A stretch of 64,000 bases of DNA from Eledone cirrhosa (GCA_964016885.1 OZ024759.1:7254001-7318000); one strand, 5' to 3'. Positions 1 to 64,000 are shown, numbered from the stretch's first letter. Numbers and translations are program-made. Notes: a model not told the origin generated them from the sequence alone.

Positions 1-509
1 ATTTTAATATAAATAAACAAACAAAGGGGAGAACTTTGATTATTTATATAGGTAAGTTTAAAAAATGATATTATAATTATAGGGTTTATGAATAGTTCAG
101 GGGAGAAGAATTTATTATTGGGGCTTAGAATATAAGTATATCAATAAATCCACATGTTTAATTATATGGGTAATATAGAAAACCAATATGCATTATATAT
201 ACTTATTGTAGATATAGAAGAAATACTTTTTATTTTTATCTTTCCCAATAATATTACATCCTAGGATGTAATATTATTGGGAAATATTTGAGATTTTAAA
301 TCATATACCCACTTGTCATTGATCTGTTGCGAAATTTTATACATCAAACATTTTATACATCTTCATGTATTTTATCTGAAGAAGGCATACTCTAATTTAT
401 GTTGAACATAAATTTTTGCATCCCCAAAATATATATAATGAAATAAAGAGTGATGTTATAAAATTATATCTTTCGTTTATTACTATTATTATTATTATTA
501 TTATAAATA

Positions 510-712
510 GGGCGGTGGATTGGCAGTATCAGTAGAGGGTCGGACGCCATGCTTTCCAGCATAGTTATGTCCCTTTACGATCTGAGTTCAAATCCCGCCG
601 AGGTTGACTTTGCCTTTCATCCTTACGGGATCGATAAAATAAAGTACCAGTAATGCACTGGGTAATTGCTGGCTTTGTGCCTAAAGTAGAAACAATTATT
701 ATTATTATTATT
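510..712 (+). mobile_element. tRNA-derived SINE, family 1
   Basis: A-box-like TGGCAGTATCAGT, B-box GAGTTCAAATCC, body gactttgcctttcatcc...gataaaataaagtaccag, (ATT)n tail; many copies in the window. Confidence 0.85.
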
Positions 713-837
713 AATATATATAGTAATAATAATAAATTTGAAGACATATATATGTGTGTGTGTGTGTGTACTTGGTAGGCTTTTACATGTAGCAGTTGTA
801 CCTGGATTAAGCAACAAACGGCCACAGGAAACAAACA

Positions 838-1540
838 CTACGAAACTCTGGGAGGGCTCTGTAGAAACAGTAGACAGCTTCTGCTACCTAGGTGACCGAA
901 TTAGCAGCGGAAGTGGGTGTTTGGAAAGTACAATAACTAGGGTAAGAATGGGATGGAAGAAGTTCAGGGAGCTACTGCCACTGCTAGCTGCAAAAGGCTT
1001 TTCCCTCAAAATGAAAGGCAGACTGTATGATGTGTGTATCCGAACAGCAATGTTACATGGTAGTGAGACCTGGGCGCTGTCTGTAGAAGACTTGCGTAGA
1101 TTAGAAAGAAACGAAGCCTGCATGCTCTGATGGATGTGTAATAGTAATATACGCAAATGGCAAAGCATAGAATTGAGAGAGAGACTGAGCATAAGAGGAA
1201 TCAAATGCTGTGTGCAGGAGAGGAGGTTGAATTGGTATGGACATGTGATGCATATGAAGGATGACAGCTGCATAAAAATGTGCAACGCACTAAAAGTCGA
1301 TGGAAGCTTTGGAGTGGGAGACCCAAGAAGACCTGGGATGAGGTGATAAAATCTGACCTTGCCCAATTGCACCTCTCAAAAGAGATGACCCGTGACCTCT
1401 AGCATTACGCAGTAGTGCAGAAGACCCGACTTCCCACAGGTACAAGCTGAAGCCAAAGCATATAGACAGTATGCCCACATCCCCTCCCACTGCAAAGTGG
1501 TCGTGTAGGTGTCACCCAGCCCACACTGTAAAGGGGTCGT
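838..1540 (+). mobile_element. RTE LINE 3' fragment
   Basis: VDSFCYLGD...KGRLYDVCIRTAMLHGSETW...RRLNWYGHVM; contains stops and frameshifts. Confidence 0.88.
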
Positions 1541-3444
1541 TTAAATAATGAAGAATTTGGAGGGATTTAGTAATATAAGTAACTTTCTCATTACTAAACT
1601 GGTTTTTGGAACATAAAGGTTCTTAGATGTTGATACCACAAGCAATAATAATAGTTTTCTTCTCATTCTTTTTTTCTCTTTTCTTTGTAGAATCCAGTTT
1701 AATTCTGAAGAACAATGGACAAAAGCCTTAAAGTACATGATGACGAACCTACGGTGGGGTTTAGCATGGGTATCATCACAGTTTCCCAACAACTGATCCC
1801 TAAACATTAATCCTTTACCAATGACCCTGTTTCTCGTGAAATATACACTGCCCTTGCTGTGAGTTTCAATTCATTTTGGAAAATAATTGAGAATTTGGGG
1901 AGATTTTAGTAAAATAACTAACTTTGGTTGTTATTTTAAATAATACCGGTGTTTAAAATTTGACTTAACCCTTCTTTTTGGTACAATATTTCTAATGAAA
2001 GACACTGTCTATGTCATTAACCCTTCCATTACCATATTTCTAATGAAAGACACTGTCTATGTCATTAACCCTCTCATTACCATATTTCTAATGAAGATAC
2101 TGTCTATGGGATTTAGTAATATAACTAACTTTCTTATTAAGTTGGTGTTTTAACAGAGGCTCTTATAAAAATGGAAGGTTTTTAGATAAATTTAAACATT
2201 TTAAAACAAATATCTTTTTATCATAGAACCAGGGGTGTTTGGAACCTAATTCAACAAAGGTTCCTATATAAAATTATGGTGGAGCTAAGGGCTGTTTCAG
2301 GTGGTTTCGTATGAAAAGGGTTCATGTTGTTGTTGTTGTTGTTGTTGTCAGTGTACATAACAATAACAACAAATGTAAATATGTAAACTTATATATAACA
2401 TGTTTAATAGGAGATTGTGATGGGGGTGACATTCCCACTATGACCACCACTAACAACTGCAAACATAAGTAAAAGAAAAAGAATTTTAAAATATATATTT
2501 ATTTATTTCCTAAAATGTTTTACAGCTGCTGGTAATGTTGTGGAGTGAATGCCTACACCCTACATATTTGCATGCACACATACATATTCTAACTGTAAAC
2601 ACTGTTGCTATATATATATATATTTATATACACATACACACACAAATTTAAATAAGGTTAAATACTTGGAAGCCCTACAATGCGTGCAAGATTAAAAGTA
2701 ATAGGAGTTATAGAGAAGGAAAGAGTGAGGGCGATAGAATTTTACCTCAGCAAATATATTTATCTCAAATATCTTCAGTTTTAAATACCTATACACAGAT
2801 CCTCTCTTGAGAATAGGTTTCTAAACCCCAAAATATTTGCGATTAATAAATTGCTGAGGTAAAATTCTATCGCCCTCACTCTTTCCTCAGTCTTTTATTC
2901 TCCATAACTCCTATTACATTGGCACTTTTAATCTTGCACGCATTGTAGGGCTTTCAAATATTTAAACGTATTTAAATTTGTATTTCTTATTCCACAATGC
3001 TTCAAGCAAACTACAACACCTGGTTATATATATGTATGTATATAAGAATCACCAGACTGATGGGCATATTGATACTGGAATAAACACATGCACACAAAGA
3101 AATAGGGCCAATGTTTATATAAATCTAACATTTCACCAGTCACCACAAACTATTTTTTATTGAAGAGCATATTGATAACAGAGTTGGGCCCATAACCTCT
3201 GTGGCTGACATTGAACCAATCCTCTGTGAAACACATCAATACACAATAAAAAAAACAAATATATGAATACATGTAAACAAAACTTCATTGTTTTTTTATT
3301 ATATACACTCTATAAGGCAACATTCCCAGCCAGAAGCCTCAGCCATGAAATCAGAATGGAATTATTTATTTCAACAGCTTAACATATGAAAAGGCCTGTA
3401 TCTTCTTTGTTTAGCACACAAAGCTGCAAGAATATATATATTTG

Positions 3445-3710
3445 TGGAGTCGTAGAGGCCCTGTCATACGGTGCACTTTTAAACCTGGTGGAGCCCTGAT
3501 AAAGATCCTAGAGTCGTAGAGGCCCTGTCATATGGTGTGTCTAGAGCACTTTTAAACCTGGTGGAGCCTAGATAAAGATCCCAGAGTCATAGAAGCCCTG
3601 TCATGGTGTGTCTAGAGCACTTTTAAACCTGGTGGAGCCCAGATAAAGATCCCGGAGTCGTAGAGGCCCTGTCTAGGGCACTTTTAAACCTGGTGGAGCC
3701 TAACCCTCTC
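3445..3710. repeat. About 4 tandem copies of a 63-75 bp unit
   Basis: Recurring gagtcgtagaggccctgtc...gcacttttaaacctggtggagcc...gataaagatcc. Confidence 0.85.
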
Positions 3711-4177
3711 CAGGTCTGAACACAGCTGATTTTTTCTATAGAAGAGGAATCAACCCCAGTACTTGACTGATACTTTTTTTATCAACCTCAAAAGGATGAA
3801 AGGCAAAGTTGACCCTGGCGGGACTTGAACTCAGAGAGCACAATGAAGGTGGACAAATACCGTAAAGCATTCTATCAGACATCTTAACAACTCAGTCAAT
3901 TTGCCACTTGTATGTTTATTTAAAAACATTTTGAACGCCTTCCGCTATGAATATAAGATAGTCACATACCTAGCTTCAGCATTGGAATTCTATAAGAATC
4001 CAGCTTCTATAGCTTACAGCAAAGGCGGGGGGATATCTTGTCTTGACAACAATAAGTGAGAAACGATCATCGTCAATTACTTCCCTTTGTTTTTGCTGAA
4101 GCTAGGTATGTGAATGAAAGGCCTTCAAAATGTCTTTAAATAAACATACAGTACATTATTAAATATACAATATACAA

Positions 4178-4365
4178 TGGCGGTGAATTGGCAGTATCGG
4201 TAGAGGTTGGACGCCATGCTTTCTAGCATAGTTACGTCCCTTTACAATCTGAGTTCAAATCCCGCCGAGGTTAACTTTGCCTTTCATCCTTACGGGGTCG
4301 ATAAAATAAAGTACCAGTAATGTACTGGGTAATTGCTGGCCTTGTGCCTAAAGTAGAAACAATTA
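4178..4365 (+). mobile_element. SINE family 1 copy with apparent target-site duplication
   Basis: Full SINE body; attattaaatatacaata occurs at 4155-4172 and 4362-4379. Confidence 0.85.
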
Positions 4366-4512
4366 TTAAATATACAATACGTACATTTATATATACCTTG
4401 CTATTTCAGAGCGCCAACACAAATATATATTACGGCACCACTCCGTTGGTTTTTAAATAAACATACTATTAAATATACAATACGTACATTCATATATATA
4501 TATATATATAGA

Positions 4513-7176
4513 TTATATCCTTACTAGAAGATGTGACAAAGTGTCTGTTGTAAACACTAAATCCCTCCCCCGTGAAGAATGCACCTCCCAATATAGCCTC
4601 ATAGTTAGTGACCTCATAGTCAGGAATAGACTTACTCGACGATGGAGGAGGCCTATCTTGAGGAGAAGAATATGGAAGCTGAAGGACCCCACAGCCAGTG
4701 ACACATTTAAAAGCTTATTACTTGATGCCTTTGACAATAAGGAAGAGCAATTAGAGATGTCCAATATAGAGGAACAGTGGAAATTCTTGAAAGTGAACCT
4801 GCTGAAGGTGACAGATGAAATCTGTGGCTGGAGCAGACCTATAGGCAGGAGGAGAGTAACTTGGTGGTGGAACAGTAAGGTGGAGGAGACAATCAAGGCC
4901 AAATACAGGCTTTGAAAGTATGGCAGGATGGGGCAAGTAGAGAGGACTATCAAGTGGCCAGGAGACAAGTGTACCTTGCAAAAAGGGAAGCAGAGGATAG
5001 AAAGTTCAAGCATGTTCTACAATGCGAGGACCAAAAACGTGAGGTGTTCAGGATTGCTACACAATGTGTCAAGGACAACCGTGATATTGTCGGGGAGAAG
5101 TGTGTCCATAATGATGATGGTGTACTTGCCCTCACTGATACTGATAAGAAGGTAACCTGAAAGTGTCACTACGAGAGGCTACTAAATGAGGAGAATAAAT
5201 GGGATAAAGATAGTCTGCCCCAAATCAATCCAATAAAAGGACCAGCGGTGCAGGTTAAAGGTAGTATAATAAGTAAGGCAATCAAAGATATGAAGACAGG
5301 CAGGGCAGCTGGGCCTTTGGAGATAGTTGTTGAGATGTTGAAGGCATCTGGAATGGTGGGACATACTATCGTCACCCATATAGTTAACCAAGTAATACAG
5401 AATTGGGTCATAACAAAAGACTGGCGTAGCAGAATCATCATTAACTGCTACAAGGGTAAAGGAGATGCTCTAGATAGGGGAAACTACAGAGGCATTAAGT
5501 TAATTGACCAGGTCATGAAGGTCACAGAAAGAGTAATAGCACAACTAATCAGAGAGCGAATTGATCTAGATGAAATGCAGTTTGGGTTTGTGTGAGATGC
5601 TATTTTTCTTGTACAACTACAGGAGAAGTACCTAGCTAAAAGTAAACCCCTCTACTTAGCTTTTGTAGACCTGGAGAAAGCCTTTGACAGAGTCCCCCGC
5701 TCCATTATCTGGTGGGCTCTTAGAAAACTAGGTGTAGATGAATGGCTTGTGAGAGCTATACAAGCCATGTATAATGAAACAGTCATGAATATTGTGAAGA
5801 ATTTAGTGTAAAAGTTGGCTCTGTCCTTAGCCCCCTCCTATTTATTATTGCCCTTCAGGCTATAACAGAGGAGTTCAAGACCGGCTGCCCATGGGAACTC
5901 CTATACGCAGATGATCTAACGCTCGTAGCCGAATCAATGGCTGAACTAGAAAAGAAATTCCAAACATGGTAGCATGGTCTAGAATCAAAAGGCCTTAAAG
6001 TTAACTTGTCTAAGACTAAAGTTCTGGCTTATAGAAAGGAAAATAAGGCACAGGTACCCTCAGGGAAATGGCCATGCTCAGTGTGTAGGAAAGGAGTAGG
6101 CAGAAATTCCATTTTATGTCCCAAATGCAAACTATGGGTACATAAAAGATGTAGTAGGATCACAGGTAAGCTATCTAAGAACGTAGATTTTATATGTGGC
6201 CGATGCTCGGGTGCAATAGGTAGCAAGTGTCCACAGGATACTAGCTCCTTCTATTGCCCAGATGGTTCTATAGAAATAGTAGACACTTTCCATTACTTGG
6301 GTGACGAAATCAGCAGTGGTGGAGGGTGTTCTGAAAGTACAGTAGCCAGAGTCAGAACGGGATGGAAAAAGTTTCTCTCTAAAAATGAAAGGCAGATTGT
6401 ATGATGCCTGTATACGAACAGCAATGCTACATGGCAGTGAGGCATGGGCATTACGTGCAGAGGATCTACGCAGACTAGAAAGGAACGAAGCATGCATGCT
6501 CTGTTGGATGTGTAATACGTGAACAGCAAAGCATAAATGAACTAAGTGAGAAATTAGGAATAAGAGGGATCAGATGTTGTTTACTTGAGAGAAGACTACG
6601 TTGGTATGGTCACGTGATGCGCATGAAAGACGACAGCTGTATAAAAAAGTGCCGGGCGATCAAAATTGATGGTAGCTACGGAGTAGGTAGACCCAGAAAA
6701 ACTTGGGATGATTTGATAAATTCCGACCTCACACACTTACATCTCTCTAAGATAATGTCACTGGACCGAGATCTTTGGTGTTATGCAGTAATACAGAAGA
6801 CCCACCTTGCCTATGTACAAAGTGAAACCTAGTCAGTAGGCACCTCTTAACCAAATATACACCCCAATCCACTACCCCTACCCTATCCTCCCACTCCCAC
6901 CAACAGAAGGAGATAATGAGATCGAGATCGTGTAGGTGTCACGAGAAAAAAAACACACAGTCCACGCTGTAATGTGGCTGTGTAGGTAACACAGTAAAAA
7001 GTTCCCAGTTCCACACTGTAAACGTGGTTGGTGTTAGGAAGGGCATCCAGCCGTAGAAAACCTGCCAGATAGTCGTATATGAGCGAGACATGGTCACCCG
7101 ACCAACCTTGCCTCAAGTGGGACAACTCCCGTCTAACCCATGCTAGCGTGGAAGATGGACGTTAAACGAAGATGAT
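4513..7176 (+). mobile_element. RTE LINE subfamily B, 5'-truncated and decayed
   Basis: End of the endonuclease region, WWWN, NYRGIKL, QFGF, FVDLEKAFD, LLYADD, PHD-like Cys/His motif, GRPRKTW, 3' UTR ending ggacgttaaacgaagatgat. Confidence 0.92.
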
Positions 7177-7901
7177 ACTTCGTTTTTTAATTTGTATTGC
7201 AAGATTTCTTATCTGAAGACGTGTGTTGAAACAGATATTGCTATACTTTGGGAGGGTCATGTTGCCAATAAAAACACATGCACCTGTTGGTTCAATAACT
7301 GGATGGTTGTTTATATAGTGTCAAAGCTCTTTCATCACACATTCTGTGACCTCCTCAGTGACTGATTTCTCATGTTGTGTCTCTTTTGTTGTGTCCTACA
7401 TCTTGTTTAACACAATCAACAGGTGCGCGTGTTTTATTGGCAGTGTGACCCTCCCAAAGTATAACAATATATGTATTGGCAATATCAGCAACATGACCAT
7501 CCTCACATGTAACACTACATATATACCTGGCGTTAAGCAGTAATACAGAAGACCCGACTTCTCACGGGTATAAGCCAGAGCTGCAGCATATAGACAATAT
7601 GCCCCACCCCTCCCACTGTAAAGTGGACGTGTAGGCACCATAGAAAAAAAGCACCCAGCACTCACTGTAAATGAGGTTGGTGTTAAGAAGGGCATCCAGC
7701 TGTAGAAATCAAGCCAGAATCAGTTCTGTATGAGCAAAACAAGGTCACCTGACCTGGCATTGCCCACAACAGGACAACCTGTCTAACCCATGCTAGCGTG
7801 GAAGAATGGACGTCAAACAGTGATGATGATATATATATATTATACATAAGATTAACTCTTTCCAGGATCATAGTTAATAATGGTCATTCTTATAGAGGCT
7901 A

Positions 7902-9202
7902 CGTGGGGGGATCAAAAAGTTAGCAGAATTTTATTGTAGTAAGAAAAAAATAGGTTAAAACAATATTAAACATGTCAGAACATTGTCACTGGGTGTTTAC
8001 CTCGCTATTAGTCACTTGCAGTCAGTTATGCACGGACTATTGTACAGTACTGACACTCTTTAAAAAACCTCTTTTTGGAACAATGGAAAATAGTTATTTT
8101 GAGATAAGATCGAATATCAAGTTTCTGGTGAAACTCAAATGGAAAGGGACACAGATTATGGAGGCTTTAGTTAAAGTTTACGGTACTACTGCTCCAAAGA
8201 AAACTGCTGTCTACAAGGGGATTCAGCGATTCAAACAAGGGAGAGACAACCATCACAGTGGAAGACTAGGAACATCAAAAAATGACCAAAACGTTGAGGC
8301 TGCTCAGACTTTAATTGAAGAAAATCGAAGAATAACAGTTAATCAGTTAGCTAAGTCCCTAGACATTTCATATGGTTCGGCAAATTCAATTCTGCACGAT
8401 AATTTGGGACTAAGCAAGCTTTCAGCGCGATGGGTCCCAAAAGCGTTGCACCCTGATCAGCTGATTCTTCGAAGTGATCTGTCTTTGGCGATATTAAACA
8501 AAATTGAAGTTTATGAAGAGCATTTCCTGACCAGAATCATCACCGGAGATGAAACCTGGATCTACCAGTATGATGCTGAATCCAAACAGCAGTCAAAACA
8601 GTGGCTTCCACGTGGATCATCGGGGCCAATCAAGTTCAAATCTCAAAAGTCGGATCAAAAAGTGATGGCCACCATTTTCTGGGATTCAGATGGGGTGATA
8701 CTAATAGATTATCTTGAAGGTCAAAGAACTGTGACAGGAGCTTACTATGCAAATATTTTAAGGAAGCTGAAAGAGGCATTAGTCAAGAAATGAAAAGGGA
8801 AACTTCATGGCGGGATCTTGTTTCACCATGACAATGCACCAGCACATTCTGCGTGGGTTGCAAAAGAAGTTCTTCGAGAATTTCGATGGGAAGTGCTTCC
8901 TCACCTGCCTTATAGTCCAGATTTAGCCCCATCAGACTTTTTCCTCTTTCCAAAACTAAAAACAAATGCTAAAAGGAACCTGTTTTAGTGGTGTTGAAGA
9001 AGCTAAAAACACTGCCAACACATGGCTTCGAACAAGGCCTTCTACTTTCTTTAGAGACGGCTGACGGAGGTGGAAGCATCGCCTTGTGAAGTGTATTGAC
9101 CTGGATGGCAACTATGTAGAAAAATAAATTGAAGGTAAATCATATTTTCTGAAAAATAGAATATTTTCTGAAAAATTCCGCGAACTTTTTGATCCCCCCT
9201 CG
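7902..9202 (+). mobile_element. Full-length mariner (Tc1/mariner, DD34D type) transposon, inactive
   Basis: TIRs cgtggggggatcaaaaagtt / aactttttgatcccccctcg flanked by TA (7900-7901, 9203-9204); motifs ARWVPK, ITGDETWIYQY, HHDNAPAH, YSPDLAPSDF; premature stop at 8793 and a later frameshift. Confidence 0.95.
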
Positions 9203-9750
9203 TATTACTACTACTGCTATTACTACTACTACTACTGCTATTACTACTACTACTGCTATTACTACTACTGCTATTACTGCTGCTGCTATTACTACTACTA
9301 CTACTACCACTACTACTATTACTACTATTACTACTACTACTGCTATTACTACTATTACCACTACTACTGCTATTACTACTACTACCACTACTACTGCTGC
9401 TATTACTACTACTACTACCACTGCTGCTATTACTACCACTACTGGCGCTATTACTACTACCACTACTATTACTACCACCACCACTACTACCACTGCTATT
9501 ACTACCACCACTACTACTACTACTACCACCACTACTACTACTACCACCACTACTACTACTACTACTACCACCACTACCACTACTACTGCTGCTATTACTA
9601 CCACCACAACTACTACTACCACCACCACTACTACTGCTGCTATTACTACCTCCACTACTACTACCACCACCACTACTACTACCACTACTACTGCTGCTAT
9701 TACTACCACCACAACTACTACTACTACCACTACCACTACTACCACCACTG
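9203..9750. repeat. Compound (TAC/CAC/TGC/TAT)n trinucleotide array
   Basis: Directly visible; source of the poly-T/V/S ORF artefacts. Confidence 0.95.
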
Positions 9751-10466
9751 TTGTAAATACTTGCTGAAAGAAAGATGTCTGTATTTTGTGGTTGTACTAA
9801 GAACGTAATATTAATAATTGTTTCTACTTTTGGCACAAGGCCAGCAATTCCCCCAGTGTATTACTGGTACTTTATTTTATCGACCCCGTAAGGATGAAAG
9901 GCAAAGTTGACCTCGGCGGGATTTGAACTCTTGTATATCTGAGAAGACACGACTATCCTGAGTACTTGGTACAATATATGACTGGGAGGTCAACACACGT
10001 TAGAAATAACAGCCAAATCTTCCTCAAATTACACCTGAATGTTATATAAAAAGAATGCATTCTTTTCAAACAACTGTGGCCATGATGGAGCACCAGATTC
10101 TTTCATTGGTTGTGGCCATGTTGAGGCACAGATAAAAAGATAACAAAACAAAATGAGTTACTTCAAGTATATTTATTTTTTAATTAATTAATCCTAAAGA
10201 AATATAGATAAAATAATTGTTTCTACTTTTGGGCAGCAATTACCCCAGTGCATTACTGGTACTTTATTGTATCGACCCCGTAACAATGAAAGGCAAAGAT
10301 AACCTCGATAAAAACTGCCACAAGTGGGTCTGGCTTAGATGTTACACTGTTGTAAAAACTGCCATAAATTGTGTGTGTGTGTATATATATATAAGCCGGA
10401 ATCAGTTCCTGTCCCACCCTTGCAAGCAGGGAAAAGCGGACGTAAAATGATGATGATGATGATATA

Positions 10467-11866
10467 TAGGGGAAACTAGAGGCATTAAGTTAATTGACCA
10501 GGTCATGAAGGTCACAGAAAGAGTTATAGCACAACTAACCAGAGATCGAATTGATCTAGATGAAATGCAGTTCAGGTTTGTGTCAGGTAAAAGTACCACA
10601 GATGCTCTTTTCATTGTACGACAACTACAAGAGAAGTACCTAGCTAAAAGTAAACCCCTCTACTTATCTTTTGTTGACTTGGAGAAAGCCTTTGACAGAG
10701 TCTCCCGCTCTATAATCTGGTGGGCTCTCAGAAAACTAGGAGTAGATGAATGGCTTGTGAGAGCTATACAAGCCATGTATAAAGATACAGTCAGCAAGGT
10801 TAGAATTAACAATGAATATAGTGAAGAATTTAGCGTAAAAGTTGGTGTTCATCAAGGCTCTGTCCTTAACCCCCTCCTGTTTATTATTGCCTTCAGGCTA
10901 TAACAGAGGAGTTCAAGACTGGCTGCCCATAGGAACTCCTATATGCAGATGATCTAACGCTCATAGCTGAATCAATGGCTGAACCAGAGCAGAAATTCCA
11001 AACATGGAAGCATGGCCTAGAATATCAAAAGGCCTTAAAGTTAACTTGTCTAAGACTAAAGTTCTAGTATGTAGAAAGGAAAATAGGGCTTAGGTGCCCT
11101 CTGGGAAATGGCTATGCTCAGTGTATAGGAGAGGAGTAGGTAGAAATTCCATTTTATGTCCCAAATGCAAACTATGGGCACATAAAAGATGTAGTGTGAT
11201 CACAGGTAAGCTATCTAAGAATGTAGATTTTATATGTGGCCGGTGCTCAGGTGCAATAAGTAGCAAGTGCCCACAGGAGGACCTGCGCAGACTGGAAAGG
11301 AACGAAGCATGCATGCTCGATTGGATGTGTAATAGTAATATACGTGAACGGCAAAGCATAAATGAACTAAGTGAGAAATTAGGGATAAGAGAGATCAGAT
11401 GCTGTTTACTCAAGAGAAGACTACGTTGGTATGGCCACGTGATGCGCATGAAAGATGCCAGCTGTATAAAAAAGTGCAGGATGATCAAAACAATATGGTA
11501 GTTACGGAGTAGCCAGACCCAGAAAAACCTGGGACGACTTGATAAATTCCGACCTCACACGCTTACACCTCTCTAAGACAATGTCACTGGACCGAGATCT
11601 TTGGCGCTACGCAGTAATACAGAAGACCTGCCTTGTCTATGTACATAGCGAAACCTACAGTCAGTAGGTACCTCTTAACCAAATATACACCCCAATCCAC
11701 TACCCCCACTCCCACCCTCTCTCTGTGAAGTTATGTTGGTACCGCAACATCCAGTTCTAAATAAATGAGATCGTGTAGGTAACACAGTAAAAGGTTCCCA
11801 GTCCACACTGTAAATGTCTAACCTCTGCTAGCGTGGAAGATAGATGTTAAACAATGATGATGATGA

Positions 11867-11870
<4 letters not shown>
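10467..11870 (+). mobile_element. RTE LINE subfamily B fragment with internal deletion
   Basis: RT motifs and PHD-like motif; jumps from KCPQ directly to EDLRRLERN near 11277; (GAT)n tail. Confidence 0.9.
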
Positions 11871-11902
<32 letters not shown>

Positions 11903-12265
11903 GTGTGTTTGTATATATATGTATGCGTGAGTATGTATATATACACGTATGTGTGTGTATATATACATATCTATACACACACACGTTTCTTATTACTACT
12001 TCTGACAATTATATTTTATATATTATTCTGTACATTACCAAAGACATATACATACATACATGCATGTATATATATATATGCATGTATGTATATGTATATA
12101 TATGTATATACATACATGCATGTATATATATATATGCATATATAATAAATATATATATATTTATTAAAATGTGTATGTATATATGTATGCATATATATGT
12201 ATATACATATATATATGCACACATACATTTTGCTGAAAGTAATTTTAGTCCTAACACAGCCTATA

Positions 12266-12268
12266 TTA

Positions 12269-12302
<34 letters not shown>

Positions 12303-12690
12303 ACAGCAACATCACCATCAGTAGCACTAGTATCAGTAGTAGTTTTAACCACAGTCTCCGTGTTGGTCTCTTCTTCAGCAAGATCCTCACCACACTCAAA
12401 GCGGACGAAATCGTCAACGGTTACAGACTTGTCAGACAAATATTCACCAACCGACTTGTTAGCATCTAGTAGGAACTCTTGAAAGATGAGCACACTCTCC
12501 TGGTCCTTGTCCTCCTGCGGCTTATCACTGTCGGGGTTTCCCACTTTGGCAGGATTCATCCCAACGATGTGCTGTGACAAACGCTGTCCAGCCTCCACTA
12601 TATCCTGCTCGGGCACTTCTGTCGATGTTGGCCTTACTCTAACAACGGCAGCAAATTTACCGACGCTACAGTCCGTTACTTTGGCTAGAC
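12266..12690 (-). CDS. TSFM: TSFM last coding exon
   Basis: (G)LAKVTDCSVGKFAAVV...GQRLSQHIVGMNP...LIFQEFLLD...DFVRFECGE; acceptor tatatttcag, phase 1 matches the previous exon; stop ends at 12266. Total CDS 1038 nt. Confidence 0.93.
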
Positions 12691-13212
12691 CTGAAATATA
12701 GAAGAAAATAATGGTTAGGAAGTGTGTTTAGTGTTTCCATAGGAAAGGTAAAGGAAAGGAGAGTGCTCTATGTAGGCTACAGAGCTATTTAGTTATGTAA
12801 TAAACAACATAAGATAATTATTCCATTTACCAAAGGTTTCAGGAAGACAAACGAGCTTGAAACAGACGTCTGAAATCACTGATCAGAATGAAAATATATT
12901 AAAAACAAAGGCTAAAAGAATTGAAAGTGAGGCTGATATAAAATAACGGGGGGGAAAAATAGAATGTAAGGTAATGGAGGAAAATAATAAATATATTATA
13001 ATGTCCCACCCTTGCAAGCAGAGAAAAGCAGACGTAAAATGATGATGATGATATATATATATATATATATATATATAACGAAGGAAATGTGGTAAGGAAC
13101 CAGATAGACCATAATGCACCAAAGTAATCAATACTTAGGGTAGTAGAGTGGGTAATAGGAACAAGTATGACCCCGATGGCAGAGCTCTGCCGTCGGGGTC
13201 ATACTTGTTCCT

Positions 13213-13722
13213 ATGACGAAGAAAGGTTTCTCCCTGCGTACGAAAGGCCGGTTGTATGATGCCTGTGTGAGGAGCGCGATGCTGCATGGTAGTGAGACAT
13301 GGGCAGCAACCGCAGAGGATATGCGACGGCTGGAGAGAAATGAGGCAAGCATGCTCCGTTGGATGTGCAGTGTAAATGTGCGTGAACGACCCAGCATAAA
13401 TGTGTTGAGAGAGAAACTGTGTCTGAGAGGGATAGAATGTAGTGTACGGGAGAGGAGACTGAGGTGGTATGGACATGTGATGCGCATGGAGGATGACCGA
13501 TGGGTGAAGAAGTGCCAGGAAATGCCAGTTGAATGAAAACGTGGTAGAGGTAGACCACGAAAAACATGGGCGGAGGTGGTGAGAACAGACCTCAGATCAT
13601 TGAAGCTCACGGTGGAGATGACGAAGGACCGTGACGAGTGGAGAGATGCTGTGCTGAATAAGACACATCCCACCCTTGCAAGCAGGGAAAAGCGGACATA
13701 AAATGATGATGATGATGATGAT
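13213..13722 (+). mobile_element. RTE LINE subfamily A 3' fragment
   Basis: KGRLYDACVRSAMLHGSETW...RLRWYGHVMR; 3' end cccacccttgcaagcagggaaaagcggac...(GAT)n. Confidence 0.9.
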
Positions 13723-13975
13723 ATATATATATATAGTTATGTAATAAACAACATAAGATAATTATTTCATTTACCAGTGGTTTCTTGAAAGCAAATTTTG
13801 TTTGCTTTCAAGAAACCACTGGTAAATGAAATAATTATATGTTGTTTATTACATAACTATTAAGCTCTGTAACCTACATAGAGCACTCTTTTTTCCTGGA
13901 CCTTTCCTACGGAAATACTTCATATATATATATATATATAAGTTTAGGAATAACCAAAGAGTGCTTAGAAATACA

Positions 13976-14040
13976 TTGTTTTATTTGCTAACAGTGTTTC
14001 ATCCATACCCTAGGGCAGGAATCATCAGAGCTTATAAACA
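13976..14040 (-). ncRNA. Type I hammerhead ribozyme motif
   Basis: Minus strand GCT-CTGATGA-ttcctgccc/gggtatggat-GAAA-C-act-G-TT-AGC; stem I is short. Confidence 0.55.
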
Positions 14041-14595
14041 AAAATATATCAAAGGTTGCAGGCTCCATCGAGCTCAGTCACCAGATGAAGGACAAGTAGG
14101 GGGGGTCCCAGTCCAACGCTGTATAGAACAACACTCAATACATGATACATATAATGTCATAGAAAATTACATCAAAAGTTTATCACATAAATGGTGCAAT
14201 AGATCTTAAGGAGGTTGAGAGAGGAGAGCAAGGAATGAATGAGGGTGTTATTCAGCATGATCTTATAACTGCTCTGTAGTATACTAGTTATCCTACATTG
14301 AGCTACAACCACAGTCATACCAAGGACAATATATCTGTGTGTCTGTGCACATTAATATATTTGTCAACGAAACTCATATATATATCTTTTCTCTCTCTCT
14401 TTCTCTCTCCTTCCTCCTCCTTATACTCTTCCTCCGTTATCCTTTCCATCTTTTTCCTTTCTTCCTCTTCCTTACCCTTCTCCCCTTCCTTTCCCCTTTC
14501 CAATCTCCTATATCCTTTTAAATTTATTTATCATATGTTGTTTAGGCACTACCTTGCTCACAAGTGTCTTTTTAAAGCTTCATATCATGTCTCCC

Positions 14596-14666
14596 TATTT
14601 TATCTGATGAGAACGCAAATATCGTCCCTGGATGATATTTGTTTTTGAAATGCACATAATAAAATA
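14596..14666 (+). ncRNA. Minimal type I hammerhead ribozyme motif
   Basis: TATTTTAT-CTGATGA-stem II (gcaaatatc/gatatttgt)-GAAA-TGCACA-TA-ATAAAATA. Confidence 0.68.
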
Positions 14667-15450
14667 CATGGAACTTTTCTAACCATCTTTTAATTTCTTC
14701 TTATATATATATATATATACATATATACACACACATACATATAGAAGCATCTACCCACGCATATACTTATACTCACACACATACGTACATATACACACAC
14801 ATATATACATACATACACACGTACATATACATAGACACACACATATATACGTACATAGAAATGGTTTCTACAGGACTAGAACTGTTTCATTCAGGAGAAA
14901 TCATCAGGAAAGCCAAGTAATATGGTGGTATTTATACATTTTCTTGTGCTTGGGATGGGTGGATGTCATTGGCTGATGGGTTTAACCCTTTAGCATTTAC
15001 ATTACTCTGCCCACCTACACCTCTCTAAGACAATAACACTGGATCGAGACCTTTGGCGCCATGCAGTTGTACAGAAGACCCGACTGTCATTGCATACAAA
15101 CCTACAGTCAGTAGGCACCTCTTAACCCAATATACACTCCACCCCCACACCCTACCCCATCTTCCTTTCCCGTTCCATCCACTGTGTCAATGACACAACA
15201 GTCCACACTGTAAGGTGGCCGTGTAGGAGACACGGTGAAAAGGCTCCCAGTCCACACTGTAAATGAGGTTGGTGTTAGGAAGGGCATCCAGCTGTAAAAA
15301 ACCTGCCAGAATCACTTCCGTACAAGCGAGACACGGTCTCCTGACCAATCCCGCATCAAATGGAACAAAACTGTCTAACCCATGCTAGCGTGGAAGATGG
15401 ATGTTAAACGATGATGATGATGATATATAAAGACCAAAATCTGGTCGTAT

Positions 15451-18400
15451 ATCATTATCATCATTTTACATCCGCTTTCCCTGCTTGCAAGGGTGGGACG
15501 GGTCTTATTCAGCACAGCATCTCTCCACTTCTCACGGTCCTTCGTCATCTCCACCGTGAGCTTCAGCAATCTGAGGTCTGTTCTCACCACCTTCGCCCAT
15601 GTTTTTCGTGGTCTACCTCTACTGTGTCTTCCTTCTACTGGCATTTTTTGGCACTTCTTCACCTATCGGTCATCCTCCATGCGCATCACATGTCCATACC
15701 ATCGCAGTCTCCTCTCTCGCACACTACATTCTATCCCTCTCAGACACAGTTTCTCTCTCAACACATCCATGCTGGGTCGTTCACACACATCGACATTGCA
15801 TATCCAATGGAGCATACTTGCTTCATTTCTCTCCAGCCGTCGCATATCTTCTGCAGTTGCTGCCCATGTCTCACTACCATGCAGCATCGCGCACCTCACA
15901 CAAGCATCATATAACTGGCCTTTCGTACGCAGGGAGAAACCCTTCTTCGTCAGCAAAGGGAGCAGCTCCCTAAACTTCTTTTAACCTGTCCTTATTCTAG
16001 ATACTATGGCCTTGGAACACCCCCCTCCCATGCTAATCTGATCACCTAGGTACCGGAAGCTATCAACCACTTCTATAGAACCCACCTACATTCTAAAAAT
16101 GTGTCTATCACTGCGATTACTACTGTCTAATTTCCCTGTACATCTACTGTATACATATTTCTCCCTACCTGTTAGTTTGAATGCTATCCCACTACATCTC
16201 TTGTGTACCCAGGATCTGCATTGCGTACATTTTGTAGAATTTATGCCAGTTCCTTTTCTGCATATCGAACACGGCCATTTCCCTGATGGAATCAGAGTTT
16301 TGTCCTCTCTTCTACTTATCAACATTTTTGTCTTAGCTAGGTTCACTCTCAGTCCTCTTGCTTCCAACTGCTGTTTCCATAGCCAGAATTTATTCTCTAG
16401 CTCCTCTACTGATTCTGCTATAAGAACCAGATCGTCAGCATAGAGAAGTTCCCATGGACAGCCAGTCTTAAACTCCTCTGTTATGGGCTTGGAGGACTAT
16501 AATGAACAAGAGCAGGCTGAGAACCAAACCCTGATGTACTCCTACTTAGATCTGGAATTCCTCACTAAACTCCATTCCTATTCTCACTTTACTGACAGCA
16601 CCTCTCTACATAGCTTGCACTGTCCTAACAAGCCATTCTTCTACACCTAGTTTCCTTAGGGACCTCCAGATGACAGATCGAGGTACCCTATCAAAGGCCT
16701 TCTCTAGGTCAACAAAAGCTAAGTATAGTGGCTTATTCTTCTCTAAGAACCTCTCTTGTAATTGTCTCACCAAGAAGAGGGCATCTGTTGTACTCTTCCC
16801 AGGCACAAAACCAAACTGCATCTCATCTAGTTTGACCCTTTCTTTAATTAGTTGCGCTAATATTCTTTCTGTCACTTTCATAACCTGATCCATCAGCTTT
16901 ATGCCCCTATAATTGCTCCTCTCTAGAGCATCCCCTTTACCTTTGTAGCAATTTATGAGAATACTGCTGCACCAGTCTTTGGGTATGACACCACCGTATA
17001 TAGCCTGATTAATGATGCGTGCAACTAGTTTAGTGCCTATGTCCCCTGATGCCTTCAGCAACTCAGCAACTATCCCCGATGCTCCAGCAGCCTTACCACT
17101 TTTCATTTCCTTAATTGACTCTTGTACCCTATATTCGTCAATCTCAATAGCTGGTCCCACTGTCGGGTCTACTGGGGGTAATTTCTCTCTCTCCCATTCC
17201 TTCTCCACATTCATCAGTCTCTCATAATGACATTTCCAGGCCTCCTTTTTTTGATCATACATGACACTAAGTACACCGGCATCATCCCAGACACATTTAT
17301 CTCCAACAACATCCTGATTTGCATTGACACACTGCCTTACAATGCGGAACACCGCATGTCTCTGATCATCCCATCGCAGAACATTGGCAAACCTCCTACT
17401 CTCAGCCTCCCCGCGTGCTAAGTACACCTGACGTCTAGCTTCTCTCTTAGCGGCTGTGTATCCTTCTCTACTCCCACCATTTTTCCAAGCCAGTCTTTTG
17501 TCTCTAATGGCCTTATCTACTGTGCTGTTCCACCACCAGGTCACTCTCTGTCTGATTGGAGCTCTGCCCCAGCCACAAGTTTCTTCAATAGCCTGCACTA
17601 AGTTGTCATGTAAGAAATTCCAGTTACCATCTATGTCATACGATTCTAAATCGTCTTCTTTTTTGTCATACACATCTTGAAGGGCTTGCTTAAATTTGTA
17701 TTTTAGTGAAAGGTCTTTTAGCTTCCAGACCTTTCTTTTCCACACCTTCCTGTATGTCGCATTCTTTCGCTTGCTTACTGAGATGTCACTAATGACTACC
17801 CTATGCTTGGGGGTACATTCTTCCCCCGGGGTAGCCTTAGTATTTGACACCATCTGTCTGTCTCGCTGTCTAACTAGCAGGAAATGAATCTGGCTTATGT
17901 GCTCGCCTGATTTGTAGGTTATTAGATGGTTGGTAGGCTTCTGGAAGTTAGTGTTGCAAATGGTTAGTGCATTTGCATCACAAAATTCAAGAAGCCTCAC
18001 TCCTTTATGATTTCTTGAGCCACAACCGTGCCCACCATGTACCCCAGTGTTTCCATCCTGGAGCTGTCCAACATGACCATTGAAGTCCCCTGCTAGCATA
18101 GAGATGTCTCCGTCCTCTGTCATTGCGGCTGTTTGTAAAAGTTGTTCATAGAAGCAGTCTTTCTCTTCTTTACCTAGGCCTGCTTGGGGAACATAGGCAC
18201 AGATGATTGTCAGTAGTCCCCTGCCTACAATTAATCTAAGCTTAATTATTCTATTACTAACTCTAACTACCTCTATTGTCTTATTGATCCATCTATCAGC
18301 CAGGAAAATGCCTACTCCCCCTAACCCATCATCATTACCCACCCAGAAAAGCTTATAACTAAGATGTTTGCCTGTGATTAGTCTTGCAGAGGCACTACTC

Positions 18401-18780
18401 CATCTCACCTCTTGCACGCAGCACACATCCACATGTGTTCTCTCCAGCATCTCCGCTATCTCACCAGATCTACCTGTGAGAGTGCCAACATTAAGTGTTG
18501 CAACTCTGAGATGCGACATCTTGTTCTTTTTCCTGTTGTGTGATTGCTTGATGACGGTCGTGGGGTTCTCACACATGCCCACACCAGCCACCCCACTACC
18601 GTGTGCAACCCTAACATGGTTAATGTTATTGCTGTTTACGCAGTTGTTGCAAATCTCATTTGTTGTGCTTATAATTTTGGCAGAAGTATATATACTGGTT
18701 GGATGCCCTTCCTAACACCAGCACCACTTTACAGCATGGACTGGGTGCTTTTATTCATGCCACCAGCACTAGGGAAGTTG
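15451..18780 (-). mobile_element. Near full-length RTE LINE subfamily A (APE-RT-PHD) in a TSFM intron
   Basis: 661-aa ORF 16606..18591 with APE motifs (TLNVGT, CCVQE, AGDFNGHVG) and RT start; downstream LLYADD, PHD-like motif, GRPRKTW and (GAT)n tail; several stops. Confidence 0.95.
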
Positions 18781-18962
18781 TCTTACTGGACTTAGAGTCA
18801 TGATATACATGTGTGCATATGTATGGAGAGGGGATATCAGGTGTAGTGTTGGTGAATTTCAGAAAGAATGGAGGTTTTAAAGGATGCAGTTTCCCGACAG
18901 CTAACAACTGATGCAGGTGGTTTGGTCCATGCTTCAGCAACATGGGAGCTGACCCTTAATGC

Positions 18963-19148
18963 TTAACCCTTAAGCATTTAAACCAGCCATATCCGGCCAG
19001 GATTCTCTCACCTCTTTCAGTAACCAGCCACTCATACTGATGTTAAGGTATTGTTCTCAAAAATCATAGGTTCAATATAATGTGAGATAAAGTGTTTACC
19101 ATGAAAATACAATAGTAAATATAAAGTAATGTAAATGTTAAAGGGTTG
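18963..19148. mobile_element. piggyBac-like MITE remnant
   Basis: ttaa-ccct..gcatttaaaccagccatatccggcc at the left end, aatgttaaagggtt at the right; same family as 26062-27829. Confidence 0.6.
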
Positions 19149-19362
19149 AAATAAAGTTATGTACCATAGGCTGAGTCTACAGGTTAACAACAGGCTAGAA
19201 GTGGTTTCCAGTGGTTTGTTAGGAAAAGGGATAATAACGTAGTCTTAGGTATAGGTCAGGAAAAATAAGACAAGATGGCAGCACAAGTGGTGTGTATTTG
19301 ATCACAGGTCTGCTGAATCAAACCTGACCCAGAGCTAAACAACAACAACCATGAGGACTGAC

Positions 19363-19540
19363 CTTGTGTAGAGTGTACATAGGATCCCATCCAAGCAGAA
19401 GGTGGTGAAGCAGTCTGGAGGTAAGCTGCTCGGCGGAGTGCTATGTTTTCACCTATGTTACCAACTTCCTTTGCAACTATGTCACTTAAAGTACTTGATC
19501 CATGGACGATTTGGTTCACCTGCTCTTTATTTAACAACAC
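19363..19540 (-). CDS. TSFM: TSFM coding exon 4
   Basis: VLLNKEQV...LSDIVAKEVGNIGENIALRRA...GSYVH (EF-Ts motifs GENxxLRR and GxYVH); acceptor tttattacag, donor CAAG|GTCAGT; 178 nt, phase 0/1. Confidence 0.93.
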
Positions 19541-20507
19541 CTGTAATAAAGGAAAGTAAGGTGGAGATATATATGTGTGTGTGTATATACATATATAACA
19601 TCGTATATATGTGTGTGTATATACATATATAACATCGTATATATGTGTGTGTATACATATATAACATCGTTATCTTCATAATTGTTTTATATCCATTTTT
19701 CCACACTAGCATGGGTTAGACGAGTTGTCCTGTTGTGGGCAATGTTAGGTCAGGTGACCTTATCTTGCTCATACAGAACTGATTTTGGTTGGGTTTCTAC
19801 AGCTGGATGCCATGCCCTTCCTATCACCAACCACATTTACAGTGAGTACTGAGTGCTTTTTACCATGTCACCATCACAACCACTTTACAGTGTTTCCGCC
19901 TGTCCTCATGAGAGATGTATTTATGGTGCATGCTATATATATGCTTCAGCTTCGCCTGTGCCGTGGGACGTTGGGTCTTCTGTATTACCGCGTAACACCA
20001 GAGATCTTGGTCCTGTGTCATCGCCTTTGGGAGGTGCAATTGGGCAAGGTTGGCTATATATATAACAAAGGAGGTGTGGTAAGGAACCAGGTGGACCATA
20101 ATGCACCAGAGTACTCAATACTTAGGGTAGTAGAGTGGGTAATATGAAAATGTTCAAGACCCCGACGGCAGAGCTCAAGCCATTTCGACGGCTATTTCTG
20201 GACAAAAGTAGATTTTTTTTTTTCTGGACTAAATCTACTTTTGTCCAGAAATAGCTGTCGAAACGGCTTGAGCTCTGCCGTCGGGGTCTTGAATATTTTC
20301 ATATATATATATATATGCACATATATATAATGTATATAAATATCTAATTTAATGGTGTATAATGTTTAGTTACTATTGGGTCACTCAATGTCAATATGGG
20401 ATTCTACATTTGGTATTACACCGTAGTCGGTTTCATTAAGAAGCAGAATGTTAATAATAATGCTCATTTTTATTATTATAATATATATATGTGTATATAT
20501 ACACACA

Positions 20508-20545
<38 letters not shown>

Positions 20546-20825
20546 ATTGTCCCCAGTATTCGCAGGGGTTACATTCCTACAGCACCCACAAATATTGGAC
20601 GTGGTCCATAAAAATGCCTCTAAATGTCAAAACATAACGTAAAATATAGGCCGGCAAATACAGTTTATTGTTATTAATAATTTAGTGTTAAAAAATGTGA
20701 AGAAATATATATTGCCACAAAAAGGCATAAAATAATGACAGAAGATATTTACATTTCCGTGAAAATGCAGTGGTTTCTACAAACAATTATTAGCTTCTAA
20801 GGTAAATTCCACAAATAACCGGCAC

Positions 20826-21188
20826 GTGATTGCCAGCAGTACACTATATATATAATAGAATGTGATTGCCAGCAGTACACTATATATATAATAGAATGTG
20901 ATTGCCAGCAGTACACTATATATATAATAGAATGTGATTGCCAGCAGTACACTATATATATAATAGAATGTGATTGCCAGCAGTACACTATATATATAAT
21001 AGAATGTGATTGCCAGCAGTACACTATATATATAATAGAATGTGATTGCCAGCAGTACACTATATATATAATAGAATGTGATTGCCAGCAGTACACTATA
21101 TATATAATAGAATGTGATTGCCAGCAGTACACTATATATATAATAGAATGTGATTGCCAGCAGTACACTATATATATAATAGAATGTG
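20826..21188. repeat. 36-bp minisatellite, about 10 near-identical copies
   Basis: Unit gtgattgccagcagtacactatatatataatagaat. Confidence 0.95.
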
Positions 21189-21227
21189 TTTGTTTGAAGT
21201 ATTGTGTATAGTTTATACTGTAGAAAA

Positions 21228-21639
21228 ATAATTGTTTCTACTTTAGGCACAAGGTCAGCAATTACCCAGTGCATTACTGGTACTTTATTCTATCGACCCC
21301 ATAAGGATGAAAGGCAAAGTCAACCTCGGCGGGATTTGAACTCAGATCGTAAAGGGACGTAACTTTGCTGGAAAGCATGGCGTCCGACCCTCTACCGATA
21401 CTGCCAATCCACCACCCTAACATGGCGTCCGACCCTCTACCGATACTGCCAATCCACCACCCTAACATGGCGTCCGACCCTCTACCGATACTGCCAATCC
21501 ACCACCCTAACATGGCGTCCGACCCTCTACCGATACTGCCAATCCACCACCCTAACATGGCGTCCGATCCTCTACCGATACTGCCAATCCACCACCCTAA
21601 CATGGCGTCCGATCCTCTACCGATACTGCCAATCCACCA
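21228..21639 (-). mobile_element. SINE family 1 copy whose 45-bp head is tandemly amplified about 6 times
   Basis: SINE body 21228-21376, then unit catggcgtccgaccctctaccgatactgccaatccaccaccctaa repeated over 21377-21639. Confidence 0.92.
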
Positions 21640-21762
21640 ATAATGTAGAAAAATAATGTTTTAAGACAATGTGAAATGGATGGTAAAACTTAGTTTAAAT
21701 GAAGGCAATGAAAAGGTTTGTGTTACCTGGTAGTTAAAATATTGAAAGCACCAAGTACTTAC

Positions 21763-21870
21763 TTTGGTCTGTGTAGAATTGTTGAAATAGTTTTGACAAC
21801 ATTTTGATAGGCTTTGGACAAGTTCTTGGAACTTCTCATTCCGAGCAACAAAATCAGTTTCGCAATTCAG
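21763..21870 (-). CDS. TSFM: TSFM coding exon 3
   Basis: LNCETDFVARN completes the EF-Ts signature E-x-N-C-E-T-D-F-V; acceptor tctttttcag, donor AAA|GTAAGT; 108 nt. Confidence 0.95.
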
Positions 21871-22249
21871 CTGAAAAAGACAAAATATATATATCATATA
21901 TAATAATATAATTATATATGATAAATTCCATAAAATGTACGCAATGCAGATCTTGGGTACACAAGAGATGTAGTGGGATAGCAGGCAAACTAATAGGCAG
22001 GGAAAACAACGTATGCAGTAGATGTACAGGGAAATTTGACAGTAGAAGTTGCAGTACCGAGGTGATCAAATTAGCAAGGGAGGGGGTGTTCCGAGGCCAT
22101 AATATCTAGAATAAGGACGGGTTGGAAGAAGTTTAGGGAGCTGCTCTCTCTGTTGACAAAGAAGGGTTTCTCCTCTCCAATATATATATATATATATACA
22201 TGTGTGTGTGTATATATATATGTGCGTATTTATATATAAATATATATAT

Positions 22250-24330
22250 ATGAGAGAAAATAAATGGGAGAAAGACAGTCTCCCCCACATCGACCCAATA
22301 GAGGGACCAGCAGTGCTAGTCGAAGGTAGTATAATAAGTAAGGCAATCAAAGATATGAAGACGGGTAAGGCGGCTGGGCCTTCGGAAATAGTTGCTGAAA
22401 TGCTGAAAGCTTCTGGAATGGTGGGACACACTATGGTCATCCGGATAGTAAACCAAGTTATACAGACTGGGGTCGCTCCGAAGGACTGGCGTAGCAACAT
22501 CATCATTAACTGCTACAAGGGTAAAGGAGATGCCCTAGATAGGGGTAACTATAGAGGCATTAAATTAATTGACCAGGTCATGAAGGTCACAGAAAAAGTA
22601 ATAGCGCAACTAATCAGAGAGCGAATTGATCTAGATGAAATGCAGTTCGGGTTTGTGTCAGGCAAAAGTACCACAGACGCTCTTGTCATTGTACGAAAAC
22701 TACAGGAGAAGTACCTAGCCAAAAGTAAACCCCTATACTTAGCTTTTGTTGACTTGGAGAAAGCCTTTGATAGAGTCCCCCGCTCCATTATCTGGTGGGC
22801 CCTTAGAAAACTAGGGGTTGATGAATGGCTTGTGAGAACTATACAAGCCATGTATAAAGAAACAGTCAGCAAGGTTAGAATTAACGAATATAGTGAAGAG
22901 TTTAGCGTAAAAGTTGGTGTTCATCAGGGCTCCGTCCTTAGCCCCCTCCTATTTATTATTGCCCTTCAGGCTATAACAGAGGAGTTCAAGACCAGTTGCC
23001 CATGGGAACTCCTATACGCAGATGATCTAACGCTCATAGCTGAATCAATGCCCGAACTAGAGAAGAAATTCCAAACATGGAAGCATGGCCTAGAATCAAA
23101 AGGCCTTAAAATTAACCTGTCTAAGACTAAAGTTCTAGTTTGTAGGAAGGAAAATAGGGCACCGTTCCCATCCGGGAAATGGCCATGCTCAGTGTGTAGG
23201 AAAGGAGTAGGCAGAAACTCCATTTTATGTCCCAAATGCAAAGTATGGGTGCATAAAAGATGTAGTGGGATCACAGGTAAGCTAACTAAGAATATAGATT
23301 TTATATGTGGCCGGTGCTCTGGTGCAATAAGTAGCAACAAGTGCCCACAGAATACTAGCTCATTCCATTGCACAGATGGTACTATAGAAATAGTGGACAC
23401 CTTCCGTTACCTGGGTGACAAAATCAGCAGTGGGGGAGGGTGCTCTGACAGTACAGTAGCTAGAGTCAGAACGGGATGGAAAAAGTTCAGATAGCTTATA
23501 CCACTATTGGCCACTAAAGACTTCTCTCTAAAAATGAAAGGCAGGCTGTATGATGCCTGCATACGAACAGCAATGTTACATGGCAGTGAGACCTGGGCAT
23601 TGTGTGCAGAGGATATACGCAGACTGGAGAGAAACGAAGCTTGCATGCTCTGCTGGATGTGTAATAGTAATATACGTGAACGGCAAAGCATAAACGAACT
23701 AAAGGAGAAATTAGGAATAAGAGGGATCAGATGTTGTTTACTCGAGAAAAGACTACGCATGAAAGACGACAGCTGTATAAAAAAGTGCAGGGCGATAAAA
23801 ATAGACGGTAGCCACGGAGTAGGCAGACCCAGAAAAACCTGGGATGACTTGATAAATTCCGACCTCACACGCTTACACCTCTCCAAGACAATGTCACTGG
23901 ACCGAGATCTTTGGCGCTACACAGTAATACAGAAGACCCGCCTTGCCTAAGTACAAAGTGAAACCTAGTCAATAGGCACCTCTAACAAAATACACCCCCG
24001 TCCCACTACCCCCACCCCATCCACACCACCCTTTCAATGTAAAGTTATGTTGGTACCACAACATCCAGTCCTAAACAAATGCGGTCATGTAGGTGTCACG
24101 ACAAAACAACACACAGTCCACGCTGTAATGTGGCCGTGTAGGTAACACGGTAAAAACCTCCCAGCCCACACTGTAAATGTGGTTGGTGTTAGGAAGGGCA
24201 TCCAGCTGTAGAAAACCCGCCAGACAGTCCTATACGAGCAAGACAACCACTCTTGCCTCAAGTGGGAAAACTCCCGTCCAAACCCATGCAAGCGTGGAAG
24301 ATGGACGTTAAACGATGATGATGATGATGA
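22250..24330 (+). mobile_element. RTE LINE subfamily B, 5'-truncated
   Basis: 430-aa ORF with RT motifs (GVHQGSVLSPLLF, LLYADD), PHD-like motif, 3' UTR and (GAT)n tail; flanked by TA-rich microsatellite on both sides. Confidence 0.95.
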
Positions 24331-24439
24331 TATATATATGTGCGTATTTTTATACATATATATATATATATATCCAGCGAATTTTCAACCGTCAAGGTTG
24401 TTTTCCATGGTTATGTCACTATTTATAAAACAAATTTTG

Positions 24440-24504
24440 TATTTTATCTGATGAAAACGCACCAAGATTGGCTTGGTTGCCCTTGAAATATATATAATAA
24501 AATA
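24440..24504 (+). ncRNA. Minimal type I hammerhead ribozyme motif
   Basis: TATTTTAT-CTGATGA-stem II (accaag/cttggt)-GAAA-TATATA-TA-ATAAAATA. Confidence 0.7.
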
Positions 24505-26061
24505 ATTATGGTTTTATAAATATAGTTTCCATTTATTAATATATTGAATTATATATAGACTGTAATTCAGCGCCGAAACATCTGATCGTGGATATTTACA
24601 GCTGACGAAGGAATCTCCTTCTTTTCTCCTCTTGTTCCGTCCCACCCACCATCCTAAACTTTGTTTTTAGTAACCACACAGCTCCTTTCGTATCATTTTA
24701 TATGTGTGTATGTATATATCATCATCATCACCATTTTATGTCCATTCTTCCACGCTAGCATGGGCTAGACGGGTTGTCCTGTTGTGGGCAGTGTCTGGTC
24801 GGCTGACCATGCCTTGCTCATACAGGAACTGATCTGGCTTGATTTCTACAGCTGGATGCCCTTCCCAGCACTAACCTCATTTGCAGTGAGTGCTGGGTGC
24901 TTTGACGTGGCGCCTACACGTCCACTTTACAGTGTGGGCTGGGTGCTTTTTTTCCGTGGCACCTACACGTCCATTTTACAGTGTGGGCTGGGTGCTTTTT
25001 TGCTGTGGCACCTCCACGACCACTTTGCAGTGGGAGGGTGTGGGGCATATTGTCTATATGCTTCAGCTTCGGCTTGTACCTTCGGCTTGTACTGGGGGGT
25101 CGGGTCTTCTGTATTACTGCGTGAGCCAGAGGTCACGGTCGTGTGTCATTGGGTAAGGTCGGCCTTTATCACATCATCCCAGGTCTTCTTAGGTCTCCCC
25201 ACTCCTAACCCTAACCCTAACCAGACCTCCTTCATCACCATCATCATCATCATTTAACGTCCATCTTCCACGCTAGCATGGGTTTGGACGGTCATTTTCC
25301 CACTTGAAGCAAGATTGGTTGTCTTGCTCGTATAGGACTGTCTGGCAGGTTTTCTACGGCTGGATGCCCTTCCTAACACCAACCACGTTTACAGTGTGGA
25401 CTGGGAGGTTTTTACCGTGTTACCTACATATATATATATATGTGTATATATATATAACAAAAGAGTTGTGGTAAGGAACCAGGTGGACCATAACGCACCA
25501 GAGTACTCAATACTTAGGGTAGTAAAGTGGGTAATAGGAAAAAGTTTGACCCTGACGGCAGAGCTCCAGCGGTTTCAAGCTATTTCTGGATGCAGAAATA
25601 GCCGTCGAAATGGTCAAACTTTTTCCTATGTGTATATATATGTATGCATATATATATATATATATATTTTTTTTTTATAGAAATGACTTCTATAAGAGTA
25701 GAACTATTTCATTTCAAAGTACTTTCCTGAAGAATTCTTACAAATGAAATAAATATGCCTACACTCCACTAATGTATTGAGTACCTTTTTTAACTGTGAT
25801 GTACTTTCGATAAACATATGGATCCACCTATATTACATATACATATATATAATTTCTAAAGAAAAACACTATTATTTCTTTTCAAATCATTTTGAAAATC
25901 AACAAGAATTTGGAGAGATTTAGTAACATAACTTTCTCATAATTAAGCTGTTTGGAGCATACTTTTGTAATTGTTCTTATATAAAATTATTGTAGAAGGT
26001 TTTTCTTTTAGAGAGGGGAAGAATAAGTCAGGTTTTGAGATTATGGTATGTCGGCTGTTAA

Positions 26062-27829
26062 CCCTTTAGCATTTACATTACTCTATATATACTATTGTAT
26101 TTTCACAGTAAAGGCTTTACCTCACATAACATTCACATTACTCTATATATACTATTGTATTTTCACAGTAAAGGCTTTACCTCACATAATATCTCACATA
26201 ACATTTACATTACTCTATATATACTATTGTATTGTCACAGTAAAGGCTTTACCTTACATAATATCTCACATAACATTTACATTACTCTATATATACTATT
26301 GTATTGTCACAGTAAAGTCTTTACCTCACATAACATTTACATTACTCTATATATACTATTGTATTGTCACAGTAAAGTCTTTACCTCACATAATATCTCA
26401 CATAACATGTACATTACTCTATATATACTATTGTATTTTCACAGTAAAGTCTTTACCTCACATAATATCTCACATAACATTTACATTACTCTATATATAC
26501 TATTGTATTGTCACAGTAAAGTCTTTACCTCACATAATATCTCACATAATATTTACATTACTCTATATATACTATTGTATTTTCACAGTAAAGGCTTTAC
26601 CTCACATAATATCTCACATAACATTTAGATTACTCTATATATACTATTGTATTTTCACAGTAAAGGCTTTACCTCACATAATATCTCACATAACATTTAC
26701 ATTACTCTATATATACTATTGTATTGTCACAGTAAAGTCTTTACCTCACATAATATCTCACATAATATTTACATTACTCTATATATACTATTGTATTGTC
26801 ACAGTAAAGTCTTTACCTCACATAATATCTCACATAACATTTACATTACTCTATATATACTATTGTATTTTCACAGTAAAGTCTTTACCTCACATAACAT
26901 TTACATTACTCTATATATACTATTGTATTGTCACAGTAAAGTCTTTACCTCACATAATATCTCACATAACATGTACATTACTCTATATATACTATTGTAT
27001 TGTCACAGTAAAGTCTTTACCTCACATAATATCTCACATAATATTTACATTACTCTATATATACTATTGTATTTTCACAGTAAAGGCTTTACCTCACATA
27101 ATTACCTCACATAATATCGAATCTATGAGATTTTGAAAGTATTTATTTAGAGAACAATACCTTAACATCAGTTTGAGTGATTGTGAAACCCCTAAAAATA
27201 ATTACGCCACATCTGTCCCACGTGTTTATGCAGCTGGGGGTAAGTAAATCTAACGGTTCTTTCTACAATATTTAGGGTTATTTTTGCTTTCTTTTTTTTA
27301 ACAAGTAAATGTTATGTTTAACCCTTTAACATTCACATTACTCTATATATACTATTGTATTGTCACAGTAAAGGCTTTACCTCACATAATATCTCACATA
27401 ACATTTACATTACTCTATATATACTATTGTATTGTCACAGTAAAGGCTTTACCTCACATAATATCTCACATAACATTTACATTACTCGATATATACTATT
27501 GTATTTTCAGGGTAAACACTTTATCTCACATATCTCTCATAATATCAAATCTATAAGATTTTGATATGCTTTCCAGCATAGTTACGTCCCTTTATGATCT
27601 GAGTTCAAATCCCGCCGAGGTTAACTTTGCCCTTCATCCTTACGGGGTCGATAAAATAAAGTACCAGTAATGCACTGGAATAATTGCTGGCCTTGTGCCA
27701 AAAGTAGAAACAATTATATATTTTGAGAACAATACTTTAACATAAGTATGAATAGCAAGTTATGGCTGGTTTGAACAGAAAGAGGTGAGAGAATTCTGGC
27801 CGTATATGGCTGGTTTAAATGCTAAAGGG
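26062..27829. mobile_element. piggyBac-like MITE cluster containing a 58/70-bp satellite
   Basis: TTAA|CCCTTTAGCATTTA at 26058 and TAAATGCTAAAGGG|TTAA ending at 27833; second left end near 27318; internal tandem unit acattactctatatatactattgtatt..cacagtaaag.ctttacctcacata; SINE inserted at about 27565-27716. Confidence 0.75.
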
Positions 27830-27915
27830 TTAAAGTAACATTTCTTCAAATCACTTCACTCTATTGTCAAAGAAACATTAGATAATGCTACATCTAGTAT
27901 TGAAGAAAATGGTAC

Positions 27916-28044
27916 CTCTATCATGGTAGCTGAATTCTCTTGTAACATTACAGCTACAAGACCTTGAGACATCTGGCGTCCTTGAAGCTTCAAAGCTTTC
28001 TGCCATCCTTCCTTTTGAGCTTGTTCTTTCAACCATGATTCTGC
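27916..28044 (-). CDS. TSFM: TSFM coding exon 2
   Basis: [32 protein letters not shown]...MIE; acceptor tttcag, donor GAG|GTACC; 129 nt, phase 0/0. Confidence 0.93.
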
Positions 28045-28569
28045 CTGAAAGTAGAGAAAAATAAAACATGGTTGAGTAGTCAATTTCTTTCCCCCGAGAC
28101 ATTCTAACCAGATGTATCAGAGCTGTGATCTCTCAATTCGAAGTAGCAGCTCTACTTGGAGTGACTCTCTGATCTCAGAGCTACGCACTTTATTGACCTA
28201 TAAGATACAATTTTGTTTCTGAGGTGTTTTATTGATAAGGGCCTCAGTCCTATCATATTGTTGTTACAACTCATACCTATGTAGGTTTAGTTGACCTCCT
28301 ATGAGATTATTATATCTCGTAGGTTTTTCAGGTGCTTTAATAAGGGCCCCAATTCTATCATGTAGCTCATACTTAACTTTAGCTCTTACCAGGTTGTATC
28401 TCATGGGATGTTTTACAGGTGTTTAATGATAAGGAGTACAAGTCTTATAGAGAGCAATAAGAAATAAAGTATCTTGCCCAAGAACATAACATGCTGCCTG
28501 ATCCAGAGAATCAAACCCACTACCTTACAATCAGAAGTCCAACAGGTGACATTTTAAGTCTTCTTGCTA

Positions 28570-29090
28570 ACGTGACTTGGGCATTACTGTTGACAACGAT
28601 TTGTGTTGGACAAAGCACATCTCTAAAATTGTCAAGAAGGCCGAGGGTGTCTTAGCATCACTCAACAAGACCTTTGTCAGCCACTCTCCAGCTATCTATT
28701 TAAAGCTGTACATAGCTATGGTGCGGCCACACTTGGAATTCGCATCACCAGTCTGGAACCTCTATCATGCTCAGAATATTGATCTCCTGGAAACTGTTTA
28801 GAGACGTGCAACCAAGCGAATACCCTCCATCAGGCATCTACCATACTCTGAACACCTTGCTTCCCTGGGCATGGATACATAAGCTCCAACATCTGGTAAA
28901 CACCCACAAGATTATTAACCATCTTGCCAACAACAACAACCTGAACACCTTTTTGAATTCCCTATGACTAACACCTGTGGACATGCTTATAAAATTGGAA
29001 AACAGTACAGCTCCCATGACTTTCAGAAACATCTTTTCATGTTCAGAGTTGATGAAGCATGGAACAAACTACCAGCATCAGTTGTTAGCC
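28570..29090 (+). mobile_element. CR1-like LINE 3' fragment
   Basis: DLGITVDNDLCWTKHI...LYIAMVRPHLEFASPVW...LETV*RRATK. Confidence 0.85.
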
Positions 29091-29307
29091 ATCATCCTTC
29101 AAAGCTTCCATGCCAACACTACACTTGATATCCCCCTCCATATACACACACACACACATATATATATATCATGACTCATACACTGTTCACTTTCCTGACA
29201 TTTGTACATTATTCCATGTACTATACATGCACCTTTGATGAGTTGTAGTGCACCTGAGCACTGTACACAATAATTTTCATTATTATTATTATTATTATTA
29301 TTATTAC

Positions 29308-29505
29308 CTGTTCAAGATCACCTCCAAATTTCACCAATGCTTTCTTGCAATTCACAAATGTAAATCCAGTTTTCTTGCGCAATGCACTAAGGAGCTTTTT
29401 ATCAACACTTGCTGCACACATGCAGGGAGAGGAATGGAAGAATTGACCATGGTACAACAGCTGCATGGCTTTAGCCATTAATGAAGTCCTTGATGTTATA
29501 AGCAT
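29308..29505 (-). CDS. TSFM: TSFM coding exon 1 (mitochondrial targeting peptide plus N-terminal UBA-like region of EF-Ts)
   Basis: Translates as MLITSRTSLMAKAMQ...SVDKKLLSALRKKTGFTFVNCKKAL...DLEQ, the EF-Ts N-terminal motif. Donor CAG|GTAATA at 29308/29307, phase 0. Upstream acceptor ttccttgccag ends at 29526, implying an earlier, probably non-coding exon. Start ATG choice is inferred. Confidence 0.9.
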
Positions 29506-29624
29506 GTTATAAGTCAACAAAGAACCTGGCAAGGAATAAAACAAAAAATTAACTCCTTCGATATCACAATGGCAGAATTTTGTTTGTATTGTGATTCTTT
29601 CATTGTTATGTATTTAATTTACAG

Positions 29625-29900
29625 GAAAGAGTGGCTACTTTTCTGAATTGAGAGATCACAGCTCCGATACTATGGGTAGGTGGTTAGAATGTCTCAGGGA
29701 AGAATCGCTGGACAGATTTCACGGGTAAAACCAACCGGCAAAAGACCCAGGGGTAGACCCCAAGCAAGATGGTTGGATAACATCCATGGGCTTGGCTGGT
29801 CTCTCTTGGGGGATACAGCCAGATCAGTTGCTTCTGACAGGACCTGTTGGAGGGAGTGTTTGAGGACTGTCCCCTGACCCTCTCAGGAATAAGTGGGCGA
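29625..29900 (+). mobile_element. RTE-like 3' fragment of a third family (related pieces at about 28095-28160 and 60050-60320, minus strand)
   Basis: QLRYYG*VVRM...GKRPRGRPQARWLDNI. Confidence 0.7.
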
Positions 29901-30779
29901 AGAAGGGGGGAAGGGTGGCAGAGTTAAAGTAAAGACTTTAATATTTAATTTAATACATATTTTATATTCAAGTGTTTATAGTATCTTTACTAGTGGACGG
30001 ATTGTTGTGAAAATGTGCAGTATTAAAGTAAACACTTTAATATTTCACATGATACAGTCATAGTTTTATATGTCTTGCTAATGTGGTTAGGAATCTTGAC
30101 AATACAACGATAGACCTACTTGGACATTTTTTTGTTGACTGATGTCAGAGAATAGTTACGACGACGTGGGTATGATTTAAGGGACATTTGGCTGCGATTT
30201 CTAACAGGTTAAGCGACCACTTATCGGTTACCTGCTTGGCAGTGTTTAAGTTGTCGGCCGAATTGCTGTCATCACAACTTTCCACACAATATATATAAAA
30301 TGTTAAAGTCTGTTTCATGTCGAGAGGTTCATCAGGCCGGAATAAATCTCGGCTAACTGAGAATACAACACTTCCCCTGGACAGGACGCCAGATACTGCT
30401 GGTCACTCTCACACCTGCCCAGGAATCGAACCCACAACATATATACGCTCTAACCACTTACCCACGTACTTTCACATGCTATACCTAGAGATATATTATT
30501 CTTTCAGTTTCAAGATGTTTAAGGGAAGATTGGCTGCTATTTCTAGCAGGTGGAGCTACACTCCTCCTCGTTGGTTGTGTTCCTCCTTCAAGGACGGTGA
30601 TGTTAAGTGTGGTGTCCTTCTCACGAGTAACTAGATGTGACCGTGCTGTTTTATGTTGCCTATGTACAAGCTAAACCAGGAAAGAAGGTTTTATTAACAT
30701 ATAATATAAACACTATTTATTTAATCAATAACTTTTAAAATAAAAACCATCAACAAATCAATAAAAATTAACTAGAGAG

Positions 30780-31052
30780 AAAAACGGAACAAAATAAGCC
30801 GAGAGAAGTCATGTTAGTTTAATTTGCCATTACAAGGACTGGTGGTGATGACATCCCTCTCTAGGTATATTTTAGGTTAAGTGAAAACACTGACAACATT
30901 ACAAGTGATGGCGAGAACGGGGCGCAGGAACAGCCAAGTACCATAGCGAGAGTCACCGAATATTTCAGTAAAACGAGCCTCCAACAAAACTGATTAGACA
31001 ACAAATATTACGAGATGTATAATAATAGCCTTAATATTTTAATAAGCTAAAG

Positions 31053-31099
<47 letters not shown>

Positions 31100-31200
31100 A
31101 ACCTTAAATCAAAGAGAGGAGCAAGATAACGAACCTGGAAGATGAAGAGGCTAATAGTCCGGTCAGGTATTTCTATCAGGAAGTTAATAGAGTTATCCCC
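30780..31200 (-). promoter_or_regulatory. Candidate TSFM promoter / non-coding first exon region
   Basis: Unique, CpG-containing DNA just upstream of the acceptor at 29526, with minus-strand donor-like sites near 30902 (CTT|GTAATG) and 31135 (CAG|GTTCGT). Confidence 0.3.
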
Positions 31201-31502
31201 CTTGTATCATAGAGCTCCGTACATACGCAGATATACTCCCATATACATACATACGTAGATATACTCACACTTACACACATACATACATACGTAGATATAC
31301 ACACACTTACACACATATACATACATACGTAGATATACTCACACTTACACACATATACATACATACGTACATATACTCACACATACATATACATACATAC
31401 ACCGTATATACATATATATATATATATACATACATATGTACATACACATATACACACACATATATACATACATACTTTTTCCTATATACATATATATATA
31501 TT

Positions 31503-31549
<47 letters not shown>

Positions 31550-31588
31550 TATATTAATAAATGGAAACTATATTTATAAAACCATATT

Positions 31589-31654
31589 TATTTTATTATA
31601 TATATTTCAAGGGAATCCAAGGCAAATTATGGTGCGCTTTCATCAGATAAAATA
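31589..31654 (-). ncRNA. Minimal type I hammerhead ribozyme motif (same family as 24440)
   Basis: Minus strand TATTTTAT-CTGATGA-aagcgcacc...ccctt-GAAA-TATATA-TA-ATAAAATA; stem II partly decayed. Confidence 0.62.
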
Positions 31655-31798
31655 CAGATTTGTTTTATAAATAAATATTGACATACCCGGAAAAAAGACA
31701 ACCTTAACGGTTGGAGCTTCCTGGATGTTGAGTGCTTTATATCAGTTATACATATGTTTAAGCTTTTTGAATCCCAACAAATTAAACATAATCTCTGC

Positions 31799-31829
<31 letters not shown>

Positions 31830-31949
31830 CAGAGGTTATATTTAATTTGTTCGGATTCAACAAGCTTAAACATTTTTATAACTATATATATTTCCTATAT
31901 ATTATAACTATATATATATTTATAACTTTTATAACAATATATATATTTA

Positions 31950-31989
<40 letters not shown>

Positions 31990-32659
31990 AAAAAAATATG
32001 ACCCCAACGGCAGAGCTCAAGCCGTTTCGACGCCTATTTATGGCCATCGAAACGGCTTGAGCTCTGCCGTCGGGGTCATACTTTCTCCTATTACCCACTC
32101 TACTACCCTAAGTTTTGAGTACTGTGGTGCATTATGGTCCATCTGGTTCCTTACCACAACTCCTTCGTTTTATATATATATTTCGTTTCTGAATTTGTTT
32201 AGCAAGATTCTTTATCTGAAAACCTGAGTTGAAACCGATATTGTTATACTTTGGGAGGGTCATGTTGCCAATAAGAAACACACGCACCAGTTGCTTTCAC
32301 TTCAATTTATTATAAATTAAATTTATAAATTTAAGAATTTATAAATTTCCGGTTGGTTGGTTGGTTGGTTCCATAACCGGACGGTTGTTCATATATTGTC
32401 AGAGTTCTTTCGTCACACATTCTGTGACCTCTTCACTGACTGGGGATTCTTTTCTTTGTTTTGTGCCTCTCCTTTGTTCTGTCCTACGCCATCTTGTTTT
32501 TGTGTGTGTTGTGTGCTTAGTTTGCGCATGTGTTACATCCGGGTGTCTGTGTGTGTTTTTATTTGTTTGTTTATTTGTTTATTTACATGTTACTGGTTGG
32601 TTGTTTGTTCTATGTGTGTATGTGTTTTCATTTTGTCCTTAATTGTAAGTTGTCATGTT

Positions 32660-34110
32660 GCTATTCCATTCCTCACAGGAGGACAGAAATACGAACCTAA
32701 CCCATAACTTCTTTGTGGACGATCTGAAACTCTATGCCAAGAACATGGATGGGATGAAGAAAAATCTTGACCTGGTTACAACGTTCTCAAAGGATATAGG
32801 AATGGAGTTTGGCCAAGATAAATGCTCTTATATGACTGTAAAGCAGGGAAAACAACAACCCAATCTAGCAACATTGTCATCAATGGCCTAACTGTTTCAC
32901 CGATATCTGATGAGGACTGCTACAGATACCTGGGGATAGATGAGAACATATCCTATAATGGTACCTGTAATAAAGAACGCGTAACCAGGGAATACTACAC
33001 CCGATTAAGAAAGATCTGGTCACCGGAACTCTCTGCACAAAACAAAACAGTGGCTCACAATGTGTTTGCTGTGCCTGTCCTAACACCAATGTTTGGAATA
33101 CTCAATTGGACGATAGACGAAATCCGAGAAGTTGATGTTGGAACTCGAAAAATACTGAACAACACCGGAAACTTCCACATCAACAGTGACATAGACCGCC
33201 TTTACTTGAAACGTAAGCAGGGAGGCAATCCAAGAACAGGAGATTAGCATGAAATACCTGATTCACAAAAGAGATAGTGATGCAGGCAAAACACCTAGAT
33301 GTGATAACAAGTGCAGACTCTGCAGAACTAACATCGAGGATATCACCCATGTCATCAGCAGCTGCCCAAAGATGTCATCGCGGTACTATCTACCTATGAG
33401 GCATGATGTAGTGGCCAAAACACTGTACAATGCAGTTCGTAAAAAAGATAGCCCCGATAACAAACACATTAAAAGCTACAACAATGTGGAAGACATCCAT
33501 GTACATAATATGAAAGAGTACTGGTGGAATGTTCCAGTAAAAACCCCAATAAAATGCAGGCATAACAGACCAGATATTATGACATGGGACAGGGGGAAGA
33601 AAACATGCACAGTAGTGGAAATTAGCTGCACAGCAGATGCCATTATAATATTAAAGATTAGTGAAAAGGAGAATATTTAGGCAGAACTGATGAGAAATCT
33701 GCAGATACTCCACCCTGATTACACCTTCAGATTTATGCCTGTGATTATTGGGGCACTGGGATATGTTAGTAACTGCCTCAATACAAATCTGGAGAAGCTA
33801 GGCTTCACAGGAACAGAAAGAACACAACTAGTTAGGAAATTACAAGTACAATCCATTAATGGAACAGTAAAAATATGTAAAACATTCCAAAAATTTTGCA
33901 TCTAATAACTGCATAACAGATACAAAGCATATACACATACAACTCAAAACATCCACATCCACACATACAATAACATCCATATCTACACATACATACATAT
34001 CTACCTAGTTGATGTTGTGTAAATTCCAATGAGAGAGTCTTGTGTCTATCTTAGAAACCGACTCTCTCTCTATTGGAAAAACTTTGTGAAATTATAAAAC
34101 CAGAAGAACA
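32660..34110 (+). mobile_element. R4/Dong-like RLE LINE, 5'-truncated and internally deleted
   Basis: FFVDDLKLYA, YRYLGI, CCHC knuckle CRLC..EDITHVISSC, RHD, RPDI..VVEISC restriction-like endonuclease; 3' end runs into (CATA)n. Confidence 0.88.
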
Positions 34111-34234
34111 TACATACATACATACATACACACATACATACATACATATATACATACACACATACATACATACATACACACATACGTACATACATACATA
34201 CGTATGTACGTACATACATACATACATACATACA

Positions 34235-34268
<34 letters not shown>

Positions 34269-34286
34269 CACACATACATACATACA

Positions 34287-34730
34287 TGGTGGCTGCCAAC
34301 TCGTTTTCGAGTACGGCCACTACTTTATATCCATGTAGGAGAACCCCTACCGATGCGCTGAACGAGTGTGACTTTTTAGTCCAGCCAGCGACTTAAAAAC
34401 TCTGGTACAAACACTACACTTGTGACAATTATTGACACATAGTGCTGGGCCCATGGTACCATGTGACGACAAGTGCAGAGAGATCTCCAGATATAAAGCA
34501 ATGCCTGTGCCATGAAGCTTTTATCATCTCTCCCGGTGATTTTGGATGGCCATTGACTCTTAAGAGCTCCTTTGCCCTTTGACAGGTTTTGTTTTTAGTC
34601 CTGCAGGATGTCCAGTCACCCTTCTCACCAAGAAACCTTGGTGGGGTTGCCAGTTTAGTCGCCAACAACCCGACCATGAGACAGGTTGTACTGGGATACA
34701 TGTTACCAGTAGCACCAACTGGTGACCTGA
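34287..34730 (-). mobile_element. Short non-autonomous derivative of the C2H2-finger RTE
   Basis: Minus strand encodes KCSVCTRVFKSLAGLKSH; 3' end resembles 35752-35790; flanked by CATA repeats on both sides; the 5' part looks non-coding. Confidence 0.65.
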
Positions 34731-34739
34731 CATACATAC

Positions 34740-35452
34740 CAAGAACTCCCTACCAAATATCTGCTGCATAAAAGGGGAGGGCCATCAGCTGACAATAAAT
34801 GTAGGCTATGTAAAACAAAGATCGAGGATGTAAGGCACATTGTTGCCAGCTGCGAAAGAATGTCATCTCGCTACTACCTCCCCATGAGACACGATGGGAT
34901 AGCTAGAACCATCTGGAACGCACTTCGGAAAACAAAATTAAAAACAAACGAGGAAGAATATATTGAGACAGATGGCACTAAGGAATACTGGTGGAACCTG
35001 AAAATAAAAACTGCCACCAAATTAAAGCACAAACGGCCTGATATTGTTGTTTGGGACCACACATTGAAAACGTGTTCTGTTGTGGAGATCAGCTGCCCAC
35101 TTGATGTAAACGTTGTCAGAAAAATACAGAAGGAGGACATCTATGGACCATTGATGAGGAATTTACAAAGCCAGTATCCAAGATACACCTTTAGCTTCAT
35201 ACCCATCATTATTGGAGCTACGGGTTATATACCAACCCGCTTGGACCAAAGTATGACTGAACTTGGATTTGCGGACAAAAAGCGCAGCTCCCTAATTCAT
35301 AGTCTACAAATGGCTGTGATAGCTGGCACCTTCAAAATTTGCAAAACATTCTTGCGATTCAAGGGATGACAATTTCTTTTCTTTTACAACCTTGCCACCA
35401 GGAAGGTGGCCGGTCAAAAAAAAAATATACTCGAAATTAAGAAAAAGAGATA
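34740..35452 (+). mobile_element. Second R4/Dong-like RLE LINE 3' fragment
   Basis: KCRLC..EDVRHIVASC, MRHD, KRPDIVVWD..VVEISCP; preceded by catacatac and followed by (CATA)n. Confidence 0.88.
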
Positions 35453-35691
35453 ACATACATACATACATACATACATACATACATACATACACACATATAT
35501 ACATACATACATACATACATACGCACATATATACATACATACATATATACATGCATACATACACACATATATACATATATACATACATACACACATATAT
35601 ACATACATACATACATACATACATACATACATACATACATACATACACACATATATACATATATACATACATACACACATATATACATACA

Positions 35692-35725
<34 letters not shown>

Positions 35726-35751
35726 CATATATACATATATACATATATACA

Positions 35752-38330
35752 TGATGGCTGCCCCCCTTGTTATCGAGTATGGCCATTGCACGAAAAAAAA
35801 ACATAACGACAATAATAATAACAACAATAATAATTGTTTCTACTTTTGGCACAAGGACAGCAATTATCTCAGTGTATTACTGGTACTTTATTTTGCACTG
35901 TATAATTGCTGGCCTTGTGCCAAAAGTAGAAACAATTATTATTGTTGTTATAATAATAATTATATATATACACACACACACACATATACATATATACATA
36001 CATATACATATCTATATTTACATATACACACACATATACATATCTATATATACATATATACATACACATATACATATCTATATATATATACACACACACA
36101 CACATATACATATCTATATATATATACACACACGCATATACATATCTATATATACATATATACATACATATACATATCTATATATACATACACACACACA
36201 TATACATATCTATATATACATATATACATACACATATACATATCTATATATATATATATACATACACACACACATGTACATATCTATACACACACACACA
36301 CAATAACAACTAACAGTGCTGCGATCGAATGTGGCTTTTTAGCCCAGCCAATGATCTAAAATGTCTTGCACAGAGTCGGCAACCAAAACATTCACTGGGA
36401 ATAGTCGGCTGTGGTTGGAGTTCGTGTACTTTTGCATGTCGCTTGAGCCCTCCTGCTGATTTACATTCTCTACCACATGTTTGGCAAGCATGATGAGTAG
36501 CATCTCCAACAGCAGCCTGGTAGTCAACCACTGGTCTTACTTTATGACTTCGAAGATGACTTTCGAGTCCAGCTTTGCTTAAGCAGAGTCTCGCACATAC
36601 GCTGCATGTCAGCACCATAAGAGGACCCTTGGCGTCTGGAAGTGCAACAGCAATGCCTTTCGTCACATCCCGCTTTACTTTCTCGTATGTGATTCGAGAT
36701 GACTCAGAGGCAACTTTTCCCTCATATACAGTCTTTCTCCATTTATTACGATCAGCAGCAACATTTTCCCATGTATCAGCAGAGATGTTAGCGTCTTTCA
36801 GAGAGGCTTTCAAGGAATCCTTATACCTCTTTTTTGGTTTATGTGGTGGTCGTTTTCCTTTAACTAACTCTCCATAAAAGAGTTGTTTTGGTATTCTAGA
36901 ATCCTTCATCCTGGCAAGGTGACTACGACAACGGAGTCGTTGCTTAAGCACAAGAGCTGCTATAGAGCACACATAGAGCTTTCCAAAATCTCGACATCAC
37001 TGATGTGGTCCCTCCAGTGAATGCCATGGATCCGTCTGAGACACATCTGATGGAAACGCTCCAATTGCTTAAGGTGGTGTCGATATGTGACCCAGGTCTC
37101 GCAGGCATAAAGAAGAGAAGAGAGCACACATGCCTTGTACACCTTTACCTTTGTCCTCCTGCATATGTCTCGCCGACCCCAGAGTCGCCTTTCTAGTTTT
37201 CCGAAAGCATCACTTGCTTTCCTAATCCTAAGTGAGATTTCACTGTCAAGGTTGCTGTATCGATTGACAGTGCTTCCCAGGCAGACAAACTGATCAACCA
37301 CTCCAAGTCGTTTACCATACACATAGATATTTGGTTCACTGTCCTGCTTACCAGGGGCAGGTTGGTACATGACAACGGTTTTCTTGAGACTGACAGTCAA
37401 TCCTAGGGCAGTGCAAGCACCAGAAAATGCATATCACTCTCTGTGTGCGCTACAAGATTGCAATCATCTGCATACAAGAGGTCTCTTATGATGGATGGAA
37501 ATACTTTTGTTTTTGCAGCAAAGTGCCTGATGTTAAATATGCTGCCTGAGGTTTGATATTGGATGTAAACACGATGCTCACAATTCCTGAATGCAATATA
37601 GAAAACCATTGCAAAATATATGGCAAACAGGATCAGTGCTGGAATATCCCGCTGTTTCACTCCATTTTTTACTGAGATAGGCTCTGACATGTTACCTCCG
37701 ACATTAACCCAAGCCTTCATGTCGTCATGGAAGACCTAACTAAAGCAAGGAACTTATCAGGGCAACCAAGTTTCTGGAGAACCTTCCATAATGCATTGCT
37801 GTTGACAGTATCGAAAGCTTTTGTCAGATCGACAAAAACCTGATACAGATCCAAACCTTGTTCCATGCACTTCTGGAGCTGTCTAGCTGAGAAGATCATA
37901 TCAGTAGTGCCGCGTCCAGCACGAAAACCAGATTGACTTTCAGGAAGAACACAATCTGCAATGTGTGTCAGCAGACGGTCCAGAAGCACCCTACATAAAA
38001 CTTTCCCTACGACAGAAAGCAATGATATACCTCTGTAGTTCCCACAATCATTCCTGTTATCCTTTCCCTTGTACAAGACCACCATTACTGCATCTCTCCA
38101 GTCCTCAGGTACGGATTCATTAGCCCATATCCTGGAAAACAAAGAGTGAAGATGTTGCAGGAGTCTCTCACCACCATATTGTAGGAGCTCTGCATGTATG
38201 GCATCCATACCTGGAGACCTTCCACTGTTCAGCTTCGAGATAGCCACTGCAACCTCCACAAGCGTCGGAGGTTCTGCAAGAGCTACTTTCACAGGTTTTT
38301 CAGGAATGAGATTGAGGAAATCTTCATTGA
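35752..38330 (-). mobile_element. RTE (BovB-like) LINE with three C-terminal C2H2 zinc fingers, 5'-truncated
   Basis: NYRGISLLS, QSGFRAGRGT, FVDLTKAFD, LLYADD, PKQLFYGEL, then CxxC-x12-H-x3/4-H three times; 3' end interrupted by a SINE fold-back and microsatellite. Confidence 0.92.
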
Positions 38331-38589
38331 CATACATACAAACATACATACATAGATAATTACTTGTTTAAACATTGTGTAAGCTCCAATGATTCCAGAC
38401 AGTTGTCTGGAAGAAACGATCATCAGCAATTAAATGTATTAAGCTAAAATTTAATTGTTTTATATTTTGTATCTCTGCTCTGTAATACGTCGGATAATTT
38501 ACATTGAGCTTTTTCTCTTACTGGTAATTAGGTAGTGCTTAATACTACCCTTTCATATTTATAATTATATATAACTCATATATAAGTAT

Positions 38590-39155
38590 CATCATCATCA
38601 TCATCGCTTTACGCTCGCTTTTCCCTGCTTGCAAGAGTGGGACGGGTCCTATTCAGCACAGCATCTCTCCACTTGTCACGGTCCTTCGTCATCTCCACCG
38701 TGAGTTTCAGCGATCTGAAGTCCCCTCTCACCACCTCCGCCCATATTTTTCGTGGTCTACCTCTACTGTGTCTTCCTTCTACTGGGATTTCTTGGCACTT
38801 CTTCATCCGTCGGGCATCAGTGGTGCCTCTTCCTGGTACAAACCCAAATTGCATCTCATCTAGTTTTACCCGGTCCCTAATCAACTGTGCTATAACTCTT
38901 TCTGTTACTTTCATGACCTGGTCCATCAGCTTTATACCTCTATAGTTTCCTCTATCTAAGTGCATCACCTTTACCTTTGTAGCAGTTGACAATGATGCTA
39001 CTGCACCAATCCTTTGGTATGACACCTTCTAGTATTACCTGGTTAACAATACGTGTGGTTATAGTGTGACCTACCGACCCAGATGCCTTCAGCATCTCGG
39101 CAGCTATACCCGATGGACCAGTTGCCTTTCCCAGTCTTGATATCTTTGATGGCCT
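38590..39155 (-). mobile_element. Internally deleted RTE subfamily A-like fragment
   Basis: QFGFVPGRGTTDA joined directly to the C-terminal KKCQEIPVEG...GRPRK; (GAT)n tail. Confidence 0.85.
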
Positions 39156-39749
39156 TACTTATGTGTGTGTGTATATATACACATATATGTGGGTGTCTGT
39201 GATCTATATACACTGGTCATAGACACACACACACATATATATATACACACACACTCACATATATATACACAACACCACCAGCTCTCTCTCTCTTCCATTC
39301 GCCTTCTTTGTCTCCTCTCCCTCTCCCTATGTCTCTCTTTCAATCTACTCTCTCACAACCACTATCTCTTTCTCTCTATCCTCTTTCTCTATTTATGAAG
39401 GTACCTAGAAAACCCCAAATCTCGGGAACCCGTGTTTCGATTTACGCGAGACTTGTTTTAATCCATTTCTATTCCCATTTCAGGGTCAACTTCCTTTCAA
39501 AGTATTTTCCCATTATACACCCTTTTGGCAGTATTACATTACAGCCAAGCAAGCAAGCAATCACAGAGTTTTAATAATATATAGATAGATATAGATAGAT
39601 GTATATATATGTATATATTTTATATTCTCTTTTATTCACAGTTGTATAAAAATACAACAATATATTGCTTACAAATGAAAACACAAACAAATATACTAAG
39701 GAAAGGGAAAGGAAAAAAAGGAAGAGGAAAAGAAAGAAAAAACACACAA

Positions 39750-40275
39750 ACAGGTAATACACATATCTAGGACCACATACAACACACAAGCAGGTAATAC
39801 ATACATCTAGGACCACATACAACACACAAGCAGGTAATACACACATCTAGGACCACATACAACACACAAGCATGTAATATATATATCTAGGACCACATAC
39901 GACATACAAACAGGTAATACATATATCTAGGATCAAATGCAACACACAAGCAGGTAATATACACATCTAGGACCACATACAACACACAAGCAGGTAATAC
40001 ATATATCTAGGACCACATACAACATACAAGCAGGTAATACATACATCTAGGACCACATACAACATACAAGCAGGTAATATATATATCTAGGACCACATAC
40101 AACATACAAACAGGTAATACACACATCTAGGACCACATACAACATACAAGCAGGTAATACATATATCTAGGACCACATACAACATACAAGCAGGTAATAC
40201 ATATATCTAGGACCACATACAACATACAAGCAGGTAATACATGCATCTAGGACCACATACAACATACAAGCAGAT
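39750..40275. repeat. 40-bp minisatellite, about 13 copies
   Basis: Unit caggtaatacatatatctaggaccacatacaacatacaag. Confidence 0.95.
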
Positions 40276-41670
40276 AAAATACAAAGTTTGTTTTATAAAT
40301 ATTGACATATCCAGGAACGAGACCTTCACGGTTCAGGTTTTTCCTGGATAGTAAAAGGAAAAAGGGGAAGAGAGGAAAAATCAAATATTTCAAATTATTT
40401 AGATGAATATGCAAATGAGGTTGAGGTATAGGGCTGAAAAAAACCCGTTATTTTTAGACGCTAGGTAGATTTAAATAATTATTAGGATATATATATGTAT
40501 GTGTAGGAAGGAGAAAGAGAAAGAAAGAAAAGCTTGTATATATGTATATATATATATATATTTTTTTTTTAATCTTTTCCTCTATAGTTCCTTCTTCCCC
40601 CCATCTCTTCCTAGTCCTTCCACCCCAGACCTCCTTCCTTGTCGTCTTTTTTTTTGTTTTTCAACTTTTCCCCACCCCAATGCAGCCCTCCGGTCCTCTG
40701 TAGCCTCAGCCCCCCCCCCCCCTATTTTAAAGATAGAATTGGCCGATTACGCTTTTTATAGCAGATGTGTTAGACCCCAGATAATTGCCTTCTTTCTGGT
40801 TGCTGTTCCATTTCCATGATTTCTAGATTTCTTAGTGGTATTTCTGCTTTGGTATTCTTGTATTAGTATTTATTGTATTAGTATTCTGAATTAATATTTC
40901 GTATTAGTTCTTTAGTATGTTTGTCCTCAACTTATTAACCTGTCATTGTAAGATAGCATTGGCTGATTACTACTAACTATTGCAGTGGTGTCAGATCCCC
41001 TGTAAAGATGGCTTCATAAAGTGCTTTCACTACAATCCCATATTTAGCATGTTTCTCCAACTATTAAACTTTTCTATAGCTTAACAATACCAATGAGAGA
41101 TTTGGGGATTGTGGGGATGGAATAGCAACCAGAAATTGTTTTTTTTAAAATATATTTGGTTTTTTTTTAAATATATTTATCTCCTTATTTTTATAATGGC
41201 TTGTTTGTTTACTCCCTTACCTATATTTTCACCCCACCCCTTCGCCTTCCTAAGTACACTTTTTTCGACCTTCTATACCTTAGAATCTACTGTGTAGATT
41301 TCACTTTCAACGCTTGACTGGGTTTCTCCGACACCCTCTTTGTTCTACCAGCAAGTTCAGCCACCCCTACATCCCACTAAATGCCATGATAGAATCATCT
41401 GTCTTTACAACAAATTTTTGACCAATCCTTTTGACAATTACTATCTTCCCATATAAGGAAATACCCCCTGAGAAGTTCGGCTATTTATTTACCAGGCTAA
41501 AAATTCTTATTTAGTCCAGAATTAGCCATCGAAACAGCTTGAGCTCTGCCGTCGGGGTCATACTTGTTCCTATTACCCACTCTACTACCTTAAGTATTGA
41601 GTACTTTGGTGCGTTATGGTCCATCTGGTTTTTTACCACATTTCCTTCATTATATATATATATATATTAT

Positions 41671-41860
41671 AGGGGCGGTGGATTGGCAGTATCGGTAGAG
41701 GGTCGGACGCCATGCTTTCCAGCATAGTTACGTCCTTTTACGGTCTGAGTTCAAATCCCGCCGAGGTTGACTTTGCCTTTCATCCTTACGGGGTCGATAA
41801 AATAAAGTACCAGTAATGCACTGGGTAATTGCTGGCCTTGTGCCTAAAGTAGAAACAATT
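41671..41860 (+). mobile_element. SINE family 1, intact copy
   Basis: Complete head, B-box, body and tail, inserted in (TA)n. Confidence 0.88.
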
Positions 41861-42100
41861 ATATATATATATATATATACATATATATAAATCAGTATGG
41901 ATTCAGTTTGAAACTGGTTTGACCCTTACTTACCAGAGTACTTGATACTAGGGGTAGTAGAGTATGGTTATATGAATGAGTCAGGACCCCGACAGCTGAG
42001 CTGTTGCTGTTTCTACAGCCAGTTCCAGTCTATTCATCAGTTGTGAGATCTGTAACAATTTAAAGCAAGTTTAGATATACTTATTTTGTGTTAATATTCA

Positions 42101-44395
42101 TCATCATCATCATCATCTTCGTTTAACGTCCATCTTCCACGCTAGCATGGGTTAGACGGGAGTTGTCCCACTTGAGGCAAGGTTGGTCGGGTGACCGTGT
42201 CTCGCTCATATAGGACTGTCTGGCAGGTTTTCTATGTCTGGATGCCCTTCCTAACACCAACCACATTTACAGTGTGGACTGGGAGGTTTTTACCGTGTTA
42301 CCTACAAGACCACATTACAGCGTGGACTGTGTGTTTTCTCATGACACCTACACGATCTCGATCTCGATCTCATTATCTCGTTCTGTTGGTGGGAGTGGGA
42401 GGATAGGGTAGGGGTAGTGGATTGGGGTGTATATTTGGTTAAGAGGTGCCTACTGACTGTAGGTTTTGCTTTGTACATAGGCAAGGCGGGTTTTCTGTAT
42501 TACTGCATAGCGCCAAAGATCTTGGTCCAGTGACATTGTCTTAGAGTGGTGCAAGTGTGTAAGGTCGGAATTTATCAGATCGTCTCAGGTTTTTCTGGGT
42601 CTGCCTACTCCATGGCTACCATCAATTTTGATCACCCTGCACCTTTTTATACAGCTGTCGTCTTTCATGCGCATCACGTGGCCATACCAACGTAGTCTTC
42701 TCTCGAGTAAACAGCATCTGATTCCTCTTATTCCTAATTTCTCACTTAGTTCATTTATGCTTTGCCGTTCACACATATTACTATTACACATCCAACGGAG
42801 CATGCATGCTTCGTTCCTTTCCAGTCTGCGCAGGTCCTCTGCACGTAATACCCATGTCTCACTGCCATGTAACATTGCTGTTCGTATACAGGCATCATAC
42901 AGCCTGCCTTTCATTTTTAGAGAGAAACCTTTTGAGGCCAACAGCGGTATAAGCTCTCTTAACTTTTTCCATCCCGTTCTGACTCTGGCTACAGTACTTT
43001 CAGAACACCCTCCACCACTGCTGATTTTGTCACCCAGGTAACGGAAAGTGTCTACTATTTCTATAGAACCATCTGGGCAATAGAAGGAGCTAGTATCCTG
43101 TGGACACTTGCTACTTATTGCACCTGAGCATCGGCCACATATAAAGTCTACGTTCTTAGATAGTTTACCTGTGATCCCACTACATCTTTTATGTACCCAT
43201 ACTTTGCATTTGGGACATAAAATTGAATTTCTGCCTACTCCTTTCCTACACGCTGAGCAAGGCCATTTCCCTGGGGGTACCTGTGCTTTATTTTCCTTTC
43301 GACAAACTAGGACTTTAGTCTTAGACAAGTTAACTTTAAGGCCTTTTGATTCTAGACCATGTTTGGAATTTCTTTTCTAGTTCAGCCATTGATTCAGCTA
43401 TGAGCGTTAGATCATCTGCGTATAGGAGTTCCCATGGGCAGCTGGTCTTGAACTCCTCTGTTATAGCCTGAAGGGCAATAATAAATAGGAGGGGGCTAAG
43501 GACAGAGCCTTGGTGAACACCAACTTTTACACTAAATCCTTCACAATATTCATTGTTAATTCTAACCTTACTGACTGTTTCATTATACATGGCTTGTATA
43601 GCTCTCACAAGCCATTCATCTACACCTAGTTTTCTTAGACCCCACCAGATAATGGAGCGGGGGACTCTGTCAAAGGCTTTCTCTAGGTCTACAAAAGCTA
43701 AGTAGAGGGGTTTACTTTTAGCTAGGTACTTCTCTTGTAGTTTTGTCGTACAATGAAAAGAGCGTCTGTGGTACTTTTACCCGACACAAACCCAAACTGC
43801 ATTTCATCTAGATCAATTCGTTCTCTGATTAGTTGCGCTATAACTCTTTCTGTGACCTTCTTGACCTGGTCAATTAACTTAATGCCTCTATGTTGAACAT
43901 CTCCTTTACCCTTGTAGCAGTTAATGATGCTGCTGCTATGCCAGTCTTTTGGTATGACCCCATTCTGTATTACTTGGTTAACTATATAGGTAACCATAGT
44001 ATGTCCCACCATACCAGATGCCTTCAACATCTCAGCAACTATCTCCGAAGGCCCAGCTGCCTTTCCTGTCTTCATATCTTTGATTGCCTTACTTATTATA
44101 CTACCTTTACCTTGCACCGCTGGTCCTTCTATTGGATCGATTTGGGGCAGACTATCTTTTTCCCATTTATTTTCCTCATTTAATAGTCTCTCGTAGTGAC
44201 ACTTCCAAGCTATCTTCTTATCAGTATCAGTGAGGGCAAGTACACCGTTATCATTAAGTACACACTTCTCTTTGACAATATCACGGTTTTCCTTGACACA
44301 TTGCCTAGCAATCCTGAACACCTCACGTTTTTGGTCCTCGCGTTGTAGAACATGCTTGAACTTTCTTTCCTCTGCTTCCCTTTTTGCAAGCTACA
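42101..44395 (-). mobile_element. RTE LINE subfamily B, 5'-truncated
   Basis: ORF pieces 43722..44321, 43336..43608 and 42585..43328 with RT and PHD-like motifs; (GAT)n tail. Confidence 0.93.
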
Positions 44396-44491
44396 CATAT
44401 TAATATTATTCTGTTTATATAGGCAGCTGCTTTAATGATTCTTTGTTAAAGTTTGACAATAGACCAGATAGAAAGACTAGCAGGGTCTCTC

Positions 44492-44528
<37 letters not shown>

Positions 44529-45558
44529 TCATCATCATCATCATCATTTTACGTCCGCTTTTCCCTGCTTGCAAGGGTGGGACGGGTCTTATTCAGCACA
44601 GCATCTCTCCACTCGTCACGGTCCCTCGTCATCTCCACCGTGAGCTTCAATGATCCGAGGTCTGTTCTCACCACCTCCGCCCATGTTTTTCGTGGTCTAC
44701 CTCTACCACGTCTTCCTTCAACTGGCATTTCCTGGCACTTCTTCACCCATCGGTCATCCTCCATGCGCATCACATGTCCATACCACCTCAGTCTCCTCTC
44801 CCGTATATATATATATATATATTCATATATTGTAGGTAGTATGGTGAAATACTGGTGTTGGTACCAAATCAAGCACTCTATGCAGAGTGTATATAATAGA
44901 AAAAATGAGCAAGTTTCGTTTACATATGAAAAATACTTATTGCGTATCGACCTGTTATGAATGTTTCTCGGAGGTTGGCTCAAGGTGGCCCATAGGAGTT
45001 ATGGACCTGACTCCAGTATTCATCTGCTCCTCAGACTGGTGATGGACAAAAGATATATTTTTGTTTCTGGGCTGAGAAGGTATATATATATATAGGCAAC
45101 ATCCGTATATTTTTTGTGCGCATGCGCATATGTGCATATTTTGGTGTAATTTGTGGGCGGCAATGCTGGTGTATATTCATGTGCAGGTTTACGTGAGCAC
45201 TTGAGCAATTAAGGATGTGGGTGTGTTATCGAATGTGTATTGGTCAGTCAAAAACTTGCTTTCATGTAAACAGGAAGCAAGGGTTTGTGGGGTGTGTCAC
45301 GCTTGGACAACCCTGTGTTAGTTTATCGTGTCAGTAAAGACATTTCATATTTGTGTCAAAGAATTAAAGAAAGGGGATTGTGAGGTTGTGGATAGTATTT
45401 GTAAAATGTAGAAATTCAACAACATGGACAGACATGTCTACACATACATACACACACAGGAGCCCACACACGCATATAAGTGTGTACACACACACACATA
45501 CACATGCATACATCACATATATATGCACACACCCACTCTCATACATACATATACACTC

Positions 45559-45605
<47 letters not shown>

Positions 45606-45809
45606 AAAAAGAATGACCCCGACGGCAGAGCTCAAGCCGTTTCGACGGTTATTTCTGGAGTCCAGAAATAGCCGTCGAAACGGCTTGAGCTCTGCCGTCG
45701 GAGTCGTTCTTTTTTCCTTTTACCCACTCTACTACTCTAAGTACTGAGTACTCTGGTGCGTTATGGTCCATCTGGTTCCTTACCACAACTCCTTACCACA
45801 ATTCCTTAT

Positions 45810-46152
45810 ATCATCATCATCATCATCATTTCATTTTACGTCCGCTTTTTCCCTGCTTGCAAGGGTGGGACGGGAACTGATTCTGGCTTGATTTCTACAG
45901 CTGGATGCCCTTCCTAACACCAACCTCATTTACAGTGAGTGCTGGGTGCTTTTTTGCTGTGGCACCTCCATGACCACTTTACAGTGGAATGATAGGGACC
46001 CCAGTCCCTATCATCTCATTTCTACAGCTGAGTAAACCGGAGCAATGTGAAATAAAGTGTCTTGCTCAAGGAAACAACACATCACCTGGTCTGAGAATTG
46101 AACTCACAACCTTTCGATTGCAAGGCCAATGCTCTAACCACTAAGCCAGGCG
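45810..46152 (-). mobile_element. SINE family 2 (tRNA head, CORE-like body, RTE-derived middle and tail); further copies at about 48855-49180 (-) and 60338-60730 (+)
   Basis: Head tggcttagtggttaga..gagttcaattct, body ccttgagcaagacacttt, motif gtgttaggaagggcatccagc, RTE-type 3' end with (GAT)n. Confidence 0.85.
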
Positions 46153-46534
46153 CTATTTATATATATGTAAAAGATAAACAGAAATAACAACACAATCGGT
46201 ACAGTATATGGAAGGTATATATTAGGATAACGCTTGATATAGCAGTAAGAGGGTCTTAACGTTTTGGATACTAGTCCTTCATCAGAAGAAAGAATGAGAA
46301 ATAAAATAGATTGAGGGGACGGGCGGGGTGGAATTGGAAAAAATATATTTAGATAAAAATAACAGGTCCATTCATGTTGACATCTCTTGGAAAACTGTTG
46401 GTGCTGGTGTTTTGTGTATGATTTATTTTTTTAGAAAGGAGGACGATCGAGTGCGTCTACCTGAAATGGAAAAAAAAAACGCTTTGTAAAAAGAGGTATA
46501 CTTATGCACGTGCGTAAGCATGAGTGTGTGTGTA

Positions 46535-46931
46535 CTATATATAGATACTATAATATATATATATTATATATATATATATATATACTATAATATATATATA
46601 TTATAGCATATATATATACTATAATATATATATATTATATATATATATATATATTATAATATATATATATTATATTATATATATATATATATATATACTA
46701 TAATATATATATATTATAGTATCTATATATACTATAATATATATATATATATTATATATATATATATATACTATAATATATATATATATATTATATATAT
46801 ATATATATATACTATAATATATATATATTATAGTATATATATATACTATAATATATATATATATATTATATATATATATATATATATACTATAATATATA
46901 TACTATATATATATACTATATATATATTATA

Positions 46932-46969
<38 letters not shown>

Positions 46970-47034
46970 TATATATATATATATATATACTATAATATAT
47001 ATACTATAATATATATACTATATATATATAATAT

Positions 47035-47066
<32 letters not shown>

Positions 47067-47105
47067 ATATATATATATATATTATAGTATATATATATAT
47101 ATATA
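46535..47105. repeat. Degenerate (TA)n array (another at 49185-49703)
   Basis: Directly visible. Confidence 0.95.
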
Positions 47106-47375
47106 ATGTCTTTGACATTAGAGATAGAACAGATACTCTATACCATTTCCTGTCAGCATGACTTGGCAAGCTATTTAGAACACTGGTTTAACCGCTTTAC
47201 TTCCCTCCGGAGAAGAGATATTATCTCGAAAATTAAGGACATTTAAATAAATCTAAGGTAAAAGACTAATTGTCAACAATATCTTTTGCATTTGCATTCT
47301 TTATTCTATGTCCATACCTGCATTGTTTTGGCTTTATTATACATATACAAACGTTTATATATATATTATATGTCA

Positions 47376-48006
47376 TTTACTCGAGAGAAGGCTATGTTAG
47401 TATGGACACGTGATGCGCATGAAAGTCGATAGCTGTATAACAAAGTGCAGGGCAATAAAGATAGACGGTAGCCACGGAATAGGCAGACCTAGAAAAACCT
47501 GGGACGAGCTGATAAACTCCGACCTCACACACTTACACCTCTCCAAGACAATGTCACTGGACCGAGACCTTTGGCGGTACTCAGTAATAGAGAAGACCCG
47601 CCTTACCTAAATACATAGTAAAACCTACTACAGTCAGTAGGCATCTCTAACAAAATACACCCCCGTCCCACCACCCCCACCCCATCCACACCGCCCCCTT
47701 CTATGTAAAGTTATGTTGGTGCCACAACATCCAGGCCGAAACAAATGAGATCGTGTAGGTGTCACGACAAAAAAACACACAGTCCACGCTGTAATGTGGC
47801 CGTGTAGGCAACACGGTAAAAACCTCCCAGCCCACACTGTAAATGTGGTTGGTGTTAGGAAGGGCATCCAGCTGTAGAAAACCCGCCAGACAGTCCTATG
47901 CGAGCAAGACAATCACTCTTGCCTCAAGTGGGAAAACCCCCGTCGAAACCCATGCAAGCGTGGAACACGGACGTTAAACGTTGATGATGATGATGATGAT
48001 GATGAT
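47376..48006 (+). mobile_element. RTE subfamily B 3' fragment
   Basis: GHVMRMK...GRPRKTWDELINSD; same 3' UTR as 23950-24330. Confidence 0.9.
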
Positions 48007-48685
48007 ATATATATTCAGTAGTTAAGCAAATCAAAACCACAAGCTCACATAGAAGACATTAGTCGAAAAGTATCAACATTGAGTGCAGTTTAATATAAAA
48101 AAAGGGGGTAATAATGTCAGTTAACAATTGTTTCACTACTCCATATAATTGTTTCTACTTTTGGCATAAGGCCAGCAATTACCCCAGTGTATTACTGGAA
48201 CTTTATTTTATCGACCCCGTAAGGATGAAAGGTAGAGTTAACCATGGCGGGATTTGAACTCAGACTGTAAAGGGACGTAACTGATCTGAGTTCAAATCCC
48301 ACCGAGGTTAACTTTGCCTTTCATCCTTACGGGGTCAATAAAATAATGTACCAGTAATACACTGGGGTAATTGCTGGCCTTGTGCCAAAAGTAGAAACAA
48401 TTATATGGAGTAGTGAAACAATTGTTAACTGACATTATTACCCCCTTTTTTATATTAAACTGATCGTTATTGATTTGGTGCAGAGGAAGATAATTAACAT
48501 AGAATAATATTATGGAGCAGCTCCTCAGAACTTGAAGTTAGATAATGAAAATATTAATATGTATAAAGTAGAAATAAAAATAAAATAAGAGGGTTACGTG
48601 TCCATAAATAATCGTCAGATTAGCAGGTCCCTAGATGGGGTCCCTTGGCACTGGAAAATTCAAGTGTATGGTATAAAGAGACGTT

Positions 48686-48764
<79 letters not shown>

Positions 48765-48777
48765 TATATATATATAC

Positions 48778-48814
<37 letters not shown>

Positions 48815-49703
48815 CTATATATATATATATATTATATATATATACTATATATATCATCATCATCATTTTACGTCCACTTTTCCCTGCTTGCAAGGGTGGG
48901 ACGGGAACTGATTCTGGCTTGATTTCTACAGCTGGATGCCCTTCCTAACACCAACCTCATTTACAGTGAGTGCTGGGTGCTTTTTTGCAGTGGCACCTCC
49001 ACGTCCACTTTGCAGTGGAATGATAGGGACCCCAGTCCCTATCATCTCATTTCTACAGCTGAGTAAACTGGAGCAATGTGAAATAAAGTGTCTTGCTCAA
49101 GGAATCAACATCACCAGGTCTGAGAATTGAACTCACAACCTTTCGATTGCAAGGCCAATGCTCTAACCACTGAGCCATGCCTCCATATATATATATATAT
49201 ATAGTATATATATACACTATATATATATTATATATATATTACATATATATATTATATATATATATAATATATTATATATATATATTATATTATATATATA
49301 TATATAATATATTATATATATATATTATATATATTATATTATATATATATATACTATATATATATATTATATATATATATTATATATATATATTATATAT
49401 ATATTACATATATATATTATATATATATTACATATATATATTATATATATATTACATATATATATTATATATATTATATATGTATATTATATATATATAT
49501 TATATATATATATACTATGTATATATATATTATATATATATTACATATATAATATTATATATATATATTATATATATATATACATATTATATATATATAC
49601 TATATATATATATATTATATATATATTACATATATATATTATATATATTATATTATATATATATATTATATATATACATATATTATATTATATATATATA
49701 TAA

Positions 49704-52700
49704 CTAGCAGAGGTACCCGGCGTTGCCCGGTATAACTCTCAATGGAGTAGTCCTTCAAATGAACCGAAAGACTTTCGTTAAACACGACTATAGAAGTAAC
49801 AATTTATAGGTGTTGGCCATAAAGAGGGCCTTTGAAATATCTCTGCAGTGCTGCTGCCAGCAAAGACAAATCCGATAGTAACAATTTAAAGTTGGTGGCC
49901 CTAAAGAGGGCCTTGGATCGTTCACTCTTAAAAGTCTCAGTGGCGGTGTTGCCAGCAAAGATGAATCCAGCGATAACAATTTATAGTTGGTGGCCCTGAA
50001 GAGGACCTTTTAACGTTCACTTGGAAATATCTCAGTGGTGGTGCTACCAGCAAAGATGAATCTGATGGTAACAATTTAACCTTGGTGGCCCTGAAGAGGG
50101 CCTTAGATAGTTCACTCTTAAAAGTCTGGAGCTGTCAGCAAAGACGATACCGATTAGAGGTGGTGGCCCTTAAGAAGTCCTTCACACCACTTTGGTGTGT
50201 CGTATTTGCTTTGCTTGTTATTTGAGATTGTAACCTAGAAAAGCATGTCACAGTCGGTGGCCACAAAAATGGCCTTGGCAAGATCACGCTGGAATGTCAA
50301 AAAAATGTAAATAAGATGTAGGGAAAAGTAGATTAATTAGGTTAAATCTACGGAACATCGATAGCAAAGTGTAATAGCAACATATAAATGCGGAAAACGG
50401 AGACATTGAACATTTATAATGTATAGCAAAAGCAACCTCAGAGGGGTACGTGGTAGTGTCAAAATGACAAAAATAGCACATGGATACAGCAAATGTAAGC
50501 ACTTATATAAAAAAAAAACAGAGATTACTTGTTGGCGGATGGGGTGCCTACAAAACTTCCTTATAGACTATATTTTGGGTTTTCTCACGAGCTGCAAAAG
50601 CAAATAGGTTATGTCGGCTCCCCACTCGAGAGCAGCCAACATATAGTTGACCATGGAGAAGCACGGTTCTTCTAAATTAAGCCCTACAACCGTCAGCGTC
50701 TGACCCTGTGATTTGTTAATCGACATGGCAAAACTGAGCCGGAGAGGGAATTGCAGTCTTCTCAATGTGGAAGGAATGTCTTTACCGGATGGAATGAGAG
50801 GTATCCTTGGTATTAAGACAGTATCCCCTTACCACATCCTGTAAGTATTGTTGCCTCAATAACATGAGGCATCGACTTTTAGACGACCAGATGTGTGCCG
50901 CTGGAAAGCCTTCGGGGTTCCAATTCCTGAGTAGCATGACAGGGGCACCTTTCTTAAGTTGCAGTAAGTGTGGTGGCAATCCGGGAGGGTCTAGGGAGTT
51001 AAGAAATTCTGTGGGGTAATTAACAACTTCGTCCGGATCAGCCATAGAGTCAAGGGACTTGTAGACGTGCAGGTTTCCAGGGCAAGCACAGCAGGAGCTG
51101 TTCATTGATGCTGCCAACTATGTGGTTTTTCGAAGCCAATATTCTGCGTTCACACAACCTCTCTTGATTTGTGTAGTTCTCCTCAAGATTAGGAAAAACA
51201 GACGTCCGTAACTCAGCAATTGACTTGACGCATCTGCAAATCCCTGTGCGGTCCACTGCACCATCTCTGTCGAGTGGGACTTTGCCATCTCCCAACGACA
51301 AAATGGCAGCAGAAAAACCCGTTGATGTCTCATCACCTTGCAGTTGTGCTCTCATGTTTGTTGTAAACGTCAGCTTTCTTACATAACGCCAAAGTGAGGA
51401 GGCCTTAAGGCATGCACCAACCTCATCAGCCCGCGTTTCTTTTGGGATTACAGGCAGAGTCTGTCAGAAGTCCCCAGATAACAGGAAAGTGACACCTCTC
51501 ATTGGTTCTTGACAGTCCCTGATGTCTCTGAGTGACCAGTCTAATGCCTCGAAAGCCGCCCTGTGGGCCATTGTGCATTTGTCCCAAACAATTAGTAGGC
51601 AGCGCTTTAACACCTGTGCTTTTCCGGAAAACTTGCTGATGTTGCACGTGGGAGTCTTAGATGATGCCACGTTGAGAGGAAGACTGAAGGCAGAATGGGC
51701 CGTCCTGCCACCAGGCAGCAAAGTTGCTGCAGTGCTAGAAGAAGCCATGGCCAATGTGATGTTTCCGTGTTGCCTCACTGCAACGAGTAAAAGTTTGATT
51801 ACAAATGTTTTGCCCGTGCCTCCAGGTGCGTCCAGGAAGAATATACCCCCTCCCCGATTACGGATGGAATCAATGATAATGTTGTAGGCTTGTTTTTGAT
51901 CCATTAGAAGTTTTTGTTCATTTTCTTCAACATACCTTTTGAGTTCGTCGACATCGTATGACGTTTCACGTATAATGTCGTTGGGAATGTCAGATGGCGC
52001 ATCTCGAAGTGTTTGCGGGAGCCCATATTTCTCCAGGACATCTCCGCCCATTGAAGCCACTCTGTCTTCAATATTGATCAGAGCTCTGTTATATATAGCG
52101 ATTGTAAAGCCAACATCTAAGTTTGGAGATTGCAATTGAGCGAGACGCCTATATTCGTCTGCGAAATCATCTTTAAACTTTTGCCATAAAGAGTAAGGAT
52201 CGCTCAATTCACAGATGTACAATAGGATAGCAAAAAGTGCTCTTAGACTACGGGATGATTGTGAGATGGCAGCTTCCGTCAAGGTTGCATCCCATTGTGC
52301 ATCATCTTCTAAAAGTCCACGCCTCAAGCAGGCTTCCCTGTACGTTCCGCAGACATATCCATCAAAAGTTCTTAGATGAGTGAAGCTGGTCGGCCCTCTT
52401 ACCTCATGAAGCAGATGTCGCAGGTAGAAGCATTCGTGTTGGGTAGGGTGGACCGTATAAACTCACCCAAGGCAATTGTCGAATTTGATGCTTGGATGTC
52501 CAACCACCTCTTATTCTACCTTCCTTCGTAGCCATTTTGTCTGGTTCCATGTATTAAGACAGTATTTCAGAATACAGCAGAGTTCGAGCGAAGTCGTCGT
52601 GTTGACAAAGTTTGAAAAAAGTGGTGAGTGTAGTTTCCTTTGGTGAGCTCGCTAGCTGAGCAGCTGTTGCATCATTGAAATACACCCGTTGACCGTTTTC

Positions 52701-53265
52701 AAGGTGAACGGCAAGTTGTTTAATGATGGGGTGTCGTTGGTGCAGTGGGAAGTCAAAAATGCACCAAAAGGCTTTATTGCTGCTAATGTATCGGCCTGCT
52801 TGGTAGTCAGATACCTTGCCTTTACTGTTTTCATGAGGAAGCCCAAAGACGGCAGCATCCGATCCCTTGTTTACGTACTTACAAATGTATTTAATTGATT
52901 TTACTGAGTTGCAAAATTCCACGTTTATATGGGAATTGAACGCTTTCAAGAGGAGGGGGCAATATGGCACTATCCAGCTGTTGTCGATTTCGCGTTCGCC
53001 AACTTTTGCTGTGAACCCACCGTCTTCAGGTCTCCTGCGCCTATACAACGGATATCCGTCACCGCCACTCTGTGTTTCCTGTAAAAAGCCTAGGATATCG
53101 TTTTGTACACTTTCTATAGTGTATGCACAGGGACTTCATATTGAGTCCATGTCCGCAAGGACCATGGACCATGTTTGATGTGACTATAGAGAAGAGGTCC
53201 TTGTCAATCGACGGATCAGGTAGTTCGGCAGAAATGAATTTGTTGATGTAGTTTGAACTGATTTT
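49704..53265 (-). mobile_element. Helitron (RepHel), 5'-truncated and decayed, with intact 3' terminus
   Basis: Rep-region motifs MVHGPCG, YRRR, DNSWIVPY, HINVEFCNSVKSIKYICKYVNKG; PIF1 helicase DAPGGTGKT, GRTAHS, LLSGDF, QFPLRLSFAMSINKSQGQT; stop near 50548; terminal hairpin ccgggcaacgccggg then CTAG|T at 49704. Confidence 0.95.
49795..50280 (-). repeat. Helitron subterminal tandem array (78-95 bp period), each unit with a histone-type stem-loop
   Basis: Six 6-bp-stem, 4-nt-loop hairpins reading AA-GGCCCT-CTTY-AGGGCC-ACC (or close variants) on the minus strand. Confidence 0.85.
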
Positions 53266-53409
53266 TGTAACCAACCAACACATAAACAGCTCCCAACGGG
53301 AATGATCGATGCAAATTCTGCATATCTATGAGATTGGCATCTTCCAGCCTGACAAGTTGAACACTCTACAGTTATTAGGAAAGTAACCAACCCTAACTAG
53401 GGATTTATA

Positions 53410-55720
53410 TGAAATGGATTATTAAAAACATCCCGACACTCTCTAATGTTTCTTATACCAAAACGTTGGTTGAGAAAGTTGAGAATGTTGTATAAAGAAT
53501 GAGATGGAAGGCTATAATCTTTGACGGACAATTCGGTTTAAATTCAAAGGAGTACTTTGACATCAAGTCATGCAAATACCCTCCAAGAGTTAAGGATATG
53601 GCCCCTTTTGAATTCGACTTAGTTAATATGATGAACCAACTAAAATTTCGTAAGTACAATAATAATTTTCAAACTAAACTTGCTAATGATATTTCTAATA
53701 TTAAGTCTTCTAATAATAAGTTTGTATTTTCTGGTAAGACTAAAAACTTATATGAATTAAATAACGATTTATATAACCAACTTTTAACAGATAGTATCAC
53801 TACCAAATATCAAAAAGCCAAAAAGAACACCCTTAATAATATAAATAATGAAGCTAAAAACATTGCAAATAAATTAAAAATTGATAATAGAATTAAAAAC
53901 CTAGCTAAACATAAAGGTTATATTACACTGAAAGACCACAAAATAGATTTCATTAACAGACCTAGTTGTAGACTCATTAACCCCACTAAATCAGAAATTG
54001 GTCTTGCCAGTAAAAATATCTTAAGAAATATAATTTTAAAAATAAGAAGTAAAACAGAACTTTATCAATGGCTAAATACATCTTCAGTAGTTTCATGGTT
54101 TAATAATATACCTGAAATAGATCTAGATTCACTCAATTCGATATAGTAGACTTCTACCCATCTATAACTCACTCCTTATTAGCCAAAGCATTAAAATTCG
54201 CTAAAAATTATACTGATATATCCGATTTAGAAGAGGAAGTAATTTTGTATGCTCTTTTAGCCAAAGATGAAACTTGGGTAAAAAAATAAAACCCAGAAAA
54301 TCCTTTTGATGTCTCTATGGGTTCTTTTGGCAGTGCCGATAAGTGTGATTTCATTGGCTTGTTCCTTTTACACACAATAAAGGAGAAATCTCCAAATCAC
54401 ACTATGAGGTTATATCGAGATGACGGACTAACAGTCTCTCATACCACCAATGGCCATGACCTGGACACATTTCGTAAAGATTTAAATAAAACTTTTTCTG
54501 ATCTAAACCTTAAAATTACTATAGATACTAATCTTACCAACGTAAATTTCCTCAATATAAATCTTGACTTACTCACTGCTTCCTTTAAACCTTACCATAA
54601 ACTTAATGAGAATCTTAAATATATAAATAAACAGTCATGCCACCCCACTCCCCATAGTATTTAAAAACCTCATCCCAAATATTAGCCGAAGGATATCTAC
54701 CCTCTCTTCTTTGGAAGAAATATTTAATAAAGCAGCCCCTTACTATAATAAGGCCCTTAAAAATAGCAGATTCACTGAACAAATTAAATATATTTCTAAC
54801 TCCTCTAATCCTTCTAAACATAATAATAGGAAAAGAAAAATAATCTGGTTCACACCACCTTCTTTTTAGCACTCAAAACTAATGTAGGTAGAAAATTCCT
54901 TGAATTAGTAGATAAACATTTCCCCATCACCATAAATATAATAAAATTTTTAATAGAAACAGTGTCAAGATTAGCTATTAGCATAAAATCGAAAATAACT
55001 ACCGGAAAAACTGACAGAGGAATCCCAGGATGTTCGTGCAGAAATGCAGGTGAATGTCCTTTGCAAGGCAAATGCAACATTAAATCTGTTGTATATGAGG
55101 CAATTATAAGACCTATTAACACTAACCAGCCTTCTACCAGAGAACGTTATGTGGGCATGACTCAGGATACCTTTAAAAAAAGATATTATGCACACGTCAC
55201 TTCCTTTTGACACCAGGATAAAAAGAAAACTATGGCGCTGGCAAATAGAATGTGGGAGATGAAAGAGCGTGGGGTCCCATATGAAATTGATTGGTCTATT
55301 TTAGACCAATCAAAAAAATATGTAAAAGGCACAAGAAGGTGTACCTTGTGTGTAACAGAAAAAAACAGGATTCTACAAGATGTGAAATCTTCCAACACCT
55401 GTCTTAACTTTAATTCTGAAATTTTTGAAATTTTCCCACATATGAGAACTCATCTCCTTTCTCAACATCATAATACCATCTTGGACACTTATCCACCTTG
55501 AACACCCTCTCTTATTTTAAAAACCCTGGACCTTTATCACAAATTCAACACTTATTTCATATTACACCTTTATTTTATTTTACACCTATATTATTCACTT
55601 ATTGACTTTTTCATTTCCTTTACTTTTTACCTTGAACACTCTCTCTTACATTAACCACCCTGGACCTTCCCCACACACTTTCATTTACTGAGTCCTCTTA
55701 ATCCTTACTTTCGAACCTTA
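53410..55720 (+). mobile_element. Penelope-like element, Naiad-type (RT plus C-terminal GIY-YIG), decayed
   Basis: KNIP, MRWKA, (D>G)KTxNLY, ITLKDHK, CRLINP, FDIVDFYPSI, MGSF, LYRDDGL, linker CSCRNAGECPLQGKC, VVYEA..YVGMT..FKKRY..H, CTLCVTEK. Confidence 0.88.
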
Positions 55721-56160
55721 ACCCACCCATATATGTATTTTTGTAGGTGACAATGTGTATATATGCATACAATTGTATGGCCATAAGTACGTGCATATGT
55801 ATTTATATGTATGTATACGAATATGTATATTTACATATATATATATATGTATATATATGTGTGTGTGTGTACTTTTGTGCGCAAAAATGTTTTGTCTGCA
55901 TGTGTACGTGTGTGTACCCATACAGGTGTGTCTCTCTACGTATATGTCTGTACCCCTATGTCCGTGTGTACACTTAAACATATTTAGGGTTTTTCATATA
56001 CCTTGCGCCATTTACTACATGTTTTATTTTCATATTGTTATACTTGTGTGTACATACAAAGATATCAAGGTTTTTTTTCGTATTTTGCGACCTATGATAA
56101 TATAAGAATTTATTACAATTCTTAAGTATAGTTTTATATATGTATGTGCATGTGTATGTG

Positions 56161-56223
<63 letters not shown>

Positions 56224-56504
56224 CATCATCATCATCATCATCCTCGTTTAACGTCCACTTTCCACGGTAGCATGGGTTATATATATATACCGGAGCACGC
56301 AAACTTCGTTTCTTTCTAATCTACGCAAATCTTCTGCACACAATGCCCAGGTCTCACTACCATGTAACATTGCTGTTCATATGCACACATCATAGCCTGC
56401 CTTTCATTTTGATGGAAAAGCCTTTTGTAGCTAGCAGTAGTAGTAGCTCAATTATATATATATCTGTGTGTGTATATATATGAAGCATGAAGTGTATATA
56501 TATA

Positions 56505-56890
56505 TGAAGAAATGAAGCAAGCATGCTCCGTTGGATATGCAATGTCAATGTGCATGATCGACCAAGCATAGACGAGTTGAGAGAGAAACTGGGTATAAGA
56601 GGGATAAACTGTAGTGTGCAGGAGAGGAGACTGCGGTGGTATGGACATGTGATGCGCATGAAAGATGACCGCTGCGTGAAGAAGTGTCATGTAATCCCGG
56701 TGGAAGGAAGACGTAGTAGAGGGAGGAAGACCACTGAGATCATGGGCGGAGGTGGTGAGAGGGGACCTCAGATTGCTGAATCTCACGGAGGAGATGACAA
56801 AGGACCATGACAAGTGGAGAGATGCTGTGCAAAAGAGGACCCGTCCCACCCTTGCAAGTAGGGAAAAGCGGGCATAAAATGATGATGATG
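56505..56890 (+). mobile_element. RTE subfamily A 3' fragment, tail-to-tail with the next copy
   Basis: MLRWICNV...RLRWYGHVMR; 3' end with (GAT)n. Confidence 0.85.
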
Positions 56891-56910
56891 ATATGTATAT
56901 ATATATATCT

Positions 56911-59191
56911 CATCATCATCATTTTATGTCCGCTTTTCCCTGCTTGCAAGGGTGGGACGGGTCTTATTCAGCACAGCATCTCTCCACCCGTCACAGTTCT
57001 TCGTCATCTCCACCGTGAGCTTCAGCGATCTGAGGTCTGCTCTCACCACCTCCGCCCATGTTTTTCGTGGTCTACCTCTACCGCGTCTTCCTTCAACTGG
57101 CATTTCCTGGCACTTCTTCACCCATCGGTCATCCTCCATGCGCATCACATGTCCATACCACCGCAGTCTCCTCTCTCGCACACTACATTCTATCCCTCTC
57201 AGACCCAGTTTCTCTCTCAACACATCCATGCTGGGTCATTCACACACATTGACATTATTGCACATCCAACGGAGCATGCTTGCTTCATTTCTCTCCAGCC
57301 ATAGCATATCCTCTGCAGTTGCTGCCCATGTCTCATTACCATGCAGCATCGCGCTCCTCACACAGGCATCATATAACCAGCCTTTCGTACGCAGGCAGAA
57401 ACTCTTCTTCGTCAGCAGAGGAAGCAACTCCCTAAACTTCTTCTAACCCGTCCTTATTCTAGATACTATGGCCTTGGAACCCCCCCCCCCCCTTCCCATG
57501 CTAATCTAATCTCCTAGGTACCGGAAGCTATCCACCATTTCTATAGCACCCGCCTGCATTTGAAAAATGTGTCTATCAATGTGACTTCTACTGTCTAATT
57601 TCCCTGTACATCTACTGCATACGTATTTCTCCCTACCTGTTAGTTTGCCTGCTATCCCACTACATCTCTTGTGTACCCAGGATCTGCATTGTGTGCATTT
57701 TATAGAATTTATGCCAGTTCCTTTTCTGCATATCAAACGTGGCCATTTCCCTGACGGAATCAGAGTTTTGTCCTCTTTTCTACTTATCAACACTTTAGTC
57801 TTAGCTAGGTTCACTCTCATTTCTCTTGCTTCCAACGGCTGTTTCCACAGCCAGAATTTATTCTCTAGCTCCTCTACTGATTCTGCTATAAGAACTAGAT
57901 CATCAGCCTAGAGAGGTTCCAATGGGCATCCAGTCTTAAACTCCTCTGTTATGGCTTGGAGGACTATAATGAACAAGAGCAGGCTGAGGACCGAACCTTG
58001 ATGTACTCCTACTTGTATCTGGAATTCCTCACTAAACTCCATTCCTACCCTGACTTTACTGACAGCACCTCTGTACAAAGTTTGCACTGTCCTCACAAGC
58101 CATTCCTCTACACCTAGTTTCCTTAGGGACCACCAGATGACAGATCAGGGTACCCTATCAAAGGCCTTCTCTAGGTCAACAAAGGCTAAGTATAGTGGTT
58201 TATTCTTCTCTAAGAACCTCTCTTGTAATTGTCTCACCAAGAAGAGGGCATCTGTTGTACTTTTCCCAGGCACAAAACCAAACTGCATCTCATCTAGTTT
58301 GACCCTTTCTCTAATTAGTTGTGCTAATATCCTTTCTGCCACTTTCATAACCTGAACCATCAGTTTTATACCCCTATAATTTCTCCTCTCCAGAGCATCC
58401 CTTTTACCTTTGTAGCAATTTATGAGAATACTGCTGCACCAGTCTTTGGGTATGACGCCACCATATATAGCCTGATTGATGATGCATGCAACCAGTTTAG
58501 TGCCTATGTCCCCTAATGCCTTCAGCATCTCAGCAACTATTCCCGATGGTCCGGCAGCCTTACCACTTTTCATTTCCTTAATTGACTCTTGTACCCTATA
58601 TTCGTCAATCTCAATAGCTGGTCCCTCTGTCGGATCTACTGAGGGTAATTTCTATCACTCCCATTCGTTCTCCACATTCATCAGTCTCTCGTAATGACAT
58701 TTCCAGGCCTCCTTCTTTTGACCATTCGTGACACTAAGTACACCGGCATCATTCCGGACACATTTATCTCCAACAACATTGCATTGACACACTGCCTTGC
58801 AATGTGGAACACCGCACGCCTCTGATCTTCCCGTCGCAGAACATTGGCAAACCTCCTACTCTCAGCCTCCCTGCGTGTTAAGTAGACCTGACGTCTTGCT
58901 TCTCTTTTAGCGGCTGTGTATCCTTCTCTACTCCCACCCTTTTTCCAAGCCTTCCATGCTAGTCTTTTGTCTCTAATAGCCTCATCTACCATGCTGTTCC
59001 ACCACCAGGTCACTCTCTGTCTGGTTGGAGCTCTGCTCCAGCCACAACTTTCATCAGTAGCCTGCAGTAAGTTGTCACGTAAGCAATTCCAGTTATTATC
59101 TATGTCATACGTCTCTAAATCGTCTTCTTTTTCGTCATCTTGAAGGGCTTTCCTAAATTTGTATTTTAGTGAAAGGTCTTTTAGCTTCCAG
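56911..59191 (-). mobile_element. RTE LINE subfamily A, 5'-truncated
   Basis: Closely similar to 15451-17730; RT and PHD-like motifs with multiple lesions. Confidence 0.93.
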
Positions 59192-61050
59192 ACAAAAAAC
59201 AAAAAAAAAACCTACCACTTAATGACACTCACGGCACACACACACTCACTCACACACCAACACTCATGCATACAAACACACACGCCACTCACACACCAAT
59301 GCTCATGCATACAAACACACACACGCCACTCACAAACACACACACATACATATATTACCATCAGTACTGATACAAGATCATGTCAACTGTTGACTTTTAC
59401 AGTTCGGTTTTTATATAATAATAATAATTGTTTGCTTTACAGCATAGAGCAACGGCCCTCCACGCTCCGGGCCCCAAAACAAGACACCAGCAATGTGATG
59501 GTGGTGGTGGTGGTTGTGGTGATGGTGAAGGTGGTAGATGTGGTGGTGGATGGTGTCAGTGATAGTGATGGATGGTGTCAGTGATGGTGGTGGCAGTTGT
59601 TTTTGTCGTTGTTGTTGTTCATTTCACTGATGCTGCTGCTGCAGACAATGGTGTTGTTGCTGTTGTTGTTGCAGTTGCTGTTGTTGTTGTTGGTGTGTTG
59701 AAATCTGGTCGCATTGACTGAGATATATATATATATATATATATAATATAGTGAAGGTGTGTGGCTGAGTGGTTAGAGAATTGGATTCACAATCTTGAGG
59801 TTGTGAGTTCGATTCCTGGACCGGGGGATGCGTTATGTCCTTCAGCAAGACACTTTATTTCACGTTACTCCTTCTACCTGGAGTTGCGACCGATAGATAG
59901 TATTAGCAATTGGAAAGACCAACGGAAACATTGTTTCCTAGGTCCGATTTGACGAAAGTTGATCGATCCAAAATATATATAATCATCATCATTATATATA
60001 TATGATGATGATGATGATATGTATATATATACTGTTCTCCTACTTATTCCTGAGAGGGTCATGGGGGAGTCCTCAAACATTCCTTCAAGCGGATCCTGTC
60101 AGAAGTAACAATCTCCAACTACTCCAGCTGGGTCCCCAAGCATGACCAGCCAACTTCATGGATGTTATCCAACCATCCTGCACCGGGTCTACTCTTGGGT
60201 CTCTTGCCAGTTGGTTTTACCTGTAAAATCTGTCCAGCGAATTTTTCCTGAGACATTCTAACACCATTCCCATATTATCAGAGCTGTGATCTCTCAACTT
60301 GGAGAAGTAGTGGCTCTACCTGTGTATATATATATAGGCACATGGCTTAGTGGTTAGAACATTAGGCTTGCAATCGAAAGGTTGTGAGTTCAATTCTCAG
60401 ACCGGGTGATGTGTTGTTTCCTTGAACAATACACTTTATTTCACATTGCTCCAGTTTACTCAGCTGTAGAAATGAGATGATAGGGACTGGGGTCCCTATC
60501 ATTCCACTGCAAATTGGTAGTGGAGGTGCCACGGCAAAAAAGCACCCAGCACTCACTGTAAATGAGGTTGGTGTTAGGAAGGGCATCCAGCTGTAGAACT
60601 CAAGCCAGAATCAGTTCCCATATGAGCAAGACAAGGTCAGCTGACTGGACATTGCCCACAACAGGACAACCCGTCTAACCGTGGAAGAACGGACGTGGAA
60701 GAATGGACGTAAAATGGTGATGATAATGATATATATATATACAGTTCAAGGAGACCAGAAACAGAGGTACACAAAGTCTTATTAGTTTCATGCTTTATAT
60801 TGGAAAGAAGAAAGAAAGTTTGATATGTTGGGCTGAAGCCCTTCTTCAGGAGTACAAATATATATATATATATATATTAGTTAGTTGTAACTACAGTTAT
60901 AGGTGACACACTGTTCGAAGCACTTGGTGCTGTTACAAAGTCCATCTCGTGTCAGCTGTGTCCCAGAGTTATGGGAGCTGTAGTGTACAGAGTGTCAATA
61001 GATTAGGAAGAATTGAAGTCAGTGTTGCAACATATGTACACATTTTATTG

Positions 61051-61139
61051 GCATATTACAATTGTTTCGATATCCATCAGCTGAGGGGAGAATCAAAATG
61101 GTGAAGTCCGAGACTTTATCGACATCTCGTCAGATATGC
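61051..61139 (-). ncRNA. Type I hammerhead ribozyme motif with a long stem II loop
   Basis: Minus strand GCATAT-CTGACGA-GATGTC...GATATC-GAAA-CAATTG-TA-ATATGC. Confidence 0.75.
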
Positions 61140-61269
61140 AAGTGTGTCTTGCCATAAACTCACATATCTGACAAGATGTCGAAAAAGAATGAAAGAAAAG
61201 TAAAAAAAAAACAATGTAACCAATAAACTGAAGAACAAATATACAAAAGAAACCCCCAGATCAATAAAG

Positions 61270-62985
61270 AAATATTGAAAGTTAAAGAAATATTAAAACA
61301 ATAAAGAAATAACACATAATAAAAAATAATAAAACAAAATAAAGAAATAATAAAACAAATAAATAATAAAGAAATAATAAAACAAAATAAAGAAATATTA
61401 AAACAATAAAGAAATAATAAAGAAATATTAAAACATAATAAAGAAATAATAAAGAAATATTAAAACATAATAAAGAAATATTAAAACAATAAAGAAATAA
61501 TAAAGAAATATTAAAACATAATAAAGAAATATTAAAACAATAAAGAAATAATAAAGAAATATTAAAACATAATAAAGAAATATTAAAACTTAATAAAGAA
61601 ATAATAAAGAAATATTAAAACATAATAAAGAAATATTAAAACAATAAAGAAATAATAAAGAAATATTAAAACATAATAAAGAAATATTAAAACTTAATAA
61701 AGAAATAATAAAGAAATATTAAAACATAATAAAGAAATATTAAAACTTAATAAAGAAATAATAAAGAAATATTAAAACATAATAAAGAAATATTAAAACA
61801 ATAAAGAAATAATAAAGAAATATTAAAACATAATAAAGAAATATTAAAACTTAAAGAAATAATAAAGAAATATTAAAACATAATAAAGAAATATTAAAAC
61901 AATAAAGAAATAATAAAGAAATAATAAAGAAATATTAAAACATAATAAAGAAATATTAAAACTTAATAAAGAAATAATAAAGAAATATTAAAACATAATA
62001 AAGAAATAATAAAGAAATATTAAAACATAATAAAGAAATATTAAAACTTAATAAAGAAATATTAAAACTTAATAAAGAAATAATAAAGAAATATTAAAAC
62101 AATAAAGAAATAATAAAGAAATATTAAAACATAATAAAGAAATAATAAAGAAATATTAAAACATAATAAAGAAATATTAAAACATAATAAAGAAATAATA
62201 AAGAAATATTAAAACATAATAAAGAAATATTAAAACATAATAAAGAAATAATAAAGAAATATTAAAACAATAAAGAAATATTAAAACTTAATAAAGAAAT
62301 AATAAAGAAATAATAAAGAAATATTAAAACTTAATAAAGAAATATTAAAACATAATAAAGAAATATTAAAACAATAAAGAAATATTAAAACATAATAAAG
62401 AAATATTAAAACTTAATAAAGAAATATTAAAACTTAATAAAGAAATAATAAAGAAATATTAAAACAATAAAGAAATATTAAAACATAATAAAGAAATATT
62501 AAAACTTAATAAAGAAATATTAAAACTTAATAAAGAAATAATAAAAAAATATTAAAACATAATAAAGAAATATTAAAACAATAAAGAAATATTAAAACAT
62601 AATAAAGAAATATTAAAACATAATAAAGAAATATTAAAACATAAAGAAATAATAAAGAAATATTAAAACAATAAAGAAATATTAAAACATAATAAAGAAA
62701 TATTAAAACTTAATAAAGAAATAATAAAGAAATATTAAAACTTAATAAAGAAATATTAAAACAATAAAGAAATATTAAAACATAATAAAGAAATATTAAA
62801 ACTTAATAAAGAAATAATAAAGAAATATTAAAACTTAATAAAGAAATATTAAAACATAATAAAGAAATAATAAAGAAATATTAAAACTTAATAAAGAAAT
62901 AATAAAGAAATATTAAAACTTAATAAAGAAATATTAAAACTTAATAAAGAAATAATAAAACATAATAAAGAAATAATAAAGAAAT
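61270..62985. repeat. Strand-asymmetric AT-rich modular satellite, about 1.7 kb
   Basis: Irregular concatenation of aataaagaaat and attaaaac(at/tt/-) modules. Confidence 0.95.
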
Positions 62986-63193
62986 TTATAGTAAAATGAA
63001 ATCCAAGGGAGCGAACCAGTGTTTGTATCGTGTGATGTTGTGTTAACAGTAAGTAATGTACGGTGTAAACGGTGTGAAGTAATGATTACTCCCCGAGGTT
63101 TAGCGTCAGCAACCTGTGTCCTATCATGGATGGCACAGCTGATGGTTAAGTAACTTCACTGCGAAGTTTCGCTGGATTTCCAGTCTCTGGAAG

Positions 63194-63219
63194 ATGAGCA
63201 CTGCTCCTCAAGTCCTCAG
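63194..63219 (+). CDS. Candidate first coding exon of an unidentified downstream gene (MSTAPQVL..)
   Basis: Non-repetitive, relatively CpG-rich segment 63000-63220; aagATG context followed by donor-like CAG|GTAAAC. No homology evidence. Confidence 0.25.
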
Positions 63220-64000
63220 GTAAACCCTTATACTTCTTTTTGATGTGTTTAAACAACAACCAAATGTCTTATATATAGAGAGAAAGAGTTATGTGTGTAC
63301 TAGTCCGTTTGTATATACTATCGTATCCCTACCTCTTTCAGTATATATACATATTTATGTGTATATATATAAATCTTTGTGTCTCTTGTAGTGTTTAAAT
63401 CTAAACGGTAAATGAAGACAATATGCGTATAAATGTATATAAATATGCTTTTATATACACTCTACTACTTGTATACTTGTATACATACCTACATGTATAT
63501 ATAGATAGACTGAGGCACACTTTTTCGTATACATATTTTCATTATCGCACGCAGACACACATATATATATATATATATATATTATATTTGCTCCACTCAC
63601 TCTATATATACACTACCTCAAATCTGTAGTACACTACTTCGTTGTAATCAACCCCCCTCCCCCACACACCACACATTTATACACAAACAACTATATAAAC
63701 ACTAATTTAAACCCAACACACACCAATACAAACACACATCAGACCCAGTAATAACGACATAAATACTTTCATCCCCACCAACAAGTAAAATAGAAATAAA
63801 ACCATTGACAAGAATTATTGGAAAAATACACAAAACGCATAACAATTATAAAATAAGTTGGTTTCAAAGTGAGGGTCCTGTTTTATATATTGTTTTCGTT
63901 TCAAACTGATCCCTCATTTGTTTCTCCCTTCTGCTCTTACCTATTTTTAACATATCACTCGTTTTCTTCGTTTATTAATTAACTAAAGATTTATTAATTG

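Follow-up and report, generated by a model that had tools for sequence, protein, structure and literature searches.

Histone-type stem-loops in the 3′ region of an Eledone cirrhosa Helitron and behind other transposase genes

A decayed Helitron with an array of six hairpins

The 64,000-nucleotide stretch of Eledone cirrhosa DNA analyzed here (the window) carries, on its minus strand, a 5′-truncated Helitron copy of family A (the family letters, A to H, are labels coined in this analysis), with 6 hairpins between its RepHel gene and its terminus (Table 1). All matches between this copy and 3 other family A copies stop at position 53278, and the truncated gene was assigned to RepHel through the Pfam matches of its PIF1 helicase (PF05970, E 9e-41 and 5.6e-10; PF21530, E 3.4e-13). 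Its reading frame is interrupted by stops and frameshifts and closes with a stop codon at 50548-50550. The window copy is dead, given its broken PIF1 frame and the cut at 53278. A previous reading of the locus from the sequence alone had placed the helicase stop at about 50548 and the terminal CTAG at 49704, both correctly. The carrier of the array is an ordinary Helitron: like canonical members, it has a PIF1 helicase, a GC-rich subterminal palindrome, a CTAG end followed by T and dispersed copies, and unlike them, it includes an additional stem-loop module between the stop codon and the terminus. The surrounding sequence is rich in remnants of other elements, including one just upstream of the cut end of the Helitron which, by its motifs, we take to be Penelope-like. 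MicroRNA-family scores at 56811-56991 and 45608-45712 were dismissed as spurious, both being long near-perfect inverted repeats.

Table 1. Positions of the Helitron copy, its hairpins and other features of the window.
Feature	Position	Strand	Remarks
Helitron family A copy, 5′-truncated, decayed	49704..53278	-	~89-93% identical to three other copies
RepHel remnant: end of Rep region and PIF1 helicase	50548..53278	-	PF05970, PF21530; three-frame translation
Hairpin 1, degenerate older unit	50259..50274	-	Top pair U-G; U-loop
Hairpin 2	50165..50180	-	A-G mismatch fixed across the family; fully paired in 0/30 copies
Hairpin 3, GGCCCT-CTTC-AGGGCC-ACC	50087..50102	-	26.2 bits; fully paired in 23/30 copies
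Hairpin 4, GGTCCT-CTTC-AGGGCC-ACC	49992..50007	-	25.4 bits; fully paired in 23/30 copies
Hairpin 5, GGCCCT-CTTT-AGGGCC-ACC	49897..49912	-	29.1 bits; fully paired in 25/30 copies
Hairpin 6, mismatched in the window copy	49815..49830	-	16.3 bits; fully paired in 14/30 copies
~95-bp tandem unit: GTGAACG motif, stem-loop, ACC, AATTGTTAC motif, spacer	49852..50127	-	TRF
Subterminal palindrome, GC-rich (Helitron termination hairpin)	49716..49730	-	Separate from the array
Terminal CTAG (3′ end), then T	49704..49707	-	CTAG followed by T, with different flanks, in 25/30 copies
Reverse-transcriptase-like remnant, AT-rich	53400-54700	+	Just upstream of the Helitron's cut end; one frame without Pfam match
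Retroelement remnant with PHD finger	22157-23491	+	PHD finger in frame after reverse transcriptase
Retroelement remnant with PHD finger	42588-43376	-	
C2H2 zinc-finger array ORF	36313-36996	-	
Mariner transposase remnant	7954-8790	+	Histone-type stem-loop absent behind it
LINE remnants	16609-18711, 37720-38367, 58148-58651		
tRNA-like heads of a dispersed SINE-like repeat	46083-46151, 49120-49177	-	30.5 and 29.3 bits

All 6 hairpins claimed by the sequence-only reading were recovered as 16-mers at their positions on the minus strand. Four of them (hairpins 1, 3, 4 and 5) have a 6-bp stem paired at all 6 positions around a 4-nt loop, with one G-T pair each in hairpins 1 and 4, and hairpins 2 and 6 have one mismatch apiece. 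All 6 have a G-C base pair in stem position 2, with a U at loop position 3, the features named as diagnostic of histone stem-loops in the main text of a recent survey (bioRxiv 10.64898/2026.10.14.759114), and all 6 units have the two adenines on the 5′ side and the one on the 3′ side which, according to the accessible text of PMC10388802, are sufficient for SLBP binding. Loop position 1 is a C in 5 of the 6, as the initial reading had cautioned. A search of the window with a histone-type pattern allowing up to 2 mismatches returned 6 matches, namely, hairpins 2 to 6 (each with at most one mismatch) and one unrelated match, compared with 0.28 on average and never more than 2 in 100 shuffles of the window, so that the hairpins are far above chance expectation. 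Nevertheless, against the Rfam Histone3 model (RF00032; gathering cut-off, 34 bits), where the identity proposed for the hairpins could have been expected to register, none of them reached the cut-off: hairpins 3 to 6 scored 16.3-29.1 bits, and hairpins 1 and 2 were absent from the listing.

The spacers, which had been described as varying, are constrained: TRF recognized a 95-bp unit (2.9 copies, 78% match), and units 2 to 6 can be aligned through their spacers. Because units 3 to 6 form a ~95-bp tandem repeat, the 6 hairpins are not independent events. The first hairpin lies 274 nt and the first intact one ~445 nt from the RepHel stop. An outer helix joining the GTGAACG and ATTGTT motifs was considered and rejected, its prediction being inconsistent over 15 folds.

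Family A is dispersed throughout the genome, with 40 of the 233 candidates scored and identities of 88-100%. Across 30 copies, 4 hairpins are intact at the family level and units 1 and 2 are degenerate. Unit 1 mostly has 2 G-T pairs, and the A-T pair of hairpin 1 that had been taken for a compensatory change is found in only 2 of the 30 copies, the same place being occupied by G-T in 18. The window copy does contain 2 partly broken hairpins, as had been noticed, but hairpin 6 is broken at the level of this copy, the intact form being the commonest in the family (11/30). An expectation that hairpins would be better conserved than spacers among family copies did not hold up: in 28 dead copies (excluding that of the window and its twin at 97%), mismatches amount to 3.8% (102/2664) in hairpins vs 3.0% (330/10896) in spacers, which argues for the absence of selection after insertion, as expected for dead copies. 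Between paralogous units, hairpin identity is higher than that of either flank in 13/15 unit pairs, a comparison which carries little weight because it takes the hairpins as its anchor and allows no gaps. At G000:C1:163.63-163.64 Mb (L345-L352), a ~4.4-kb repeat with a truncated family A 3′ end occurs four times in tandem. Four RNA contig runs revealed neither ends nor strand; one contig from a second organism matches part of the array and is too small for use.

The module in host histone genes and other Helitrons

The array was compared with the histone genes of the host. Stem-loops were found in 31 distinct intronless genes (11 H3, 8 H4, 7 H2B and 5 H2A; from 61 loci), in the form GG(C/T)CCT-TTT(T/C/A)-AGG(G/A)CC and 19-38 nt past the stop; they were absent from 4 additional histone-like ORFs. 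The stem of family A is identical to that of the host, including the GGTCCT wobble form of hairpin 4, which occurs in some host H2A and H2B genes, so that this comparison supports the initial reading. The loop differs, with C at position 1 in family A and U in 31/31 histone genes, and position −1 is A in family A and in 1 of the 31 host genes. According to the accessible text of PMC1924863, the histone hairpin of Caenorhabditis elegans has the loop CTTT or CTTA, so that C at loop position 1 works there; family A resembles it in this respect, although in C. elegans the C belongs to the hairpin of the host itself and comes with an SLBP matched to it, whereas here the host uses U throughout. The host encodes an SLBP RNA-binding domain, and human SLBP reportedly tolerates a C in the loop (Michel et al. 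2000). No U7 snRNA was found in the host genome, where the one match (29.7 bits, cut-off 34) was not accepted.

The initial reading had also pointed out the lack of a purine-rich U7 element downstream of the array. There is indeed none, but its absence matters little because the downstream element of the host itself is a short (A/T)GT core (WAGT) at +14 to +20, mostly +17/18, and contains no extended purine run. In family A, TGTTAC begins at +14, at the edge of this range. No counterpart of the GTGAACG flanking motif was found in the host histone genes.

Further Helitrons of the host were collected by a helicase-domain search (5126 candidates, of which 150 were scored and 70 looked at). Among these 70 loci, 58 belong to family C, 11 to family B and 1 to family F. 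The histone-type stem-loop is absent from the examined loci of families C and F. Of the 11 family B loci, 2 have a perfect stem-loop with a U-loop, one is interrupted and one is ambiguous, and in 7 a common deletion has removed the module from a subfamily that still spread. Near-identical family C copies ~100-200 kb apart (L094-L121; G000 C19, C20, C27 and C16) suggest a very large tandem or segmental repeat. Pattern searches of the whole host genome extended the set. The stem-loop followed by ATTGTTAC yielded 22 matches vs 0 in controls (9 in family B, 9 in a new family D and 4 in family A), whereas the plain patterns gave 888 matches vs 7 in the control with a U-loop and 371 vs 1 with a C-loop. 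Four of the first 30 U-loop matches belong to family E, which has a short array, and the first 30 C-loop matches divide into 20 of family A and 10 of family H.

In families B, D and E, GGCCCT-TTT(C/T)-AGGGCC-ACC lies about 200-500 nt after the RepHel stop. Over the host Helitrons, the distance from stop to hairpin is 200-700 nt, vs the 19-38 nt of host histones. In family D, a single perfect AACAAC-GGCCCT-TTTT-AGGGCC-ACC lies ~200 nt past the stop, and the element has its own terminal hairpin. Family H elements are ~1.1-1.5 kb long and have one C-loop module; several copies have TC and CTAG at their ends. Neither a RepHel match in these elements nor an autonomous partner of the family was found. 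These non-coding elements (TC...CTAG, then T) are represented by L330, L332, L334, L335, L342-L344, L353, L354 and L358. The hairpins are in tandem in families A, B and E and in a single copy in families D and H and in the elements of the second host described below. Loop position 1 is U in families B, D and E, the Merlin-type element and the elements of the second host, and C in families A and H. Families B, D, E and H share the GTGAACG and AATTGTTAC flanking motifs, with variation. The 12 Helitron loci scored with Rfam Histone3 were all below 34 bits (best, 33.2).

The module is retained across diverged families, the best protein segments among A, B and D being 50-65% identical. In the 3′ regions of families A, B, D and E, it forms the best local alignment in all 6 pairs, with scores of 33-52, compared with shuffle maxima of 25-36 (60 shuffles per pair) and masked scores of 18-29; the aligned part comprises GTGAACG, the stem-loop, ACC and AATTGTT. 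The 9 pairs that include family C or the Helitron of the second host align at background level. The module is the only alignable island in these 3′ regions and, as such, the main evidence for selection over the long term in active lineages. The stem covaries: the G2-C15 pair is invariant in 18/18 transposon hairpins, 98% of the cells are paired, and in 3 pairs both sides have changed. Because the rows from the second host share one host, the independent double changes number only about three.

In the Helitron tree (40 rows, including 20 of 80 metagenome loci; L167 dropped out), support is 97/90 for A+E and 93/89 for A+B+E, with families D and those of the second host lacking a resolved position; a single clade of stem-loop Helitrons was neither established nor rejected (p-AU 0.33, 40 rows). 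AATAAA is lacking in the 3′ regions of families A (0/17, located ends), B (0/4) and D (0/7), few families in all, and present in 12/12 of the stem-loop-less family C and in 4/4 of the Helitron of the second host; since ~0.5 would be expected by chance per 860 nt (an estimate), its absence is too weak an argument alone.

Stem-loops behind cut-and-paste transposases and in a second host

Histone-type stem-loops also lie behind the transposases of 3 cut-and-paste superfamilies. We take the element with PF12762 to be Merlin, and DDE_Tnp_4 and other Pfam or motif matches to mark Harbinger, Tc1 and Penelope elements. In the host, 24 of the first 30 (of 888) U-loop matches fall into one repeat cluster with a Merlin/IS1595-type transposase (PF12762), in which the stem-loop, together with a downstream element, is ~140 nt past the transposase stop. 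The ~55 nt that follow this stem-loop match one host H4 gene, and additional stem-loop copies face outward at the opposite end of the element. The H4-derived 3′ end is a capture of recent date and could be in use or idle. Loci of this cluster, the largest among the first 30 matches, include L293-L295 and L306-L307 (G000:C1:45.54 Mb and 63.52 Mb). In G000 C18 (4.9-12.6 Mb), C28, C370 and C1636, a fold-back element of ~600 bp was observed (L032-L060), in which two H4-type 3′ ends stand back to back at a distance of ~45 bp; because L034 retains a piece of H4 coding sequence and the H4 gene L036 has downstream sequence in common with the element, the latter captured or carries an H4 end.

The second host was reached through G001 (CAXXBX01), a 10.4-Mb species-representative MAG titled Dehalococcoidia bacterium, many contigs of which carry eukaryotic transposons, likely owing to heavy host contamination. 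We infer the contigs with eukaryotic transposons and TA microsatellites to be animal contamination. An RF00032 scan of this assembly returned 24 matches, including 9 above the cut-off (Tc1 and Harbinger elements). Eleven matches belong to a first Tc1 family, 3 to a second one, 4 to a Helitron and 2 to a Harbinger-like element, in which a stem-loop follows each of two convergent ORFs, one with DDE_Tnp_4 and its partner without a Pfam match. All 20 assigned stem-loops, some placed via common 3′ sequence as the frames are broken, are on the strand of the ORF, about 45-125 nt past its stop, and are followed 12-16 nt downstream by a purine-rich CAGAGAG or CAAAGAG. The spacing in the Tc1 and Harbinger elements is near the 25-60 nt given for histone genes in the main text of the survey (bioRxiv 10.64898/2026.10.14.759114). 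Two of the 4 Helitron loci are canonical, with AAAACC-GGCTTT-TTTA-AAAGCC-AC and CAGAGAGAG ~125 nt past the RepHel stop, and two are degenerate. The stem-loop is absent from a third Tc1 family in this assembly. None of the 24 matches is behind a histone ORF, and the second host yielded no histone gene with which to compare them. The remaining 4 matches (L281, L283, L288 and L289) form convergent pairs in a duplicated repeat (G001:C63, 72944-73342 and 124656-125054) in which no long ORF was found; the stem-loops of a pair carry HDE-like motifs and are separated by ~350 bp. The cleanest case of the pattern is provided by the loci L266-L289 and L320-L326 of this assembly, with two Tc1 families, the Helitron and the Harbinger-like element.

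Among 151 genomes of the same class, G001 alone had RF00032 matches above the cut-off, so no second contaminated assembly was found. A sense stem-loop was present in none of the best 80 of 589 metagenome Helitron loci, many of which have short flanks. In viral contigs, the module pattern gave 0 matches and no relative of the helicase was found; plain stem-loop patterns gave 1, 0 and 2 matches. One histone-like hairpin, situated on a giant-virus contig where two genes converge (L362, 2501-2522), has no purine-rich motif after it and is probably an ordinary intergenic hairpin.

Possible roles of the stem-loops

Compared with the Histone3/SLBP/U7 system, the array has the 6-bp stem of the host, a 4-nt pyrimidine loop, G2-C15 and loop U3, an A-rich 5′ flank and an ACC 3′ flank, and is located on the coding strand past a stop codon. 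It differs in being behind a transposon gene and in tandem copies, in the C at loop position 1 (families A and H), in the distance of 200-700 nt that separates it from the stop codon of host Helitrons, in a doubtful HDE and in scores below the Rfam cut-off. We did not file it as a Histone3 member because it falls short of that cut-off, lacks the loop U1 of the host and is not positioned behind a histone ORF. The initial interpretation stands in part. The identity as a histone signal has more in its favor than the sequence alone could provide, namely, the host stem, 4 RepHel families and other transposases followed by HDE-like motifs; against it are the Rfam cut-off and the hairpins of dead copies, which are no better conserved than spacers. 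The hairpins are real, active lineages have kept them under selection, and the pattern to which they belong is wider than the initial reading had recognized; their function is a predicted one. We found no earlier report of transposon-borne histone stem-loops in the literature, although subscription papers, Repbase or Dfam notes and supplements could hold one; queries for Helitron with histone stem-loop, Helitron with SLBP, and U7 with HDE and mollusc returned nothing, and the main text of the 2026 pathway survey (bioRxiv 10.64898/2026.10.14.759114) contains neither "transpos" nor "non-histone".

We consider it fairly probable that the array is a tandem-amplified histone-type module whose hairpins were co-opted as predicted SLBP sites in the RepHel mRNA. 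More broadly, the evidence tips us towards the view that Helitron, Tc1/mariner, PIF/Harbinger and Merlin elements repeatedly took over the histone 3′-end pathway, their mRNAs being SLBP-bound and, in some, U7-cut and non-polyadenylated, and on balance we would see in the window array the amplified Helitron form of this takeover by animal transposons. The element would be transcribed through the stem-loop module, host SLBP would bind the stem-loops in the RepHel mRNA, and the mRNA would gain histone-like handling, being stabilized and translated during S phase or in oocytes, so that RepHel production would coincide with host DNA replication; in some elements, the mRNA end would be cut by U7 and lack poly(A). 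Given the tandem copies, the C-loop, the long distance from the stop and the doubtful HDE, family A hairpins are likelier to be redundant SLBP landing sites, with copy number offsetting weaker sites, than one cleavage signal. For the Tc1 and Harbinger elements of the second host, true histone-type 3′ end formation with U7 cleavage is predicted because of their spacing and HDE-like motif. An RNA signal read by SLBP would be one explanation for rolling-circle and cut-and-paste elements alike.

The same features could have arisen without any function, if a captured histone 3′ end had grown into a minisatellite via rolling-circle or slippage errors. The array is a 95-bp tandem repeat, Helitrons with terminal minisatellites and captured host DNA have been described (PMC12001565, accessible text), the Merlin-type element with its match to an H4 3′ end extending ~55 nt past the hairpin exemplifies a recent capture, and both the lack of excess conservation in dead copies and the loss of the module from the family B deletion subfamily are in line with a passenger. 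The parallel with the minisatellites of Heli2Xen and DINE/HINE is close, these being tandem ~100-170-bp units near the Helitron end; unlike in those, the core of the unit is conserved here between families, and the word "histone" does not occur in the accessible text of that paper (PMC12001565). A passenger should have decayed with the rest of the 3′ region, yet the module is the sole alignable island in 4 families, and the signal recurs in sense behind ORFs of 4 superfamilies, with a different stem in the second host, which makes the neutral origin unlikely as a full explanation. The Helitron coding strand is the transferred strand, and the hairpins might act there, or on the circle, as a RepHel site, a pause or a point of second-strand priming, with the histone likeness reflecting their origin only. 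Retention of the module in the non-coding family H, the GTGAACG and ATTGTT motifs conserved across host Helitrons and atypical for host histone genes, and the G-T wobbles on the coding strand would fit such a DNA-level element. We nevertheless judge it improbable, as the family B deletion subfamily moved without the module, it is missing from families C and F and from 80 other Helitron loci, the Helitron has an ordinary terminal hairpin apart from the array, and the same stem-loop occurs in cut-and-paste elements, which have no single-stranded stage. The array RNA could also serve as a decoy, its multiple hairpins sequestering SLBP or 3′hExo and thereby disturbing host histone supply or silencing, instead of controlling the mRNA that carries them. 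The tandem copies in families A, B and E and retention in non-coding family H would suit a decoy, which we regard as very improbable: families D and H and the elements of the second host are single-copy, and a few hundred mostly dead copies would be unlikely to match histone mRNA levels.

Under the SLBP-site reading, transposons likely borrow the histone-RNA machinery of their hosts, so as to be active when DNA is replicated or in the germ line. Cut-and-paste transposons gain copies in S phase. If the reading is true, the transposase mRNAs would represent the first animal mRNAs outside the histones to be bound by SLBP and, in some cases, U7-cut and non-polyadenylated, and such transposase mRNAs would escape poly(A)-selected RNA-seq. 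Transposition would be directly coupled to S phase and the germ line, through a timing mechanism that is testable.
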